Source of the DNA: Candidatus Limimorpha avicola
GTDB lineage: Bacteria > Bacteroidota > Bacteroidia > Bacteroidales > F082
Assembly (NCBI GenBank): GCA_020907925.1
Contig: DZDN01000058.1
Coordinates: forward strand, 1,574-65,573
DNA: 64,000 nucleotides
Direction of reading: 5' to 3'
Shown here: piece after piece, positions 1 through 64,000 of the stretch
How the letters are laid out: every line of letters begins with the position of its first letter
Position numbering within the stretch: position 1 is the first letter of the stretch
The notes under the pieces: generated by a model
Databases searched by the model: none
Told to the model about the DNA's origin: nothing
Seen by the model: the letters and a program-made list of their open reading frames with translations, nothing else
Position numbers and translations under genes: made by a program

Positions 1-636
1 CATGATTTTTTAGATCCTTTGTCAGTATGCAAGATTCCAATGGTAGGCGAGAAAACACACAAGCTGCTGAATATGATGGGTATTATATCTATAGGTGATT
101 TGCGTAAAATACCCTGCCATATTGTGGAACAATCGCTTGGGAAAAACGGACTTGAGATATGGAAAAAAGCAAACGGCATAGACTCAAGTCCTGTAAAACA
201 ATACGAAGAACAGCAGTCGTTGAGCAAAGAACACACCTTTGAAAACGACACAATAGACATGGTATTGTTACACAAGCATCTCTCGGCAATGGTCGAACAG
301 TTATCTTTTGAATTAAGAAACCAAGGAAAACTAACGGGATGTGTCACTATAAAGATACGTTATGCCGACTTTGATACGCATACCCGGCAACAGCAGATAG
401 CATATACAGCCTTCGACCACAAACTGACAAATACAGTATATGAACTATTCGACAAGTTATACAACCGCAGACTGTTAATAAGACTTATAGGAGTTAGATT
501 CAGTAACCTGATAAATGTATCCCGACAACTCGACATGTTTGAGGATAACACTGTAACAGACAATTTATACAGTGCCATAGACAGTATAAGGCATCGTTTC
601 GGGAAAGATGCCATACACAGAGCAATAACAATATAA
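1..636 (+). CDS. Y-family DNA polymerase (DinB/ImuB-like), C-terminal part; 5' end lies outside the window
   Basis: The ORF is open to the window edge. The (HhH)2 and little-finger region matches the Pol IV pattern (IPMVGEKTHKLL..GI.SIGDL, IRLIGVRFSNL). Its stop is 2 nt before dnaE2. Confidence 0.75.
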   Translation, partial: HDFLDPLSVCKIPMVGEKTHKLLNMMGIISIGDLRKIPCHIVEQSLGKNGLEIWKKANGIDSSPVKQYEEQQSLSKEHTFENDTIDMVLLHKHLSAMVEQLSFELRNQGKLTGCVTIKIRYADFDTHTRQQQIAYTAFDHKLTNTVYELFDKLYNRRLLIRLIGVRFSNLINVSRQLDMFEDNTVTDNLYSAIDSIRHRFGKDAIHRAITI

Positions 637-638
637 TC

Positions 639-3578
639 ATGTATCTCAACACACATTCATATTACAGTTTTTGTTATGGGACTTATTCCATAGAAGAGCT
701 TGTACGTCAGGCTAATTATTACGGTATAAGCAGTCTTGCCCTCACCGATATCAACACGACCATGGGTATCCCGGATTTTGTAGCAGAATGCAACAAATAC
801 GGAATAAAACCCATTGCAGGTGCAGAGTTTCGCAACAACAACGAATTATTATATGTCGCCATAGCAAAAGACAACGAAGGCTTCAGAGAGATAAACGAAC
901 ACATCAGCAGACATAACATCATCAAAATGACTTACGAAGCCGATGCTCCCTCGTGGAATAATGTTTACACCATATATCCATTTGGAAATAAGAATGTAAA
1001 ACAACTGAAAGACAATGAATATATAGGAATACGGTTATCTCAGACAGCACGTCTTATCACATCTGACATAAGAAAGTACCAAGACAGAGTTGTGATAATG
1101 CAGCCGGTGACATTCAAAGATGAAGACTCCCGGCATCTCCACAAATGTATGAGAGCCATAGATAACAACATGCTGATAAGCCGATTGGACCCCATGTTAC
1201 ATGCCATGCCCGATGAGATACTGCTCCGCCCCGATCGTATAAATGCAGCCTTCATATTGTACAAAGACATTGTAAAAACAAGCGAACGTCTTGTTTCACA
1301 GTGCAATATATATTTCGACTTTAAGACGGCAAAAAACAAAAGATATTACACAGGCAACAGATACGATGATTATGAACTGTTAAGGAAGATGGCTTTTGAC
1401 GGCATGACAAGCCGTTACGGGAATAACAACAAAGAGGCTTACAGACGCATAGAGCACGAACTTGAAATAATAGACAAACTGGATTTCGCGTCATATTTTC
1501 TCATCACCGCCGATATCATACGATATTCCATATCGAAAGGGATACCATACATTGGCAGAGGCAGCGGAGCCAACAGCATCATCGCCTACTGTCTTAGAAT
1601 AACTGACGTTGACCCTATAGGATTAGACCTTTATTTTGAACGTTTTCTCAACAGTGGACGAAGTTGTCCTCCTGATTTCGACATAGACTATTCATGGAAA
1701 GACCGTGACAAGGTAACGAGTTATATCTTCAGCCGTTATGGAAGAACAAACACTGCACTATTGGGAGCCACCATAAGTTTCCAAAAACGATCTTTATTGC
1801 GGGAACTCGGCAAGATATATGGCATGCCAAAACAAGAGATTGAAAAGATGGGCTCCACGACATGTCCGGAGAACAATGTCTTATGGCAAAAGATACACTG
1901 TTTGGCACAACGTATGAAAGATTTTCCATATCAACGTTCCATTCATGCCGGAGGAGTGTTGATAACGGAAGAACCCATAACATGTTACACCGCTCTCGAC
2001 ATGCCTCCAAAAGGATTTCAGACCACACAATTCGACATGTATGTTGCCGAACGTCTTCATTTTGAAAAATTCGACATACTAAGTCAAAGAGGCATAGGTC
2101 ATATACAAGATGCCGTAGAAATGATACGGAAAAACAGAAATATCGACATAGACATACATAATACGGAAAAAATACAAAAAGACGAGAAGGTTCGACAGTT
2201 GTTACGCTATGCAGATACCAACGGATGCTTTTATATAGAAAGTCCTGCAATGAGAGGACTGTTGAAAAAACTGCAATGTGACAGTTATGAAACACTTGTT
2301 GCCGCAAGTTCCATAATACGTCCGGGAGTAGCCAAATCAGGAATGATGAAAGAATATATAAAACGTTTTCACAATCAGAACGACATCAAATACATACATC
2401 CTCTGATAGGCAGTTTGCTCAAAGAGACCTTCGGTGTCATGGTGTATCAGGAGGATGTGTTGAAAGTATGTCATCATTTTGCCGGATTAGACCTTAACGA
2501 TGCAGATTTGTTGAGACGCATGATGAATAACAAACGCCATAAGGAAGAAGAATACGACAGATTGAGACAAAAATTCTTTAACAACTGTAAATCAAAAGGT
2601 TATAATGACGATATCATCAAAGAAGTATGGAGACAAATAGAATCTTTTGCCGGATATTCTTTTTCCAAAGCCCATTCGGCATCTTACGCCGTGGAAAGCA
2701 TGCAGAGTCTTTATCTCAAGGCTCATTTCCCATTGGAGTTTCAAGTTGCTGTCATCAACAATTTCGGAGGATTTTATCCCACTTGGGTATATTTCAATGA
2801 ATTAAAGAAAAAAGGCGGCAATATTCATCATTTGTGTGTCAACAACAGTCATTATCTGACAACACTTTATGGAGATATAGCATATATAGGCTTCATTCAT
2901 CTGCAAGGATTGGAAAAAGAATTTGCCATTAATATATGCAAGGAAAGGGGAATGTACGGCAAATACTTGAGCATAAAAGATTTTATAGAACGATTACATC
3001 CAAAGATTGAACAGATAATATTATTGATAAGAAGCAATGCCTTTGCATTCACCGGTAAAAACAAAACAGAACTTCTATGGGAAGCAATGATGTTTAATAA
3101 TAAATATTCACAACACGATATCAATCAATATCGTTTCATTTATGACGAAAAAGGAGATGACAATTTCAGACTTCCCGTCATGAAAAGCACAGCTCTTAAA
3201 GACGCATACGATGAAATAGAGTTGTTTGGTTTCCCTCTGACATTATCGTGGTTCGACATGTTGAAAATACGTTTCAGAGGAGACATACAGGCATGTGAAA
3301 TGATGAACAACATTGGCAGAGAATGTCGTATGCTTGGGCATCTCATCACCATAAAAAATACAAGAACCATCACCGGAGATATGATGCAATTTGCCACTTT
3401 CATAGATTCGCAGGGTGATTTTTTCGACAGTGTACATTTTCCCAACATATTGAAAACATATCCATTTCAAGGCGACGGCACCTATCTCATTCTCGGCAGA
3501 ATAACGGAAGATTTCGAATATCCGAGCATAGAAGTACTTAAAATGGAAAAAATGGAAATGCGACAGGCACAGATATGA
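639..3578 (+). CDS. dnaE2: Error-prone DNA polymerase III alpha-type subunit (DnaE2-like)
   Basis: 979 aa with an N-terminal PHP domain (NTHSYYSF..LALTDINTMG), a Pol IIIalpha core (FDIDYS, QEDVLKV, FSKAHSASYA), and tight coupling to a Y-family polymerase gene. Confidence 0.8.
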   Translation: MYLNTHSYYSFCYGTYSIEELVRQANYYGISSLALTDINTTMGIPDFVAECNKYGIKPIAGAEFRNNNELLYVAIAKDNEGFREINEHISRHNIIKMTYEADAPSWNNVYTIYPFGNKNVKQLKDNEYIGIRLSQTARLITSDIRKYQDRVVIMQPVTFKDEDSRHLHKCMRAIDNNMLISRLDPMLHAMPDEILLRPDRINAAFILYKDIVKTSERLVSQCNIYFDFKTAKNKRYYTGNRYDDYELLRKMAFDGMTSRYGNNNKEAYRRIEHELEIIDKLDFASYFLITADIIRYSISKGIPYIGRGSGANSIIAYCLRITDVDPIGLDLYFERFLNSGRSCPPDFDIDYSWKDRDKVTSYIFSRYGRTNTALLGATISFQKRSLLRELGKIYGMPKQEIEKMGSTTCPENNVLWQKIHCLAQRMKDFPYQRSIHAGGVLITEEPITCYTALDMPPKGFQTTQFDMYVAERLHFEKFDILSQRGIGHIQDAVEMIRKNRNIDIDIHNTEKIQKDEKVRQLLRYADTNGCFYIESPAMRGLLKKLQCDSYETLVAASSIIRPGVAKSGMMKEYIKRFHNQNDIKYIHPLIGSLLKETFGVMVYQEDVLKVCHHFAGLDLNDADLLRRMMNNKRHKEEEYDRLRQKFFNNCKSKGYNDDIIKEVWRQIESFAGYSFSKAHSASYAVESMQSLYLKAHFPLEFQVAVINNFGGFYPTWVYFNELKKKGGNIHHLCVNNSHYLTTLYGDIAYIGFIHLQGLEKEFAINICKERGMYGKYLSIKDFIERLHPKIEQIILLIRSNAFAFTGKNKTELLWEAMMFNNKYSQHDINQYRFIYDEKGDDNFRLPVMKSTALKDAYDEIELFGFPLTLSWFDMLKIRFRGDIQACEMMNNIGRECRMLGHLITIKNTRTITGDMMQFATFIDSQGDFFDSVHFPNILKTYPFQGDGTYLILGRITEDFEYPSIEVLKMEKMEMRQAQI

Positions 3579-3617
3579 TTTTTCATTATTACAAAATCTT
3601 TCTTTCACAAAAAAACG

Positions 3618-3625
3618 TAATTTTG
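3618..3625 (+). promoter_or_regulatory. Bacteroidota -7 promoter box TAATTTTG
   Basis: TAnnTTTG motif about 20 nt upstream of the ATG at 3645. Confidence 0.45.
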
Positions 3626-3644
3626 CACAAGAAAATAAATCATT

Positions 3645-4118
3645 ATGGAACACAGATATTATGACTTTTACATGCGTTTCGATGACATAGACGATGCAGT
3701 AAAAGCACAGGAATACTATAACAAGACATATAAACCGTCTATAGGAGGCAAATTTGTCATCAACGACAATGGAGTATGTTCCCTCTCGCTTCGCGACGAC
3801 TGTCAAATCATGCCGTTTTTATATGATTTCGGACTTAAACGTTTCATTGTCACTGACAACGAACACGGATTCAAGAAAAACAAAGAAGGCAGATTCGTCT
3901 TTGAGGTCTTAACCGACAACGACAAGTTATATACTTTCGACAATGATGATAATCTGTTTGAGAACATAAACAGATTCCTGCAGGAAGGAATATATGAAGA
4001 CAGCTATGTTCATGAAAAAGGCACGCTGCCTCCTGTTGTAAAACGTTACGATGACAGTCTGTGCATAGACGACCTTTACGACATGTTGGATGTCAATGTA
4101 CCAGGTTTAGATTACTGA
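3645..4118 (+). CDS. Hypothetical acidic protein (157 aa)
   Basis: Clean ORF with its own -7 box. I recognise no motif. Confidence 0.5.
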   Translation: MEHRYYDFYMRFDDIDDAVKAQEYYNKTYKPSIGGKFVINDNGVCSLSLRDDCQIMPFLYDFGLKRFIVTDNEHGFKKNKEGRFVFEVLTDNDKLYTFDNDDNLFENINRFLQEGIYEDSYVHEKGTLPPVVKRYDDSLCIDDLYDMLDVNVPGLDY

Positions 4119-4176
4119 CAATTCCCATATAAATGACAAAATCCTTGCAAAATGTTTGTCATTTCGATAAACTTTG

Positions 4177-4184
4177 TACTTTTG
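4177..4184 (+). promoter_or_regulatory. Bacteroidota -7 promoter box TACTTTTG for rnpB
   Basis: TTTG-N18-TACTTTTG arrangement ending 6 nt before the predicted RNase P RNA 5' end. Confidence 0.55.
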
Positions 4185-4189
4185 CAGAC

Positions 4190-4546
4190 GGGAAGCAAGA
4201 TTGTCGCAGGCGGGGCATGATTATGCTTTGCGTGAGGAAAGTCGGGACAGCACAGAGCACCATACTTCTTAACAAGAAGGTATCTGAAAAGATAACAGAC
4301 AGTGCCACAGAAAATTACCGCTCTAAAGAGCAAGGGTGAAAACGTGAGGTAAGAGCTCACGCGTCATTATGGCGACATGATGACGGGGTAAACCTTATGG
4401 GCTGCAAAACCAAATATACCGGTGTTTGAGGGCTGCTCGTCCGAGCCGGGTGGGTAGGTCGCTTGAGTTTGATGGTGACGTCAGACCTAGAGAAATGACA
4501 ATCACCTTATCTTATAAGGTAACAGAATCCCGCTTATGTCTTCCCC
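4190..4546 (+). ncRNA. rnpB: RNase P RNA, bacterial type A
   Basis: Conserved blocks are GAGGAAAGTCGGGAC (4234-4248), GGTAAGAGCTCACG, GGGTAAACCTTATGGGCTGCAA, CTAGAGAAATGACAATC and ACAGAATCCCGCTTAT. P1 (GGGAAG/CTTCCC) and P2 (GATTGTC/GACAATC) pairings close the molecule. The ends are approximate. Confidence 0.88.
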
Positions 4547-4557
4547 AATAAAAAAAC

Positions 4558-4588
4558 GACTCCGACATTTTCGTCGGAGTCTGTTTTT
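4558..4588. terminator. Bidirectional intrinsic terminator between rnpB (+) and the protease gene (-)
   Basis: 9-bp stem GACTCCGAC/GTCGGAGTC, with an A-run upstream and a T-run downstream. Confidence 0.7.
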
Positions 4589-4589
4589 A

Positions 4590-7500
4590 TCATTTACCCC
4601 AATAATGGAAGTCCTCGAGTTCCTCAAGCAACACCCTGACAGCTGCGTTAAGCTGTTCATCTACGCCACGTGTAAGTTCTTCCACCGTATTTCTGACCTT
4701 GACATCAGGTTCAAGTTGAGTATTCTCAAGATAGACTCCATCTTCTGTACGATAGCCTACCACCGGCAGTCCGAAATACAAGTTTTCATCTTGAAGAGTC
4801 TCCCATGTCACACTGCTCATGGTACCGGGAACGGGCATTCCGACAAGTTTGCCAATTTTCTTGTACTTATACACCCATGGTGTACCATGAGCGTTACTGT
4901 AATTTGCCTCACCTATTATCATTACCGAAGGTTTCACATAACGTCGCGACGGCATGACACACACCACAGAATCACGTATCACCTGTTCAAGATATTTCTC
5001 TCCGCTGAAAAGCACCTCTATATCTTCATGCAGACGACCGCCGCCGTTAAAACGGGTATCTATAACCACTCCATCGCGAAGATTATATTTTCCGAGTATG
5101 TCGGCATAAACATCACGATAGCTTTGGTCTCCCATGCTTCTGATATGGACATAACCTAATCTGCCTCCTGAAAGACTGTCAACGACCTCGGCATTGTGTT
5201 TTACCCAACGTTTATACATCAGCTCATTCTGTTTGCCATTGGATATAGGTTTTACAACTTCATCCCAACGGTTTTTCTCTAAAGGATCAAACAAAGACAA
5301 CAATACCATTTTTCCGGATTTCTTGTTAAGCAACGGATAATAATCCATATCTGCCGATACCTCTACTCCATCAATTTTTTCTATCACCACTCCTTTTCTC
5401 ATCTTGGTATTTTCAACATCGAAAGGACCATATTCCAGAACTTCTGCCACTTTCAATCCATCGCCTTCATAATATGTATCGAAGAGTAATCCCAATTGTG
5501 CCGTTGCATCACCGTCTTTGCCATTGCCATACATCCTTGCGCCGGTATGAGATACGTTGAGTTCGCCAAGAATCTCACTCATAAGTTCAACAAAATCATA
5601 ACTGTTGTTTATATGTTTCAAAAACGGATAATAATCGTTTTTTATCTTCTCAAAATCAGCACCATTAGCGCCGGGCATAAAGAAACGTTTACTTTGCTGC
5701 AAAAAGATATGATTGAACATATATTCCCGTTCTGCCGCTCTATCGAGTTCCATAGTAGCGTCATATTCAACATGTTTCGACTTGCCATTGGCGTCAATTT
5801 TCTGAAGATTGCCGCCTGATAAAACATACACATCACCTTTATCATTGATTTCCAGAACAGCTCCTCCTCCACCAAGTTTCTTCAATATTTTTGTAGATTT
5901 TTCTCTAACATCGAGTTCCCACAAATCATAACCTTTCTCGAAAGAACTTAAAAAATAAAGTTTTTCTCCATTGGCAGACATCACCATCCCGGACAGTCGC
6001 GAAGACATGGGTGTAAGCCTTATTATACGTTCATCAATACGTTCAGGTTCCACAACAATAGCTTTCTTCACTTCTTTTTTCTTGTCTTTTTTTTCTTTTT
6101 TATTGCCTGAAAGAGTCTCCATAAGATTCTTTTCCTGTTGCAACAAATCATAATCCTCCTTAGAGAGACGGAACTTGTCGTATGCATCTTGATTTACGAA
6201 AGCGATGAAAGCATCATTTTGGCTTCCCCATGAAGCATGAGAACGCATACCGTAGCGATTGGAATAAAAAATCACCGCATTGCCATCCAAAGCCCATTGA
6301 GGTCCACCGGCGATATAACCGTCATTAGTGATGTTGTATATTATCTTATCCCCTGAAGCAGATACAACAGCAACATCGGAATAAGGAGAGCGCATATTGG
6401 TAATCAACTCTATAGCGAACCATTTACTATCCGGAGACCAACAATATGAAAACTCGTGATTCGCATCGTTGCCAATATGTTTGGAACCATCTGTTATGGC
6501 ACGAACTTTTTTAGTATCAAGATTTATCACCTTCAATATGTTTCTGTTTTCAAGATATGCTATTTCCTTTCCATCCGGAGAAAATTGCGGAGTAGTACGT
6601 TCTATCCCGTCATCTTCAAAAAGAGGAGTTTCTTCTATCAAAGTAGAATAAGCAAAGTTAACCTCTTCATCGCGTACTATTTTAGCGACATAGATATTAT
6701 AATAGCCATCGCGTTCAGACATATAGGCAATACTTCTTCCGTCAGGAGAGAAAGAAGGGCAGCATTCCGACTGAGGAGTTTTCGTTATTTGTTTTGTCGT
6801 TTTATATTCATCAGTAGTAACGAATATCTCGCCTCGTGCCTCAAAAGCTATTTGCTTACCGTCGGAAGTGATACAGAAATCACCGGCACGACCAAACTTG
6901 CCTCGTTCTATCTGTTCGGTATAATCGGATATTATTTCTATTTCGACCTTACGCGGCTCACCATCTACAGTCTGCGTATATATCTCACCTTGATAACCAT
7001 AACACAGCATGCCATTATCAGATACTGACAAGAATCTAACAGGATGTACAGGAAAATCCGTAATCTGAGTAACATTGTCCGGGTCACTGACAGCAGACAA
7101 ATAAACATTGAAGTTTTTGCCATCGCGTTCACTCAAAAATGCCATCTTGTCATATCCGGGAAGAAAGACAGGGTCCCTATCCTCGCCGACATTAGCAGTC
7201 AGAATAGTATGTGTTTTGTTTTGCGCATCATAATAAACAATATCACGAGCCACGGAAGATGTATGATGTTTTCTCCAGATATTTTCACCGCCTTTTCTAT
7301 CATAATAGAGAAAAGATTCACCGTCGGCATCGAAAGAGACGCTGCACACAGTAGCATCGGTGACAAGCTTAGGCCTTCCGCCATTGCAGCTCACCTTATA
7401 TAATTCTGTAAGCCATGCACTTGTAAACTGCACATTGGTATGAGTCTTTTGCAGATGAGCCGAGAAATATATTTCTTTATCATCGGGCGAGAAAGCGAGC

Positions 7501-7835
7501 GGTATCTCAGGAGCTGAGTTTGTAGTAATCCTTTTAGCCTGTCCTCCTTTTGAAGAAACAATAAACACATCAAAATTGCCATAGCGGTCTGATGCAAAAG
7601 CTATGTTTTTGCCGTCATTAGACCATACAGGGTAATAATCATAAGCAGTAGAGGTGGTAATTTGTCGTGCCAACCCACCGTCAACGTCAACGACATAGAT
7701 ATCACCTTTATACGTAAATGCTATTTTATCACCTTGGGGAGAAATAACATTATAACGCATCCAAAGAGGTTGAGCCAAAGATAATATCGACAATGTCAAA
7801 AACAAAGAACAAAAACATATTTTTTTCATATTCAA
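4590..7835 (-). CDS. Tricorn-type protease homolog (PD40/TolB-like beta-propellers, PDZ and S41 peptidase domain), secreted
   Basis: 1081 aa with a signal peptide, repeated PD40-like FSPDGK motifs, and a C-terminal S41-like region (RFNGGG, ANYSNAHG). Confidence 0.8.
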   Translation of the reverse strand: MNMKKICFCSLFLTLSILSLAQPLWMRYNVISPQGDKIAFTYKGDIYVVDVDGGLARQITTSTAYDYYPVWSNDGKNIAFASDRYGNFDVFIVSSKGGQAKRITTNSAPEIPLAFSPDDKEIYFSAHLQKTHTNVQFTSAWLTELYKVSCNGGRPKLVTDATVCSVSFDADGESFLYYDRKGGENIWRKHHTSSVARDIVYYDAQNKTHTILTANVGEDRDPVFLPGYDKMAFLSERDGKNFNVYLSAVSDPDNVTQITDFPVHPVRFLSVSDNGMLCYGYQGEIYTQTVDGEPRKVEIEIISDYTEQIERGKFGRAGDFCITSDGKQIAFEARGEIFVTTDEYKTTKQITKTPQSECCPSFSPDGRSIAYMSERDGYYNIYVAKIVRDEEVNFAYSTLIEETPLFEDDGIERTTPQFSPDGKEIAYLENRNILKVINLDTKKVRAITDGSKHIGNDANHEFSYCWSPDSKWFAIELITNMRSPYSDVAVVSASGDKIIYNITNDGYIAGGPQWALDGNAVIFYSNRYGMRSHASWGSQNDAFIAFVNQDAYDKFRLSKEDYDLLQQEKNLMETLSGNKKEKKDKKKEVKKAIVVEPERIDERIIRLTPMSSRLSGMVMSANGEKLYFLSSFEKGYDLWELDVREKSTKILKKLGGGGAVLEINDKGDVYVLSGGNLQKIDANGKSKHVEYDATMELDRAAEREYMFNHIFLQQSKRFFMPGANGADFEKIKNDYYPFLKHINNSYDFVELMSEILGELNVSHTGARMYGNGKDGDATAQLGLLFDTYYEGDGLKVAEVLEYGPFDVENTKMRKGVVIEKIDGVEVSADMDYYPLLNKKSGKMVLLSLFDPLEKNRWDEVVKPISNGKQNELMYKRWVKHNAEVVDSLSGGRLGYVHIRSMGDQSYRDVYADILGKYNLRDGVVIDTRFNGGGRLHEDIEVLFSGEKYLEQVIRDSVVCVMPSRRYVKPSVMIIGEANYSNAHGTPWVYKYKKIGKLVGMPVPGTMSSVTWETLQDENLYFGLPVVGYRTEDGVYLENTQLEPDVKVRNTVEELTRGVDEQLNAAVRVLLEELEDFHYWGK

Positions 7836-8653
7836 TATTTTATATTTTTTCCACTCATACGAAGTTTAATACCCGTAATGATTTTTTTTGTATATTGAGG
7901 AAAGTCGCTACGCATAATCCAGTCATAATACTGGGGTTCCTTACGAAAAACATCTTCCACAGGCATATCTTTATATTTACCGAATTTAAACACCTCTCTG
8001 CCAAACTCATCATAAACAATTTGTCCCATAAGGTCAGCATTCTGATGATGAGCCGAGAATACGGCAAGAGCATGTACATCGTTGGAAACAGGTTGTTTTA
8101 TCACCGTGCCTTTATTATCGACGAAATCTCTGTTCTGATATTTATCGAGCATGGCACACAACACCTCGTAAGTAGCAACAGTATCGGCAGAAGCGCTATG
8201 AGCATTTTCGAAATCTTTATTAAAGAAGAAGCGATAAGCGCCTCTGAGGGTACGAGGTTCCATTTTCATAAAGATATTCATGACATCTATGACATTACGG
8301 TTACGTACCTCAAATTCAACATCAGCTCGAATAAACTCTTCCACAATGAAAGGAAGGTCGAATTTCAATATATTATATCCAGCGAGGTCACAATTGTCAA
8401 GGTATGCCGACAAAGCAGGTGCAAGTTGTTTAAAATTGGGACAATCTGCCACATCGGCATCAGTAATACCATGTAGTTCAGTTGTTTCCGGAGGTATTGG
8501 AATACCCGGATTTATACGCCAGGACTTTTGTTCCTCAAAGCCATTGACATCAATTTTAAGAATACTTATTTCAATAATACGGTCATGTACCGGATTAAGA
8601 CCGGTGGTTTCCAAATCAAAAAACGCAACCGGACGTTTCAAATTCAAATTCAT
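7832..8653 (-). CDS. DEDDh 3'-5' exonuclease (DnaQ/epsilon-like) with a C-terminal extension
   Basis: Exo motifs FFDLETTGL, AGYNILKFD and HSASADT. A 4-nt ATGA overlap links it to the downstream protease gene. Confidence 0.8.
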   Translation of the reverse strand: MNLNLKRPVAFFDLETTGLNPVHDRIIEISILKIDVNGFEEQKSWRINPGIPIPPETTELHGITDADVADCPNFKQLAPALSAYLDNCDLAGYNILKFDLPFIVEEFIRADVEFEVRNRNVIDVMNIFMKMEPRTLRGAYRFFFNKDFENAHSASADTVATYEVLCAMLDKYQNRDFVDNKGTVIKQPVSNDVHALAVFSAHHQNADLMGQIVYDEFGREVFKFGKYKDMPVEDVFRKEPQYYDWIMRSDFPQYTKKIITGIKLRMSGKNIKY

Positions 8654-8788
8654 ATTTAAAAATTAAAAAAATCACTCATTTTCGAGTGTCAAAGGTAAGT
8701 ATTTTTAAGAAATTGATAAAAAAAACATCAATTCGTTGAAAAAAAAAATTTTTTTATGAAACAACAATGGTTTATTAAATAAAATTTG

Positions 8789-8796
8789 TATTTTTG
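8789..8796 (+). promoter_or_regulatory. Bacteroidota -7 promoter box TATTTTTG
   Basis: The motif lies inside the long version of ORF 8786, which argues for the ATG at 8834 as the true start. Confidence 0.45.
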
Positions 8797-8833
8797 CTTC
8801 CGTAATAGATATAGACATCAAATACAGAGAAAT

Positions 8834-9190
8834 ATGGAAGAAAATGAAAAGATGAGTAATCGGGAAGAGATATTCTCGAAGGCGGTACGAGCAGGAAAAC
8901 GTACATATTTTTTCGATGTAAAAAGCACAAAAGGTGACGAAAAATACATCACTATTACTGAAAGCAAAAGACGTTTCAGCAATGATCAAGATCGTTTCTT
9001 TTATGAAAAACATAAGATTTTCCTATACAAAGAAGATTTTGAGAAATTCAGCAACGCATTGAAAGGAGCATTGGAATTTATTGAAACAGGCGTTTATCCG
9101 GAAGGATATTTCGACAAAGAAGAAAAAGAAGAGAAAGTCGATGATGAAAACGTCGATAAATGGTTTGATGATTTAGAGAAACAATCATAA
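8834..9190 (+). CDS. DUF3276 / PUR-alpha-like nucleic-acid-binding protein
   Basis: The KAVRAGKRTYFFDVKSTKGDEKYITITESKRRF pattern is typical of the family. The start was moved to an internal ATG downstream of the promoter box. Confidence 0.65.
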   Translation: MEENEKMSNREEIFSKAVRAGKRTYFFDVKSTKGDEKYITITESKRRFSNDQDRFFYEKHKIFLYKEDFEKFSNALKGALEFIETGVYPEGYFDKEEKEEKVDDENVDKWFDDLEKQS

Positions 9191-9247
9191 TCCGTTTAAA
9201 GCACTGTTTAACGACAGTAAAATATTTATTAATTAAGATAATCACGA

Positions 9248-9281
9248 CGAGTTGTTCGGGACGGACGACTCGTTTTTTTTT
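9248..9281 (+). terminator. Intrinsic terminator
   Basis: 11-bp stem CGAGTTGTTCG/CGGACGACTCG (two G-U pairs) followed by T9. Confidence 0.7.
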
Positions 9282-9337
9282 ATAGAATGTTGATAAAATA
9301 TATAAGATAAAAATATTAAAATGTGATGTAATTTTTG

Positions 9338-9345
9338 TATCTTTG
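9338..9345 (+). promoter_or_regulatory. Bacteroidota -7 promoter box TATCTTTG for parAB
   Basis: TAnnTTTG motif 38 nt upstream of the parA ATG. Confidence 0.45.
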
Positions 9346-9382
9346 TACGTTTTATTTTTTAAACTACATAAAACAATAAAAA

Positions 9383-10168
9383 ATGGGAAAAATTATTGCG
9401 ATAGCCAATCAAAAAGGAGGAGTCGGCAAGACCACCACAGCCATCAATCTTGCTGCAAGTCTTGGAGTTCTTGAATACAAGACACTGCTAATAGATGCCG
9501 ATCCGCAAGCGAACTCCACTTCGGGCATAGGCTTTGACCCCAAAAACATTGACGGCAGCATATATGAGTGTATCATAGACGGCTTGGATCCTAAAAGTAT
9601 CATCAAAGAGACAGAGACGCCCAACCTGTATCTCCTGCCGGCTCATATAGACCTTGTTGGTGCGGAAATAGAGATTATCAACATGCCCCAGAGGGAAAGA
9701 ATGATGCGCAATAGTTTGGAAAATATCAAAAACGATTATGAATTTATCATCATAGACTGTTCTCCCTCGTTGGGACTAATAACCATAAATGCATTGACAG
9801 CTGCCGACTCTGTCATTATTCCGGTACAGTGCCAATATTTCGCATTAGAGGGGCTGGGAAAATTGCTTAACACCATCAAGATAGTACAGGCCCGATTTAA
9901 CCCCGGACTTGACATTGAAGGCATCTTGTTGACAATGTTCGATTCAAGGACAAGAATATCGAAACAGGTAGTAGAAGAGGTAAAAACACACTTCCAATCC
10001 ATGGTCTTCAATACCATCATCAATGTAAATACAAGACTTAGCGAAGCCCCAAGTTACGGACAGTCAGTGATAATGCACGATGCAGCAAGCACAGGTGCCA
10101 TAAACCATATCAACCTCGCAAGAGAGATATTACAACGCAACAATTTAATAGATAAAATCGAACAATGA
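9383..10168 (+). CDS. parA: ParA/Soj chromosome partitioning ATPase
   Basis: Deviant Walker A motif [13 protein letters not shown]. ParA-family similarity runs the full length. Confidence 0.9.
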
Positions 10169-11070
10169 CAACACCGAATAAGAAGAGAGTTTTAGGGAGA
10201 GGTCTTGACGCCATTTTGCAAAGTCAGGAAACCGATATTACCTCAACAGATATATCCGGCAGTTATGTGGCAGGCGCAGTAGCTGAGATAGATATCGACC
10301 TGATAGAGATGAATCCGTTCCAGCCAAGAACAGATTTCGATGAAAAAGCATTGCAGGAATTGTCCGAATCAATTAAGACACAAGGCGTCATTCAGCCGGT
10401 AACAGTACGCAAAATGGGATATGACAAATACCAACTCATATCAGGCGAACGACGTCTCAGAGCATCGAAAATGGCAGGAATGAAAAAAATCCCCGTATTT
10501 ATACGCGTAGCCAACGATGAACAGATGTTGGAGATGGCTCTCATAGAAAATATTCACAGAGAAGGACTTAACGCAATAGAAGTAGCTTTATCATATCAAC
10601 GTCTTTTAGAAGAATGCCAATTGACACAGGAACAATTGAGCGAAAAAGTAGGTAAAGACAGGTCAACTGTAACCAACTTCCTGAGACTGTTGAAATTACC
10701 ACCAGAGATACAAGTCGCCTTACGAGACGGATTCATCAGCATGGGACATGCAAGAGCATTGATTAACATAGGCGATACCACAAAACAACTGCTGATATTG
10801 AAACGTGTCATTGAGGAAGACCTTAATGTAAGGCAAGTAGAGAAAATCGCCCGTGAACTTGTAGAATCCCAAACGGTTGGCAAAGGCGTAAAGAAACAGT
10901 CTGACTATATCCCGGAAAGTTTTAAAAAACAGATTGACAACATATCAAAGAGCCTGAACATGAGCGTAAAACTAAATCGCAACAACAGAGGCAAGGGCAG
11001 TATCACCATCAACTTTAAAAATGATGAAGAGTTTGACAAACTAATCAACATCATCAGCAACAACAAGTGA
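10165..11070 (+). CDS. parB: ParB/Spo0J partitioning protein
   Basis: ParB box ([22 protein letters not shown]) and an HTH region. It overlaps parA by 4 nt. Confidence 0.9.
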
Positions 11071-11627
11071 CAATGCCGAAGAAAACAATCATACTGACAT
11101 TGCTGCTTTCGATGTTTTTAGGTAATCTACAAGCACAAAGCGAAGAAATAACATTGAAAACACACAATCCCAAACGTGCGGCATTGTACTCTGCCATTCT
11201 GCCGGGACTTGGTCAAGGCTACAATAAAAAATACTGGAAGATACCGGTCATTTATGCCGGTATAGGTACCATATCTTATTTCGCCATATCAAATAACAAT
11301 GAATATAAGATTTATAAAAAAGCCTACGACTATAAGACTGAAGTCAATACCGACGTAGGAGATGACATAAAGGAATTGGCTGACCGTTATACGGCAGACA
11401 ACCTTATATCGATGCGCGACTATTATAGACGTAACACTGAATTGAGTTGGATCATACTTGCCATCTGGTACGGACTCAACATCATAGATGCCACAGTAGA
11501 TGCCCATTTTTTCTATTATGACATAGGCGACGACCTTAGTCTCAGCATAGATCATTTCAACAACACATGTTATAACTATAGCAATTGTGGATTGACAACA
11601 GGATTGACTTTTAAGTTGAACTTTTAA
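11067..11627 (+). CDS. DUF5683 domain membrane protein
   Basis: Signal peptide and the motif RAALYSAILPGLGQGYNKKYWK. It sits in the conserved position after parB and overlaps it by 4 nt. Confidence 0.7.
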   Translation: MTMPKKTIILTLLLSMFLGNLQAQSEEITLKTHNPKRAALYSAILPGLGQGYNKKYWKIPVIYAGIGTISYFAISNNNEYKIYKKAYDYKTEVNTDVGDDIKELADRYTADNLISMRDYYRRNTELSWIILAIWYGLNIIDATVDAHFFYYDIGDDLSLSIDHFNNTCYNYSNCGLTTGLTFKLNF

Positions 11628-11637
11628 AACAGCAACG

Positions 11638-12363
11638 ATGAACATAGCAATAATAGGATATGGTAAAATGGGGAAAGAAATAGAAAAAACAGCCCTTGAA
11701 AGGGGGCACAATATTGTTTGTGTCATTGACAACGAGTCGGATTGGGAAACCAAGAACGAACTTATTGTCACTGCTGATGTCGCCATAGAATTCAGTATGC
11801 CTAAAGTTGCACCTGACAACATAAAAAAATGTTTCGACAAAGACATTCCAGTGATATGCGGCACTACAGGATGGAACGAACATGAGAATGAAATAAGAGA
11901 ACGATGCCTTAATGACGGTAAAGCACTGTTTTACGCTCCTAACTTCAGTATAGGAATGAATTTCATGTTCATGATAAACAAAATGCTGGCTCGCTTTGCA
12001 CAACATTACGGTTATGAACTGTCAATAAGAGAGACACATCACATACACAAATTGGACATGCCGAGCGGCACAGCAGTGAAACTTGCCAATGACATAATTG
12101 CAAACAACAGCAACTATTCACAATGGGCATTAGATGCTTCGAAAGAAGGCATATTGCCCGTCATCTCCATACGCGAAGGCGAAGTCTTCGGAATCCATAA
12201 TGTCAAAGCCGTATCAGAATGTGACGAGATTAACATCTCGCATCAGGCATTCAGCAGAAAAGGTTTTGCCGTTGGAGCAGTGACAGCTGCCGAGTTCTTG
12301 ATAGGCAAAAAAGGTTTATATAATATGAACGATTTATTAAATGAAAATATAAACAATAATTAA
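11638..12363 (+). CDS. dapB: 4-hydroxy-tetrahydrodipicolinate reductase
   Basis: N-terminal Rossmann motif IIGYGKMGK, plus ETHHIHKLDMPSGTA (the DapB signature E.HH..K.DaPSGTA). Confidence 0.9.
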   Translation: MNIAIIGYGKMGKEIEKTALERGHNIVCVIDNESDWETKNELIVTADVAIEFSMPKVAPDNIKKCFDKDIPVICGTTGWNEHENEIRERCLNDGKALFYAPNFSIGMNFMFMINKMLARFAQHYGYELSIRETHHIHKLDMPSGTAVKLANDIIANNSNYSQWALDASKEGILPVISIREGEVFGIHNVKAVSECDEINISHQAFSRKGFAVGAVTAAEFLIGKKGLYNMNDLLNENINNN

Positions 12364-12364
12364 T

Positions 12365-13873
12365 ATGTTAGCATTCATTATCATAGTACCCATACTTTTC
12401 ACAATTCCTATAGCATTGTGTTGGAATTTATTTAAAAAAGCCGGACAAAAAGGATACTACTCAATAATACCATTTTTCAACTTATACATATTCTCAAAAA
12501 TCATCAATTGGCAAAAATGGTGGTGTTACGTATTCCTGATATTTCCTTATATCAACTTTTTCGTGATGATGCTGATGTTCATCGAATTGGCAAAATGTTA
12601 CGGCAAGTTCAAATTATGGGAGGTTGTATGTGCAGCATTGATACCATACATTTATATGCCCATTATAGGTTTTCAAAACGTTGAATATCATGACCCGAGG
12701 ACTACTGTAAGACCTAAGAAAGCACCTGTGCGCGACTGGTTGGATTCAATAATATGGGCTGTGGTGGCAGCTCTGATAATAAGAACTTTTATTTTCGAAG
12801 CATACAGAATACCGTCCTCAAGCATGGAAAAGTCATTGCTTGTCGGAGACTTCCTTGTAGTGAGCAAAATCAACTACGGGCCTCGCATACCCAACACTCC
12901 ATTGTCGTTCCCTTTTGTACATCATACACTGCCATGGTCAAAGACAACAAAATCATACATCACATATCCCCAAATTCCATATAGACGTCTTCCCGGAATA
13001 TGCGACATAAAACGCAATGACCCTATAGTGTTCAACTTCCCCGCCGGCGACACAGTAAGTAAAGTATATCAAAGCAATGTCACTTATTATCAACTCATAA
13101 GACGTTATGGCAGAGAACGCGTCAACAGTGACAAAGCCAACTTCGGGCGTATTATCACAAGACCGGTTGACAAGAGAGAGAATTATGTCAAAAGAGTGAT
13201 AGCAATGCCGGGCGACACATTGCAAATAATAGACGGTATAGTATATATCAACGGGAGCAAAGGAGAAATACTGCCCAATATTCAGCACAACTATCTTGTA
13301 AAAATAACAGGCACCAATATAAACAGTCATATACTCGACAAATACGACATTACCGAAGCATATCGCACCGCATCACCAAATGAATTCATATTCAACATGA
13401 CAGAATCTGTTGCAAAAGAATTTGAAAAACAACCTTTTGTAATTTCAGTAACACGTATGATTGCCAAAGCCGGTGAAGATGTCAGCCAAGAGATATTTCC
13501 TAATGATACTGTAAATTTCAAATGGAACGTTGACAACTTCGGACCTATAGTGATCCCCAAAGAAGGCGTCACGGTGTCAATCAACCCACAAAATATTGCC
13601 CTTTATGACAGAGTGATAACAGCATACGAACATAACGATTTAAAGGTTAAAGACGGTAAAATATATATAAACGGTGTCGAGAGCGACAGTTATACATTCA
13701 AGATGGATTATTACTGGATGATGGGTGACAACCGTCACAATTCACAAGATTCCCGTTTTTGGGGTTACGTTCCAATAGATCATATTGTCGGTAAACCTAT
13801 ATTTGTATGGTTGTCAATGGATACAAACAAAGGTAAAATACGTTTTAACAAAACTTTCAGAGTAGTAAAATAA
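12365..13873 (+). CDS. lepB: Signal peptidase I with an N-terminal multi-TM extension
   Basis: S26 boxes (SSSMEKSLLVGDF, KRVIAMPGD, GDNRHNSQDSRFWGYVP) preceded by about 120 aa of membrane helices. Confidence 0.85.
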   Translation: MLAFIIIVPILFTIPIALCWNLFKKAGQKGYYSIIPFFNLYIFSKIINWQKWWCYVFLIFPYINFFVMMLMFIELAKCYGKFKLWEVVCAALIPYIYMPIIGFQNVEYHDPRTTVRPKKAPVRDWLDSIIWAVVAALIIRTFIFEAYRIPSSSMEKSLLVGDFLVVSKINYGPRIPNTPLSFPFVHHTLPWSKTTKSYITYPQIPYRRLPGICDIKRNDPIVFNFPAGDTVSKVYQSNVTYYQLIRRYGRERVNSDKANFGRIITRPVDKRENYVKRVIAMPGDTLQIIDGIVYINGSKGEILPNIQHNYLVKITGTNINSHILDKYDITEAYRTASPNEFIFNMTESVAKEFEKQPFVISVTRMIAKAGEDVSQEIFPNDTVNFKWNVDNFGPIVIPKEGVTVSINPQNIALYDRVITAYEHNDLKVKDGKIYINGVESDSYTFKMDYYWMMGDNRHNSQDSRFWGYVPIDHIVGKPIFVWLSMDTNKGKIRFNKTFRVVK

Positions 13874-13892
13874 GTTATCACATAACATAAAA

Positions 13893-16292
13893 ATGAAAAC
13901 CAAGAAGAAAAGTAAAGAAAAAAACGACAATGCTTCCGCAAGCAAAAAAAAGAAAGAAACAGACATAAGAACACGGATAGTTATTGGCATTTTCCTCATT
14001 CTATTGGGGATATATATACTATTGTCGTTTATCGATGCTTTTTTAGACTACGATATAACCGGGAAACTCGGTGGCAAGATTGGATTATTCCTTAGTTCCC
14101 GTATGTTTGGTATAGGTTCTATTTATTTTATTATTATTATTATCGGAATAGGTATTAATCTGATCTTCCGACGTCCGAAATTATACATATTAAGAATATG
14201 TAAAAATGCCTTGATGTCTTTCGTATGGATTCCATTGCTGTTTGCTCTCATAATGCAATCATCATCTGAAAACGGCACCGAGTTGGAAAAATACTATGGA
14301 ATAACCGGTAAAGTGGTTTATGACTTTTTAGACTTTTATATAAGCAAAATAGGTATATTGATATTGCTTTTACTGACAGGATTGACCTATATAATTTATT
14401 CATTCAACATCACTTTTGAGTTTTTGAGAAAAAAATCAAAAAATAATGAAAATGAAAACGACAATAAAGATAATGAAGATACTGACAATGACAACAAACA
14501 AAATAAACCAGACGAAAACGAATGGTTAATAAAACCTATCGACAAGGAAAATAAAGATTACGAAGATGACAATGATACCAATTTCAGTTGGGAGATCAAA
14601 AAAGACAATAAAGACGACAACGACCCTACATTCGAAATAACAACACATCCTGAAGAGTCCTCATCAGATGACGACTCTCCTAATGAGTCCGATTCAGATA
14701 TATCAATGGAAGTAACCGAGATAAAAGAAGAGAAACAGGTAAAAGAAAACGGAGAACATTTCGGATTAGACACTGCTTATGACCCAAGATTCGAATTATC
14801 GAATTATGTATTTCCCACATTAGATCTCCTCAAAGATTACGGAGACAATACTGCCACCATTGATACTGCAGAGTTAGAAAACAACAAAAACAAAATTGTT
14901 GAAACTTTGTCCAATTATTCCATTGCCATCTCCAAGATAAAAGCCACAGTAGGACCGACTGTTACCTTATATGAGATTGTTCCTGCTGCCGGAGTACGTA
15001 TTTCCAAAATAAAGAATCTTCAGGACGACATTGCTTTATGTCTGTCAGCATTGGGAATACGTATCATTGCGCCAATTCCGGGTAAAGGTACTGTAGGTAT
15101 AGAAGTTCCCAACAACAAATCGCAGATAGTATCTATGAGAAGCATAATAAGTTCTGAAAGATTTCAGAAATGCAATTATGAGTTACCTTTCGGCATAGGA
15201 AAAACCATCTCAAACGAGAGTTATGTTGCAGACCTTGCCAAGATGCCACATATACTTATGGCAGGTGCCACTGGGCAAGGTAAATCAGTGGGTATCAATG
15301 CAATAATAGCATCTTTATTATACAGCAAGCATCCGGCCGAATTAAAATTCGTACTCGTTGACCCTAAAAAAGTGGAGTTAAGCCTTTACAAAAAGATAGA
15401 ACGGCATTTTCTTGCCAAACTCCCTGACTCAGAAGAATCCATAATAACAGACGTGCGTAAGGTCGTGCGTACTCTCAATTCACTATGCATCGAGATGGAT
15501 AATCGCTATGAGTTGCTCAAAGATGCACAAGTACGCAACATCAAAGAATATAATGCAAAATTTATCAGCCGACGTCTCAACCCCCTCGAAGGACACCGCT
15601 TTATGCCATATATAGTACTTGTTGTAGATGAGTTTGCCGACCTTATCATGACAGCCGGCAAAGAGATAGAAGCACCTATCACTCGGCTTGCACAACTTGC
15701 GCGTGCAATAGGAATACATCTCATCATTGCGACGCAACGTCCTTCGGTCAATATCATCACCGGAACCATCAAAGCCAACTTCCCGGCACGTATGGCATTT
15801 CGTGTCATGTCGCGTGTAGATTCCAGCACCATATTAGACAGCACCGGTGCGGAACAACTCATAGGACGAGGAGATATGCTGTTGTCCACCGGCAATGATT
15901 TGGTAAGACTTCAGTGTCCGTTCATCGACACTCCGGAGGTAGAAGCCATAACTGAGTTCATAGGCTCCCAAAGAGCTTACCCTGAAGCCTACACACTACC
16001 CGATTGTCCTGATGAACAAGACGATACAGTAGATAAGGAAAATATCAATCCCAATGAAAGAGACCCGCTGTTCGAAGATGCAGCACGTCTGATAGTACAA
16101 TCACAACAAGGTTCAACCTCCATGCTGCAACGCAAATTCAAAATTGGGTACAACAGAGCCGGTCGCATCATAGACCAACTGGAATGCGCCGGCATAGTAG
16201 GACCTTTTGCCGGCAGTAAACAACGCGAAGTGAAAATACAAACAGAATACGCACTCGATCAACTTCTTAACGACCTTAATTATAAAGAATGA
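13893..16292 (+). CDS. ftsK: DNA translocase FtsK/SpoIIIE
   Basis: N-terminal TM helices, an N/D/E-rich low-complexity linker, the motor domain (Walker A GATGQGKS, VVDEFADL) and a C-terminal gamma wHTH. Confidence 0.9.
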   Translation: MKTKKKSKEKNDNASASKKKKETDIRTRIVIGIFLILLGIYILLSFIDAFLDYDITGKLGGKIGLFLSSRMFGIGSIYFIIIIIGIGINLIFRRPKLYILRICKNALMSFVWIPLLFALIMQSSSENGTELEKYYGITGKVVYDFLDFYISKIGILILLLLTGLTYIIYSFNITFEFLRKKSKNNENENDNKDNEDTDNDNKQNKPDENEWLIKPIDKENKDYEDDNDTNFSWEIKKDNKDDNDPTFEITTHPEESSSDDDSPNESDSDISMEVTEIKEEKQVKENGEHFGLDTAYDPRFELSNYVFPTLDLLKDYGDNTATIDTAELENNKNKIVETLSNYSIAISKIKATVGPTVTLYEIVPAAGVRISKIKNLQDDIALCLSALGIRIIAPIPGKGTVGIEVPNNKSQIVSMRSIISSERFQKCNYELPFGIGKTISNESYVADLAKMPHILMAGATGQGKSVGINAIIASLLYSKHPAELKFVLVDPKKVELSLYKKIERHFLAKLPDSEESIITDVRKVVRTLNSLCIEMDNRYELLKDAQVRNIKEYNAKFISRRLNPLEGHRFMPYIVLVVDEFADLIMTAGKEIEAPITRLAQLARAIGIHLIIATQRPSVNIITGTIKANFPARMAFRVMSRVDSSTILDSTGAEQLIGRGDMLLSTGNDLVRLQCPFIDTPEVEAITEFIGSQRAYPEAYTLPDCPDEQDDTVDKENINPNERDPLFEDAARLIVQSQQGSTSMLQRKFKIGYNRAGRIIDQLECAGIVGPFAGSKQREVKIQTEYALDQLLNDLNYKE

Positions 16293-16293
16293 T

Positions 16294-16914
16294 ATGAAAA
16301 GAACACTGTACATCACATTTTTAGTATTATTTGCATCATTGTCAGCATATTGCCAGAAAGCTGACGAAATGTTTCGCTCTGTTGTTGATGGAATCAAAGC
16401 TTTCAAAAACATAGAGATAAGTTTTGAATACAAGATGACGAATGATGTTGTCGGCATAAACGAGACTATAACGGGTAATGGATTCCTTCAAGGCGATGCC
16501 TACAGATTAGACTTAGGCAGTCAGATTTTGATATGCGACAGCAACACATTATGGACATATCTTCCTGATGATGCAGAGGTCATGATAAGCGACGTCAATG
16601 CTGAAGATGGAAGCAATTCCCCACTTTCAATAATAGAATCATATTATGATAATGTCAATGTGGTTCTCGACGATAAAAATGAAGACTTCAAAAGTTTTGT
16701 AATAACACCGCAAAATGAAGACAAATTTAAAAAAATAGTAGTCAACATCGACAAGAAAACTTCTCATCTCAAAGAAATTCATGTGTATGACGATGATGAC
16801 AACATATTTTCCTATATCATAAACAAATTTGTTACAAATCAGGAACTTCCTCAAAACACATTTGTTTTCGACGAGGAAAGTCATCCTGATGTAGAAGTTA
16901 TCGATATGCGATGA
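16294..16914 (+). CDS. lolA: LolA-like outer-membrane lipoprotein carrier protein
   Basis: Signal peptide, appropriate size, and the conserved position directly after ftsK. The sequence has LolA-family character. Confidence 0.65.
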   Translation: MKRTLYITFLVLFASLSAYCQKADEMFRSVVDGIKAFKNIEISFEYKMTNDVVGINETITGNGFLQGDAYRLDLGSQILICDSNTLWTYLPDDAEVMISDVNAEDGSNSPLSIIESYYDNVNVVLDDKNEDFKSFVITPQNEDKFKKIVVNIDKKTSHLKEIHVYDDDDNIFSYIINKFVTNQELPQNTFVFDEESHPDVEVIDMR

Positions 16915-16920
16915 CAAATT

Positions 16921-18054
16921 ATGGGCGACAGGAAGAAAATAGTGTTTTTGGCGAGATGGTATCCACACCGTTATGACAGCATGTACGGATTATTCATTCA
17001 GCGTCATGCTGAAGCGGTGTCAGCATTTCATGACATCAGTGTCGTTTATGTACATGCGGACGAAAACGTCAAAGAAAAATTCGAAATAGAACGACAATAC
17101 GAGAACAATGTCGATACCATCAGAATATATTACAAAAAAAACAACAATAAAGCCATCAACATAATACGTTTCTTCCGTGCCAACAGAAAAGCATTGTCGC
17201 TTATTGACAGAATCGACATTATCCATGTTCACATATTGACACGATTAGGAGTGATAGCATTATTTGAAAAAAAACTGCATCATATCCCCTACCTTATTAC
17301 CGAACATTGGTCTCGATATCTTCCCGGTAATGATTTCAACGGTGTCATCAGAAAATTTGTCACACGCAAAGTAGTAAAAGAAGCTGCAATGATAACTACA
17401 GTGACAAAAAATCTCGGTAATGCCATGAAAAACCATAAACTGTTGAATGACAACTATAAAATTCTACCCAACGTAGTTGACACCAACATGTTCGTTCCGT
17501 CAAAACATGACAATAAAACAGTAAAGATAATACACATCAGTTGTTTTGAGAACAAATCCAAGAACATAAGCGGCTTACTCGATGCTTTAAAAATCATTAA
17601 AGACAGTGATATTGATTTTCTTTGTGAAATGATTGGTGATGGCATGGATTTCGAAGTCATGAAAGAATATTGCAAGCAATTAGGACTCAATGGAAACGTG
17701 ATATTCAAAGGGCTATTGGAAGGAAATGAACTTGCCTCTGCACTTTCACAAGGCGATTTTCTTGTTTTGTCGAGTAACTACGAGAACCTGCCGGTTGTCA
17801 TATTAGAAGCTTTGTCATGCGGAATACCGGTAGTAAGCACAAATGTCGGCGGCATCCATGAAGTCATAAACAATGAGAATGGGATACTTGTAAAACCCAA
17901 CGACAATAGGAATCTTGCCGAAGCTATAATGACGATGATGAACAAATGTCATACGTACGAGCCTGAAACATTGCGTGCGCCGATATTGGAACATTACAGT
18001 ACAACAAAAGTAGGTCTATTGCTCTTTCATTATTATAATGAGATAAAGTCTTAG
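16921..18054 (+). CDS. Glycosyltransferase, GT4 (GT-B) family
   Basis: C-terminal GT1/GT4 motif (SSNYENLPVVILEALSCGIPVVSTNVGG). Confidence 0.8.
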   Translation: MGDRKKIVFLARWYPHRYDSMYGLFIQRHAEAVSAFHDISVVYVHADENVKEKFEIERQYENNVDTIRIYYKKNNNKAINIIRFFRANRKALSLIDRIDIIHVHILTRLGVIALFEKKLHHIPYLITEHWSRYLPGNDFNGVIRKFVTRKVVKEAAMITTVTKNLGNAMKNHKLLNDNYKILPNVVDTNMFVPSKHDNKTVKIIHISCFENKSKNISGLLDALKIIKDSDIDFLCEMIGDGMDFEVMKEYCKQLGLNGNVIFKGLLEGNELASALSQGDFLVLSSNYENLPVVILEALSCGIPVVSTNVGGIHEVINNENGILVKPNDNRNLAEAIMTMMNKCHTYEPETLRAPILEHYSTTKVGLLLFHYYNEIKS

Positions 18055-18085
18055 TGGTACATTACGCCTCTATTTTTCTTTATCA

Positions 18086-18109
18086 CAAAAAAAATCGGCA
18101 ATTGCCGAT
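18086..18109 (-). terminator. Intrinsic terminator after lpxC (perfect palindrome, may act in both directions)
   Basis: ATCGGCAATTGCCGAT hairpin followed by T8 on the minus strand. Confidence 0.7.
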
Positions 18110-18136
18110 TGAATATTTTCATTATGAAAATAAGGA

Positions 18137-19051
18137 TTATTTCAGGTTCTTCAAAATCAACTTCACAAATTCAGTATTAGCAAAATGACCGGGTTTGTAG
18201 GCAGTAACTTTACCAAGTATAGGTTTACCGAGCAAAGTCATATCACCGACAAGGTCCAAAAGTTTATGTCTTGCCGGTTCATTTTCAAAATAGAGACTTG
18301 TATTGTTAAGTATGCCGCCGTCATAGACGCCAATAGAATCAATGTTGAACAATTTTGCCACATGACGCAATTCTTCTTCAGGTACATATTTCTCAATAAA
18401 CACTATAGCGTTTGACAAATCACCACCTTTAATAAGATTATGTTGCAACAACATCTCCAATTCCTGGAAGAAAACAAAAGTACGGCAAGGAGCAATTTCT
18501 TTCTCAAAATCGTCAAAACTCTCAAGATGAGCTTCTTGTACATTAAGCACCTGAGATTTATAATCCACCTTAACGTCGATAGTAAACTTTTCAGCAGGTT
18601 CAATTGTCAACTCACAGCCAACCTTAGGATGGTAATAGACAATTTTTTTCTTCACCACATAAAATTCCCTTTCTGCATTTTGTTCTACAGAGCCAACATT
18701 TCTAAGTTTTTCCATCATTATTTTGGCACTGCCGTCTAAAATAGGAGGTTCTTCACAATTTATATCGATAAGGACATTGTCAATATCAGATCCTTTCAAA
18801 GATGCGAGAATATGTTCAACAGTATATACCTTTACACCATTCTGTTCAATAGTAGTACCGCGTGAAGTATCCACGACATTTTCAACGCGAGCATCTATAA
18901 GAGGTTGTCCATCTACATCAATTCTTCTAAATTTTATTCCATGATTTGCCTCTGCAGGACGAAAAGTAAGAACACCATTCTGACCTGTATGCAATCCCAC
19001 CCCACTGATGCTCACTTCTGATTTTATCGTACGTTGTTTTACCATTATCAC
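18137..19051 (-). CDS. lpxC: UDP-3-O-acyl-N-acetylglucosamine deacetylase, stand-alone (no FabZ fusion)
   Basis: LpxC motifs (QRTI..GVGLHTG, TVEHILASL, EPPILDGSA). The 304-aa ORF ends directly at a terminator. Confidence 0.9.
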   Translation of the reverse strand: MIMVKQRTIKSEVSISGVGLHTGQNGVLTFRPAEANHGIKFRRIDVDGQPLIDARVENVVDTSRGTTIEQNGVKVYTVEHILASLKGSDIDNVLIDINCEEPPILDGSAKIMMEKLRNVGSVEQNAEREFYVVKKKIVYYHPKVGCELTIEPAEKFTIDVKVDYKSQVLNVQEAHLESFDDFEKEIAPCRTFVFFQELEMLLQHNLIKGGDLSNAIVFIEKYVPEEELRHVAKLFNIDSIGVYDGGILNNTSLYFENEPARHKLLDLVGDMTLLGKPILGKVTAYKPGHFANTEFVKLILKNLK

Positions 19052-19073
19052 CTAACCATTATATTACGGGGTG

Positions 19074-19081
19074 CAAAATTA
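19074..19081 (-). promoter_or_regulatory. Bacteroidota -7 promoter box TAATTTTG (minus strand) for lpxC
   Basis: CAAAATTA on the plus strand, about 23 nt upstream of the lpxC start. Confidence 0.45.
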
Positions 19082-19247
19082 GTGTTTTTTTATATTCCCT
19101 AATAAAAAAACGACAAACTAAACATCATTTTTAAGGACAAACGGCTTATATTACTGATAAACATCAATATTATTACTTGCTCAAATATGCAATACTGTTA
19201 ATTTTGCATATTAAAACATCATAAAATCAGCTATCAAAACAAAAGTA

Positions 19248-20276
19248 TTATTTCTCCTTCAAAAGTTTTTCAAGTTCTGTTACACGTTTTTCAAGACTTT
19301 CCAATTTGCGCAAACGAACTACATCTCTCATATAGTTGTTATAGTAATAAGCAGGAGATCCCATATATTTCTTTCCCTTTTCCTTTATACTGCCAAGGAT
19401 ACCAGACTGAGCTGCTATACTTGTACAGTCAGCTATCTCAATATGTCCGGCAATACCCACCTGACCGGCAATAACACAGTTACGACCTATTTTAGTAGAA
19501 CCACTAACACCAGACTGTGCTGCCATAGCTGTATTCTCTCCTATTTCAACATTATGAGCCACCTGTATAAGGTTATCCAGCTTGACACCTTGTCCAATAC
19601 GAGTAGAACCCATTGTTGCACAATCTATTGTAGTATTAGCTCCTATCTCAACATTATCAGCTATAGAGACATTGCCAATTTGCGGAATCTTTTTATACGT
19701 ATGGTCCTGTTGCAATGCGAAGCCGAAGCCGTCAGCACCAATAACAGCACCGGCATGAATGATACAATTCTTTCCTATCTCAGTCTTTGCATACAACTTA
19801 ACGCCGGGATATAACACAGTATCATCACCAATCACCACATCATCTCCAACATAAACCTGAGGATATATCTTGACGCGGTCTCCTATTTTTGCCCTTTGTC
19901 CTACATAAGCAAACTCTCCAATATACACATCATTCCCATATCGAGCATCATTAGATATAAATGACAAAGAAGATATTCCAACCTTATTGCCAACATATTG
20001 TTGATATATTGAAAGAAGTTGAGCGAAAGCAGCATAAGCATCAGACACTCTTATCAAAGTAGCCGACACCGGCTCCGTAGGATGAAAACTGTCGTTAACC
20101 AAAACAATAGACGAACGTGTTGTATATATATAAGGTGTATATTTGGGATTAGAAAGAAAACTCAACATTCCGGGAGCTCCTTCTTCTATTTTTGCAATAT
20201 TAAAGACCTTAACATCGGGATCACCCTCAACTTTTCCGGAAAGTAATGTTGCAATTTGTAATGCTGTAAATTCCAT
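19248..20276 (-). CDS. lpxD: UDP-3-O-acylglucosamine N-acyltransferase
   Basis: LpxD N-terminal domain, long left-handed beta-helix hexapeptide repeats, and a C-terminal coiled tail. Confidence 0.9.
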   Translation of the reverse strand: MEFTALQIATLLSGKVEGDPDVKVFNIAKIEEGAPGMLSFLSNPKYTPYIYTTRSSIVLVNDSFHPTEPVSATLIRVSDAYAAFAQLLSIYQQYVGNKVGISSLSFISNDARYGNDVYIGEFAYVGQRAKIGDRVKIYPQVYVGDDVVIGDDTVLYPGVKLYAKTEIGKNCIIHAGAVIGADGFGFALQQDHTYKKIPQIGNVSIADNVEIGANTTIDCATMGSTRIGQGVKLDNLIQVAHNVEIGENTAMAAQSGVSGSTKIGRNCVIAGQVGIAGHIEIADCTSIAAQSGILGSIKEKGKKYMGSPAYYYNNYMRDVVRLRKLESLEKRVTELEKLLKEK

Positions 20277-20287
20277 GATATAAACTG

Positions 20288-20827
20288 TTAATTAATAAAC
20301 AAAGCATCAAACTCTGTCTTTATGTTGATAATAGCCTTTTCTGCAATAGGATTCTTAAATGACATCAATGTTGATGCTATAGCACTGACCTCAGCATCCT
20401 GATTATCAGCAAATACAGCATTGACATTTTGAAGCACTTCTTCTTTGGCAAGCTCTATGATATGCCATGTATCTTCTTTGACATACAAACGTTGTGCAAG
20501 ATTATGTTCAAATTCATCCTGAACATTTTGAAGCAACGAAAACTGGAAGTCATTGCGGGAGACACCCTGAATATAAACACGTTTCACTAAAACCGGAAAC
20601 TGAATACGTTCCAAAAAAAGCAGCAATCTCTCACACGCCTGTATCTTAAGAGGAACAATAACTCTGTACGATACCGTCGCCATTTTATTAGTATCTACCA
20701 ACACTTCAGTATTTTGTCTATCATCTTTTCCACTCCTATGCATGACAAAAAAATTATAACACAATAGTACAAAAAAAAGAGCGATGACAATATATATCAA
20801 ATATTCCATATTCAAAATTTGCCACAA
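20288..20827 (-). CDS. Hypothetical membrane-anchored protein
   Basis: One N-terminal TM helix and no recognised motif. An alternative start exists at 20809. Confidence 0.5.
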   Translation of the reverse strand: MWQILNMEYLIYIVIALFFVLLCYNFFVMHRSGKDDRQNTEVLVDTNKMATVSYRVIVPLKIQACERLLLFLERIQFPVLVKRVYIQGVSRNDFQFSLLQNVQDEFEHNLAQRLYVKEDTWHIIELAKEEVLQNVNAVFADNQDAEVSAIASTLMSFKNPIAEKAIINIKTEFDALFIN

Positions 20828-20894
20828 ATATAAGAGATTATTCGCAATAAAGAATAAAAAAAAACAATAAAAGTGAAACTATCATAAAAATCAC

Positions 20895-20902
20895 TAACTT
20901 TG
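20895..20902 (+). promoter_or_regulatory. Bacteroidota -7 promoter box TAACTTTG
   Basis: TAnnTTTG motif about 80 nt upstream of the aminotransferase gene. Confidence 0.45.
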
Positions 20903-20981
20903 CAGCAGAAAAAAGCAGCCCATTAGATTAAATATCATTGAGCCACAATAAGATATACAATAAATCTAAAAATAAAGAGGA

Positions 20982-22190
20982 ATGGAAAACATTATTTTGT
21001 CTGAAAGAGTCAACAACATGGCTGAATCAGCCACTTTAAAAATGACTCAAAAAAGTCGCGAGTTAAAAGCACAAGGCATAGATATCATATCATTGAGTAT
21101 TGGCGAGCCTGACTTCAACACACCGGAGAGTGTGAAACAAGCCGGCATCAAAGCCATTGAGAACAACGACACACACTATCCTCCAGTTCCGGGAGTACCG
21201 GCACTGCGTAAAGCCATAGCCGAAAAACTCAGACGTGATAACGGTCTCGACTACAAAGACACAGATATTATAATATCCAATGGAGCCAAACAAGCTATCA
21301 CCAATGTATTTTTAGCCATCATCAACAAGGGCGACGAAGTCATCATCCCTGCTCCATATTGGGTATCTTATCCTGAGATGGTGAAACTTGCCGATGGCAC
21401 ACCTGTATTTATCAATACCACAGCAGACCAAAACTTCAAGATCAATGCAAAACAATTGGAGGCTGCCATAACTCCCAAGACTAAAGCTTTCATATTCAGC
21501 ACCCCTTGCAACCCAAGCGGTTCTGTTTATACTAAAGAAGAACTTGCATCATTGGTAGAAGTATTCAAAAAATATCCAAACATCATCGTCATCTCCGATG
21601 AGATTTACGAATACATACAATACGAGCACAAACATGAAAGCATGGGACAATTCACAGAACTCAAATCACGTCTCGTCATTGTCAACGGTGTCGCCAAAGG
21701 CTATGCCATGACCGGTTGGCGTGTAGGTTATATCGCAGCACCTCAACAGATAGTATCAGCATGCAACAAGATTCAAGGACAATATACTTCAGGTATATGC
21801 ACCATATCACAGGCTGCCTCATTGGAAGCCATGCAGTTGTGTCCTGACAATTCTCCGGAAATTCAAAATATGCTGAAAGCTTTTCGCAACAGAAGAGATA
21901 TGTTATTCAAACTGTTGACCGAAATACCCGGCATACGTCTCAACATGCCGGCAGGTGCTTTCTATATGTTCCCCGAAGTAAAATCATACTATGGCAAAAG
22001 CGATGGGGAAACTGTGATAAAAGACAGTCAGGATTTATGCATGTATCTGTTATACAATGCTCATGTAGCTTGTGTCGCCGGCAGTGCCTTCGGTTGCGAC
22101 GAATGTATCCGTTTGTCTTATGCCACTTCGGAAGACAAACTCCGTGAAGCCATGAGACGTATAAAAGAAGCATTGAGCAAACTTAAATAA
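20982..22190 (+). CDS. PLP-dependent aspartate/aromatic aminotransferase (class I)
   Basis: Class I pattern SIGEPDF, a PAPYW.SY region, the SVAKGYAMTGWRVGY lysine region, and IRLSYA near the C-terminus. Confidence 0.85.
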   Translation: MENIILSERVNNMAESATLKMTQKSRELKAQGIDIISLSIGEPDFNTPESVKQAGIKAIENNDTHYPPVPGVPALRKAIAEKLRRDNGLDYKDTDIIISNGAKQAITNVFLAIINKGDEVIIPAPYWVSYPEMVKLADGTPVFINTTADQNFKINAKQLEAAITPKTKAFIFSTPCNPSGSVYTKEELASLVEVFKKYPNIIVISDEIYEYIQYEHKHESMGQFTELKSRLVIVNGVAKGYAMTGWRVGYIAAPQQIVSACNKIQGQYTSGICTISQAASLEAMQLCPDNSPEIQNMLKAFRNRRDMLFKLLTEIPGIRLNMPAGAFYMFPEVKSYYGKSDGETVIKDSQDLCMYLLYNAHVACVAGSAFGCDECIRLSYATSEDKLREAMRRIKEALSKLK

Positions 22191-22233
22191 TACAATAAAT
22201 AGTAAGAAGTCGTCAACAAATCCGAATAAAGTC

Positions 22234-23244
22234 TTGAATATCAACAAAGAACAAATAGAAACATTATTTAATTCTTTCAAAAAGAAGAGAATCATGGTTA
22301 TAGGAGATATAATGCTTGACCTTTACCTGAAAGGAAAAGTAGAACGCATATCACCTGAAGCACCTGTTCCTATAGTATCAGTAAAAGAACGTTTTTCCAG
22401 ACTTGGCGGGGCTGCCAATGTGGCGCAAAACATAAAGTCACTTGGAGCAGAACCTGTGTTATGTGCCGTCTGTGGCAATGACAGCAAAGCTGACGACTTC
22501 TTCGCTTTAATGAAAAACCATAACCTGCCTACAGCAGGCATAATACGAAGCAACGAAAGAATAACTACAACAAAATACCGCATCATTGGCAATAACACAC
22601 AGATGTTGCGTGTTGACAGCGAAGATACATTCGATCTCACCACTGAGGAATTCTCCATGATGATTCGCAATATCAAACACATCATAGAAACCGAAAGAAT
22701 AGATGGTATCATATTGCAGGACTATAATAAAGGAGTACTTACAGAATCTCTCATTGTCAATGTAATAGAATTAGCCTCAAAAAACAACATACCTGTTGCA
22801 GTAGATCCAAAGAAAAACAATTTCATGGCATACAAGAACGTTACTCTGTTCAAACCAAATCTCAAAGAATTGCGGGAAGGATTAAACGGAAATTTCTCGG
22901 ACGACACTATAGAAGGAATTTTCACCGGTGTGAAAACTCTGCAAGAGAAACTATGCTGTAAATATGTTATGGCGACATTGTCGGAAAGAGGCATACTGAT
23001 AAAAGAAAACGGCAATGAAAAATATGACTATATACCGGCATTTTTACGTAAAATAGCCGATGTATCCGGAGCCGGAGACACAGTGCTGAGCGTTGCAATG
23101 TTATGTTTAGTCTGTAAACAGGATGCTTATGTTATAGCTGCATTATCCAATTTAGCTGGAGGTCTCGTTTGTGAAGAGATAGGAGCAGTCCCCATTGACA
23201 GACAACGTCTTTTGGCAGAAACCGAGAAATTATACCTTATCTGA
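22234..23244 (+). CDS. PfkB-family sugar kinase, RfaE/HldE domain I-like (heptose-7-phosphate kinase type)
   Basis: VIGDIMLDLY..G.V.RISPEAPVP motif and a C-terminal GAGDT motif. The track start is a TTG, so the exact start is uncertain. Confidence 0.7.
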   Translation: MNINKEQIETLFNSFKKKRIMVIGDIMLDLYLKGKVERISPEAPVPIVSVKERFSRLGGAANVAQNIKSLGAEPVLCAVCGNDSKADDFFALMKNHNLPTAGIIRSNERITTTKYRIIGNNTQMLRVDSEDTFDLTTEEFSMMIRNIKHIIETERIDGIILQDYNKGVLTESLIVNVIELASKNNIPVAVDPKKNNFMAYKNVTLFKPNLKELREGLNGNFSDDTIEGIFTGVKTLQEKLCCKYVMATLSERGILIKENGNEKYDYIPAFLRKIADVSGAGDTVLSVAMLCLVCKQDAYVIAALSNLAGGLVCEEIGAVPIDRQRLLAETEKLYLI

Positions 23245-23319
23245 CTTAAGACATAATCCAAATTTGTCAACATGCAAAATAATTATGACATCTTGTCGTT
23301 TGAAATAAAAATTAAGATT

Positions 23320-24138
23320 ATGTCATTCAAAAAAATATTGACAACATTAGCTGTATTATTGTTTCTTTTTGTACAAAACGTTGAAGCACAACGCAATATA
23401 CCAAAGAACCTCCCCACATACGATGATAAACCATATCATTTTGGGTTTATTTTGGGATATAACCAGATGTTATATTCCATAAATTATGTTGACAATTATC
23501 AAAACATTGAGCATCATCCCGTTGAATGGCCGGATTGTCCGTCTCAATCAGTCACCATTTATACATATAATGCCGAACCACTCAGCAGTCATGGATTTAC
23601 AGTTGGAATAGTGGGAAATTTACGTTTGGCAAAATATTTCGACTTAAGACTTGTACCATCATTGAGTTTTGGCGAAAGAAAAATGTTATATTCATTACAT
23701 ACAACGAATGACCTTGGCAACGGAGAAATTGAACACAAAAATTACGATATAACTAAAAGCATTCACTCCACATTTGTCGAAATACCTTTACAAGTCAAAT
23801 ACAAGTCAAAAAGACTCAACAATGTGGCTGCATATCTAATAACCGGACTGAATTACAAGATAGACCTTGCTTCACAAAAGAAAAATCAGATAGAGGTCTT
23901 CAACCCTATCACCCAAGAATATACTACAAAAATCGACAACATACGGGTTAAAAGGACAGATTTAGCTGCTGAAATTGGCGCCGGATTCGATTTTTATACC
24001 GGTTATTTCAAAATGGGAATAGAAGTAAAAATGGGATATGGTCTATTCAATATCCTCGATAAAGAGAATGTGATTTACAGTTCAAGTTTCGATAAATTAC
24101 ATAACAAAACTTTCCAATTATCTCTTACTTTTGAATAA
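23320..24138 (+). CDS. Outer-membrane beta-barrel protein (PorT/OMP_b-brl_2-like)
   Basis: Signal peptide from the internal ATG (MSFKKILTTLAVLLFLF..AQ), alternating beta-strand pattern, and a C-terminal aromatic residue (TFE). Confidence 0.6.
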   Translation: MSFKKILTTLAVLLFLFVQNVEAQRNIPKNLPTYDDKPYHFGFILGYNQMLYSINYVDNYQNIEHHPVEWPDCPSQSVTIYTYNAEPLSSHGFTVGIVGNLRLAKYFDLRLVPSLSFGERKMLYSLHTTNDLGNGEIEHKNYDITKSIHSTFVEIPLQVKYKSKRLNNVAAYLITGLNYKIDLASQKKNQIEVFNPITQEYTTKIDNIRVKRTDLAAEIGAGFDFYTGYFKMGIEVKMGYGLFNILDKENVIYSSSFDKLHNKTFQLSLTFE

Positions 24139-24363
24139 TATCCCTAAACTTCACATCGACTCGACTTCAAAAGTTACTCATAATAATTAACTCACAATGA
24201 CAAAAAACTCGATTTTACATCTTAAAAACTATAATAAAGTCATATAAAAGTTATAAATATCCAACAAGTCCAAAAATAACACTTGAATATCAACGTCTTA
24301 CAATATATATCTTGAAAAACAAAAAAAAGTAAAGATTTTTCTTGGAGAAAAAGAAAAAAGTAG

Positions 24364-24371
24364 TACCTTTG
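24364..24371 (+). promoter_or_regulatory. Bacteroidota -7 promoter box TACCTTTG for tRNA-Glu
   Basis: TAnnTTTG motif 18 nt upstream of the tRNA 5' end. Confidence 0.55.
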
Positions 24372-24388
24372 CAAACACAAAACAGGAA

Positions 24389-24462
24389 GGTCTCTTCGTC
24401 TAGTCTGGTCAGGACGTCAGGTTTTCATCCTGGTAACAGGGGTTCAAATCCCCTAGAGACTA
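24389..24462 (+). tRNA. tRNA-Glu (anticodon UUC)
   Basis: A cloverleaf can be drawn by hand: acceptor GGTCTCT/AGAGACT, 3-bp D stem GTC/GAC, anticodon stem TCAGG/CCTGG with loop TTTTCAT, and T arm AGGGG-TTCAAAT-CCCCT. It is close to E. coli tRNA-Glu. CCA is not encoded. Confidence 0.9.
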
Positions 24463-24471
24463 CAATAAACC

Positions 24472-24500
24472 AAGCCACTTAGAGTCTAAGTGGCTTTTTT
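24472..24500 (+). terminator. Intrinsic terminator after tRNA-Glu
   Basis: 10-bp stem AAGCCACTTA/TAAGTGGCTT followed by a T-run. Confidence 0.75.
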
Positions 24501-24505
24501 GAGAT

Positions 24506-25150
24506 ATGGTCAATAAAAACACATCCATAAGACCACTACTGAGAAATGGATTGTTCCTGTTACTGATTGTATTGTCAATTCTGTTATCAAGGACCGCCAA
24601 TGCTCAGGAAGTTCGTTTTGGTATTAAAAGCGGACTAAGCCTTACTAAAATAAATTCCAAAGAAGACAGCGGTTTGAAGGTGGGTGCACATATATCAGGC
24701 GTAGTGTTGTATCCTATCAATAAAAGTTCTGTTTCTGCAGAGTTGCAATTCTCTACTGCAGGACAACAACTTGCAGTGTGGGAAGACGTCAATGTAAAAG
24801 AATATTACAACACTTCGTTGTTTTATATCAACATACCTGTTCTTTATCAATATTATTTCGCTAATATTTTAGGATTGGAAATTGGTCCACAATTCGGTTA
24901 CTGCCTCAGTTCATCCACAAAAATGAAAACAGGTAATTCCAATTGGATAAAACTTGAACACAACCATAGTATTTACAATCCGTTTGATTTCGGTGCCGTA
25001 TTCGGTGTATTTACCAAAGATTTATTAATGGAATCCACTAACAACTTATCCATAGGGCTCAGAATATATACAGGATTCACCAATGTCTTCAAAGACAGAG
25101 GCTCAAACAAAAATTTCGGAGTATATATCAGCTTAGGCTACATATTATAA
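24506..25150 (+). CDS. Outer-membrane beta-barrel protein (porin-family, OMP_b-brl_2-like)
   Basis: Signal peptide ending ANAQE, amphipathic beta-strands, and a C-terminal GYIL. Confidence 0.65.
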   Translation: MVNKNTSIRPLLRNGLFLLLIVLSILLSRTANAQEVRFGIKSGLSLTKINSKEDSGLKVGAHISGVVLYPINKSSVSAELQFSTAGQQLAVWEDVNVKEYYNTSLFYINIPVLYQYYFANILGLEIGPQFGYCLSSSTKMKTGNSNWIKLEHNHSIYNPFDFGAVFGVFTKDLLMESTNNLSIGLRIYTGFTNVFKDRGSNKNFGVYISLGYIL

Positions 25151-25152
25151 CT

Positions 25153-26118
25153 ATGAACCCCATATTACAAATCATAATAGGCAATCAATATAGCCCATAT
25201 CTAAATCTGTCTGTTGAAAGTTTTTTACTCGACACGGAGAAAGAAAACACCGTCACAATGTTTCTATGGAAAAACCATAAGACAGTAGTAATCGGCACCA
25301 ATCAAAATCCATATTCAGAATGTGATGTCAACACCCTGCTTGCTGAAGGAGGTCATCTTGCAAGACGCAGGACAGGCGGTGGCGCAGTATATCATGACCT
25401 CGGCAACATCAACTTCTCTTTCATTGCCGCAAAGAAACTATATGATGTCAAAAAACAAATGTCGGTAATACAAAGAGCTTTGCAATATTTCGGCTTAGAG
25501 ACTGAAATCTCCGGACGTAATGACATCACCTACCAAAACAGAAAATTCTCCGGAAATGCCTTTGCCTTTACAAAATCACAGGGATTGCATCACGGCACCA
25601 TACTTATCAGAACCGACGATGTATATATGCAAAAATACCTCAAGGTAAATCCTGCTAAACTTCAAAAACATGGAGTAAAATCTGTGACAAGCCGTATTAT
25701 CAACCTCTCGGAAGTATGTGATATTACATCCGACAACATCATACCTTATCTCATACTTTCATTCAAAGAAATATACAATAATGACGTAGTGACATTGGAT
25801 TTCAACTATTTATGTAATAATGACGTAATATCCAACAGCAAAATACTCGCAAGCGACAAATATCTATACGGCAAATGGAAAGATTTTCATACAAAAAAAA
25901 GCGCACAATATGAATGGGGATGGTTGGATATGGATATCAACATAGATGAATCGACAGGCACTATATCTCATTTAGCATTAGCATCAGACAGTCTGCAACC
26001 GGAAGCCATAAACGAAGCACAAAATCTATTGCTCAATGCAAGTACAAAAATGCCGCCACCTGTGCCTGACAGCCGGTACAAAAATATTATCGAAGATATT
26101 TTCAAACTTGTTTACTAA
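25153..26118 (+). CDS. lplA: Lipoate-protein ligase A
   Basis: LplA/LipB catalytic-domain motifs (RRTGGGAVYHDLGN, FSGNAF..HHGT). Confidence 0.85.
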   Translation: MNPILQIIIGNQYSPYLNLSVESFLLDTEKENTVTMFLWKNHKTVVIGTNQNPYSECDVNTLLAEGGHLARRRTGGGAVYHDLGNINFSFIAAKKLYDVKKQMSVIQRALQYFGLETEISGRNDITYQNRKFSGNAFAFTKSQGLHHGTILIRTDDVYMQKYLKVNPAKLQKHGVKSVTSRIINLSEVCDITSDNIIPYLILSFKEIYNNDVVTLDFNYLCNNDVISNSKILASDKYLYGKWKDFHTKKSAQYEWGWLDMDINIDESTGTISHLALASDSLQPEAINEAQNLLLNASTKMPPPVPDSRYKNIIEDIFKLVY

Positions 26119-26154
26119 GCGACTATACATAATTGCCGAATGACAAAAAAATAA

Positions 26155-26162
26155 TATCTTTG
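26155..26162 (+). promoter_or_regulatory. Bacteroidota -7 promoter box TATCTTTG
   Basis: TAnnTTTG motif 30 nt upstream of the miaB-like gene. Confidence 0.45.
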
Positions 26163-26191
26163 CAATTTAAATGCCTTAAAATATCATCAAG

Positions 26192-27574
26192 ATGAAATAT
26201 TATCTGCTTCCATTAGGCTGTCAAATGAATCAAAGCGACACCGAAAGAGTTAGAACCGTGTTGAACAAGATGGGATTTACCTCTACTGATAATGAAGAAG
26301 AAGCCTCTATCTTAGGCATCATAGCATGTTCTGTCAGACAAAAAGGCATAGACAAAGTTTATAGCAGAATTCTGAAGTGGAACGACATGAAACAGAGTCG
26401 TAACTGTATCACTTTCGTCTCAGGCTGCTTATTACCTGCCGACAGAACTCGTTTTCTCAAATTGTTTGACCTCGTATTTACCATGAACGAGTTGCCCGAG
26501 CTGCCGGACATGATACGCCAATACGGCACCAATATATACACTCCCATGATGACTGATAAGGTTGATAAAGACATTATATATATAACTACAACATTATCAG
26601 ACAGAAAACATATCATCAACCCGTCTGCAAATATGGAACGTTTTTGGGAAATACAACCGGATTACAACTCTTCTTTCGATGCTTTCATCCCTATACAAAA
26701 CGGATGCAATAAATTTTGCACATATTGCGCAGTACCTTACACAAGAGGCAGAGAAGTGTCGAGACATTCGGAAGACATCATGAAGGAATTGAAAAGTCTC
26801 GTAGAAAACGGTTATAAATCCATTACATTGCTCGGACAGAATGTCAACTCTTACGGATTGGATAAAAAAGGCGAAGAAATAAATTTTGCCGAACTGTTGC
26901 GCCGCATTGGAAAATATGGCGACAGCAGCGGCAAAGACTTCTGGGTTTACTTTACATCTCCTCACCCTCGCGACATGAGCGACGAGGTCATAGAAGTCAT
27001 TTCCCAATACAGATGTTTGGCAAAACAAATACATCTGCCTATACAATCCGGTGACAATGCCATGCTGAAACGCATGAACAGAAATCATTCCATAGATGAT
27101 TACAGACATATAATTAACTGTATCAGAACATTAATACCGGAAGCTACGATTTTCACCGACATAATAGTAGGTTTTACCGGAGAAACAGAAGAAGAATTTG
27201 AGAACTCACGTCGCGCCATGGAAGAATTCAAATATAACATGGCTTATATAGCACAATACAGCGTACGACCGGGTGCCGTTGCGTCATCTTGGGCTGACGA
27301 TGTTCCGAAAGAAATAAAACGTAAACGCTATCATATTCTTACTGATGAGCTTATGAAACATTCATTGGAATATAACAAAGGTATGATAGGCAAAACCGTT
27401 CGTGTTCTTGTAAGCGGTGAAGACAGAAAGAAAGGTTATCTCACCGGACATACAGAAGGCAAAATTGTCATACGCTTTTATTCTGAAGATAAGAGTCTTT
27501 GTGGCAGCATTGTCAATGTAAAAGTAACATCTGCCACTGCTTTGTCCATTGAAGGTGAATTGATTGTAAAATAA
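26192..27574 (+). CDS. miaB: Radical-SAM methylthiotransferase, MiaB-like (UPF0004, radical SAM and TRAM domains)
   Basis: N-terminal GCQMNQSD motif, the CNKFCTYC radical-SAM cluster, and a C-terminal TRAM domain. Confidence 0.75.
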   Translation: MKYYLLPLGCQMNQSDTERVRTVLNKMGFTSTDNEEEASILGIIACSVRQKGIDKVYSRILKWNDMKQSRNCITFVSGCLLPADRTRFLKLFDLVFTMNELPELPDMIRQYGTNIYTPMMTDKVDKDIIYITTTLSDRKHIINPSANMERFWEIQPDYNSSFDAFIPIQNGCNKFCTYCAVPYTRGREVSRHSEDIMKELKSLVENGYKSITLLGQNVNSYGLDKKGEEINFAELLRRIGKYGDSSGKDFWVYFTSPHPRDMSDEVIEVISQYRCLAKQIHLPIQSGDNAMLKRMNRNHSIDDYRHIINCIRTLIPEATIFTDIIVGFTGETEEEFENSRRAMEEFKYNMAYIAQYSVRPGAVASSWADDVPKEIKRKRYHILTDELMKHSLEYNKGMIGKTVRVLVSGEDRKKGYLTGHTEGKIVIRFYSEDKSLCGSIVNVKVTSATALSIEGELIVK

Positions 27575-27579
27575 TTGAT

Positions 27580-28866
27580 ATGTCTATGAAAATCGCGTTC
27601 AAGACATTGGGGTGCAGAGTCAATCTCTATGAAACCGATGCTTTGGCTTCGAGGTTCAAGAATGCCGGATATGAACTGGTGGATTTCAAGGATGAAGCAG
27701 ACATTTATGTCGTAAATACATGTACAGTAACAAATCAGAGTGACCAGAAATGCAGGCAGACACTGCATCAGATACGCAGCAAACACCATAACGCCCTTAT
27801 AGTGGCGACAGGGTGTATGGTAAACAATCACAAACAACAACTAACAGATTCTCAATTATTGGACTATGCCATTGATAATGAACATAAGTATGCATTGTTT
27901 GACATTATAGACGGGCATTTCAAAGACCTTAAAATAGGACCTGAGAGTTTTGAGAAAGACCTCTTCAGCTATACGGCTGCATCAGACACCTTTCATACAC
28001 GCAGCTTGATAAAAATACACGACGGCTGCAACAATTTCTGTTCATACTGCATCATTCCTTCTGTAAGAGGCAGAGCTGTCAGCCGTTCCGACAAAGATAT
28101 CTATGAAAATATCAAAGAAGTAATACGTTACGGTTTTAAAGAAATAGTTTTGACAGGCGTCAATATGGGACGATACAAACATGAAAACACTGACTTCGAG
28201 ATGCTCGTGCGTAACATTCTAGATATAGAAGGAGATTTCAGATTGAGAATATCATCTATAGAACCAGATAATTTCAGTGACAGTTTCATAGAACTGTTTA
28301 AAAACAAGAAACTCGCTCCACACATGCATATTTGTCTTCAAAGCGGGTCGGACAACATCTTACAACAAATGCACCGACATTACTCATACGAAGAGTTCGC
28401 TCTTATATGCAAAAGAATACGTAACGTCGTTCCAGATTTCAATATCACCACCGATTTGATTGTTGGCTTTCCTGGTGAAACGGAAGAAGATTTCAAAGAA
28501 AGTATGGAGGCATGTAAACAGCTATCATTCAGCCATATACATACATTCAAATATTCTGTCAGGACTGGCACCAAAGCTGCAACAATGCCGAATCAGATTC
28601 CGGAGAAAACAAAAAATGAACGCAGTGCTGCAATACGACAAATATCGGCAGAAAACAAAATCGCATATTACAAACAGATGATTGGCAAAAGACAATGCAT
28701 ACTTATCGAACGGGTTGTAAACGGCATTGCATCGGGATATGGAGAAAATTACATACCATTAAGACTAAAAACAAAAGAAATTAAAAAAAACACCTTTGCA
28801 GATGTTATTGTGAAAGATATAATAAACAAAGGTGACGAATCAGAATTATGGGCAGAGATGATTTAA
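27580..28866 (+). CDS. mtaB: Radical-SAM methylthiotransferase, MtaB-like
   Basis: GCRVNLYET N-terminal motif and CNNFCSYC cluster. It is a paralogue of the upstream gene, with only a 5-nt gap. Confidence 0.75.
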   Translation: MSMKIAFKTLGCRVNLYETDALASRFKNAGYELVDFKDEADIYVVNTCTVTNQSDQKCRQTLHQIRSKHHNALIVATGCMVNNHKQQLTDSQLLDYAIDNEHKYALFDIIDGHFKDLKIGPESFEKDLFSYTAASDTFHTRSLIKIHDGCNNFCSYCIIPSVRGRAVSRSDKDIYENIKEVIRYGFKEIVLTGVNMGRYKHENTDFEMLVRNILDIEGDFRLRISSIEPDNFSDSFIELFKNKKLAPHMHICLQSGSDNILQQMHRHYSYEEFALICKRIRNVVPDFNITTDLIVGFPGETEEDFKESMEACKQLSFSHIHTFKYSVRTGTKAATMPNQIPEKTKNERSAAIRQISAENKIAYYKQMIGKRQCILIERVVNGIASGYGENYIPLRLKTKEIKKNTFADVIVKDIINKGDESELWAEMI

Positions 28867-29046
28867 AGACAATAAACCGGAGCTTCTCTATGCAATTTGA
28901 AAAGACAAATTGAAGTAATAAATCACACATATTGTCAATTCCCAAAAATTGTGAAATAAACAACAACAAAACAACACTGATAATCAACACAATGCCTATA
29001 TGGCAATTTTTTTTTAGATTTTTGTAAATTGTATCGATAATTTTTC

Positions 29047-29054
29047 TAATTTTG
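29047..29054 (+). promoter_or_regulatory. Bacteroidota -7 promoter box TAATTTTG for rpsT
   Basis: TAnnTTTG motif 46 nt upstream of rpsT. Confidence 0.5.
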
Positions 29055-29099
29055 CAGGCTGAAAGATAAAGTTAGGAAACAAAAAGAATATTAGATATT

Positions 29100-29354
29100 A
29101 TGGCAAATCACAAATCGTCATTGAAAAGAATTCGTCAGACAGAAACAAGACGTTTACACAATCGTTTTTATGCCAGAGCAATGCGCTCAGCAATAAGAAA
29201 TTTTAGAACTTTGACTAATAAATCGGAAGCTGAAGCTCAACTTTCAAAAATGTATTCTTTGATTGACAAAACAGCTAAGCGTGGTATCATCCACAGAAAC
29301 AAAGCTGCTAACTTAAAATCAAAATTAACACGTTTTACAAGCAAGTTAGCTTAA
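29100..29354 (+). CDS. rpsT: 30S ribosomal protein S20
   Basis: MANHKSSLKRIRQ N-terminus; 84 aa, basic. Confidence 0.92.
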   Translation: MANHKSSLKRIRQTETRRLHNRFYARAMRSAIRNFRTLTNKSEAEAQLSKMYSLIDKTAKRGIIHRNKAANLKSKLTRFTSKLA

Positions 29355-29410
29355 GCGTTACATTATATTGGAACAGAATTGTTACTAATGATTTATTGAT
29401 TAGTTTAAGA

Positions 29411-29439
29411 AAAGTGTGTCATTTCGGCACACTTTTTTT
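29411..29439 (+). terminator. Intrinsic terminator after rpsT
   Basis: Stem AAAGTGTG/CACACTTT followed by a T-run. Confidence 0.7.
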
Positions 29440-29755
29440 GCTATTTTGAAAAATCTTTCTCCTTATCAAATTAAATCTTTATTTGATTTTTGCAACAAAG
29501 CCGTTGTCTTTTTTAAAAATCACGCTTTGCATAATCGACTGTATTCAATCAAATATGTACGAAAAAATTTCAGACTTTTCGTATTTGCAAAATATACAAC
29601 TGTTTTTTAATAAGATACTAATTTATTTTATTTAATAAAAAACAATATCTAAAAAATCATTTAAGTTCTTAATAAAATACACCTGAAAACAGTTAATTTG
29701 TCTTTACAAAACAACAATTTCAACATTTTCTTTTCTTTAATATCACAGACACTTA

Positions 29756-29763
29756 TAATTTTG
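29756..29763 (+). promoter_or_regulatory. Bacteroidota -7 promoter box TAATTTTG for radC
   Basis: TAnnTTTG motif 26 nt upstream of the radC ATG. Confidence 0.45.
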
Positions 29764-29788
29764 TAAACATATTATTGTAAACATATAA

Positions 29789-30484
29789 ATGAAAGGAGGT
29801 GACAAAACGCCGATCAGCAAATGGGCGATGTCGGACAGACCGCGCGAGAAACTGCTGGAAAGAGGGAAAGAAGCTCTTACCGATGCTGAACTGATTGCCA
29901 TACTTATTGGCTCGGGCAATAACAAAGAAAATGCAGTTGACCTTGCCAGAAGGATTCTCAATGACATTAACAGCGATTTGATACAACTGTCCAAACTCAA
30001 TGTCAAAGAGTTGATGAAATACAATGGCATGGGAGAGGCAAAATCCATCACCATTGTGGCAGCTTTGGAACTTGGCAGAAGACGCCGTTATGCCGAGATG
30101 CCAAAAAACAAAAGTATCAAATGCAGCAATGACGCTTTCGAGGCCATTTATCCACATCTGTCGTATATGACTCATGAAGAATTCTGGATATTATTATTGA
30201 ACAGCAGCAATATGGTGATAAAATCAGAACGTATAGGCATGGGAGGCATCAACAGTACTACCGTTGACCCGAGAATAGTATTCAAACAAACTCTCGACAA
30301 CAATGCCTCAAACATTATCTTGTGCCACAATCACCCGTCAGGTAACATAACACCAAGCGACAACGATATTCGTCTCACAAAAAAATTGGCAAAAGCCGGA
30401 GAATATTTAGACATAAAAATTTTCGATCATATCATCGTTGGTAACAATAATTATTATAGTTTTGCAGATGAAGGAATGATGTAA
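29789..30484 (+). CDS. radC: RadC-family JAB-domain protein (UPF0758)
   Basis: N-terminal HhH region (LSDAELIAILIGSG) and the JAMM motif HNHPSG. Confidence 0.88.
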   Translation: MKGGDKTPISKWAMSDRPREKLLERGKEALTDAELIAILIGSGNNKENAVDLARRILNDINSDLIQLSKLNVKELMKYNGMGEAKSITIVAALELGRRRRYAEMPKNKSIKCSNDAFEAIYPHLSYMTHEEFWILLLNSSNMVIKSERIGMGGINSTTVDPRIVFKQTLDNNASNIILCHNHPSGNITPSDNDIRLTKKLAKAGEYLDIKIFDHIIVGNNNYYSFADEGMM

Positions 30485-30566
30485 AGTCGGGAAGGACTAA
30501 AATATTGTTTTAAATTAAAAAAATTCCACTACATCACCTGTAAACTTCAAATAATTGTCATCCGAC

Positions 30567-31712
30567 ATGATAAAGATAGTAACTATTATAGGAGCGAGAC
30601 CGCAGATTATCAAGGCTGCAGCATTAAGCAGAGCCATCAGGAAACACTTCAGTGATAGTATCACGGAAATAGTGGTACATACGGGACAACATTATGATGA
30701 CAACATGTCACAGGTCTTTTTTGACGAACTGAATATTCCTCAACCGGATTACAATCTCAAAGTCGGCTCTCTAAGTCACGGAAAGCAGACAGCAAAGATG
30801 ATTGAAGGTATTGAAGATATCTTAGTATCGGAAAGACCGGACTATATAGTATTATACGGCGACACAAACTCCACTTTGGCCGGCGCCATAGCAGCTTCCA
30901 AGATACACGTCCCTATCGTACATATTGAAGCCGGACTGCGTTCGTTCAATAAAAACATGCCGGAAGAGATAAACAGAATCTGCTGCGACCATTGTTCTAC
31001 CATGCTGTTCTCTCCCACTGCCACCGGATACAACAACCTCGTACGTGAAGGATTCAATCCCAACAACAAGAAAAGATTTACCATTGACAATCCCGGTATT
31101 TATCATTGCGGCGACGTGATGTATGACAACAGCAAATATTTCTCTATAATAGCCGAAAATAAAAGTGAAATCATGAAAAGAGAAAATCTCATTGGCAACA
31201 GTTTTATACTTTGTACCATACACAGAGACAGCAATACTGATAACAAAATGAGGTTAGAGTCCATCATAACGGCACTTTTAGAATTATCGGAACATGAAAC
31301 CATAGTTATACCATTGCATCCAAGGACTGAAAAGTCACTAAAGATAAATTTGAACAATGAATTATATGATAAATTTTACAGTTGTGACAACATAAGAATC
31401 ATACCGCCGGCATCATTTTTAGACATGATCAACCTTGAGAAAAGTGCAACAATGATAATGACGGACTCCGGAGGAGTACAGAAAGAAGCATATTTTTTCA
31501 ACAAACCTTGTATCATCATGCGAAGTGAGACAGAATGGAAAGAGATTGTAGAAACAGGATCTGCTGTAATTGTCGATGCAGATAAAGACAAAATAACAAG
31601 AGCATATCAAGAATATAATGAGAATCCTCCCAAACATTTTCCAAGTATTTTCGGTGACGGCTATGCAGCGGAATTTATATGTAACGAAATGATTATCAAT
31701 TCATTATCATAA
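30567..31712 (+). CDS. wecB: UDP-N-acetylglucosamine 2-epimerase (non-hydrolysing)
   Basis: IIGARPQIIK, GDTNSTLAGA, HIEAGLRS and DSGGVQKEA motifs. The ATG at 30567 is preferred over the TTG at 30555. Confidence 0.88.
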   Translation: MIKIVTIIGARPQIIKAAALSRAIRKHFSDSITEIVVHTGQHYDDNMSQVFFDELNIPQPDYNLKVGSLSHGKQTAKMIEGIEDILVSERPDYIVLYGDTNSTLAGAIAASKIHVPIVHIEAGLRSFNKNMPEEINRICCDHCSTMLFSPTATGYNNLVREGFNPNNKKRFTIDNPGIYHCGDVMYDNSKYFSIIAENKSEIMKRENLIGNSFILCTIHRDSNTDNKMRLESIITALLELSEHETIVIPLHPRTEKSLKINLNNELYDKFYSCDNIRIIPPASFLDMINLEKSATMIMTDSGGVQKEAYFFNKPCIIMRSETEWKEIVETGSAVIVDADKDKITRAYQEYNENPPKHFPSIFGDGYAAEFICNEMIINSLS

Positions 31713-31759
31713 TGATGATTTTTTTCATTCTTTTTCTTTTGGAGAAAAGAAAAAATTAT

Positions 31760-31767
31760 TAAATTTG
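31760..31767 (+). promoter_or_regulatory. Bacteroidota -7 promoter box TAAATTTG for rpsF-rpsR-rplI
   Basis: TTTG-N18-TAAATTTG arrangement 60 nt upstream of rpsF. Confidence 0.55.
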
Positions 31768-31827
31768 CACACGATATAAATAAATGTTTAATTATATTTA
31801 ATTGTTTAACAATCAATAAATTAAGTT

Positions 31828-32181
31828 ATGAATCAGTACGAAACCGTTTTCATTTTAACTCCCGTTTTGTCTGAAGAACAGATGAAGGAAGCGGTAAAGA
31901 AATTCGAAGATTTGCTGACCAACAATGGTGCAGAAATCGTATTCAAGGATTTCTGGGGAATGCGCAAATTGGCTTATCCAATTCAAAAGAAGTCATCCGG
32001 ATTCTATCAACTGATAGAATATAAAGCCGAAGGTGATGTTATCGCAACAATAGAAACTGAATTAAAACGTGACGAGCGCGTAATCCGTTTCTTGACAGTA
32101 AAACTCGACAAGCATGCTATTGCTTATAACGAGAAGAAACGCAGAAAAGCACAGGAACAAGCCGAAGCTCAGGCCAATTAA
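31828..32181 (+). CDS. rpsF: 30S ribosomal protein S6
   Basis: [13 protein letters not shown]-terminus and an acidic/basic tail. Confidence 0.92.
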
Positions 32182-32207
32182 TTGTCTAACATTAAATCTT
32201 TAAAAAA

Positions 32208-32477
32208 ATGGCACAAGCAAATTCAGAAATCAAATATTTGACTCCCATAGCAGTCGATACCAAAAAGAAAAAATATTGCCGTTTCAAAAAGAATCGCATC
32301 AAATATATTGATTATAAAGATGCTGATTTCCTTTTGAGATTCGTTAACGAACAAGGTAAGATATTACCTCGCCGTATCACCGGTACATCTACAAAATATC
32401 AGAGAAAAGTTGCTCAGGCTGTCAAGAGAGCACGTCATCTTGCATTAATGCCTTACGTAGCCGATATGTTGAAATAA
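32208..32477 (+). CDS. rpsR: 30S ribosomal protein S18
   Basis: CRF.....IDYKD...L..F......ILPRRITG pattern. Confidence 0.92.
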
Positions 32478-32492
32478 TTAGGAGGACAAGAC

Positions 32493-32942
32493 ATGGAAAT
32501 TATTCTTATACAAGACGTTAAAAATTTGGGATATAAAAATGACATCGTCAATGTAAAACCGGGATATGCCCGTAATTATCTCATCCCTCAAGGCTATGCA
32601 ATAGTTGCATCATCTTCAGCACGTAAAATCCTTGCCGAGAATATTCGTCAACAAATGTTCAAACAGGAAAAAATAAAGAAACAGGCAGAAGACATAGCAG
32701 CATTATTGGAAGGTCTCAATTTGCGTATTCCTGCCAAAGCCGCTGCAACAGGCAAGATTTTCGGTTCTGTAAACAACGTTCAAATAGCTGACGCTATTAA
32801 AGAAGCAAAAAATATTGACATCGACCGTAAACAAATCATGATTGACAACGAAAGCATCAAAGAAATAGGTAATTATACCGCTAAAGTTAAATTACACAAA
32901 GATGTAGTTGTAGAAATCAGTTTTGAAGTTTTTGCTGAATAA
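32493..32942 (+). CDS. rplI: 50S ribosomal protein L9
   Basis: MEIILIQDVKNLGYKNDIVNVKPGYARNYLIPQG N-terminus. Confidence 0.92.
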   Translation: MEIILIQDVKNLGYKNDIVNVKPGYARNYLIPQGYAIVASSSARKILAENIRQQMFKQEKIKKQAEDIAALLEGLNLRIPAKAAATGKIFGSVNNVQIADAIKEAKNIDIDRKQIMIDNESIKEIGNYTAKVKLHKDVVVEISFEVFAE

Positions 32943-32975
32943 TAAATATAAAATATTTTTCATATTAAGCTTTTG

Positions 32976-33004
32976 AAGCCGGAGTCATGACTTCGGCTTT
33001 TTTT
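32976..33004 (+). terminator. Intrinsic terminator after rplI
   Basis: Stem AAGCCGGAGTC/GACTTCGGCTT followed by a T-run. Confidence 0.75.
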
Positions 33005-33063
33005 CATACCTGCAAAAACAGTAAGTTTTAAAGCGATATGACACGACAATATGTAAAGTTATT

Positions 33064-33071
33064 TACTTTTG
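33064..33071 (+). promoter_or_regulatory. Bacteroidota -7 promoter box TACTTTTG
   Basis: TAnnTTTG motif 22 nt upstream of the ATG at 33093. Confidence 0.45.
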
Positions 33072-33092
33072 CATAACTAAAATCAAGAAGTG

Positions 33093-33845
33093 ATGAATAA
33101 TAGTGAGATTAAAAAAATAGCATCATTAAAACAGACAAAATATAGAAAGGAATCAGGATTGTTTACTGTTGAAGGTAATAAGTTGGTACAGGAACTGATA
33201 AACAGCAGATTCAACATTGACAGCATCACAGTAACAGCTTCATGGATAGAAAAAAATAAAAATCTTGCAGAAAAACTGCCCAAATATGACATTATCACGT
33301 CAAAACAAATGACTCAGATAAGCAATATGGTTACACCTCCCGGTATCTTGGCAACTGCTGCAACACCTGAATATCATATTGACTCCAAAGACAGTGAACA
33401 TGAGATGCTGCTAATGTTAGACGGCATCAATGACCCTGGCAACTTGGGCACCATCATCAGAACGGCAGACTGGTTTGGGATTAATAAGATTGTAACCAGC
33501 GAAGATACGAGTGAACCATGGCAGCCCAAAGTCATTCAATCATCCATGGGATCAATATTTAGAATAAAAATTATGGAATGTGACATTGTGAAATTTCTTA
33601 ATGAAGTTAAAACGCCCGTTTATGGAGCTTTGATGGAAGGTAAAGACATTTACAACACCCATATAATTGGGAACAAAGGAGTCATAATAATTGGCAGCGA
33701 GTCACATGGAATAAGAAAGAATATCATGCAAAATATCAGTTGTCCTGTCAACATACCTAGAGGTAATGGCAGGATGACAGAATCGCTGAATGCATCCATA
33801 GCTGCAGGAATAATTATGTCTGAAATATTCAGAAAGAACAGATGA
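33093..33845 (+). CDS. TrmH/SpoU-family RNA 2'-O-methyltransferase
   Basis: SPOUT motifs (DGINDPGNLGTIIRTA, IIGSESHGI, LNASIAAGI). The ATG lies one codon after the track's GTG. Confidence 0.8.
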   Translation: MNNSEIKKIASLKQTKYRKESGLFTVEGNKLVQELINSRFNIDSITVTASWIEKNKNLAEKLPKYDIITSKQMTQISNMVTPPGILATAATPEYHIDSKDSEHEMLLMLDGINDPGNLGTIIRTADWFGINKIVTSEDTSEPWQPKVIQSSMGSIFRIKIMECDIVKFLNEVKTPVYGALMEGKDIYNTHIIGNKGVIIIGSESHGIRKNIMQNISCPVNIPRGNGRMTESLNASIAAGIIMSEIFRKNR

Positions 33846-33896
33846 TAAAAACTTGATTTTTAAGTAAAAATATTTTGTCAAATGCGATGAAGATAT

Positions 33897-34385
33897 TTAG
33901 ACAACTTTTTTACATTTCCCACTATATTCTATAATATCCAATCTTATAATCTCGGTTCTGAAAAACGATTTCTCTGCATATTTCAGTCCAACAGACATAT
34001 CTTGTAAAGAATATTTCTTTAATATAAGTTCCAATGCATGTTTCCTTTCATCAACAGGGAGTCCGACATTTGCAGTACATCTTAACACTACACTTTCATA
34101 TTCTGTAGTAAATTTTTTTGAAATAACATTAGTATTTCCCACAATACAAAATGAAACATTTGAATTTAATGCAATACAACGCAACTTACGACCTTCCGGA
34201 GCACAATGTATATAAATTGAGGTCGCGCCGTCCCATACGAAATTAACAGGAACACCATAAGCACTATTCTCCGTATCATCAATCATTGACAAAACGCCAT
34301 ATTCTCCACAACGCAATAAAATCAAGGCTTTCTCCTCTTCCAAAAGACGGTCCTGCCTTCTTACTTTGTCATTAACATATTTCAT
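33897..34385 (-). CDS. Pyridoxamine 5'-phosphate oxidase-fold flavoprotein, Nim-type (Pyridox_ox_2-like)
   Basis: About 160 aa. The pattern RRQDR.L...E....L....YGVLSM......AYGVPVNFV.D....IYIHCA.EG.K resembles Nim/PNPOx split-barrel proteins as I remember them. Confidence 0.6.
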   Translation of the reverse strand: MKYVNDKVRRQDRLLEEEKALILLRCGEYGVLSMIDDTENSAYGVPVNFVWDGATSIYIHCAPEGRKLRCIALNSNVSFCIVGNTNVISKKFTTEYESVVLRCTANVGLPVDERKHALELILKKYSLQDMSVGLKYAEKSFFRTEIIRLDIIEYSGKCKKVV

Positions 34386-34436
34386 AAACACATATTAAAA
34401 AAACATACCACAAATACGGCAAAAATATATTAAACA

Positions 34437-34823
34437 TTAAACTTTATTCAAATATTTCACTATTGAGACAATATTTTCATTGACAACAGAAAAAGCATAA
34501 TCATAAACTACAAAATAATCAACCCCCTTCTTTGTTTTATACAACCCGGTAAAATATTCATAATCAAAACCAAGTGAATCCATTTCCTGTTTAGGCACAA
34601 GCACTCTTCCACAACCGCAAAGAGAATGCAATATCTTTCGATTGTGTTGCAATACAGAATTAATCCTTTTTATATACGAAGTTCTTTGTGTATTTATTTT
34701 ATAATAGTAATTATTTCGACAATAGTCATCACAAAATTTTTTATCGGAACGACCTTTCAATTCTGCTCCGCAATAATGACATATTTTATTAAATTTGGCA
34801 ATAACATTATTCATAAGCATCAA
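34437..34823 (-). CDS. Hypothetical Cys-rich (zinc-ribbon-like) protein
   Basis: CHYCG...(12)...CDDYC motif at the N-terminus. It overlaps the upstream DUF4159 gene by 4 nt. Confidence 0.5.
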   Translation of the reverse strand: MMLMNNVIAKFNKICHYCGAELKGRSDKKFCDDYCRNNYYYKINTQRTSYIKRINSVLQHNRKILHSLCGCGRVLVPKQEMDSLGFDYEYFTGLYKTKKGVDYFVVYDYAFSVVNENIVSIVKYLNKV

Positions 34824-35491
34824 TATGAGAATACATATTCAATAATATTAGCTCCCATTTTCAACGCTTTTAGACGCACTTCGTCAGAATCTTTATGAAC
34901 ACGTTGGTCCTCCCAACCATCACCGAGGTCACATTCATAAGTAAAGAGACAAACCATTCTTCCTTCATAAAACAAAGCAAAGGCTTGAGGTGCTTTCATA
35001 TCATGTTCATGAATCTTGGGCAACCCATCCGGGAAAGAATAAGGTTTTTCGAAGATAGGATGTGAATAAGGCAATTCCGTCCAATCGAGGTCAGGAAACA
35101 CCTTTTTCATTTCTCTCATAACAAAATCCTTTATACCATAATTATCATCTATATGAAGGAATCCACCGGCGAGAAGATACTTGCGCAAATTGGCTGCCTC
35201 AGCATCACTAAAAGTTATATTGCCATGACCGGTAGCATGAACAAAAGGATAATTGAAAATATCAGGACTTCCCACATCCACTGTAGCGATATTTGTATTA
35301 AGTTCTGTATGAAGTTCCTGATTGCAAAACTTGACAAGATTAGGAAGTGATGTAGGATTAGCATACCAGTCTCCGCCACCTCTGTACTTCAACAAGGCTA
35401 TAGATATCGGTTGAGAGCACAAAAGTCCCGGAACAAACATCACAAAAAACAAGACAACTACATTCAATCGAGATAAAACATTAAAAGACAT
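34820..35491 (-). CDS. DUF4159 domain protein
   Basis: Signal/TM segment followed by LKYRGGGDWYANPTSLPNL, typical of DUF4159. Confidence 0.7.
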   Translation of the reverse strand: MSFNVLSRLNVVVLFFVMFVPGLLCSQPISIALLKYRGGGDWYANPTSLPNLVKFCNQELHTELNTNIATVDVGSPDIFNYPFVHATGHGNITFSDAEAANLRKYLLAGGFLHIDDNYGIKDFVMREMKKVFPDLDWTELPYSHPIFEKPYSFPDGLPKIHEHDMKAPQAFALFYEGRMVCLFTYECDLGDGWEDQRVHKDSDEVRLKALKMGANIIEYVFSY

Positions 35492-35495
35492 AACA

Positions 35496-36206
35496 TTACC
35501 CTTTCATTTGATTTATTAACTGGACAGTATGACAAGCCACCAATGCCGCTGTTTCAGTTCTAAGACGGGCATGACCAAGACTAACTGGGATAAAGCCATA
35601 ATCCATTGCGACCCTCACTTCTTCCGGACTAAAATCACCTTCCGGACCTATCAAAATCAACACATTATCTCCTTTTTTATATATATCACACAATTGTTCA
35701 GTAACATTTTCACTGATATAAGCAATATACTTCTTCCCATCAAAAGGTTGTTTCACAAGTGTTTCTAACGACACCACATCTTCTATCAATGGCAATTTCG
35801 ACTTTATCGACTGTTTCAAGGCAGCTATCATAACTTTTCTAAATCTGTCAACATTAGCAACTTTACGTTCTGAATGACATGAAGCAAAAAGTTTGACCTT
35901 ATCTATACCTATCTCTGTCGCTTTTTCAAGAAACCATTCTGTTCTGTCGTTTGACTTTGTCGGTGCTATTGCTATTTCCAAAACAAAATCTTTATTGTCA
36001 TATCCAGCATATTCATTATACAAAGACGCCACTGCTTTCTTTGGATTTGCATCTAATAATTCCGCATCAAACAAAGAACCTTTCCCATTCGAGACGCAGA
36101 AACGATCTCCTTCCTTCATTCTGAGTACTTTTACACAATGTTTTGACTCTTCTTCAGGCAAAGAGATCATTCCCAATTTTGCGTCCGACAAGAAAAATAC
36201 ATTCAT
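35496..36206 (-). CDS. rsmE: 16S rRNA (uracil1498-N3)-methyltransferase
   Basis: RsmE/SPOUT pattern (HCVKVLRMKEGD, IGPEGDFSPEE, LGHARLRTETAA). Confidence 0.85.
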   Translation of the reverse strand: MNVFFLSDAKLGMISLPEEESKHCVKVLRMKEGDRFCVSNGKGSLFDAELLDANPKKAVASLYNEYAGYDNKDFVLEIAIAPTKSNDRTEWFLEKATEIGIDKVKLFASCHSERKVANVDRFRKVMIAALKQSIKSKLPLIEDVVSLETLVKQPFDGKKYIAYISENVTEQLCDIYKKGDNVLILIGPEGDFSPEEVRVAMDYGFIPVSLGHARLRTETAALVACHTVQLINQMKG

Positions 36207-36217
36207 AATATGTCAAC

Positions 36218-38029
36218 TTACATTCTTTCCGGCATCGATATGCCCAACAATTCTCCTACATTACGCAACAATTTTGCCGTCATATCCGCCAACTGCAAAC
36301 GGAAAAGCCTGCGGTCTTCATTTTCTTCCTTCAAAATACTGCACTCCTGATAAAACTGATTGAACTCCTTACACAAATCATAAATATAATTTGCTATCAT
36401 GGCAGGACTTCTATTTATTGCAGCCTGGTCAAGTAACATCGGCCAATTATAAATACTCACCAATAAAGGTTTTTCTTTTGGCATTATATCCGACACTGTC
36501 ACATCATCACTTGGCGTGATACCCAATTCAGAAGCCTTTCTTAACACCGAACATATACGTGCATGAGTATATTGAATAAATGAACCTGTATTACCATTAA
36601 AATCTATTGACTCTTTAGGGTCGAACAACATGGTCTTTTTAGGATCAACCTTAAGAATAAAATATTTCAATGCTCCCAGACCTATAGTATTATACAAAGC
36701 ATCAGCCTCCTGTGCAGACAAGTCACGAGCCTTGCCGAGTTCCTCAGAAACAGACCTTGCTGTTGCCACCATTTCATCCATAAGATCATCAGCATCGACG
36801 ACTGTCCCTTCACGTGATTTCATCTTGCCACTTGGCAACTCCACCATACCATAAGATAAATGTTCTATGTTATTACCCCATTCATAGCCTAAACGAACAA
36901 GTACTTTTTTCAGTACATCGAAATGATAATTCTGTTCATTACCAACGACATATATCATTTTCTCAGGTTTATATTCGTTATACCTCAACTGAGCCGTTCC
37001 AATATCCTGTGTCATATATACCGAAGTGCCATCTCTACGCAACAACAGTTTTTCATCAAGACCTTCGTCCGTAAGGTCGCACCATACTGATTTATCAGGA
37101 CGTTGATAAAGAACTCCTCTCTCCAAACCTTCCATCACAGTACTTTTTCCCAACAAATATGTCTGCGATTCATAATACACTTTGTCAAATGAAACGCCGA
37201 GACGTTTATATGTGACATCGAAACCATCATAAACCCATTGATTCATCATCTCCCAGAGATGACGCACCTCAGGATCACCAGCCTCCCATTGACGTAACAT
37301 CTCGCGTGTCTCTCTCATCAATGAAGATGCTTCCTCTGCAGCAATCTTAGCTTTTTCTTTTGCATCATCATCAAGTTGATCAAAGTTTTCAGGAAGTAAA
37401 CTCTTGACTTCAGCTTTGAAATTCTTATCAAACAACACATAGAAATCACCTATCAAATGGTCGCCTTTTTTTCCTGTTGAAGTCGGTGTGCAACCATTAC
37501 CCCATTTTTTCCAAGCAATCATACTTTTACAAATATGAATACCTCTATCATTTACAAGATTCACACGTACAACATTCTTTCCGGAAGCTTTCAAAATCTC
37601 AGAAACACTCCAACCAAGAAGATTGTTACGAATATGTCCTAAATGCAAAGGCTTATTGGTATTGGGAGAAGAATACTCAACAACTACAGGAGCACCTTCA
37701 ATCTTTTTAAATCCGAACTTCTCAACCCTATGATTATCTCGGAAGAATGACAACCAATAATTATCAGAAATAACCAAATTAAGAAAACCTTTTATGACAT
37801 TGTATTTTGCAATAAATGCACTTTCTCTAATCATCTCTTTCCCTATTTCATTTGCAAGAATTTCCGGAGATTTACCTGCAATCTTCACAAACGGGAATAC
37901 CACTATTGTGAGGTCTCCTTCAAATTCAGGACGTGTCTTTTGAAAAACCACCTGCTGAACCGGAGGTTCCTGACCATAAAGTTTCTTAAAAGAATCGATA
38001 AAAATCTGTTTTAAAACTTCTTCCAACAT
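36218..38029 (-). CDS. argS: Arginine--tRNA ligase
   Basis: Class I HIGH variant (PNTNKPLHLGHIRN), an MSKR-like KMKSREG motif, and a DALR anticodon-binding C-terminus. Confidence 0.92.
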   Translation of the reverse strand: MLEEVLKQIFIDSFKKLYGQEPPVQQVVFQKTRPEFEGDLTIVVFPFVKIAGKSPEILANEIGKEMIRESAFIAKYNVIKGFLNLVISDNYWLSFFRDNHRVEKFGFKKIEGAPVVVEYSSPNTNKPLHLGHIRNNLLGWSVSEILKASGKNVVRVNLVNDRGIHICKSMIAWKKWGNGCTPTSTGKKGDHLIGDFYVLFDKNFKAEVKSLLPENFDQLDDDAKEKAKIAAEEASSLMRETREMLRQWEAGDPEVRHLWEMMNQWVYDGFDVTYKRLGVSFDKVYYESQTYLLGKSTVMEGLERGVLYQRPDKSVWCDLTDEGLDEKLLLRRDGTSVYMTQDIGTAQLRYNEYKPEKMIYVVGNEQNYHFDVLKKVLVRLGYEWGNNIEHLSYGMVELPSGKMKSREGTVVDADDLMDEMVATARSVSEELGKARDLSAQEADALYNTIGLGALKYFILKVDPKKTMLFDPKESIDFNGNTGSFIQYTHARICSVLRKASELGITPSDDVTVSDIMPKEKPLLVSIYNWPMLLDQAAINRSPAMIANYIYDLCKEFNQFYQECSILKEENEDRRLFRLQLADMTAKLLRNVGELLGISMPERM

Positions 38030-38051
38030 AATTATTTCTGTTTATTCGCTG

Positions 38052-38059
38052 CAAAGTTA
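38052..38059 (-). promoter_or_regulatory. Bacteroidota -7 promoter box TAACTTTG (minus strand) for argS
   Basis: CAAAGTTA on the plus strand, 23 nt upstream of the argS ATG and only 32 nt after the RHS stop codon. Confidence 0.5.
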
Positions 38060-38090
38060 ACAAAAAACGAACGTATAATCTTTAATTTTA

Positions 38091-41000
38091 TCAAAGTTTA
38101 AACGGTTTTGTCTGTTTATTTGAAAACATAGACATAAATAACGAGAAATTCATATCTCCTGTCCAAGTTCTACTGAAGCTGATAGGCACCACCTCAATAA
38201 TTTGTGCCGGAAGCATAGCGAACATGACACTTTTAACATATATCTTACCATTATCAATTACCACTTCATCAATACATCTAATTATTTCACAATTTCTATC
38301 TTCCGGCGAAAGTGTGTTTCTCAGTTCATTTTCAAAATGTGCCACTTGTTGGTCTGCCCAATCGGATGCATAGGCATGCTGAGTTAGAACATCATAAAAT
38401 ATCGGTATCAATATGCTGAAATCAAAACCGACATAACCCGGTCTAAAATTTTGAAAAACATATTTCCCGGCAAAAAGATTATCAAAGAAACTTGATGCTG
38501 TTTGTACTATAACATGTTTTGCAACATGTGAATTAGCAAGAAAATCGCACACTCTCAAACCCTCTTCATTATCTTTAGGAGCATGAATATATGCACATAA
38601 TGTTGATTTAGACAAACCTTTTCCGACACCACCCCAAAATGACTTTGTAACTTCAGACCAATTTACAGAATTATAATCTCCACTCCCATCATAATTTGCT
38701 ATGAATGAATTGGTTCCTGCCACAAGACCTCCTATTGCAGCATTACTCATGACTTGTACAATCCACGATGCAGAGATAACACCCTGTGAAACACAGCCTT
38801 GAATAAAGCCGGCTCCAAACGCCAACAATCCTTCCCCAAAAGTATCAATATTAGGTATATTTTTAATAATATTAAAAACACCACCACACAAACCTTGTAC
38901 GAGCCACTCTATCCACTCTCCTGTCGGGTCATTATATGACAACGGATTATTCAAACAATAACTGTACCTGTTATAATTCTGCGACATGTCTGGCAATTGG
39001 ACATTATTGTCAGGACTTAACATCATCGACATTAACGGATCATACATCCTTCCATTCATATTTATAAGTCCGAAATCCTTCAAATGCTCATGCCCTGTAA
39101 ATCCTCTGTCACACAACATATCACCATTATATGTGCCAGACCACGTATCTGCATTCCTTAAATTCCCCCACGCATCAAAACTCAATTCCTGTATTTTATT
39201 ACCATTTTCATCAGTAATAATATTCCATGAACCCAAATGGTCTTTATAAATAAAATAAAAACCTCTATCTCCTTCCGGTGTCAACACTTCTACAGCAAAC
39301 ACCCCAGCAGGACTTTGAATATATGTATATACAGTTGTCTTATTATTCTCAGTAACATATTCACAACCTCCGACATAGACCTTCTCAAGGGACTTGCCAT
39401 CTACCACTGATGTCACTTTACAGCGCTCATAATCAAAACCGTATTGAAAAGCAATCGTATTGTCTCCACTAATTATTTTATCCACTTTATCAAACATAGT
39501 ATAAGTAATTGTATGATTTATCCCTTCAATATCAACTTCTCCAAGTTTAGCCTTTACAATTGCATTTGGCTTTTCTGTATCATACTCTGCTTCAAAATAT
39601 ATATCTTTGCCATCCACAGATTTGCTATTGATATTTCCCAAAACATCATATTGCATTATTCCTGTAGTCATTCCATTGCGCCGTATTTTCGTAAGTCTGT
39701 CATATTTATCATATTCAAATTCCTCAGAAACCTTTGTTCCGGTATATTTACTACGCCCGGTAAGATTGCCGTTGCCATCGTATGAATATACAAGATTCTG
39801 TAATTCAAAATCACCTTTTTTTGTTAATATAGACAACAATCTGTTATTCAAATCATCATAAGAGAACTCTGATACACAACCATTGGCAGTCTCAAATTCC
39901 ACAATATTACCAAATGAATCGACTTTGTTGGCTGTCCAAATCACTTTCTCTCTATCGACATCAATTATCGACCTACAATACCCTGAATTTGAATATACAT
40001 TTTTTATTGTCAATCCACTTGGAAATGTCTCTTCCAATTTCCGTCCAACTTCATCATAAGTAAATGATGTAGAATACATTTCACCATCAATCATCTCATC
40101 AACCGATGTAACACGCAACAATTCATCATAATTATATGTAATCACCTGATTATCACCACATATTATCTTTTTTAACAAACCAATTTCACCATCATTATCT
40201 TCATAAATCCATTCAGTAACAATTTCCTTACCGGTATGTACGTCCTTATCAACACGTCTGACAGTTTGTCCTACAGCATTATAACTATATGTTGTAACAT
40301 TATTTTCCGGATAAATCATTTTAACAAGATTGTCAGCAGCATCATATTCATAGCACAAAACACCACCATTAGGGTCAGACAACCTCTTTTTATTGCCACG
40401 ATTATCATATTCCACATTGATGACTGTATTTTCATTACCAAGAATTTTAGCAGATTTAATATTTCCACTACTATAATAGTCATACACCACAGACGCTCCA
40501 CCATTATCTTCAGTCTCAATTAACCATCCCATAGGATTTGTCTTTTTAATCTTTTTTCTGACAGTACCATCATTCAAATAAGTTGTCAACACAACATTAT
40601 AGCCATCATATTGATATACAGCACGAGTGCCATCAGGACGACTCTCCTCTGTCAATCTTCCAAAAATATCGTATGTAAACGACACATAATCAACATTATC
40701 ACCTCTATAATATGGCAATGATTTTTTTACAAGATTCCCATTGTCATCATATTTCATGTCAACAAATACAGCATCACCATTAAGGTTAAAACTTACATTT
40801 CTCAACTCTTTACCTGTCTTATGATAAAAAGTCATAGTCTCAGCCTTGCCTGTAGTCTTGTCCCAAATATAATAAGATGCCCCCTCAGGTGCATATTCAT
40901 TACCTTCAGACCACAACTTAACCTTCACATTTCTAATACCGTCAGCCATAATTACATCCTGTCTAACTCCAAATGGATCTTCCAGTCTATTTGTAGTAAA

Positions 41001-44000
41001 ATCATTATAATCTGTCACTGCAGTAAGCATTCCATAATTCTTATCATAACAAGATTGCAGATTACGCCCCATTTCATCGACTGTCAAAGTTGGATATCTA
41101 TATTGATATTCAGGACCATAATCTAATTTTATCACTTTCTCATCTTTAAATGAAGAAGAAGTTTCCACTCTTTGCACGACATGACCGAAATCATCATACT
41201 GAAATGAAATCGAAACGGAAAGAGGATCAGTGATATCGCCATAAACATTAGGTATATAATCTCTCATCATAACTCGATGTGGATTATTGTCATCAGAATA
41301 ATGAAACATTTCAGTATTCCCAAAAACATTTTCCGACTTAAGAGACTGTTTTCTAACAATCATGGCAGGTCTGTTAATAAGCCAATTTGCATAATCAAGG
41401 TTATAATAGTTTTCTACTTTCGTCCAATACATATAATCCATAGGATTATCTCCTACATCTTTATAATCTACCGCCTCTGTAACACTATTCAAAATAATAG
41501 CATTCAAATAAACATTACTATTCAAATCACTGTTATATTCATTAACTGTCTTAACGACTTTATGCAATTTACCACGTTTGTCACAATCAAATATCTTTTC
41601 AGTCTTTCCTACCATCATTGGCATAATTATTTTATCATTGTCGATAAAACTGTATTTTTCATAAAAATAGTTCTCTTCTTTCAACAGGACATTATCATTC
41701 CCGAATAATTGCAACTTATCCAACAACATGATAAAATTTTCAGACATTGTTGACAATTCATTATATGTTATTTGTTTTCTATTTAAAACACCATTTACAT
41801 ATTCTTCTTTCATCACAGATTCAAAACCCATAAATCCATGACCATCCAAATGTATCTTGGCATTATTATAATAATATTTTGAAATGACGGGATTACCATT
41901 GATTGAGAATAATGTATCCGATTTCAAAGCTCGAATAGGGATTCCAATGCACATTACACCATTCTCCAAAGAAGGAGCATTTAAACTGTAAAATGATTGA
42001 GAATCATTTTTCGGCATAAGATAATCATATTCAAATCCCATACAATTTCCCATGCCGTCTGTTATTCTTTCGACATCATACATAGAAGTATGAGGATTCA
42101 ATGCAACAATTTTGGGAGTCTCAGCAGAATAAGGGGTTCTTCTAACACTTGACAATACTGAAATATTCTCTTGTCCCAAAAAGTTACCAAGATACACATA
42201 CTGATGTGCATAATTTATCGACATATAATATCTTTTATAATTTGCGAATGTAAACAGTATCTCATCTTTCAATCCTATTTTAAATCCCACTTCAAGATAA
42301 TAATTACCTCCGGAATTTTTAAATATGCCAATATCAGTTGTTCCATCACCATCAAAATCCGCAGTTCTTATCGTTACAGTAGGTTTTGCCAAATCTTTCA
42401 ACGAACACAAATATCTGTCAATAGGCTGAGGTGTCACACCTGCAAATATACTCGAATAGTCACAACGATATTTGTCCGTATAACCATTCCCTTTGGAAAA
42501 TCTTATAGTCCAATAAGTCTTTGGACTATAGACAAGAAGGTCTATATTACCATCTCCATTAAAATCTCCGGGAAAGACAAAATCATCAAGGGAGATATCT
42601 ATCCCACATTCTTTTATCAAAACATAATAACCATTATACAAAATCAATGAATAAAATCCCGATTCTTTTCCTCTTGTAGCCAAAAGTTCAGAAGCACCAT
42701 CTCCATTATAGTCCATTGGTTGAAAACGCTGTGCCTCATTAAACATATCATCAAAAAACACAACATTACTGAAACACGTCTCATCTTTATAATATAAATA
42801 TTTAACGTTAGTATTTGGAGACAAACTCCCATAATTCCCACTTATCAATAACAAAGAAGCTTTTCTTTCTCCCAAAAAATCTCCCGGATAAATATTAAAA
42901 ATATTATTTTCGGAATAATTATATACAAAATCAAATGTTTTCCCGTTATTGATATACATATTCATTGTTGTCAAAGTACCATTATCATTATCAACACTGT
43001 ATGAAACAATATCATCCTTGCCATCGCCGTTGAAGTCAACAACATAAATCCATTCCAAATATTTGTCAAAAATCATCGTAGTAAGCGGGAAGTCTTCAAA
43101 TCCTCCTTTCCCGGTATTCAAATATACATCAGCCAAAACATTTCCCGGATAAGTTTCACCCAATTTATAAGGCACCAAAATGACATCAGAAAGACCATCA
43201 CCATTAAAATCCCCAACAAATGGGACCTTGTTGAAAACATTTTTATCCAAAACATACGACTGATGTGCGTTGCCATAATGTTTCGATTTATCGTTCCATG
43301 ATATTCTCGTTGGATTCAGTTTGACGCCATCAACCGTTAATGTAACCTCAACAAGTCTATGATACATAAAATACACATTATCGTAATATTGTGGTTTCAG
43401 ATAATTAAATGAATAATTGTATAACTCACTATTTGACAACATATTCGATACAATAATATTTGTCAACAATCTTTTACTTTGAATAATAGCATCACCACAA
43501 AATGCGAAATCGCAATCCGTCTTTTCCTCATAGACAAATTCCACTTTATAAACAGCATCTTGATTGGTTTTATCATTATAAGTATAATATATACTTTTTA
43601 TGTAAACCTCTCCTGTTTTTTGATTCTCATCATAATGAAATGTCATATAATTACCATCTCTATCAGACACTTTATTAAGCATCCACATTAAAGTCAAATT
43701 ACTGTTATGTGAAGTCTCTATTTTCGAATCAACAGTATTGCCATATTCACATATTGTGCCATCAGCTTTCCATACCTCAAAATAATCAGGACCATTACTA
43801 TCCGGATATGATACTATTTTACTCATCATATCCATTTCAGTTTTATATATCAACTCATTTACCGAGCCTACTCCTTCAGAGACTTGAAACATTCTGTTGC
43901 CGTCAAGGGAATAAACATCATCATTAAAATCAACATCACCTATTTCTCCATCATGATAAATTGTCTTCCTCGCCCTTGTTATTGATGACAATCCTGAAAC

Positions 44001-44429
44001 ATTCCATCCCCAGCCAAGCAAACCATTACCTCCCTGACTATTATAAGAAACAGACAATTGAGGCAAGATATCTCCAATACAAGAAGGCATTTTTAAAGGA
44101 ATACTGTAAACAACACCTCCCATGTCACCTACATCATATACTCCTGACAAACTTCCGACAACACCATTGTCGCCCACCCCAGGGCCTCCGTAATATCCTT
44201 CTTCAGGCAAAAAGACTCCATATCTGTCTATACTAAGTTTCATATCATGACCATCGACAGGTTTATAACAAAACCCCTCTTTCAATGTTATGGACCTACT
44301 TGCCTGACAAACATAACTCACAATATTATTCATCTCCTCATTCAGGACAATATCTGTTTGATGATACATATCTTGAGCATTCATATAGCCTCCAATAAGC
44401 ATAACAAACAACAATAATTCTCTTTTCAT
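38091..44429 (-). CDS. Giant secreted polymorphic-toxin-type protein: signal peptide, SpvB/TcdB-N-like region, FG-GAP/VCBS beta-propeller repeats, TcdB-mid-like region, RHS/YD-repeat shell, RHS core end (DPTGEW), and an unassigned 273-aa C-terminal domain
   Basis: Signal peptide MKRELLLFVMLIGGYMNAQ. SpvB-like IPL..P...G..P.LSVSYNSQGGNGLLGWGW. Five DFNGDG-type FG-GAP motifs at aa 400-720. Many YD repeats (YDDNGNLV, YDIFGRLTEE, YDGNGNLTG and others). Core-end segment IYKDHLGSW..FDAWGN..FTGHEH..MNGRMYDP..NPLSYNDPTGEW. Confidence 0.9.
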   Translation of the reverse strand: MKRELLLFVMLIGGYMNAQDMYHQTDIVLNEEMNNIVSYVCQASRSITLKEGFCYKPVDGHDMKLSIDRYGVFLPEEGYYGGPGVGDNGVVGSLSGVYDVGDMGGVVYSIPLKMPSCIGDILPQLSVSYNSQGGNGLLGWGWNVSGLSSITRARKTIYHDGEIGDVDFNDDVYSLDGNRMFQVSEGVGSVNELIYKTEMDMMSKIVSYPDSNGPDYFEVWKADGTICEYGNTVDSKIETSHNSNLTLMWMLNKVSDRDGNYMTFHYDENQKTGEVYIKSIYYTYNDKTNQDAVYKVEFVYEEKTDCDFAFCGDAIIQSKRLLTNIIVSNMLSNSELYNYSFNYLKPQYYDNVYFMYHRLVEVTLTVDGVKLNPTRISWNDKSKHYGNAHQSYVLDKNVFNKVPFVGDFNGDGLSDVILVPYKLGETYPGNVLADVYLNTGKGGFEDFPLTTMIFDKYLEWIYVVDFNGDGKDDIVSYSVDNDNGTLTTMNMYINNGKTFDFVYNYSENNIFNIYPGDFLGERKASLLLISGNYGSLSPNTNVKYLYYKDETCFSNVVFFDDMFNEAQRFQPMDYNGDGASELLATRGKESGFYSLILYNGYYVLIKECGIDISLDDFVFPGDFNGDGNIDLLVYSPKTYWTIRFSKGNGYTDKYRCDYSSIFAGVTPQPIDRYLCSLKDLAKPTVTIRTADFDGDGTTDIGIFKNSGGNYYLEVGFKIGLKDEILFTFANYKRYYMSINYAHQYVYLGNFLGQENISVLSSVRRTPYSAETPKIVALNPHTSMYDVERITDGMGNCMGFEYDYLMPKNDSQSFYSLNAPSLENGVMCIGIPIRALKSDTLFSINGNPVISKYYYNNAKIHLDGHGFMGFESVMKEEYVNGVLNRKQITYNELSTMSENFIMLLDKLQLFGNDNVLLKEENYFYEKYSFIDNDKIIMPMMVGKTEKIFDCDKRGKLHKVVKTVNEYNSDLNSNVYLNAIILNSVTEAVDYKDVGDNPMDYMYWTKVENYYNLDYANWLINRPAMIVRKQSLKSENVFGNTEMFHYSDDNNPHRVMMRDYIPNVYGDITDPLSVSISFQYDDFGHVVQRVETSSSFKDEKVIKLDYGPEYQYRYPTLTVDEMGRNLQSCYDKNYGMLTAVTDYNDFTTNRLEDPFGVRQDVIMADGIRNVKVKLWSEGNEYAPEGASYYIWDKTTGKAETMTFYHKTGKELRNVSFNLNGDAVFVDMKYDDNGNLVKKSLPYYRGDNVDYVSFTYDIFGRLTEESRPDGTRAVYQYDGYNVVLTTYLNDGTVRKKIKKTNPMGWLIETEDNGGASVVYDYYSSGNIKSAKILGNENTVINVEYDNRGNKKRLSDPNGGVLCYEYDAADNLVKMIYPENNVTTYSYNAVGQTVRRVDKDVHTGKEIVTEWIYEDNDGEIGLLKKIICGDNQVITYNYDELLRVTSVDEMIDGEMYSTSFTYDEVGRKLEETFPSGLTIKNVYSNSGYCRSIIDVDREKVIWTANKVDSFGNIVEFETANGCVSEFSYDDLNNRLLSILTKKGDFELQNLVYSYDGNGNLTGRSKYTGTKVSEEFEYDKYDRLTKIRRNGMTTGIMQYDVLGNINSKSVDGKDIYFEAEYDTEKPNAIVKAKLGEVDIEGINHTITYTMFDKVDKIISGDNTIAFQYGFDYERCKVTSVVDGKSLEKVYVGGCEYVTENNKTTVYTYIQSPAGVFAVEVLTPEGDRGFYFIYKDHLGSWNIITDENGNKIQELSFDAWGNLRNADTWSGTYNGDMLCDRGFTGHEHLKDFGLINMNGRMYDPLMSMMLSPDNNVQLPDMSQNYNRYSYCLNNPLSYNDPTGEWIEWLVQGLCGGVFNIIKNIPNIDTFGEGLLAFGAGFIQGCVSQGVISASWIVQVMSNAAIGGLVAGTNSFIANYDGSGDYNSVNWSEVTKSFWGGVGKGLSKSTLCAYIHAPKDNEEGLRVCDFLANSHVAKHVIVQTASSFFDNLFAGKYVFQNFRPGYVGFDFSILIPIFYDVLTQHAYASDWADQQVAHFENELRNTLSPEDRNCEIIRCIDEVVIDNGKIYVKSVMFAMLPAQIIEVVPISFSRTWTGDMNFSLFMSMFSNKQTKPFKL

Positions 44430-44441
44430 AACAATAACATT

Positions 44442-44897
44442 TTACAGTTTCAACACTATCTTAGTCTGAACATAACCTTCAAACTCCACTTTCATCAAAT
44501 ATACCCCTCGTGGGAAACACGAAATATCCAATGTATGTCTTTCACATACAATCTGACAATCAACAAGTTTCACTCCATTCATATTATAAAAGCTTAAAGT
44601 TGCTTTATTATCACTGTCTATCGATTTCAACTGCACGGTAAGACATCCGCTGGTTGGATTAGGAAACACTCTCATTTCCTCATCCAGAACACATTCATCC
44701 AATACATAATCACTTGTAATAGTATTTTTCATCTTGTCAAACTTTTTTTCATCATTGCAATCATCACCGAGCCACCGTTCTATTCTATTACCATTATTAT
44801 CATAACTAAATGACAAACAATACTGTGCAAATAAATCACCTGTTTGGATCAAGTATAATACTATCACAAGAAACACAAAACAATATTTCCGTTTCAT
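44442..44897 (-). CDS. Small secreted protein: signal peptide, a single YD-type repeat (SFSYDNNGNRIERW) and a T9SS C-terminal sorting domain
   Basis: Por_Secre_tail pattern VFPNPTSGCLTVQL...GVYLMKVEFEGYVQTKIVLKL. It sits 12 nt upstream of the RHS gene. Confidence 0.75.
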   Translation of the reverse strand: MKRKYCFVFLVIVLYLIQTGDLFAQYCLSFSYDNNGNRIERWLGDDCNDEKKFDKMKNTITSDYVLDECVLDEEMRVFPNPTSGCLTVQLKSIDSDNKATLSFYNMNGVKLVDCQIVCERHTLDISCFPRGVYLMKVEFEGYVQTKIVLKL

Positions 44898-44918
44898 AAT
44901 ATTATCCTTTTAAAATTA

Positions 44919-45899
44919 CTATTTTAGAGTATTGATAATATCCTGTTGCTTCTTAATTTGTTTTTGTAGTTCTATGGTATAGAGTGTAAGTTCCTCGATT
45001 TTCTTAAGCAACAATCCCTGAAATTTGACGATTTCGTAACCTTCAGTCAACACTTCAAATTCTGATGGAATATCCGGAAGATGTCTGTTTTTCTTGATAT
45101 AACGCTCCAACTCCTTCAACGAGATAAGATTGTAATCATCTTCAAAAACATCATCGTGCCATTCTTCTACCTCTTTGACATATACCTCATTAGTAAGAAT
45201 ACCTCCTGATACCGCCAATGAATAGTTATATGAATCTTCAAATACATTATTAGTATTAATGCCAATTTTACCAAAAAGTGCAACTCTTTCTGCCTCTATG
45301 CTCAGGTTGTCATCCACAGCTTTTATTCCCATTCCGTCTTTAGATACCGATATCACATGATTATCATCATACATTTGGAGGAACACCTTGTTGGTCATTT
45401 TATTTTTAGTTTCAAGAATAACTCCGGCATCTTCACTATAATCCGATTTTATATGTAATTTAGCTTGCGGTTCAATAACATCCCCTATTCCCACTTTGCC
45501 TGTCGATTCATTTCCAAGCGACGGACCGACGAACAAAGTCGGATGTTTACTGTTAAAGCTTATTATCAATGAATTTGGTTTATTATTAATAAGAGCCTTA
45601 TTATCCAAGTCACCAAGACCTGAACCTATAACCACCGCATTGGTAGCTTCCGCGCGTACAAAAGTCCCCAATGCCATAGAAGTACCACCTTTTGCCTTTG
45701 CCGAATTTCCTACAGCCAACGAATAGACTCCAGTCGTACTATTATTAATACCCAATGTTGCCGAAAATGTTCCATTAGGTTCATTTTGATATTGTCCGGA
45801 AGTTGGACCACAAATATCGCACCCATTAGTGTCCTGCGCTTTTATCACAGCACACATCATCTGCAGCAGTATAATAACTGCCAATAAAATATGTTTCAT
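44919..45899 (-). CDS. Secreted fibre-like protein: YadA-head/Hep_Hag-like repeats with a C-terminal heptad (coiled-coil) module
   Basis: Signal peptide. S.A.G...A.G repeats (FSATLGINNSTTGVYSLAVGNSAKAKGGTSMALG). C-terminus HLPDIPSEFEV....LLLKKIEELTLYTIELQKQIKK. Confidence 0.6.
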   Translation of the reverse strand: MKHILLAVIILLQMMCAVIKAQDTNGCDICGPTSGQYQNEPNGTFSATLGINNSTTGVYSLAVGNSAKAKGGTSMALGTFVRAEATNAVVIGSGLGDLDNKALINNKPNSLIISFNSKHPTLFVGPSLGNESTGKVGIGDVIEPQAKLHIKSDYSEDAGVILETKNKMTNKVFLQMYDDNHVISVSKDGMGIKAVDDNLSIEAERVALFGKIGINTNNVFEDSYNYSLAVSGGILTNEVYVKEVEEWHDDVFEDDYNLISLKELERYIKKNRHLPDIPSEFEVLTEGYEIVKFQGLLLKKIEELTLYTIELQKQIKKQQDIINTLK

Positions 45900-45930
45900 A
45901 AATTCTGTTTTTAAAGGTTCTAATTTATCA

Positions 45931-47409
45931 TTATTTTTTGATGAATGTACCAGTTAAAATACAATCATCACCATCTATTAATTTGCAACAATATGTGCCA
46001 CTGTTCAGGGGAGAAACGTCAATTGTCAGAATGTTTCCATTAGTTCCAATTGTTTTATCCAAAAACATCCTTCCTGCAATATCATATACCTGGATGCGTG
46101 CATTTCTCATCTCAAAACCTGAAGTTTTTATATTCACAATATCGTTTGCCGGATTAGGAAATATATCCACATCAATATCTTCAACAATATTATCAGAAAC
46201 AGAAACAACAAGTTCAATATCTTCTCTTAACACTTTGAAAATCTGCACTATTGTTGGTTTCTCTCCAGTTACATTGATTGAATGTACAATAACTCCGCCA
46301 TCTTTTGTAGGCTGTGCATTTACCGACAATGCAATATCACAATCATTACCAAATTCTTTTCTTCCTAACAAATTCAAATCTTTATCAATCATAGTAACAG
46401 TAGTAGGAAGATATTCCGGATCATAAAAATTATAAAGACTAAAAACCGCTGATAGTATATATATCGTCGAATCATTAATATAGACATTATTGCAATATTG
46501 AGCCAAATAGTCCGATGTATCAGCTCGCATCAAAGGAAGTCTTTCCGAAACATCTCCTGTAATATTCATTTTCAACACTTCAGTATAGTAATCCGTAATT
46601 GAAGAAGCATCTTTAATCCTTCTTACAGGTATCAAAAATTCCTCCTCATCATACCAATAATCAGTATTTATGCAACAAACCGAATAATCGAACGGCAGCA
46701 CGCTATGTGCAATATACTCCAAATCTTTGTCAAAACGGCTTAATGTAATATGTCCGGCAACATCAAAAGCCTCTCCGATAAGCAAATATTCCTCTGTTCC
46801 CGGTATCTTCTCAAGGTCATGAGGCACTCCACCAGAAGGACGATGACCGGTATGAATAACTTTCTTCAAAACATTCAAATCATCATCTACTTCCATGAAT
46901 ATCAGATCGCCATCTCCTGACCATCTCTCCTCCTGAACTATCATGGCAATATTGTTATCATAAGATTTTGTCATGACCGACCAGTCTCTCCACGAATAAT
47001 AATTCTCATCCAATGGAATAAACTCTTCCTTCACTATCTCAAGTTCAGAATTCATAATAGACAACCATAAATACTCAAAAGCTTCAGTAATATCATCATC
47101 ACTCGCCAATCCGATGACAATAATACTGTCGCCATTCAACTTCATAGATGAATTGAAAAAACTTTTTTTCTTTTCTGTTGTAAACACTTTACGTGTATAA
47201 TTATCATCATTATCAATAAATATCGCTACCGGTCTATAATCATAACCGGAACCACAAAACGTAGTTATTCCAACAAGATAATTACCATTTTCAACCATTG
47301 TACCACCACTAAAATACTCATGTTTCTCAGATGGATAACTTATTTCCCATTGTTGAGCATTCACGACTATCGTCGTTAAAAACATCATTAAGACAGTAAT
47401 TTTTTTCAT
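45931..47409 (-). CDS. Secreted protein of unknown function with a T9SS C-terminal sorting domain
   Basis: Signal peptide (..VVNAQQ). C-terminal IFPNPANDIVNIK....GTYCCKLIDGD....GTFIKK matches the Por_Secre_tail pattern. Confidence 0.7.
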   Translation of the reverse strand: MKKITVLMMFLTTIVVNAQQWEISYPSEKHEYFSGGTMVENGNYLVGITTFCGSGYDYRPVAIFIDNDDNYTRKVFTTEKKKSFFNSSMKLNGDSIIVIGLASDDDITEAFEYLWLSIMNSELEIVKEEFIPLDENYYSWRDWSVMTKSYDNNIAMIVQEERWSGDGDLIFMEVDDDLNVLKKVIHTGHRPSGGVPHDLEKIPGTEEYLLIGEAFDVAGHITLSRFDKDLEYIAHSVLPFDYSVCCINTDYWYDEEEFLIPVRRIKDASSITDYYTEVLKMNITGDVSERLPLMRADTSDYLAQYCNNVYINDSTIYILSAVFSLYNFYDPEYLPTTVTMIDKDLNLLGRKEFGNDCDIALSVNAQPTKDGGVIVHSINVTGEKPTIVQIFKVLREDIELVVSVSDNIVEDIDVDIFPNPANDIVNIKTSGFEMRNARIQVYDIAGRMFLDKTIGTNGNILTIDVSPLNSGTYCCKLIDGDDCILTGTFIKK

Positions 47410-47433
47410 GACAATATTATTTTAAATTAACAA

Positions 47434-48516
47434 TTATTTCTGTAGCAAATCAACTGGTAATCCCAAATCAAGTACCGGAATTGCTATTTTTTCACCATAT
47501 AATATAAAATTCTCATGTCTTCTCAAAGTTCCTCCTGACACTATTGAACTGTTTCCTTGAATATCCACCTCCATAAATTTCGGATTTTGTGGCAATTGCC
47601 CACTATATTTAGGGTCATTGGGTACAAGTTCCATAATAACATCAACTTCATTTTGAAAATAATAATTCAATAAAGAACCGCTTAGATACAAATATTGAAG
47701 ATTGTTAATCCAATAATAAATATAGTATTCACCATTATATTTTACATATTCATTACCCAACAGATGTATCATGGACTGTGAAAAATAAATATTCCGGTAT
47801 CCATCAACAGCAGCCGGAGACCATCCATAATAGTAATTAATCCAATATTCTATCCATTCCGCTGCATCACCCCATTCAGAAGGGTCGTCGCAAGAGCCTC
47901 CGTACTCACCAAAGTACCAGCAATCATCCTCACCAAAAGGTCCGACATAATACACATTAAGATTTCCGGGATCCTCAGGTATAGACCTTCCCGAAGACAC
48001 CAAAGCTATTATCTCCAAACGGTTGTTTTCGACCTCTCCTTTCTCAAAAAACACATTTTTCAACGATTTGTTTTGAACAATTCCATCGTTAGAATAGGCT
48101 GTTCTAACATCATTTATGATTTGATCATATAATAATGCCACATCACTCATCGACACGACATTATTGTTGACAGGTACAGAAAACACCAATTCCTGAGTAA
48201 CAATTTTATCATATAACAAGTCAGGGAAAGTATATGAAGCATTAAACAAAGCCTCAATATTCCACACCACACTGTCGATACTGATAAAATCCTCACTTTT
48301 TGAAGCAAGACCATCGGCAATGGACATTCTGTTTTTAAAATTTTTTATTTTTCCAACAATACTCGAGGCATCAATTTGTTCTGTACTACCAATATTATCA
48401 GAAAGTATACTCTGAATCGGTTCAATATATTTCTTCCTACAGGCATACAATGCCATTGCCAGAACAATAATGCAAAACAACACTTTTAAAATACTTTTAT
48501 AATAACTATGTTTCAT
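47434..48516 (-). CDS. Putative lipoprotein of unknown function
   Basis: Signal peptide with a lipobox-like LYAC. The C-terminal half is rich in aromatic and acidic residues (WYFGEYGGSCDDPSEWGDAAEWIEYWINYYYGW). Confidence 0.6.
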   Translation of the reverse strand: MKHSYYKSILKVLFCIIVLAMALYACRKKYIEPIQSILSDNIGSTEQIDASSIVGKIKNFKNRMSIADGLASKSEDFISIDSVVWNIEALFNASYTFPDLLYDKIVTQELVFSVPVNNNVVSMSDVALLYDQIINDVRTAYSNDGIVQNKSLKNVFFEKGEVENNRLEIIALVSSGRSIPEDPGNLNVYYVGPFGEDDCWYFGEYGGSCDDPSEWGDAAEWIEYWINYYYGWSPAAVDGYRNIYFSQSMIHLLGNEYVKYNGEYYIYYWINNLQYLYLSGSLLNYYFQNEVDVIMELVPNDPKYSGQLPQNPKFMEVDIQGNSSIVSGGTLRRHENFILYGEKIAIPVLDLGLPVDLLQK

Positions 48517-48697
48517 AATTTTTTGGTTTTTTAAATTCTATTTAAGCACTTTCTAATACATACACAGATTTTTGACTGAAAAATTGTCTTTTTATCTTAT
48601 GTCTAATTTTTTATCCTTAACTGCCGACATTCACACCAAGGATTTTCGTTCAATCATATCAATACCTCCTTTGCATTTTTTAACGTTTGTCTTATCG

Positions 48698-48705
48698 CAA
48701 AGATA
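48698..48705 (-). promoter_or_regulatory. Candidate -7 promoter box TATCTTTG (minus strand) for the five-gene RHS operon
   Basis: CAAAGATA on the plus strand, about 180 nt upstream of the lipoprotein ATG. It is the only such box I found on this strand in the 700-nt spacer. Confidence 0.35.
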
Positions 48706-49048
48706 AAGACCAAACAAAGTTTTGTCAATAGTTTTTTCATTAATTTTTATTTATTAATCATATTATATTCAATAAGATATCTTAAAAGTTATTAACATTT
48801 TATAAAAATAATATATTATAAATATGTGAATCATTGTATCTATGATATAAAAAATCTTAACAATGTTAAAAATCGCCACATCAAGATTCATATTCTTCAT
48901 TCCAGGTCCAAATTTCATTTTCTTTTCTTCACAATCACATATTAAAAATGCATTACTTTCATGCAGATTTTACCTACGAAAGAGATAATGTCAGATATTC
49001 AGAACATATTTTTTTGTAAAAACCTCTTGACAATAACAAAAAATGACG

Positions 49049-49056
49049 TAACTTTG
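49049..49056 (+). promoter_or_regulatory. Bacteroidota -7 promoter box TAACTTTG for pyrBI
   Basis: TTG-N-TAACTTTG arrangement about 170 nt upstream of pyrB. Confidence 0.5.
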
Positions 49057-49063
49057 CACTTTG

Positions 49064-49210
49064 ATGACAAGAGTAAGGAATTTAGCGGAGTTAGCATCTA
49101 AGGTATTAAAAAGAAGAAATTCTTTTGAAAATAAAATATTTTCATTTTCGTTGACGGTTTTTGAAGCCGTCTTTTTTTTTATTCAGAAACATCATATTGT
49201 TAAACTATAA
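49064..49210 (+). promoter_or_regulatory. pyrBI leader: 48-codon leader ORF running through a U-rich tract and an intrinsic terminator (candidate attenuator)
   Basis: I hand-translated the ATG at 49064 through to the TAA at 49208-49210 with no in-frame stop. The hairpin GACGGTTT/AAGCCGTC (49153-49171) plus T9 (49172-49180) lies inside this ORF. Confidence 0.5.
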
Positions 49211-49225
49211 AACATATTGTCTATC

Positions 49226-50146
49226 ATGTCAATTTCATTAAAAAATCGCAGTTTGATTTCCATCAACGACTACACGCCTGAGGAAATATGTCATATTCTT
49301 GACATTGGTGAAGACTTTGAAAGAAATCGTCATCAAAACTTATTAAATGGCAGAGTCATTGCCTCTTTATTTTTTGAACCCTCCACAAGAACGAGACTGA
49401 GTTTTGAGACAGCAATACAACTATTAGGAGGCAATGTCATAGGATTCAGCAGCACTGCCGGTACCAGTGTACAGAAAGGTGAATCTTTAAAAGATACCAT
49501 AATAATGGTTGCGAGCTATGCAGATCTTATAGTAATGCGCAATCCGATAGACGGTTCTGCCCGCTTTGCCTCTGAAGTATCAAAAGTGCCAATTATCAAT
49601 GCCGGAGACGGTTCAAACCAACATCCGACTCAATGTCTTCTTGATTTATATTCAATACGTAAAACTCAAGGTACTCTTGAAAATCTTGAGATAACAATGG
49701 TTGGAGATTTAAAATATGGCAGGACGGTACACAGTCTTGTACAAGCCATGTGTCACTTCAATGCAAAATTCAATTTTGTTTCTCCTGAAGAATTAAGAAT
49801 GCCCAACACTGTTATTCAATACATCAAAGACGCCAATCTAAGATATGATGAATATACCGACATAGAAGATGTTATTCCTCATTCAGATATAATATATATG
49901 ACAAGAGTTCAAAGGGAGCGTTTTCCTGATCCTCTTGAATATGAAAAAGTTAAAAACTCATATATACTTCGCAATCACATGCTTGCCGATGCGAAATCAA
50001 ATTGTCGCATATTGCATCCTCTACCGAGAGTAAATGAGATCAACGTTGACGTAGATGCAAATCCGATGGCATATTATTTTCAGCAAGCCCAGAACGGTTT
50101 GTTTGTCAGACAGGCTTTGATAGCTGCAATATTAGGTCTTAAATAA
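49226..50146 (+). CDS. pyrB: Aspartate carbamoyltransferase catalytic subunit
   Basis: STRTR, HPTQ and HPLPR motifs. The ATG at 49226 is preferred over the TTG at 49217. Confidence 0.92.
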   Translation: MSISLKNRSLISINDYTPEEICHILDIGEDFERNRHQNLLNGRVIASLFFEPSTRTRLSFETAIQLLGGNVIGFSSTAGTSVQKGESLKDTIIMVASYADLIVMRNPIDGSARFASEVSKVPIINAGDGSNQHPTQCLLDLYSIRKTQGTLENLEITMVGDLKYGRTVHSLVQAMCHFNAKFNFVSPEELRMPNTVIQYIKDANLRYDEYTDIEDVIPHSDIIYMTRVQRERFPDPLEYEKVKNSYILRNHMLADAKSNCRILHPLPRVNEINVDVDANPMAYYFQQAQNGLFVRQALIAAILGLK

Positions 50147-50161
50147 TAAAATTTTGTAATC

Positions 50162-50629
50162 ATGGATAAAAGAAAAGAACTTATAGTATCAGCAATAGAA
50201 AACGGGACTGTAATCGACCACATACCGGCTGACAAAGTTTTCGAAGTAGTAAAGATATTGGGACTTGACAATTACGATGGTCCAATATATTTTGGTACAA
50301 ATCTCGAAAGCAAGAAATACGGTCGCAAAGGCATAATCAAAATCAACAACAGATTCTTTGCTCCTGAAGACATCAATAAAATTGCCCTGGTTGCTCCTAC
50401 TGCCACGTTAATAGAAATCAAAGATTTTGAAGTCATAAAAAAACATACAGTAGAAGTCCCTGATTATGTTGACAATATAGTTAAATGTTTCAATCCCAAC
50501 TGTGTAACCAACAAGGAAAGAGACATTCCTACTAAATTCAATGTCATTAAAGATGAAAATGGAGTTATTAAACTCAGGTGTCATTACTGTGAAAAATACA
50601 CCACTGAAGACAATATGACATTTATATAA
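50162..50629 (+). CDS. pyrI: Aspartate carbamoyltransferase regulatory subunit
   Basis: IENGTVIDHIP motif and a C-terminal Zn domain (CFNPNC...CHYC). Confidence 0.92.
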   Translation: MDKRKELIVSAIENGTVIDHIPADKVFEVVKILGLDNYDGPIYFGTNLESKKYGRKGIIKINNRFFAPEDINKIALVAPTATLIEIKDFEVIKKHTVEVPDYVDNIVKCFNPNCVTNKERDIPTKFNVIKDENGVIKLRCHYCEKYTTEDNMTFI

Positions 50630-50632
50630 CAA

Positions 50633-52036
50633 TCACCTTAGTTTTATATCTTTCCATTTATCGGTCAATCTCGATGAATAAATAACAGAAGGTGTTTGAG
50701 TTTTTTTAAACTCTGATAATGAGTATGTTTTAACTTTACTCTGAACTTCATAAAACAATCCCCCGAGTGTTAGATTTGAGGGATTGTTTTGTATTTCTTT
50801 CAAAAGGAAATATGTAAAGACACCGTGTTTCTTATCTTCATACTGAAAAGCCGTTTCGTTTCCCTGTGCAGCGAAACAAGCCACCACATTGCCATCAAGC
50901 ACCCTTGTCTTGGATTTTATTCCTGACGTTATATCATCGACTAAAACTGTTCCTTTTCTATTATAACAATTAAAACTCGCATCAACAAACACCACAGCTG
51001 ATTTTACCGGCATGGCACTCAGATTCTCAAAGAAATAATCCACGCTAAAACATGTTTTTATTTTTGAGAAGCGACCTTCTACAGGGACGAAATACGACTT
51101 TTTGTTTCTGTTTGACGATATGCCATGTCCGACATAATATATTATAAATTTGGTCTCCTCTCCATATTGCTTTGCCACGCCAGACATCCATTTTATCATT
51201 ATCTCAAAATCCTTCAATGTGGCATTTTGCACAAATTTAAGGTTTCTTTTCGGGACACACAAAGTTTTTATACAATAATTCTTAAATGTTTCGGCATCAT
51301 TTTTAGCGAACTTAACCTTAGGCTCCTTTCTATAATTTTCATTTGCTATTATCACGACCCAAGTATTCTTATTCACTGAATCCATCACCGGAATATCCTT
51401 GTCTATACTATGGTTTTTCTCATCGACACCGTTACGCACTCTTTCTCCAAAAATATATACAGGAGATAGCATATAAGGTACTCCCATATACATAGAGTCA
51501 ATTATCCCCTTATTAATATATTGAAATCTCGAGCCGTCAGGCAGCATAAAATCCACCTTTGCCAACCCAAGAGTATCTTTATAAATAAAATAATCCGGTT
51601 TCAACACTATATCAGACCATGAAGAGATAAAATAATCAGATTTTACGACAGGCACTTTTACCGACAATCGTCCAAAATAATTTTCAGACATAATCATCTG
51701 TTCATTATTCCTGTCATAACCATCAATATTCAAATCGAGGACATAAGTTCTTGATATTTCTTCCAGATACTTATCAGATGCCTCAGCCTCCAAAAGGACT
51801 ATCATCTCCTGCTTATGAGATTCACTAACTCTGTTTTTATATCTTGCATTAGATTCTCCCGGCTGTTTTCTCTGCCATTCATCAATTGCATTTTCCACAT
51901 AAGCCTTTACGAAAACACTATATCCAGATTCAGGACGTACCATTCTGACGGGTTTAGACGAAGTCAACGACACTATCTGTCCAAACAACATTGAACTCAT
52001 CAATACCAACAATATAGTCAACAAATGTTTTCGCAT
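50633..52036 (-). CDS. Secreted caspase-fold (peptidase C14-like) protein with a ~220-aa N-terminal domain of unknown function; Ser at the catalytic Cys position
   Basis: Signal peptide. The caspase p20-like pattern is VVIIANENY..L.FAKNDAE.F, then YYVGHG (His present), then VVFVDAS (canonical is DAC), then HGVFTYFLL...QTP. Confidence 0.65.
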   Translation of the reverse strand: MRKHLLTILLVLMSSMLFGQIVSLTSSKPVRMVRPESGYSVFVKAYVENAIDEWQRKQPGESNARYKNRVSESHKQEMIVLLEAEASDKYLEEISRTYVLDLNIDGYDRNNEQMIMSENYFGRLSVKVPVVKSDYFISSWSDIVLKPDYFIYKDTLGLAKVDFMLPDGSRFQYINKGIIDSMYMGVPYMLSPVYIFGERVRNGVDEKNHSIDKDIPVMDSVNKNTWVVIIANENYRKEPKVKFAKNDAETFKNYCIKTLCVPKRNLKFVQNATLKDFEIMIKWMSGVAKQYGEETKFIIYYVGHGISSNRNKKSYFVPVEGRFSKIKTCFSVDYFFENLSAMPVKSAVVFVDASFNCYNRKGTVLVDDITSGIKSKTRVLDGNVVACFAAQGNETAFQYEDKKHGVFTYFLLKEIQNNPSNLTLGGLFYEVQSKVKTYSLSEFKKTQTPSVIYSSRLTDKWKDIKLR

Positions 52037-52037
52037 C

Positions 52038-53165
52038 TTACAAAGCCAATCTAAATCCTATGTCAAAACGCCGTGTATTAGGGACAAGACCCTGTCTATA
52101 ATGGATACGGCATTTTTCTTCCCTATCATACCAGCTTCCACCTCTTACCGCAAAAAACGCCCCCTCTTCCTTACCCGTAGGATTGATCTGAGAACCTCCT
52201 TCGTAATCCCCAAAAATATCTCCGCACCATTCAGACACATTACCTGTCATGTCGAACAAACCAAGTTCATTTGACAGTTTCTGAGCGACATGATGCACGC
52301 CATAGTCAATATCATCTTGACCCACATTACAACTATTATACCAATACCATGCCACATCATAAATATCATGGCCACCTGAGAAAAGATATCTGTTAGAATC
52401 CTCACCACCTTTAGCTGCATATTCCCATTCCGCCTCTGTCGGCAATCTAAAATCCTCTCCCGTAACATGTTTCAGCCATGTACAATATGCCACTGCATCA
52501 TTCCAACTAACATGTATCACAGCTCTGTCGTAGTCAGCCTCATTCAAGACATTACCATCCTGGTCACATCTCCAGTTCACACCTTTTTTCAACTCCCAAT
52601 AGCCTCTGCCCCAGACATAGCTGCCGCCATATTTATCCGCATCTGTCTTATAATCGGTAGCATCTACAAACTGTTTAAACATGCGTACTGTAACCTCAGT
52701 CTTACCAATACAAAAATCACTCACCACCACTTCATGTGCAGGCATAGTATTACTCTTAGGAGCGTTATTTTTCTGCTTTTCTCCCATCATAAAAGAGCCG
52801 CCCATCACTTTCATCATCTCTATCAAAGTGCCGTTGACATCTATAGTACGTTTAGCCTCTTTTATTTTCACCTTAAAAACCACAGCGTCAGAATACAACA
52901 TGTCGCGTTCCGCATATACGTGCCACACTGCAGTTTTTTTCCCTGGCATAACATTCTCACCCACATCGCCGCTCACCTGTTTCAACGGCGGTCCAAAAGT
53001 CTTGCCTCCATCTGTAGAGCATTGAATATCAATATCCGACACAGCATCAAGAACATAATATATCTCTATATTATTACCGACAACCTTGAAGTCAGCGTCA
53101 GTAACACTTTGCGTTCTTGCTGTCAGAGTCACTGTCAGGAAGAGGAGGCAAAACAACCTTTTCAT
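52038..53165 (-). CDS. Secreted FGE/SUMF1-fold (FGE-sulfatase domain) protein with an N-terminal beta-sandwich-like domain
   Basis: Signal peptide. HEV.V..F.IGKTEVT, WNDAVAYCTWL, RLPTEAEWEYAAKGG, NVSEWC, RGGSW and GFRL motifs. Confidence 0.8.
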   Translation of the reverse strand: MKRLFCLLFLTVTLTARTQSVTDADFKVVGNNIEIYYVLDAVSDIDIQCSTDGGKTFGPPLKQVSGDVGENVMPGKKTAVWHVYAERDMLYSDAVVFKVKIKEAKRTIDVNGTLIEMMKVMGGSFMMGEKQKNNAPKSNTMPAHEVVVSDFCIGKTEVTVRMFKQFVDATDYKTDADKYGGSYVWGRGYWELKKGVNWRCDQDGNVLNEADYDRAVIHVSWNDAVAYCTWLKHVTGEDFRLPTEAEWEYAAKGGEDSNRYLFSGGHDIYDVAWYWYNSCNVGQDDIDYGVHHVAQKLSNELGLFDMTGNVSEWCGDIFGDYEGGSQINPTGKEEGAFFAVRGGSWYDREEKCRIHYRQGLVPNTRRFDIGFRLAL

Positions 53166-53171
53166 AATAAT

Positions 53172-53483
53172 TTAAGCTTCTCCGGCGGTACCATTACCAA
53201 CGTTGAATGTCATTCTGTCATTTACGTCTTTAATAGGACCGAACATAGCCTCATATTTATTTATATTATCCGCCAATGCCTTAAATAAACGTTTAGCATG
53301 TTGAGGAGACAATATAACACGAGACTTCACTCTTGCTTTTGGAGTTCCAGGCATTATTTGGGCAAAATCAACAACAAATTCTGAATTAGAATGTCCTATC
53401 ACAGCAAAATTAGAATATACTCCGCCGGCGACCTCGTCTGTTATCTCAATGCCAATTTGATTTTTTTCCTTATTATTATCCAT
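53172..53483 (-). CDS. DUF3467 domain protein
   Basis: GVYSNFAVIGHSNSEFVVDFAQIMPG pattern and the conserved position downstream of rpoC in Bacteroidota. Confidence 0.75.
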   Translation of the reverse strand: MDNNKEKNQIGIEITDEVAGGVYSNFAVIGHSNSEFVVDFAQIMPGTPKARVKSRVILSPQHAKRLFKALADNINKYEAMFGPIKDVNDRMTFNVGNGTAGEA

Positions 53484-53506
53484 AACTTACGATTAAAAAT
53501 TTTCAA

Positions 53507-53514
53507 CAAAGATA
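53507..53514 (-). promoter_or_regulatory. Bacteroidota -7 promoter box TATCTTTG (minus strand) for DUF3467 and the two downstream genes
   Basis: CAAAGATA on the plus strand, 24 nt upstream of the DUF3467 ATG and just after the rpoC terminator. Confidence 0.5.
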
Positions 53515-53526
53515 ACAATTATTTTC

Positions 53527-53563
53527 ATAAAAAAAAGGTTGACTAAAAAAATCAGTCAACCTT
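53527..53563 (-). terminator. Intrinsic terminator after rpoC
   Basis: 10-bp stem AAGGTTGACT/AGTCAACCTT followed by T8 on the minus strand. Confidence 0.75.
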
Positions 53564-53590
53564 CTGTTTAACATCAGCTATACATTGATG

Positions 53591-56500
53591 TCATTTTTTC
53601 TCAGTAAATTGTTCATAATCCTCCTTAGAACCGACAACGAGGTCATCATATTCACGAAGGCCCGTTCCGGCAGGTATTTTATGTCCTACTATAACATTTT
53701 CCTTCATACCTTCAAGGGTATCAGTCTTGGCATTTATAGCGGCAAGAGTCAACACCTTGGTAGTTTCCTGGAAAGAAGCAGCAGATATGAAACTATCCGT
53801 TTGAAGAGCAGCACGGGTAATACCTTGGAGCACCTGTACTGCAGTAGCAGGACGAGCATCACGTGCCTCCACAAGTTTCTTATCCTTACGTTTCAACAAA
53901 GAATTCTCATCACGCAATTTTCTAAAAGATATCAGTTGTCCAGGATATAAATTCTCTGAATCGCCGGCGTCTGTAACAACAACTTTACCAAATATCTCGT
54001 CATTACATTCCTGGAAAGTAACCTTATTAACCAATTCTCCTTCAAGGAATCTGGTATCACCCGGATCTGCAATCTCCACCTTACGCATCATCTGACGTAC
54101 AATGACCTCAAAATGTTTTCCATTAATGGTAACACCCTGTGAACGATATACTTCCTGAATCTCATTAACGATAAACTCCTGCACTTTCATAGGGCCTTCT
54201 ATGGCAAGGATATTCGCCGGTGTTATAGCGCCGTCAGACAAAGGCTGTCCTGCCTTGACGAAATCGTTTTCCTGGGCAAGGATTTGTTTTGTTGTAGGTA
54301 TGAGGTAACTCTTTCTCTCGCCTGTCTTTGAAGTTATAATAACCTCTCTGTTACCACGTTTCAATTTCTTCTCGAACGACACCACTCCATCTATTTCCGA
54401 TACCACAGCAGGTTCCGAAGAATTACGTGCCTCGAACAACTCAGTAACACGAGGAAGACCTCCGGTGATATCGCCCAACTTACCTATTGCACGCGGTATT
54501 TTCACGAGCATGTCGCAAGCTTTAATGACATCGCCTTCCTCCACCATAATATGAGCACCTACCGGCAAGTCGTACGACTTGATAACTTCTCCGTTCTTAT
54601 CGAGTATGGAGATTGAAGGATTCTTCGAATATCTACGAGCCTCAATAATAACACGTTCATTATAACCTGTCTGTTCGTCAGACTCATTACGGAAAGTAAC
54701 ACCTTCAACAATATTATCATAACGAACTTTACCATTATACTCAGACAATATCAATGCGTTATAAGGATCCCATTCGCAGATAAGGTCTCCAGCCTTCACC
54801 TCTGTATTTGCAGGGATATAAAGTTTAGCGCCGTAAGGAATGTTGGCAGTAGTAAGAGCGACACCTGTAGTAGGGTCGATAATCTTCATCTCAGCTGAAC
54901 GTCCTATCACGACCTGATATTTCCTATCATCTTTATCCACATAATCCTCAACACGAAGTTCATCTATCTCAAGGATACCGTTATATTTAGCTTTTATAGA
55001 AGAGTCGTCCATAGTCTTTGATGCAGTACCACCTTGATGGAAAGTACGCAATGTAAGCTGAGTACCAGGTTCTCCGATTGACTGTGCAGCGATCACACCA
55101 ACAGCCTCACCTCTTTGAACGAGTTTGCCGGATGCCAAGTTACGGCCATAACAATTTGCGCATACTCCATGTTTCGACTCACATGTCAACACTGAACGAA
55201 TCTCAACACTCTCAATAGGAGAATCGCATATTTTGGCTGCTATAGGTTCAGTTATTTCCTGGCCTCCCTGTATCAACAACTCACCAGTCTGCGGATGGAA
55301 GATGTCATGCAGAGCGACACGTCCCAAGATACGGTCATACAAAGATTCAACTATTTCGTCACCTCTACGCAAAGCACTTATTGTCAATCCTCTCAATGTA
55401 CCACAATCTTTTTCAGTGACAATAACATCGTGTGCCACGTCAACGAGACGACGTGTAAGATAACCGGCGTCAGCCGTCTTCAAAGCCGTATCAGCAAGCC
55501 CCTTACGGGCACCGTGAGTAGAGATGAAGTACTCGAGCACGGAAAGACCCTCTTTAAAGTTGGAGAGAATAGGGTTCTCAATAATCTCAGCGCCACCGGC
55601 AGCATTAGATTTTTGAGGTTTTGCCATCAAACCACGCATACCGCACAACTGACGAATCTGTTCCTTAGAACCACGAGCTCCAGAATCAAGCATCATAAAC
55701 ACAGGGTTGAATCCCTGGTCATCTTTAGGGAGGAGGTTCATAACCTCTTCGGTAAGTTTGGTTACCACATGTCCCCAAATATCTATAATCTTATTATAAC
55801 GTTCATTTGTTGTAATAAAGCCCATATTGTATTCTTCACGAATACCGGCGACTTCTTCATTAGCCTGTTTGATAAGTTCTTCCTTAACAGTAGGAATCAA
55901 CACATCACCAAGGTTGAATGACAACCCGCCTTTGAAAGCCATATTATACCCCATATTCTTGATATCATCTAGGAATTTCGTTGTGATGGCAGTTCCAAGA
56001 AGTTTCACCATCTCACCGATAATATCACGCAAGGCCTTTTTATTCAACAATTGGTTGATATAACCGAATCCCTTGGGCACCAACTGATTGAACAACACAC
56101 GTCCCACCGTCGTCTCAACCATTTTCTCGACAAATTCGTCATTTTCACGTACAGTAACATTAACGTAAATAATGGCGTGCATATCGACTTTTTTCTCATT
56201 ATAAGCGATAATAACCTCTTCTGCCGAATAAAAACGTTTTCCTTCACCTTTCACCGGGTGGTCCGGAGTACTTTTACGCGGTTTTGTGATATAATACAAC
56301 CCCAATACCATGTCTTGTGAAGGCACTGTAATAGGCATACCATTGGCAGGATTCAGAATATTATGCGAAGCAAGCATTAAAATCTGTGCTTCCAACACTG
56401 CTGCATTGCCGAGTGGCACGTGAACAGCCATCTGGTCACCGTCGAAGTCGGCGTTGAATGCGGTACATACCAACGGGTGCAACCGTATTGCCTTGCCTTC

Positions 56501-57862
56501 CACGAGTTTAGGTTGGAAAGCCTGAATACCGAGACGGTGCAAGGTAGGAGCACGATTCAGCAATATGGGGTGGCCTTTCAAGATATTCTCTAAGATATCC
56601 CATACATCGGCTTCTTTCTTGTCAATTAATTTCTTGGCTGATTTTACAGTTTTAACTCTACCTCTTTCTATCAGTTTACGTATGATAAACGGTTTAAACA
56701 ACTCGGCTGCCATATCTTTAGGAAGACCGCACTCGTTCATATTGAGATCCGGACCTACGACAATAACGGAACGACCTGAATAGTCAACACGTTTACCCAA
56801 CAAATTCTGACGGAAACGTCCTGATTTTCCTTTTAGGCTATCGCTAAGTGATTTCAAAGGTCGGTTGGATTCAGTCTTCACCGCACTGGATTTACGAGAG
56901 TTATCCAACAATGAATCGACAGCTTCCTGCAACATACGTTTCTCATTACGCATGATAACATCAGGAGCTTTGATTTCAATAAGTCGTTTCAAACGATTAT
57001 TGCGTATGATGACACGGCGGTAGAGATCATTCAAATCGGAAGTAGCGAAGCGGCCACCATCGAGGGGCACCAACGGTCTCAACTCAGGTGGTATTACCGG
57101 TACGACTTTCAATATCATCCATTCAGGACGGTTTTCTATACGTTTTTGAGCATCACGGAATGCCTCAAATACATGCAAACGTTTCAAGGCATCTTGCTTA
57201 CGCTGTTGTGAAGTCTCTTTTCCTGCCTTATCGCGCAACTCTGCCGATTCCTTATCCAAATCCAATTGTGCCAAAAGGTCATAAATGGCATCTGCGCCCA
57301 TTTTTGCAATAAATTTATTTGGGTCATCATCAGGCAAATGCATATTATCAGCAGGAAGATTCTCGAGAATATCGAGATATTCTTCTTCCGACAACAAATC
57401 CAATTTATTGATACCATCTTTTTCCTTGATACCTGGTTGTATGACGACGTATCTCTCATAATAGATGATACTGTCAAGTTTTTTTGTCTGTATCCCGAGT
57501 AAAGCACCTATTTTATTAGGCAGAGAGCGGAAATACCAGATATGAGCGACAGGCACCACCAATTTGATGTGACCTGTTCTTTCACGTCTTACCTTTTTCT
57601 CAGTCACTTCCACGCCACAACGGTCGCAAACGATATTTTTGTAACGGATACGTTTATATTTACCGCAATGACATTCCCAATCCTTTACCGGTCCAAAAAT
57701 TCTCTCGCAGAACAATCCATCGCGTTCAGGTTTATATGTACGATAGTTGATTGTTTCAGGCTTAAGCACTTCACCGTATGAGCGTTCCAATATAGACTCA
57801 GGTGAAGCAAGACTTATTGTAATCTTTGAAAAATTGCTATTTACTGTGTTCCTAAAAGCCAT
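53591..57862 (-). CDS. rpoC: DNA-directed RNA polymerase subunit beta'
   Basis: 1423 aa with the Zn-binding CHCGKY..C..CGVEV segment, the NADFDGD active site, and trigger-loop regions. Confidence 0.97.
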
Positions 57863-57889
57863 ATTTGGTCAAAATATTATAGAACTTTA

Positions 57890-60800
57890 TTATTCAAACG
57901 TAACTTCAAGTCCGAGTCCTCTCAATTCGTGGATTAAGACATTAAATGATTCCGGGATACCAGGAGTAGGCATATTTTCACCTTTGACGATAGCTTCGTA
58001 AGCTTTAGCTCTACCCACTACGTCATCAGACTTCACCGTCAATATTTCCTGGAGTATGTTACTTGCGCCAAAAGCCTCCAAAGCCCAAACCTCCATTTCT
58101 CCGAAACGTTGACCGCCGAACTGAGCCTTACCTCCTAAAGGTTGTTGTGTAATCAGTGAATAAGGTCCTATAGAACGAGCGTGCATCTTATCATCCACCA
58201 TGTGGTGCAATTTAAGCATATAGATATAGCCCACAGTAGCCTTCTGATCGAACGGTTCTCCTGTACCTCCGTCATACAACTGTACTCTTCCGTTTTCCGG
58301 GAGACCTGCTTTTGCCAAATAATCATTAATCTCTTCCAACGTAGCACCGTCAAAAATAGGAGTTGCAAACTTCACACCGAGTTTCTTGCCTGCCCAACCG
58401 AGGACAGTCTCATATATCTGTCCCAAATTCATACGTGAAGGTACACCCAACGGGTTCAACACTATATCAACAGGTGTTCCATCTTCGAGGAATGGCATAT
58501 CCTCTTCACGCACTATCTTGGATACAATACCCTTGTTTCCGTGACGGCCGGCCATTTTATCGCCAATATTCAATTTACGTTTTTGTGCGACATATACCTT
58601 TGCCATCTGAACAATACCGTTCGGCAACTCATCGCCTACGCTTGCAACATTCTTTTTACGGCTAAAGACACCCAAAATCTTCTTGTATTTGACATTATAA
58701 TTATTAATCATAGTCACTATCATCTCGTTGATTTCGGGATCCGAGGTCCATTTATAAGAATTGACAGACATATAATCAATGTTCATCAACACTTTCTTGG
58801 TAAACTTCACTTTCTTAGCTATTATAACTTCCTTAAAGTTATTATATACGCCTATTGATGAGCGACCATCCAACAATGAGAACAATTTCTCAACGAGTAT
58901 TGATTTAAGTTCATCGACTTGTGTCTGACATTCTTTTTCAAGTTCTGCTATGACATCTTTATCTTTAGACTTTGATTTACGGTCTTTAACAACTCTTGAG
59001 AACAAACGTTTTCCTATCACCACGCCTTTCATTGAAGGACCGGCTTTAAGCGATGCATTTTTGACATCGCCGGCCTTGTCACCGAATATTGCACGCAGCA
59101 ATTTCTCTTCAGGTGAAGGGTCAGTTTCTCCCTTTGGCGTTATCTTTCCTATAAGGATATCACCTTCTTTCACCAAAGCACCAACTCTGATAAGACCGTT
59201 CTCATCGAGTTCTTTTGTTGCCTCGAAACTGACATTGGGAATATCATTTGTAAGTTCTTCCAAACCTCGTTTTGTGTCACGTACTTCAAGAGTAAATTCC
59301 TCAATATGTATGGAAGTAAAGATATCCTCTTTCACTATGCGTTCAGAAATAACAATAGCATCCTCATAGTTATAACCTTTCCATGGCATGAAAGCCACCA
59401 TAAGGTTACGACCGAGAGCCAGGTCACCGTCAGCAGTGGCATAACCTTCTGTCAATATCTGACCCTTGGTAACATGTTCTCCCTTTCTAACAATAGGTTT
59501 CTGATTGATGCTGGTATTCTGATTTGTTCTGGCATATTTGATAAGTTCGTAAGTCTTAATGTCATCATCAAAACTGACGAGTCTTTCTTTATCTGTTCTA
59601 TTATATTTTATTGTTATCTTTGTAGAATCGACGAAAATCACCTCTCCATCGCCCTCTGCCTCGACAAGGATACGTGAATCTCTTGCCACATAATGTTCGA
59701 TACCTGTTCCTACAATAGGAGCTTCAGGATTCATAAGAGGCACAGCCTGACGCATCATGTTAGATCCCATCAAGGCACGGTTGGCGTCGTCATGTTCAAG
59801 GAACGGGATAAGAGATGCCGCCACTGACGATATCTGATTTGGTGCAACATCCATAAGATGTACTTCATCAGGAGTGACAATAGGGTAGTCGGCTATATAA
59901 CGAGCTTTCACCATTTCGTCAGTTATCTTTCCGTCATCATCCATATTTGTACATGCCTGAGCGATGATCTTGTCTTCTTCTTCTTCAGCAGTAAGGAAAA
60001 TAGGCGGTTTATGGAAGTCAACCACACCATTTTTAACTTCACGATATGGGGTTTCTATGAATCCCAATTTATTTATTTTTGCGAAAACGCAAAGTGAAGA
60101 AATCAATCCGATGTTAGGACCTTCAGGTGTTTCGATGGTACAAAGACGACCATAGTGAGAATAGTGCACGTCACGCACCTCGAAGCCGGCACGGTCACGT
60201 GAAAGGCCACCCGGTCCCAAAGCAGAAATACGACGTTTATGTGTCACCTCCGACAAAGGATTCGTCTGGTCCATGAATTGAGACAACTGATTAGTACCGA
60301 AGAACGAGTTGATAACTGATGATAATGTCTTGGCATTAATAAGATCTGTTGGAGTAAATACTTCATTGTCACGAACATTCATTCGTTCGCGTATGGTACG
60401 AGCCATACGTGCGAGACCAACGCCGAATTGTGCATACAACTGTTCTCCTACAGTTCTGATTCTACGGTTACTGAGGTGGTCTATATCATCGACTTCAGCT
60501 TTGCTGTTAGATAAATCTATCAAATATTTTATGATAGATATTATATCTTCTTTTGTTAAAACCTTGACATCTTCCGGAATCTGCAATCCGAGTTTACGGT
60601 TTATTCTATAGCGTCCCACTTCTCCGAGATCATAACGTTTGTCGGAGAAGAAAAGTTTTTCTATGATACCACGTGCGGTCTCCTCATCCGGTGGTTCGGC
60701 ATTACGCAATTGGCGATAGATATATTCCACTGCTTCCTTTTCCGAATTAGTGGTATCTTTTTGCAAGGTATTGAATATTATAGCGAAATCTGTGGTATTC

Positions 60801-61696
60801 ACTTGTTCTTTATGCAACAGTATAGATTTTACGCCAGCATTGAGGATAACATCTATATGTTCAGGTTCAAGTACTGTACCTCTTTCTATCAAAGTCTCAT
60901 TACGTTCTATGGAGACGCATTCTCCTGTTTCTTCATTAACGAAGTCCTCAAAACGGGAGCGCAATACTCTTGCTGCCAATTTACGACCCAACACTTTCTT
61001 GAGACCATTTCTCGAGACCTTCACTTCTTCTGCAAGATTAAAGATATCGAGTATGTCTTTATCTGTTTCATAACCGATAGCGCGCAACAATGTAGTAATT
61101 GGCAATTTCTTCTTACGGTCGATATAAGCATACATGACGTTGCTGATATCTGTCGAGAACTCCATCCAAGAGCCTTTAAAAGGTATGATTCGGGCTGAAT
61201 ACAGTGTTGTTCCGTTGGTATGAACACTTGACCCGAAGAAAACGCCCGGAGAACGATGAAGTTGTGACACCACCACGCGTTCAGCTCCATTAATGACGAA
61301 AGTACCTTGAGGCGTCATATATGGAATCAGTCCGAGATATACATCTTGAACTATTGTTTCGAAGTCCTCATGCTCTTCATCGGTACATGAAAGTTTCAAT
61401 TTGGCTTTAAGTCTTACGCAATAACTCAAGCCACGTTCGATACATTCGCTTATCTCATACTGCGGTGCATCGATATAGTAATCGAGAAACTCGAGTACAA
61501 AGTTGTTTCTTGCGTCTGTAATAGGGAAGTTTTCTGTAAAAACCTTGAACAATCCCTCATTTTTTCTATTGTCCGGGTTAGTATCCAACTGGAAGAAATC
61601 CTGAAATGATTTAAGTTGAATATCGAGAAAATCCGGATACTCGAACGGTTTTTTTATAGACGTGAAACTGATTCGTTCTAATGATTTGTCTGCCAA
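57890..61696 (-). CDS. rpoB: DNA-directed RNA polymerase subunit beta
   Basis: 1268 aa with conserved blocks ([29 protein letters not shown]). Confidence 0.97.
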
Positions 61697-61753
61697 AGTG
61701 TTATATTTTTTATGATTTCTAAAAGCTATAAATTATAGAGGTGTCTTTCACAA

Positions 61754-61813
61754 CGAAAAATATAGGCATAAACCTCAGCACCTGATCATAACAGGAGCCG
61801 AGGTGGTTATGCC
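61754..61813 (-). terminator. Partial terminator / attenuator hairpin in the rplL-rpoB spacer
   Basis: Imperfect long hairpin (GGCATAACCACCTCGGC...GCTGAGGTTTATGCC on the minus strand) followed by TATATTTTT. Confidence 0.5.
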
Positions 61814-61835
61814 CTTATTACAGGATATTAAATCC

Positions 61836-62213
61836 TTATTTAATTTCGACTTCTGCACCAGCTTCTTCTAACTGAGCTTTAAGTGCATTAGCTTCATCTT
61901 TGCTTACACCTTCTTTGATAGCTTTAGGAGCAGCGTCAACTAATTCCTTAGCTTCTTTCAAACCGAGACTGGTCAATTCCTTAACCAATTTCACAACGCC
62001 CAATTTTGATGCGCCGGCTGATTTGAGGATAACATCAAAAGAAGTTTTTTCTTCTGCTGCTACTGCTTCACCACCTGCTGCCGGAGCTGCTACTACTGCT
62101 GCTGCTGCTGCTGGTTCGATACCGTATTCTTCTTTCAATATTGCTGCGAGTTCATTGACCTCTTTTACTGTAAGGTTTACTAATTGTTCAGCAAAAGCTT
62201 TTAAATCTGCCAT
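61836..62213 (-). CDS. rplL: 50S ribosomal protein L7/L12
   Basis: Ala-rich hinge and a C-terminal domain [10 protein letters not shown]....IKEGVSK.EA..LK..LE.AGA.VE.K. Confidence 0.95.
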
Positions 62214-62286
62214 TTTTCTTCGTTTTTATTTGTTATACAATATTTTTTCTTTTTTTCTTTTATTGCGAATGACATACATTCATTAA

Positions 62287-62808
62287 TTATTCCGGTCTTT
62301 CGGATAAGGTCTTCACGACACCGCTGAGTATATGACCACCCGATTGCAAAGCGCCAAGAACATTCTTGACAGGAGATTGCAACAAGGCGATAACATCGGC
62401 TATCAATTCATTCTTCGACTTGATGCTTGCCAATGTGTCAAGCATATTATCTCCGAGATAAACACATTCTTCTATATAAGCACCTTTTAATATAGGACGA
62501 TCATTATTTTTACGGAAAGTCTTTATCAATTTTGCCGGTGCGTTGCCATTTTCAGACAACATAAGAGCGGTAGTTCCTTTAAGAACTGTATAAAGATCAC
62601 CATAATCCTTACCTGTTCTTTCCATAGCTTTTTTCAGTAAAGCATTCTTTACCACAACAAGCTTGACCTGACTGTTGAAGCACAATCTTCTCAACTGTGA
62701 TGTTTTTTCAGCATTAAGAGCCTCTAAATCTGTCACATAAAGATTAGCAGATGTATTCAACAGGTTTGTTATAGAATCTATTATAACCTCTTTATTTTCT
62801 CTTCTCAT
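62287..62808 (-). CDS. rplJ: 50S ribosomal protein L10
   Basis: L10-family pattern and operon position. Confidence 0.9.
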   Translation of the reverse strand: MRRENKEVIIDSITNLLNTSANLYVTDLEALNAEKTSQLRRLCFNSQVKLVVVKNALLKKAMERTGKDYGDLYTVLKGTTALMLSENGNAPAKLIKTFRKNNDRPILKGAYIEECVYLGDNMLDTLASIKSKNELIADVIALLQSPVKNVLGALQSGGHILSGVVKTLSERPE

Positions 62809-62825
62809 GTCAATCTTATTTTAGG

Positions 62826-63521
62826 TTAGATAGTTACTGATTTAACGTCAACTTCAACTCCGGGACTCATTGTACTCGAGATGAAGATACTCTTTACATA
62901 AGTACCTTTAGCTGCTGCCGGTTTCAATTTAAGAACGGTCTGGATAAGAGCCTTTGCGTTATCATAAATCTTATCGGCACTAAAACTGACTTTAGCAACC
63001 GGTGAGTCAACGATTCCATATTTATCAACTTTGAAATCGATTTTACCGGCTTTTACTTCCTGAACAGCTTTACCAACCTCCATTGTCACTGTACCGGTCT
63101 TAGGGTTAGGCATCAATCCGCGAGGACCGAGTATTCTACCGAGAGCACCGACCTTAGGCATGGCTGTAGGCGTGGTAATTATGACATCGACATCGACCCA
63201 GCCGTCTTTGATTTTTTGGATATATTCCTCAAATCCGACGTAATCAGCACCTGCATCTATTGCTTCCTGGGCACGGTCCGGTGTACAAAGCACCAAAACA
63301 CGCACCGACTTGCCGGTTCCGTGAGGCAAAGTGACACTGCCACGCACCATTTGATTGGCTTTACGTGGGTCAACGCCCAAACGGATGTTCAAGTCAACCG
63401 AAGCATCGAATTTAGTGTAAGTGATTTCTTTAACGATATCAATCGCTTCTTTCAAGGAGTAAACCTTGCTTTTGTCGAACTTAGCTAAAGCTTCTTTTCT
63501 TTGTTTAGATACTTTTGCCAT
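62826..63521 (-). CDS. rplA: 50S ribosomal protein L1
   Basis: [10 protein letters not shown]-terminus, VTLPHGTGK, and [10 protein letters not shown]. Confidence 0.95.
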
Positions 63522-63557
63522 TTGAAATTCTTTTTTTGTTCTACAAACGCTTAAGAC

Positions 63558-64000
63558 TTAGTCTTTTTTTAAAGGTGATTCGCCTGTAATCTTCACACCC
63601 ATACTACGAGCAGTGCCTGCCACCATGCTCATTGCAGATTCAATTGTGAAAGCGTTCATATCTTTCATCTTATTCTCTGCTATAGCACGTACAGTATCCC
63701 ATGTCAAAGAGCCAACCTTAGAACGGTTGGGTTCTTTTGAACCTTTGGAAATCTTTGCTGCTTCGAGTATAGAGACAGCAACAGGGGAAGCTTTTACAAC
63801 AAAATCGAACGACTTGTCCTTATAGACCGTAATAATTACCGGAAGAACTTTACCGGCCTGGTCTTGGGTACGAGCATTGAATTGTTTACAAAACTCCATA
63901 ATGTTCACTCCCTTAGAACCCAAAGCAGGTCCTACAGGAGGTGAAGGATTAGCGGCTCCTCCTTTGATTTGCAGTTTAATTAATCCGCTTACTTCTTTCA
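63558..64000 (-). CDS. rplK: 50S ribosomal protein L11 (start codon cut by the window edge)
   Basis: The frame stays open upstream of the track's internal Met and reads [38 protein letters not shown]. Only the A of the ATG appears to be missing. Confidence 0.93.

Follow-up and report, generated by a model that had tools for sequence, protein, structure and literature searches.

Gene content and genomic setting

Between pyrBI at one end and argS at the other, five open reading frames (g1 to g5) lie on the minus strand of the 64,000-nt stretch of Candidatus Limimorpha avicola DNA that was analysed (the window). The gaps between them are 24, 31, 21 and 12 nt, and a further 61 nt separate g5 from argS. 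The genes encode a 360-aa predicted lipoprotein (g1, 47434–48516), a 492-aa secreted protein (g2, 45931–47409), a 326-aa fibre-like protein (g3, 44919–45899), a 151-aa putative adaptor (g4, 44442–44897) and a 2112-aa fused TcB/TcC-like RHS protein (g5, 38091–44429). All five products carry an N-terminal export signal, one being a lipobox and the other four SPI-type signals cleaved between A and Q. Domains were called on the five products by using Pfam and NCBIfam profiles. An earlier note on this DNA had described close-packed minus-strand ORFs between housekeeping genes, and both its coordinates and its flanks were confirmed, as was the local absence of a PAAR, VgrG, TcA or immunity ORF.

The spacer 5' of g1 (48517–49216, 700 nt) has a GC content of 24.7%, and a regex scan returned exactly one minus-strand TAnnTTTG match within it, in agreement with the AT-rich spacer and single box that had been reported. 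This Bacteroidetes-type −7 box (TATCTTTG, 48698–48705, minus strand) is located 182 nt 5' of the g1 start codon. A box of this type was found within a few hundred nt 5' of g1 at 47/47 orthologous loci (the nearest one 45–162 nt upstream), and it probably serves as the promoter. The GC content of the operon, 34.1%, is below that of the window (37.5%) and that of rpoBC (41.8%); the operon is therefore more AT-rich than rpoBC, as had been suspected, but only modestly so. A foreign AT-rich island was ruled out, given the same site in 47/47 species.

Synteny was assessed in 47 species-representative metagenome-assembled genomes (MAGs) of uncultured gut Bacteroidales. The order pyrI-pyrB, g1, g2, g3, g4, RHS gene, argS was kept in 47/47 related species; a lack of synteny between the accessory genes and the RHS gene had been named beforehand as a refutation, and g1–g4 were found beside it at every locus. 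The operon is thus a fixed, vertically inherited core locus on the chromosome. Identity to the related species was 70–92% for flanking proteins and 24–58% for operon proteins, dN in the operon was 10–30 times that of the flanks, and dN/dS was 0.05–0.48 in the operon versus 0.00–0.07 in the flanks. These dN/dS values indicate that all five genes are functional yet fast-evolving. The genes are intact across the MAGs, with g5 intact at 2054–2140 aa in 45/47 orthologous loci. No immunity gene was found in any of the 47 loci, nor was a TcA-like gene found within 10 kb at any of them.

The RHS protein and its C-terminal domain

The g5 product begins with a Sec signal peptide (YMNA/QD) and has no T9SS C-terminal sorting domain (CTD). 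Its SpvB/TcB N-terminal domain (aa 103–291, 43557–44123, minus strand; PF03534, E = 4e-16) matched the YenB chains 4igl_A, 9c4k_P and 5kis_A (E = 2e-5). This is followed by an FG-GAP beta-propeller (aa 407–700, 42330–43211, minus strand; PF13517 and PF01839, FG-GAP/FG-GAP_3) in which the motif D[FY][ND]GDG occurs five times (aa 407, 465, 573, 622 and 691). The YD/RHS shell (38919–42146, minus strand) consists of a TcdB_midN-like region (TcdB_toxin_midN, PF12256, just sub-threshold at 23.8 vs 24.8 bits), RHS repeats (PF05593, E = 9e-26) and a terminal Rhs-associated core (TIGR03696, aa 1752–1837, E = 2e-13) that ends in DPTGEW. The terminal shell motifs, GRMYDP..SPDN..NNPLSYNDPTGE, are conserved in orthologues. 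The shell matched solved Rhs cocoons (8qja, 7q97), and this part of g5 gave its best solved-structure matches, to T6SS Rhs effectors (E = 1e-12 to 1e-6); orthologues also matched PF25023 (TEN_YD-shell). The dN/dS of g5 was 0.08–0.16. Profiles and motif scan bear out the fused architecture, the five FG-GAP motifs and the shell end described earlier: the single g5 chain has the full TcB plus TcC anatomy, from the SpvB domain through the FG-GAP propeller and the YD shell to the Rhs-associated core.

Downstream of the DPxGE site, RHS proteins of the operon type carry a C-terminal cargo domain of 233–298 aa, which in g5 spans aa 1839–2112 (38094–38915, minus strand). The head of this domain is conserved, Gly-rich and moderately hydrophobic (WxEWLxxGxxGGxxNxxxNxxxIDxFGEGxLxFGxGF), and the tail is divergent and carries the motif YSLFxxLF. 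A Gly-rich hydrophobic start recalls the membrane-active C-terminal domain of Tse5, which we take as a lead only. With 27 D/E vs 18 K/R, the cargo is acidic overall, whereas Tc cargos passing the TcA channel are reportedly basic. Searches of Pfam and the PDB returned no match and no recognisable toxin fold. Among 1.84e9 representative proteins, 10 cargo-like matches were obtained, and all those inspected or long enough to judge were C-terminal on RHS proteins; the family was seen on RHS cores only and on no other delivery scaffold. A swapped polymorphic tip was ruled out, since the domain is homologous in 26/26 aligned orthologues. The cargo is one conserved family and a putative toxin. The C-terminus had earlier been taken for a toxin payload, but the domain is conserved and non-polymorphic, and no toxin fold was matched.

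Accessory proteins and their wider distribution

In g1, the lipobox (..LYA/C, then RKK) contains an invariant Cys26, followed by Lys28. Its 70 homologues (35–66% identity) included none with a Pfam domain (0/70), and no match was found outside the gut Bacteroidales clade. AF2 gave a confident model (pLDDT 86.7, pTM 0.80), for which no fold match was found in the PDB or BFVD; dN/dS was 0.06–0.17. The g2 product consists of an SPI signal (VNA/QQ), an N-terminal part of ~400 aa to which no family was matched, and a type-A T9SS CTD (aa 416–492; Por_Secre_tail, E = 1e-13, and TIGR04183). This CTD is kept in 23/23 orthologues, and the g2 profile matched the solved T9SS CTD 8glj_D (E = 2e-9). Both g1 and g2 were seen solely in the gut Bacteroidales clade.

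The g3 product has a signal peptide (IKA/QD) and no CTD. It contains beta-roll repeats resembling a YadA head, a beta domain in the middle and a conserved helical module at the C-terminus (EWHDxVF..HLPDxPSE..LLKKIEELTLY), with secondary structure read from a low-confidence model (pLDDT 52); the motif GCD(L/I)CGP is invariant in the alignment. The sole Pfam/NCBIfam domain match was a sub-threshold YadA_head (21.6 vs 25 bits), and phrog_14251 was matched at E = 3e-9. The trimeric state that had been suggested for the fibre was not borne out, this g3-g4 structure model being poor. The g3 family (1633 homologues) is a broad one whose members mostly lie apart from RHS genes (37/43 environmental loci are RHS-less).

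Behind its signal peptide (LFA/Q), the g4 product consists solely of one motif that resembles a YD repeat (QYCLSFSYDNNGNRIERW), an acidic linker and a T9SS CTD of type A (aa 77–148; Por_Secre_tail, E = 1e-11, kept in 22/22 orthologues). The earlier claim that two accessories are T9SS-tagged is therefore upheld, and the CTDs of g2 and g4 match solved T9SS substrates. The pattern Q..C..YD..GNR is invariant in 48/48 g4 sequences. The RHS protein has seven copies of the YD motif, whereas the other window proteins (16,397 aa) have one; the motif is thus ~55-fold denser in the RHS protein. Pfam did not detect RHS_repeat in g4, and an HMM of the g4 N-terminal part reached E = 1.4e-3 at best against RHS proteins, compared with 0.18 against shuffled controls; recognition of the motif by Pfam and HMM is weak.

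Independent in-frame g3-g4 fusions were identified in two lineages (P0120 and P0131), and both drop exactly the g4 signal peptide and keep mature g4; one was recovered on contigs of two samples, in operon context. Moreover, g4-like ORFs were present in 4/6 RHS-linked loci vs 0/37 RHS-less g3 loci (Fisher p ~1e-4). Together, the fusions and the confinement of g4-like genes to RHS loci support a functional link of g3 and g4 to the RHS protein. An adaptor of this type is not obligatory, because two RHS-linked loci (L122, L126) have g3 and the RHS gene without a g4-like gene.

Gene-order conservation was also found in distant Bacteroidota, where the g3-g4-RHS core recurs. A plasmid of Amniculibacterium (Flavobacteriales) carries a g3-like gene annotated as a 'cell wall anchor protein' and ending in the g3-type helical module, a T9SS type-A protein of 152 aa beginning QTTEIYFKYDEAGNQ, and a 2221-aa RHS gene; the same triad is present at environmental loci L057, L058, L060, L115 and L134. 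Plasmid-borne relatives have differing C-terminal domains and small downstream ORFs in polymorphic-toxin style, and share with the cargo the Gly-rich hydrophobic head after DPxGE. The general RHS partners are g3 and g4 only. The idea that all four small proteins form an apparatus for the RHS protein is supported for these two, but g1 and g2 were found in one clade only.

Proposed function and relation to known systems

We put at roughly 55% the probability that the operon encodes an RHS capsule system associated with T9SS, with g3 and g4 acting as functional partners to the RHS protein. The RHS protein would cross the inner membrane via Sec, fold in the periplasm as a closed shell round its own cargo, and cleave the cargo autoproteolytically. 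Because its C-terminus would sit within the shell, it could not carry a T9SS CTD of its own. The g4 protein would reach the cell surface by T9SS through its CTD and may bridge the g3 fibre to the RHS shell, perhaps with its YD hairpin joining the shell sheet. We infer that display or release of the capsule is coupled to T9SS, with g4 as adaptor, and that the RHS protein is itself exported in a T9SS-dependent manner. That g4 bridging supplies the T9SS signal in trans (a hitch-hiker step) is a tentative suggestion that we rate well below even odds; a literature search found no precedent for trans-CTD export, and a folded shell of ~230 kDa may exceed the capacity of the T9SS translocon. The CTD-tagged g2 and lipoprotein g1 would be clade-specific factors for assembly or anchoring. 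A fibre-capsule particle, displayed or released, could then dock on a target by the fast-evolving surfaces of g3, g2 and the propeller, and the cargo, whose head is Gly-rich and hydrophobic, may act on the target membrane or cross it. The target would probably be non-kin, with other bacteria and eukaryotes (gut protozoa, host cells) as candidates. We propose that the producer can do without an immunity gene, since it would never contain free cargo and would probably not target kin.

Alternatively, g2, g3 and g4 could be an ordinary T9SS surface fibre or adhesin that is merely co-regulated with a periplasmic capsule, which would exit by outer membrane vesicles or lysis. The Sec-only, CTD-less RHS protein, the RHS-less majority of g3 loci, the two loci without g4 and the missing trans-CTD precedent fit such independence. 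We regard it as unlikely, given that g4-like genes occur beside RHS genes only, that g4 contains an RHS-type motif, that strict order with gaps of 12–31 nt is kept in 47/47 species, and that the triad is kept across orders of Bacteroidota.

A surface organelle for adhesion or recognition, similar to teneurins, is less likely still; shell and propeller would be its scaffold, and the C-terminal domain would be structural or a membrane anchor. The non-polymorphic C-terminal family, the lack of an immunity gene (0/47 loci), purifying selection on a core-genome locus, the TEN_YD-shell matches and the undetectable toxin fold are all compatible with it, and g5 resembles teneurins and bacterial teneurin-like proteins in pairing a YD shell with a beta-propeller that plugs and decorates it. 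Unlike teneurins, g5 is a bacterial secreted protein with an FG-GAP-type propeller, and it keeps the Rhs-associated core and cleavage-site motif, as in encapsulating toxins; the variable C-terminal domains and small ORFs of the plasmid relatives, and the head shared with these toxin-like proteins, also count against it.

A classical antibacterial Rhs polymorphic toxin, delivered by T6SS or with its immunity gene elsewhere in the genome, is very improbable. T6SS can occur in Bacteroidales, the analysis covered 64 kb of this genome, and the core and shell of g5 resemble those of the T6SS effectors RhsA, Tse5, Tse15 and Tre23 (PDB 7q97, 8cp6, 8uxt, 7pq5). However, g5 has no PAAR, VgrG, clade domain, chaperone or immunity gene, its N-terminus is a cleavable periplasmic-export signal followed by SpvB, the distance to argS leaves no space for an immunity gene (likewise in the 47 species), and its C-terminal domain is non-polymorphic and on no other delivery scaffold. 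A canonical Tc (ABC) toxin with TcA encoded elsewhere in the genome has the least to recommend it: the B plus C cocoon of g5 is like YenB/YenC and TcdB2-TccC3, down to a putative aspartyl-protease core for cleaving the encapsulated cargo, and orphan BC-type genes occur in other bacteria (PMC7861908), but g5 joins B and C in a single chain that bears a Sec signal, has no nearby TcA-like gene, carries an acidic cargo, and has T9SS-tagged or fibre proteins as conserved partners.

Returning to the T9SS-associated capsule, its closest described relatives are the 'TcdB/TcaC-type' polymorphic toxins, reported from Bacteroidetes and other phyla, which combine a signal peptide, SpvB, an integrin-like beta-propeller, RHS and a C-terminal toxin (Zhang et al. 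2012, PMC3482391). As far as that paper's account of this type goes, g5 shares the domain order from signal peptide through C-terminal domain, but differs in having one conserved C-terminal family rather than a shuffled cassette, no immunity gene, a fixed position in the core genome of 47 species, and defined accessories g1–g4, no such set being found described in that account. In Apibacter, multiple and variable rhs genes of SpvB/TcdB type adjoin T9SS type-A sorting-domain genes, and a T9SS association was independently proposed as a hypothesis (Steele & Moran 2021, PMC8125069). The earlier remark that no characterised example was known holds, although the adjacency, which the present operon shares, had already been noticed. 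Beyond that report (PMC8125069), what is new here is the resolution of the partner as a YD-motif plus CTD mini-protein with a fibre gene 5' of it, the g3-g4 fusions, the clade-specific g1 and g2, the non-polymorphic cargo and the absence of an immunity gene. The operon hints at an uncharacterised export route for RHS toxin capsules.

Layout and products of the operon

Five minus-strand ORFs were found at exactly the positions assigned to them in the earlier note (48516-47434, 47409-45931, 45899-44919, 44897-44442, and 44429-38091), and the gaps between them, expected to span 12-31 nt, measured 24, 31, 21, and 12 nt. In this order they encode g1 (a predicted lipoprotein of 360 aa), g2 (a 492-aa protein with a T9SS C-terminal sorting domain, or CTD), g3 (a fiber-like protein of 326 aa), g4 (a 151-aa T9SS-CTD protein with a YD-like motif), and an RHS protein of 2112 aa. 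The suspicion that the operon is more AT-rich than rpoBC was borne out by computed GC contents: 34.1% in the operon, compared with 37.5% over the whole window and 41.8% in rpoBC, a gap that is real but modest.

Domains in the operon products were searched for using Pfam and NCBIfam. In the RHS protein, the SpvB/TcdB-N-like region described earlier was recovered as SpvB (PF03534, aa 103-291, E=4e-16), and a match to a solved structure gave similarity to YenB (E=2e-5). The five FG-GAP motifs that had been counted were all present as D[FY][ND]GDG, together with matches to FG-GAP and FG-GAP_3 (E=3e-14), while TcdB_toxin_midN (PF12256) fell just short of its cut-off (23.8 vs 24.8 bits) and was only faint in orthologues. 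The YD shell, said to end in DPTGEW, returned RHS repeats (E=9e-26) and the Rhs-associated core (TIGR03696, aa 1752-1837, E=2e-13), which does end in that sequence, and the motif GRxYDP..SPDN..DPxGE was kept across orthologues. The sequences of g2 to g5 (g5 being the RHS protein) read as having signal peptides cleaved in an A|Q context, and the N-terminus of g1 reads as a lipobox (LYA|C); in g2 and g4 the hydrophobic N-terminus and its A|Q site are kept in orthologues.

Both upstream products credited with T9SS CTDs carry type-A sorting domains (g2, E=1e-13; g4, E=1e-11). These Por_Secre_tail/TIGR04183 domains were present in all orthologues of g2 and g4, and that of g2 matched solved T9SS substrates, while the N-terminal 400 aa of g2 matched no family; no such C-terminal domain was detected in g1, g3, or the RHS protein. 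For g1, Pfam and NCBIfam gave zero matches, and searches of PDB and BFVD with its confident AF2 model (pLDDT 86.7) gave no significant fold match.

In g4, the signal peptide is followed by a Q-x-C-x5-D-x-x-G-x-R segment and another Cys, with an acidic linker leading to the CTD. The segment (..YD..GNR) was invariant in 48/48 sequences, and the motif [hydrophobic]-x-[YF]-D-x-x-G-[NRQ] occurs seven times in the RHS protein versus once in 16,397 aa of other window proteins. Pfam did not recognize RHS_repeat in the g4 N-terminus, and a custom HMM of this region searched against RHS proteins gave weak support; judged by the motif and its enrichment in the RHS protein, the g4 N-terminus would be YD-repeat-like.

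In the alignment of g3, the mature N-terminus (GCDLCGP) is invariant and the helical module at the C-terminus is strongly conserved; the protein also has beta-roll-like repeats. Because a model of a g3-g4 fusion was too poor for a fold search (pLDDT 52), the proposal that g3 is a trimeric fiber rests on weak similarity to YadA_head (sub-threshold, 21.6 vs 25 bits) and to a PHROG of undefined function. A tblastn search of phage genomes with g3 gave no match. In-frame fusions of g3 with mature g4 were found in two lineages with different junctions, one of them recovered within the operon on contigs of two samples; they are Rosetta-stone evidence that g3 and g4 act together. In one g3 orthologue (P0072, 403 aa) the middle domain is duplicated, with ..KLHxxSDxNEDAGxILETSNK.. 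present twice, which suggests that fiber length can vary through domain duplication.

The spacer upstream of g1, described as 700 nt long and AT-rich with one promoter-like box, was indeed 700 nt with 24.7% GC and one minus-strand TAnnTTTG. No significant element was returned for it by Rfam. An invertible, phase-variable promoter was considered for this spacer and was dropped because its inverted repeats are only low-complexity, AT-rich sequence. On the plus strand, about 45 nt 5' of the pyrB start (49217), a G+C-rich hairpin (49153-49171) and an ensuing stretch of nine Ts resemble a pyrBI leader or attenuator, and a further TAnnTTTG box is located at 49049 on the pyrBI strand. Given these pyrBI-side features, two divergent promoters probably share the spacer.

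The remaining scanned ORFs of the window were housekeeping genes, with the exception of a caspase/FGE-sulfatase pair. This tight minus-strand pair (Peptidase_C14, 50633-52036; FGE-sulfatase domain, 52038-53165) is located between pyrI and rpoC, a slot that is variable among relatives, being occupied by 23S_rRNA_IVP in locus L001 and by radical SAM, NTP_transf_5, and an FGE-sulfatase fragment in L003, and empty in L005. The slot could represent a small insertion site that is variable or defense-like.

Conservation and evolution within the clade

Contig look-ups, together with scanning a single genome for each species, yielded 47 species-level MAGs, all of them uncultured Bacteroidales that inhabit the gut of ruminants, horses, or humans. 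Among them, one is named Candidatus Limimorpha and some are labeled Lentimicrobiaceae. The five-gene order was conserved by tblastn in every sufficiently long locus, as pyrI-pyrB, g1, g2, g3, g4, RHS, and argS. ORF calling found all five genes intact across the 47 loci with two exceptions, both RHS genes, one truncated at 1229 aa and one broken by a contig end. For the truncated gene (L031:14055-17744), tblastn similarity runs to the usual end, so that the short ORF reflects either a frameshift/pseudogene or an assembly error. A TAnnTTTG box was present 5' of g1 in 47/47 loci, the nearest copy being 45-162 nt upstream.

Identities to the window proteins (tblastn) were 70-92% for the flanking pyrI, pyrB, and argS, and 35-46% for g1, 24-32% for g2, 49-58% for g3, 27-38% for g4, and 40-47% for the RHS protein; global alignment in four loci gave slightly different figures, such as 29-38% for g4 and 41-43% for the RHS protein. 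For g1, 70 full-length homologues were collected at 35-66% identity. In ten close species pairs, dN/dS was 0.00-0.07 for the flanks and 0.05-0.48 for the operon, and dN in the operon was 10-30x that of the flanks. The five operon genes are therefore under purifying selection, yet evolve much faster than their neighbors.

A horizontally acquired island was considered and rejected because the locus occupies the same position in 47 species and differs only modestly in GC. The locus is instead a vertically inherited, expressed-looking core operon.

In some close pairs (L045/L047, L051/L052, and others) dS was also higher in the operon than in the flanks, for example 2.07 for RHS against 0.25-0.66 for pyrB, pyrI, and argS. 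This hints that operon alleles were replaced by recombination between lineages, beyond faster point substitution.

On the downstream side, only 61 nt (38030-38090) lie between the end of the RHS gene and the essential, same-strand argS, with no terminator-like hairpin among them, and tight RHS-argS spacing was also seen in related genomes. Transcription of argS may in part be shared with the operon, or may start at a promoter inside the RHS 3' end.

Relatives outside the clade and the cargo domain

The g3 homologues listed were in-clade orthologues, and the context of the g3 family beyond the clade was sampled through plasmid and metagenome scans. A tblastn search of plasmids with the RHS N-terminal region identified an Amniculibacterium (Flavobacteriales) plasmid with a comparable gene order. 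Its first product, of 297 aa and annotated as 'cell wall anchor protein', shares the C-terminal module of g3 (about 30% identity over the full length); next come a 152-aa T9SS type-A protein with the mature end QTTEIYFKYDEAGNQ and a 2221-aa RHS gene product, with small ORFs downstream. On a Parabacteroides plasmid, tail-fiber-domain proteins with CTD-like tails were located upstream of an FG-GAP/RHS gene. The metagenome scan using the g3 alignment returned over 579 loci. Of the 80 that were retained, context was counted in the 43 with at least 2.5 kb downstream of g3. An SpvB-type RHS gene directly followed g3 in 6/43, and a g4-like ORF lay between the two in four of these six, compared with 0/37 RHS-less g3 loci (Fisher p ~1e-4, by our own arithmetic). 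No relatives of g1 were found outside the clade by homologue search and tblastn, and g2 had no tblastn match there. The plasmid and metagenome contexts, taken with the lack of out-of-clade g1 and g2, define a general module of fiber, YD/CTD mini-protein, and RHS protein. Within it, g4 is the RHS-specific partner and g3 a member of a large fiber family mostly used elsewhere than at RHS loci; g1 and g2 were added by this clade.

Tandem arrays of genes with the g3 C-terminal module (KIEELTLY) and no RHS gene nearby were also observed on environmental Bacteroidota contigs, with 8 copies each in L094 and L119 and 4 each in L104, L118, and L127. The array genes form a large, apparently unstudied fiber family, members of which are labeled 'cell wall anchor protein' by NCBI.

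The cargo, the C-terminal domain after DPxGE (aa 1839-2112), measured 233-298 aa after DP(S/T)GE, the predicted cleavage site, in orthologues. Its head is Gly-rich, moderately hydrophobic, and well conserved; its tail diverges strongly and comes in a short and a long form; and close to the C-terminus the aromatic motif YSLFxxLF is conserved. The domain is acidic in net charge. The same family was present in 26/26 aligned orthologues and, by motif, in 43/45. No counterpart was found in Pfam or among solved structures, the cargo alone gave zero matches against a large protein collection, and phmmer, run exhaustively over 1.84 billion representative proteins, gave just 10 matches; where length or sequence inspection allowed a judgment, these were RHS-protein C-termini or fragments thereof. 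With one family in orthologues and only these 10 relatives, the cargo is not a shuffled polymorphic toxin cassette. The cargo domain and g1 are new protein families.

The usual end of the Rhs core is DPxGL. In all inspected Bacteroidota SpvB-type RHS proteins (from L055-L058, L115, L122, and the window), the core ended in DPxGE and the C-terminal domain opened with a hydrophobic, Gly-rich segment, whatever followed. This common opening suggests a shared membrane-active or translocation head.

Known systems and a candidate export route

A signal peptide combined with SpvB, propeller, and RHS regions is a recognized class, assigned to the 'TcdB/TcaC' pathway in Zhang et al. 2012 (PMC3482391). 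Apibacter Rhs proteins with SpvB/TcdB N-termini adjoin T9SS type-A sorting-domain genes, and Steele & Moran 2021 (PMC8125069) proposed that they are associated with T9SS. Our literature search found no characterized example of such a system and no description of the YD/CTD adaptor, the fiber partner, the g3-g4 fusions, or the core-genome, immunity-less form.

Alongside the directly observed anatomy, synteny, fusions, and co-occurrence, a dedicated export route for RHS capsules in Bacteroidota is put forward tentatively, at a probability of roughly 0.3. The RHS protein would be exported through Sec, fold in the periplasm, and encapsulate itself. T9SS would recognize g4, whose YD hairpin would dock on the folded shell and connect it with the g3 fiber, thereby lending the RHS protein, in trans, a CTD that it cannot have of its own. 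The fiber-tipped capsule would then be displayed on the cell surface or released from it, and the cargo would act on the membrane of a non-kin target. One gut Bacteroidales family would have domesticated this route as a core-genome, immunity-less organelle with a new membrane-active cargo family. The T9SS type-A signature of a CTD with an N-terminal Sec signal is found in g2 and g4 only, and no T9SS machinery (SprA/Sov, PorV, GldKLMN) was among the scanned ORFs of the 64-kb window. Unlike a YadA-like trimeric autotransporter, g3 lacks a membrane-anchor beta-barrel and ends in a helical module; it scored 14.8 against NF033478 (cut-off 750).

Two rivals stand beside the T9SS-adaptor route: export could be independent of it, with the RHS capsule leaving by OMV or lysis, or the operon could encode an adhesion organelle that is teneurin-like and non-toxic. 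A Tc toxin whose TcA lies far away would share the TcB-like SpvB domain and beta-propeller, the TcC-like RHS shell, the Rhs core with its putative aspartyl autoprotease, and a cargo in the 200-400 aa range, but it is contradicted by the lack of a TcA gene, which was absent from the 64-kb window as claimed and from within about 10 kb in the 47 related loci. A classical T6SS or immunity-linked Rhs toxin shares the RHS/YD shell and Rhs-associated core, but is contradicted by an N-terminus that is a signal peptide, with no PAAR, VgrG, or clade domain matched in Pfam or NCBIfam, by neighbors that are housekeeping genes, by a C-terminal domain that is not polymorphic between species, and by the absence of a cognate downstream immunity gene, argS following directly after 61 nt here and directly in all 47 loci; the earlier note had likewise reported neither a T6SS marker nor an immunity gene.

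Sec-exported SpvB/RHS cocoon proteins without TcA or T6SS are common in Bacteroidota. As to how they reach their targets, the locus offers a concrete, testable answer in the form of a conserved fiber and a YD-motif/T9SS-CTD adaptor, with natural fusions and an adaptor found only beside RHS genes, and so makes the export of RHS capsules directly testable. If the T9SS-adaptor route is true, it would take over the function of TcA or T6SS and be a third delivery solution for RHS capsules, and trans-acting (hitch-hiker) cargo recognition would join T9SS biology. A fast-evolving surface organelle would then be universal in an abundant uncultured Bacteroidales family of the rumen, horse, and human gut, where it may affect competition, resistance to protozoan grazing, or host interaction.

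Follow-up and report, generated by a model that had tools for sequence, protein, structure and literature searches.

A putative bipartite toxin-type Rhs cargo kept without an adjacent immunity gene in uncultured rumen and gut Bacteroidales

The 64-kb stretch of DNA analysed here (the window) encodes an Rhs protein of 2112 aa whose last 273 aa are, judging from sequence, a previously undescribed bipartite toxin-type cargo. A common Gly-rich module of the entry type is followed by a family-specific tip, and both toxicity and membrane entry are predicted from context. About 27 syntenic orthologues consistently lack an adjacent immunity gene, and in other lineages the same tail family has a secreted immunity-like partner. 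As a tentative best explanation, we propose that the tail is an encapsulated, membrane-entering and envelope-acting effector that has been fixed in this lineage and is used without linked immunity; its activity and its target would follow from the context described below.

The Rhs gene and its surroundings

The Rhs gene lies between argS and four upstream genes, all on the minus strand:

36218-38029 (minus): argS (arginyl-tRNA synthetase), directly downstream of the Rhs gene; Pfam tRNA-synt_1d E 4e-43, DALR_1 E 3e-31
38030-38090 (minus): intergenic region of 61 nt, with the argS -7 box TAACTTTG at 38052-38059; no ORF
38091-44429 (minus): Rhs ORF, 2112 aa, a predicted Sec-exported BC-type protein with signal peptide, SpvB, FG-GAP propeller, TcdB-midN, RHS repeats, Rhs-associated core and 273-aa tail
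38913-38930 (minus): DPTGEW, putative cleavage motif, residues 1834-1839
38919-39176 (minus): Rhs-associated core (aspartyl autoprotease plug), TIGR03696 E 2e-13 over residues 1752-1837, ending in DPTGEW
44373-44429 (minus): predicted signal peptide of the Rhs protein, MKRELLLFVMLIGGYMNA, read from sequence, with a putative cleavage site before QD
44442-48516 (minus): four upstream genes with gaps of 12-31 nt, syntenic wherever the flank reaches, for a p360 lipoprotein, a 492-aa T9SS-CTD protein, a 326-aa tail-fibre-like protein and a 151-aa protein (signal peptide, YD-like hairpin and T9SS type A CTD)

The Rhs protein gave matches to SpvB (E 4e-16), FG-GAP_3 (E 3e-14), RHS_repeat (E 9e-26) and Rhs_assc_core (E 2e-13). 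The architecture of a Tc BC component (SpvB, FG-GAP propeller, TcdB-mid and RHS cocoon) is present, with TcdB_midN as a borderline element (23.8 bits vs. a cut-off of 24.8). The protein also has the features of an Rhs/YD-repeat polymorphic toxin, namely RHS repeats and a core that ends in DPxGxx and carries two catalytic Asp residues, from which cleavage is predicted. Both catalytic Asp positions (SPD... and DPxGE) are kept in 24 of 24 orthologues, and so is the cleavage motif, with one Pro-to-Ser variant. A hydrophobic leader ending in A or S before Q, equivalent to the signal peptide in the window, was likewise found in 24/24. Searches of the Rhs protein and its tail with Por_Secre_tail, TIGR04183 and TIGR04131 gave no match. 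Such a CTD is carried instead by the neighboring 151-aa and 492-aa proteins, the T9SS-sorted products of two of the four upstream genes. No TcA translocator was found in the window, in which the large ORFs encode DnaE, a tricorn-like protease, FtsK and RpoB/C, or in the flanks of 25 orthologous loci, which held only the four-gene set and housekeeping genes. Neither a second copy of the tail nor a second RHS core was found within the window.

The Rhs gene ends with a TGA stop codon at 38091-38093, and the ATG of argS is at 38027-38029. An earlier note on this DNA had seen no room for an immunity gene in between, and our analysis bears this out: the 61-nt gap holds the -7 box TAACTTTG, which fits the Bacteroidota consensus TAnnTTTG, and argS follows. 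A TAnnTTTG box lies 31-37 nt from the argS start in 25 of 25 orthologous loci (argS itself is 77-82% identical to its orthologues), and the gap measures 46-60 nt in 24 of 24 (49 nt in contig L036). Over all 27 loci the spacing is 46-61 nt, and no ORF lies between the Rhs stop and argS in any of them. The directly downstream immunity gene by which polymorphic toxins are recognized is absent both from the window and from the orthologues.

Composition of the 273-aa tail

The tail and its parts are located as follows:

38094-38912 (minus): tail after DPTGEW, exactly 273 aa
38598-38912 (minus): N-module, tail residues 1-105, Gly/Asn-rich and weakly hydrophobic, with four predicted helices
38094-38597 (minus): C-module, tail residues 106-273, the family-specific tip; conserved motifs xPTD, GNLFAG and, at its end, N[YF]SxLxxLFxK
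38157-38291 (minus): beta-hairpin-like segment of ~45 aa, alignment columns 315-365; AF2 strands 209-233, low confidence
38115-38150 (minus): extreme C-terminal motif, NFSLFMSMFSNK; family consensus N/C-Y-S-x-L/F-R-S-L-F-x-K

The length and position of the tail agree with the earlier note: DPTGEW occupies residues 1834-1839 and exactly 273 aa follow. That note could not assign the tail to any toxin family, and we obtained no match either in Pfam, NCBIfam, PHROGs, PADLOC or PDB sequences (single sequence and profile), or with Foldseek against PDB and BFVD. The Pfam search with all 28 family members and the searches of PHROGs and PADLOC were negative, the PDB profile search with the tail returned noise only (E > 0.7), and the tail model gave no Foldseek match to PDB or BFVD at E ≤ 0.001. 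A single-sequence, word-indexed search of 5.8 billion proteins retrieved no match, the window's own protein included. Exhaustive phmmer analysis of 1.84 billion representatives yielded eight true relatives, each of them directly after the DPxGxx of an RHS core, and a subsequent genome scan found the tail in 22 further species, all carriers in that scan being rumen or gut MAGs. It is a member of a small, genuine family, always placed behind an RHS core. AF2 modeling from the single tail sequence was unusable (pLDDT 42); the usable model was obtained from a 10-sequence alignment and is only partly confident.

Tail residues 1-75 are hydrophobic and Gly/Ala-rich, as had been described (GRAVY +0.79, 16% Gly, 9% Ala and five charged residues), and the GRAVY beyond residue 75 is -0.05. 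The GxxxG-type spacings that had been pointed out in the same region held up in part. All family members keep one GxxxG (G35-G39), but the number of GxxxG and small-xxx-small spacings did not exceed that of composition-matched shuffles (P = 0.22-0.41; for GxxxG, 3 observed vs. 1.7 expected, P 0.22). The maximum 19-residue Kyte-Doolittle mean (KD19) of the tail is 1.42, under the usual transmembrane threshold (1.6). Glycine-zipper pore-forming effectors such as Tse5-CT, Tse4/Ssp6, EsxX and CdzC/D are recognized by GxxxG repeats along helices hydrophobic enough to span a membrane, and by depolarization or channel activity. The tail is acidic, with a pI of 5.2 (4.3-7.7 among the tails of orthologues).

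In the AF2 model from the 10-sequence alignment, the N-module forms helices 2-21, 25-44, 50-73 and 85-105 (pLDDT 75-89). Apart from one Asp (D23, in a loop), the residues invariant in it are all Gly or Asn (G11, N14, G35, G39 and N68), and the window's clade retains every residue that is invariant in the toxin-linked relatives. An N-module profile built from the tail's own family only, with no other-tip sequences, gave scores of 58, 54, 39 and 27 bits against other-tip tails, compared with ≤11 bits for shuffled controls (0/2000). One of the other-tip tails, P0012, was matched independently (E 3.7e-5, 5.8 billion sequences, 29% of the query covered), and one other-tip tail with the same N-module bears a TNT NADase (PF14021, E 3e-22). 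By these profile matches, the N-module is reused by Bacteroidales Rhs tails ahead of unrelated tips. Since it is common to tails with different tips, it looks like a delivery or entry module and not a killing activity. The tail anatomy drawn in the earlier note has to be amended on this point: the hydrophobic, Gly-rich N-half is present, but it is not toxin-specific and also precedes the TNT NADase and another tip. The maximum KD19 of the N-module is 1.0-1.4 in the window's clade vs. 1.6-2.1 in other-tip tails, so its membrane behavior may differ there. A profile search for further carriers of the N-module gave short fragments only, and contigs L034 and L035 were uninformative.

The C-module profile matched its own family only, and no conserved His/Asp/Ser/Cys/Lys set was found in the C-module alignment. 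The AF2 model of this part is poor (pLDDT 30-70), with no structural neighbor by Foldseek; the C-module may be a novel enzymatic fold. The hairpin-like segment of ~45 aa is present in the window, in contigs L003 and L036 and in immunity-linked relatives. It is missing from the main short-tail clade, in which 20 orthologues have tails of 227-231 aa and are also without immunity genes. The last ~65 aa of the tail are predicted by AF2 as a separate beta-rich element. The extreme C-terminal motif was considered as a by-product of the argS promoter, and this was rejected: the motif also occurs in relatives in which an immunity gene, not argS, comes next, which makes it a protein-level feature.

The whole tail could instead be a pore-forming, depolarizing toxin of the Tse5-CT or glycine-zipper kind, in which the N-half would oligomerize in the target inner membrane via Gly/Asn helix packing and the C-half would only assist. 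Gly and Asn both favor transmembrane helix association, and these two also occupy the invariant positions of the tail, one invariant GxxxG included, in a hydrophobic N-half with few charged residues; conserved catalytic-type residues are not found in the tail. The best-geometry Foldseek matches were actinophage holins (prob 0.95, TMt 0.41, E 0.27: non-significant) and two relatives gave sub-threshold Pfam matches to holins, but none of the holin matches is significant. Pore-forming Rhs cargo is known from Tse5 (PMC10684867). We nevertheless consider a pore former unlikely, as this N-module also stands ahead of an NADase that acts in the cytoplasm and of another tip, a pattern fitting a delivery module. 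The hydrophobicity in the window's clade stays under the transmembrane threshold, the GxxxG count is not above chance, and the C-module is under purifying selection (see below). Tse5-type pore formers are countered by a small membrane protein, Tsi5, whereas the immunity candidate of the present family is predicted to be soluble and secreted.

Immunity-like partners and fixation of the locus

In other lineages, homologous signal-peptide ORFs of 171-192 aa are located 16-27 nt downstream of the tail (contigs L001, L004/L005, L008 and L031) and match one another at E 1e-10 to 5e-12. L004 and L031 carry identical tail-partner pairs, so that the four contigs represent three independent pairs. The tail of L031 belongs to a full-length FG-GAP/TcdB/RHS protein, and its locus is of the classical polymorphic-toxin type, with additional orphan toxin/immunity cassettes. 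From its position and its co-occurrence in four contigs, the secreted ORF is a candidate for a periplasmic immunity protein. The location of the partner tracks the tip: a 95-aa partner without signal peptide goes with the TNT tip, a 156-aa TM-anchored partner with a Gly-rich tip, and the secreted partner with the window-type tip. When the three immunity candidates were compared by tblastn with the 64-kb window and all loci (16 kb per orthologue), the only matches were to the loci that encode them. The four upstream operon proteins and a conserved 128-aa gene were also considered as disguised immunity proteins and rejected, with hhalign probabilities of ≤0.3% against the immunity family.

In the window's lineage, the order of the four upstream genes, Rhs and argS is the same in 27 loci from uncultured rumen/gut Bacteroidales. 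Polymorphic tips are unrelated to one another and set off from the core by a sharp break; here, one tail family occupies 27/27 syntenic loci. Tail identity follows shell identity (Spearman 0.74, 276 pairs), the closest pairs having tail vs. shell identities of 0.93 vs. 0.92 and 0.90 vs. 0.88. Tail dN/dS was 0.05-0.19, against 0.06-0.135 in the shell, and the C-module by itself gave 0.06-0.28, which indicates purifying selection. Shell and tail diverge faster than the neighboring genes (57% and 47% vs. 90% identity).

It is conceivable, though improbable in our view, that a single Rhs cocoon with a single cargo has become fixed as an immunity-free core-genome device throughout this lineage of rumen/gut Bacteroidales, a lineage of family rank. 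Export would take place via a small dedicated adaptor docking to the shell and made up of a signal peptide, one YD-type hairpin and a T9SS sorting domain, and the cargo would be a broad interspecies or anti-protist weapon or serve a domesticated surface function, being no longer a kin-discrimination toxin. If true, prokaryotes would have their own parallel to the toxin-to-teneurin transition, and Rhs cocoons would be linked mechanistically to the T9SS for the first time.

We find it quite improbable that the cargo acts, like Tc toxins, on eukaryotes such as rumen ciliates, fungi or host cells and for that reason needs no immunity gene. The fixed, non-polymorphic cargo, the TcB-TcC fusion type of the delivery scaffold, the lack of an adjacent immunity gene in 27 loci and the restriction of the carriers to rumen or gut MAGs would all suit such a target, and TcC hypervariable regions are similar in size to the 30-kDa cargo. 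However, no TcA-like gene occurs in the window or the flanks, and relatives of the tail are found in classical antibacterial loci with signal-peptide immunity candidates. Tc translocation favors basic cargo, whereas the cargo here is acidic.

About as little weight is given to a domesticated, non-toxic Rhs protein with a structural, adhesive or signaling role at the surface, teneurin-like, whose tail would be kept for folding, plugging or anchoring. Retention of the autoprotease residues and of the cleavage motif in 24/24 orthologues (one with Pro-to-Ser) argues for cargo release and against such a role, as does the N-module, which keeps all residues invariant in the toxin-linked relatives; shell and tail also evolve much faster than their neighbors, as conflict proteins do. 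Domestication would be in line with vertical inheritance as a core-locus gene among housekeeping genes in 27 loci, equal purifying selection on shell and tail, an operon shared with surface-type T9SS and tail-fibre-like proteins, the absent immunity gene and the lack of conserved catalytic residues.

The suggestion in the earlier note that the C-terminal ~100 aa are an in-cis inhibitory module replacing a separate immunity protein had in its favor the absent downstream ORF and the beta-rich element at the end of the tail, but it is very improbable, as the same region including the terminal motif is conserved in relatives with a downstream immunity candidate, ~45 aa of it are lost in the 20 short-tailed orthologues that have no immunity genes themselves, and it has no similarity to the 171-192 aa candidates.

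Proposed mode of action and relation to known systems

Under the tentatively preferred envelope-acting effector, the cargo would sit inside a Sec-exported, T9SS-associated cocoon of BC type (SpvB/beta-propeller/RHS) and be freed by the aspartyl autoprotease between DPTGEW and the following I. The N-module may insert into the cytoplasmic membrane of the target, or carry the tip to or through the membrane, by analogy with CdiA-CT entry domains. The tip (residues 106-273) would act non-enzymatically or by binding at the periplasmic face or envelope of another bacterium, which we infer because it has no conserved catalytic-type residues and its partner elsewhere has a signal peptide. In the window's lineage the gene is no longer polymorphic-toxin-like; it is a vertically inherited core-locus gene under purifying selection and without linked immunity. 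Such an immunity-less state would fit a cargo directed at organisms other than kin, or an immunity gene placed elsewhere in the genome; the earlier note had raised both a membrane-inserting toxin aimed at non-self cells and immunity encoded elsewhere, and either may apply. Immunity-less but otherwise polymorphic-toxin-like architectures are typical of interspecific conflict (PMC12419801).

Like Tse5 (PA2684) of Pseudomonas aeruginosa (PMC10684867), the window protein has an RHS shell around a flexible cargo with predicted aspartyl autoprotease release at DPxG, and the cargo is hydrophobic, Gly-rich and probably non-enzymatic. Tse5 is a T6SS effector linked to PAAR/VgrG and carries a cargo of ~16 kDa, whereas the cargo here is bipartite and of 30 kDa, and the scaffold is a putatively Sec-exported SpvB/propeller BC-type protein beside T9SS-CTD genes. 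Tse5 has an adjacent membrane immunity protein; the window has no adjacent immunity gene, and its cargo has no sequence similarity to Tse5-CT. A further comparison is with the CdiA-CT toxins (reviewed in PMC9086364). In these toxins a domain for entry into the cytoplasm precedes the toxin domain, and there, too, a conserved N-terminal module is recombined with different tips, each with its own immunity gene. They differ by T5SS filament delivery vs. the Rhs cocoon, no sequence relationship was detected, and entry in the present case is proposed by analogy.

With the Tc (ABC) TcB-TcC proteins, the window protein shares SpvB, FG-GAP propeller, TcdB-mid, RHS cocoon, aspartyl protease and a C-terminal cargo of ~30 kDa, and both are without immunity genes (in the window, adjacent ones). 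Unlike them, it has no nearby TcA, its cargo is acidic, and it has a Sec signal peptide and is in an operon with T9SS-sorted proteins. Steele and Moran (2021; PMC8125069) noted that SpvB/TcdB-type Rhs genes of Apibacter adjoin genes with a T9SS type A CTD. The two systems agree in their N-terminal architecture (SpvB, TcdB) and in the adjacent Por_Secre_tail genes, and the association with the T9SS is equally hypothetical in both. Their study counts the Apibacter proteins among variable rhs toxin repertoires, in contrast to one orthologue with one tail family fixed at one chromosomal site and no immunity gene here.

The analysis adds three undescribed sequence families, namely a reusable entry-type module, a new effector tip and a secreted immunity-like partner. 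It also brings to light an unusual evolutionary state: across many species of an abundant uncultured rumen/gut lineage, a polymorphic-toxin-type gene has settled into a stable core gene that is under purifying selection and lacks immunity. The locus could serve as a test system for two questions, the export and delivery of Bacteroidota SpvB-type Rhs proteins and the use of a toxin without linked immunity.

PT-TG and other pre-toxin modules (PF14449; Zhang et al., 2012), as they are presented where cited in PMC12419801, resemble the N-module in being helical and lying between a trafficking/processing region and variable tips, and differ from it in that the N-module is directly behind the RHS cleavage site. 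Membership in PT-TG is not supported, with no Pfam match at E ≤ 1 in the 28 members and P0012 or at E ≤ 0.1 in two other-tip tails of contig L032. The Lipocone superfamily (four helices with His in H2, Glu in H3 and Asp in H4; PMC12419801) is not supported either: four helices are modeled, and there is no conserved His. The TNT cassette has one in-frame TGA where its relatives have Trp and may be a decaying orphan. Distant members of the N-module family carry a conserved QTGNG motif.

The Rhs gene and its unassigned tail

The gene under study and its C-terminal tail (the cargo) are as follows.

38091-44429, minus strand: Rhs ORF of 2112 aa (ORF translation), with the DPTGEW motif at residues 1834-1839
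38094-38912, minus strand: tail, exactly 273 residues past DPTGEW

The Rhs protein consists, in order, of an N-terminal signal peptide, SpvB, FG-GAP propeller repeats, TcdB-midN (a borderline match), RHS repeats and the Rhs-associated core. Between the stop codon and argS are 61 nt; the genes after argS are rsmE, a DUF4159 gene, a 128-aa gene and a PNPOx-like gene. The Rhs-argS intergenic region carries TAACTTTG, a match to the Bacteroidota -7 box, and TAnnTTTG was found at the equivalent position in 25 of 25 orthologous loci. An earlier note, made from sequence alone, had described the coordinates, the tail, the 61-nt gap and the argS -7 box accurately, as judged by ORF, domain and orthologue data. 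Its picture of a hydrophobic, glycine-zipper N-half calls for two qualifications: GxxxG spacings are not commoner than composition predicts (P = 0.22), and the hydrophobicity maximum of 1.42 (19-residue Kyte-Doolittle mean) is under the usual transmembrane cut-off. The cargo is 30 kDa and acidic (pI 5.2). The RHS core of the window clade (38931-39070 and orthologues) reads YDPxxSMMxSPD where canonical Rhs cores have YDPxxGRFxSPDP; the distant relatives P0006 and P0008 carry the canonical form.

The view that the tail fits no assignable toxin family was borne out by sequence, profile and structure searches. No significant match was obtained with the tail against Pfam, NCBIfam, PHROGs or PADLOC, against PDB sequences (phmmer and family profile), with all 28 aligned family members against Pfam, or with the tail model against PDB and BFVD by Foldseek. 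By geometry, two actinophage holins came out best in the Foldseek search (prob 0.95, TMt 0.41, E 0.27), a resemblance of the predicted model that we treat as a lead only.

The tail belongs to a real family. Exhaustive phmmer search of 1.84 billion representatives gave ten matches, eight of them true relatives, and all eight are placed directly after DPxGxx of an RHS core. Similarity spans residues ~1-200 and a conserved motif at the extreme C-terminus, N/C-Y-S-x-L-R-S-L-F-x-K. Scanning one genome per species with a pattern added 22 carriers, all of them MAGs of uncultured Bacteroidales from rumen or gut; one bears the name Candidatus Limimorpha. A word-indexed search of 5.8 billion proteins missed the window's own protein and P0001-P0007, though these are present in the 50%-representative library, and its family-size counts are therefore underestimates.

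A shared N-terminal module with alternative tips

RHS-core cassettes in locus L032 and several fragments (P0012-P0020) have tails that start with a shared ~100-aa module and then diverge. A profile of the N-module (residues 1-105) built from the window's family only scored 58, 54, 39 and 27 bits on these other-tip tails, against at most 11 bits for composition-matched shuffles (0/2000). P0012 was also picked up independently (E 3.7e-5 in 5.8 billion sequences), in a match that covers 29% of the query. Six invariant residues are common to the other-tip tails (G11, N14, D23, G35, G39 and N68; 6/6), and a profile of the C-module (residues 106-273) matches its own family only. By these profiles, the tail is bipartite, with a shared N-module and a family-specific tip. 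Two alternative tips were found.

Tip 1: Gly-rich region, followed by a 156-aa TM-anchored ORF
Tip 2: TNT NAD+ glycohydrolase (PF14021, E 3e-22), followed by a 95-aa ORF without signal peptide

The TNT cassette has a single in-frame TGA (L032:6210-6240) where its homologues P0011 and P0018 have Trp (TGG), and is therefore possibly a decaying orphan; the TGA could reflect decay of a silent cassette or a sequencing error.

An AF2 run with a 10-sequence alignment modelled residues 1-105 as four helices (pLDDT 75-89); the remainder is poorly modelled (mean pLDDT 68.5), with the C-module at low confidence. The residues (near-)invariant across the family are nearly all Gly or Asn, plus E27, F32 and P112. 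Gly and Asn mediate helix association, and their conservation is consistent with helices that pack against each other in or on a membrane. A conventional enzyme is weakly disfavoured, because the family alignment holds no conserved His/Asp/Ser/Cys/Lys constellation.

Candidate immunity partners and the fixed state

The more distant members P0006, P0008 and P0011 were found as orphan RHS-core-plus-tail cassettes, and in L031, from a metagenome scan, a P0008-type tail ends a full FG-GAP/TcdB-midN/RHS protein. In each case an ORF of 171-192 aa with an N-terminal signal peptide starts 16-27 nt after the tail. These ORFs are mutually homologous (E 1e-10 to 5e-12); as L004 and L031 carry the same pair, the independent tail/partner pairs number three. 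The ORF has no Pfam match and appears to be an immunity-like partner of the tail family outside the window's lineage. Where the downstream partner is located agrees with the site of action expected of each tip: TNT has a cytosolic partner, the Gly-rich tip a membrane-bound one and the window-type tip a secreted one. L031 continues into further orphan toxin/immunity cassettes, a hallmark of a classical polymorphic-toxin locus.

Partner homologues were found neither in the 64-kb window nor in any syntenic locus, and profile comparison related neither the upstream operon proteins nor the 128-aa protein to the immunity candidates. The syntenic loci analysed (the window, L003, L006, L007, L009-L030 and L036) have one gene order as far as their sequenced flanks extend.

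Upstream part: pyrBI, lipoprotein (p360), 492-aa T9SS-CTD protein, 326-aa tail-fibre-like protein, ~141-151 aa T9SS-CTD protein
Rhs onward: Rhs gene, argS, rsmE, DUF4159 gene, 128-aa gene

The Rhs stop lies 46-61 nt from the argS ATG in every one of them, which leaves no room for an immunity gene, as had been claimed for the window. Over 276 pairs, ArgS averaged 90% identity, the Rhs shell 57% and the tail 47%. Tail identity follows shell identity (Spearman 0.74), the tail being no less conserved than the shell in the closest pairs (0.93 vs. 0.92; 0.90 vs. 0.88). Nei-Gojobori dN/dS was 0.05-0.19 in the tail, against 0.06-0.135 in the shell, and was lowest, at 0.03-0.11, in the N-half of the tail. 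This tracking and the low dN/dS indicate that the tail has undergone no swapping, decay or diversifying selection in this lineage, which is the reverse of what classical polymorphic Rhs proteins show. The two catalytic Asp of the core are retained in 24 of 24 orthologues, as is the cleavage motif (DSTGEL instead of DPxGEW in L017), and cargo release probably still occurs.

Proposed mechanism and neighbouring genes

A Rhs cocoon with a C-terminal effector is a known kind of system; the novelty lies in the N-module, in the tip and partner families, and in a fixed, immunity-less state under purifying selection across many species. The sequence itself shows that the Rhs protein carries a signal peptide and that its cocoon is of the BC type, with a conserved autoprotease. 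In Apibacter, SpvB/TcdB-type Rhs genes adjoin T9SS type A CTD genes, and a T9SS association was proposed (PMC8125069). We suggest that the Rhs protein would leave via Sec, reach the surface with help from co-encoded T9SS-sorted proteins and there free its cargo, whose N-module would engage the cytoplasmic membrane of the target while the C-module acts at the periplasmic face or envelope. That this lineage has no immunity gene beside the Rhs gene may mean that the target is non-kin, that immunity is encoded at an unlinked site or that the gene has been domesticated; architectures that resemble polymorphic toxins but lack immunity genes are described as typical of conflict between species (Burroughs and Aravind, PMC12419801).

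A tail acting wholly as a pore-former ranks second: Tse5 is a precedent for a Rhs cocoon able to deliver pore-forming cargo (PMC10684867), but the N-module also fronts an NADase tip. A eukaryote-directed, Tc-like cargo is weakened by the lack of a TcA gene nearby, the acidity of the cargo and the antibacterial-type context of its relatives. The in-cis inhibitor that the earlier note had envisaged in the C-terminal part of the tail is not supported by the family alignment.

Other genes of the region are as follows.

34437-34823, minus strand: 128-aa protein, CxxC...CxxxC zinc-ribbon-like N-terminus
44442-44897, minus strand: ~141-151 aa protein, 12 nt upstream of the Rhs gene, orthologues in 25 loci
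44919-45899, minus strand: 326-aa secreted protein, weak YadA-head repeat match
50633-53165, minus strand: caspase-domain protein (Peptidase_C14, 467 aa) and FGE-sulfatase-domain protein (375 aa)

The ~141-151 aa protein consists of a signal peptide, a YD-like segment, a short acidic linker and a T9SS type A CTD. Its strictly conserved C-L-x-F-x-Y-D-x-x-G-N-R-x-x-R-(x)n-C resembles one YD-repeat hairpin between two Cys; this assignment was made by eye, since the RHS_repeat HMM reached only E 0.13 at best (L008) and left the orthologues unmatched. The protein may serve as an adaptor, docking onto the RHS shell and so linking that shell to the T9SS. A second protein of this type (L008:4396-4854), from an unrelated lineage, adjoins a Rhs orphan cassette. 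The C-terminal segment of the 326-aa protein (…HLPDIPSEFEVLTEGYEI…coiled coil) is like the intramolecular-chaperone end of phage tail fibres, and the protein is 51-59% identical in all syntenic loci. The 128-aa protein has no Pfam match; in 24 syntenic loci it is conserved (43-57% identity) and its gene follows the DUF4159 gene. The Peptidase_C14 and FGE-sulfatase ORFs, 1 nt apart, form a recurrent, poorly understood gene pair. Past the classical toxin/immunity pair of L031, the stretch L031:5323-6900 holds, in order, a Gly-rich fragment, a 180-aa ORF bearing a HEFVH metallopeptidase-like motif and a 266-aa signal-peptide ORF; neither ORF matched Pfam, and the two may be another undescribed toxin/immunity pair.
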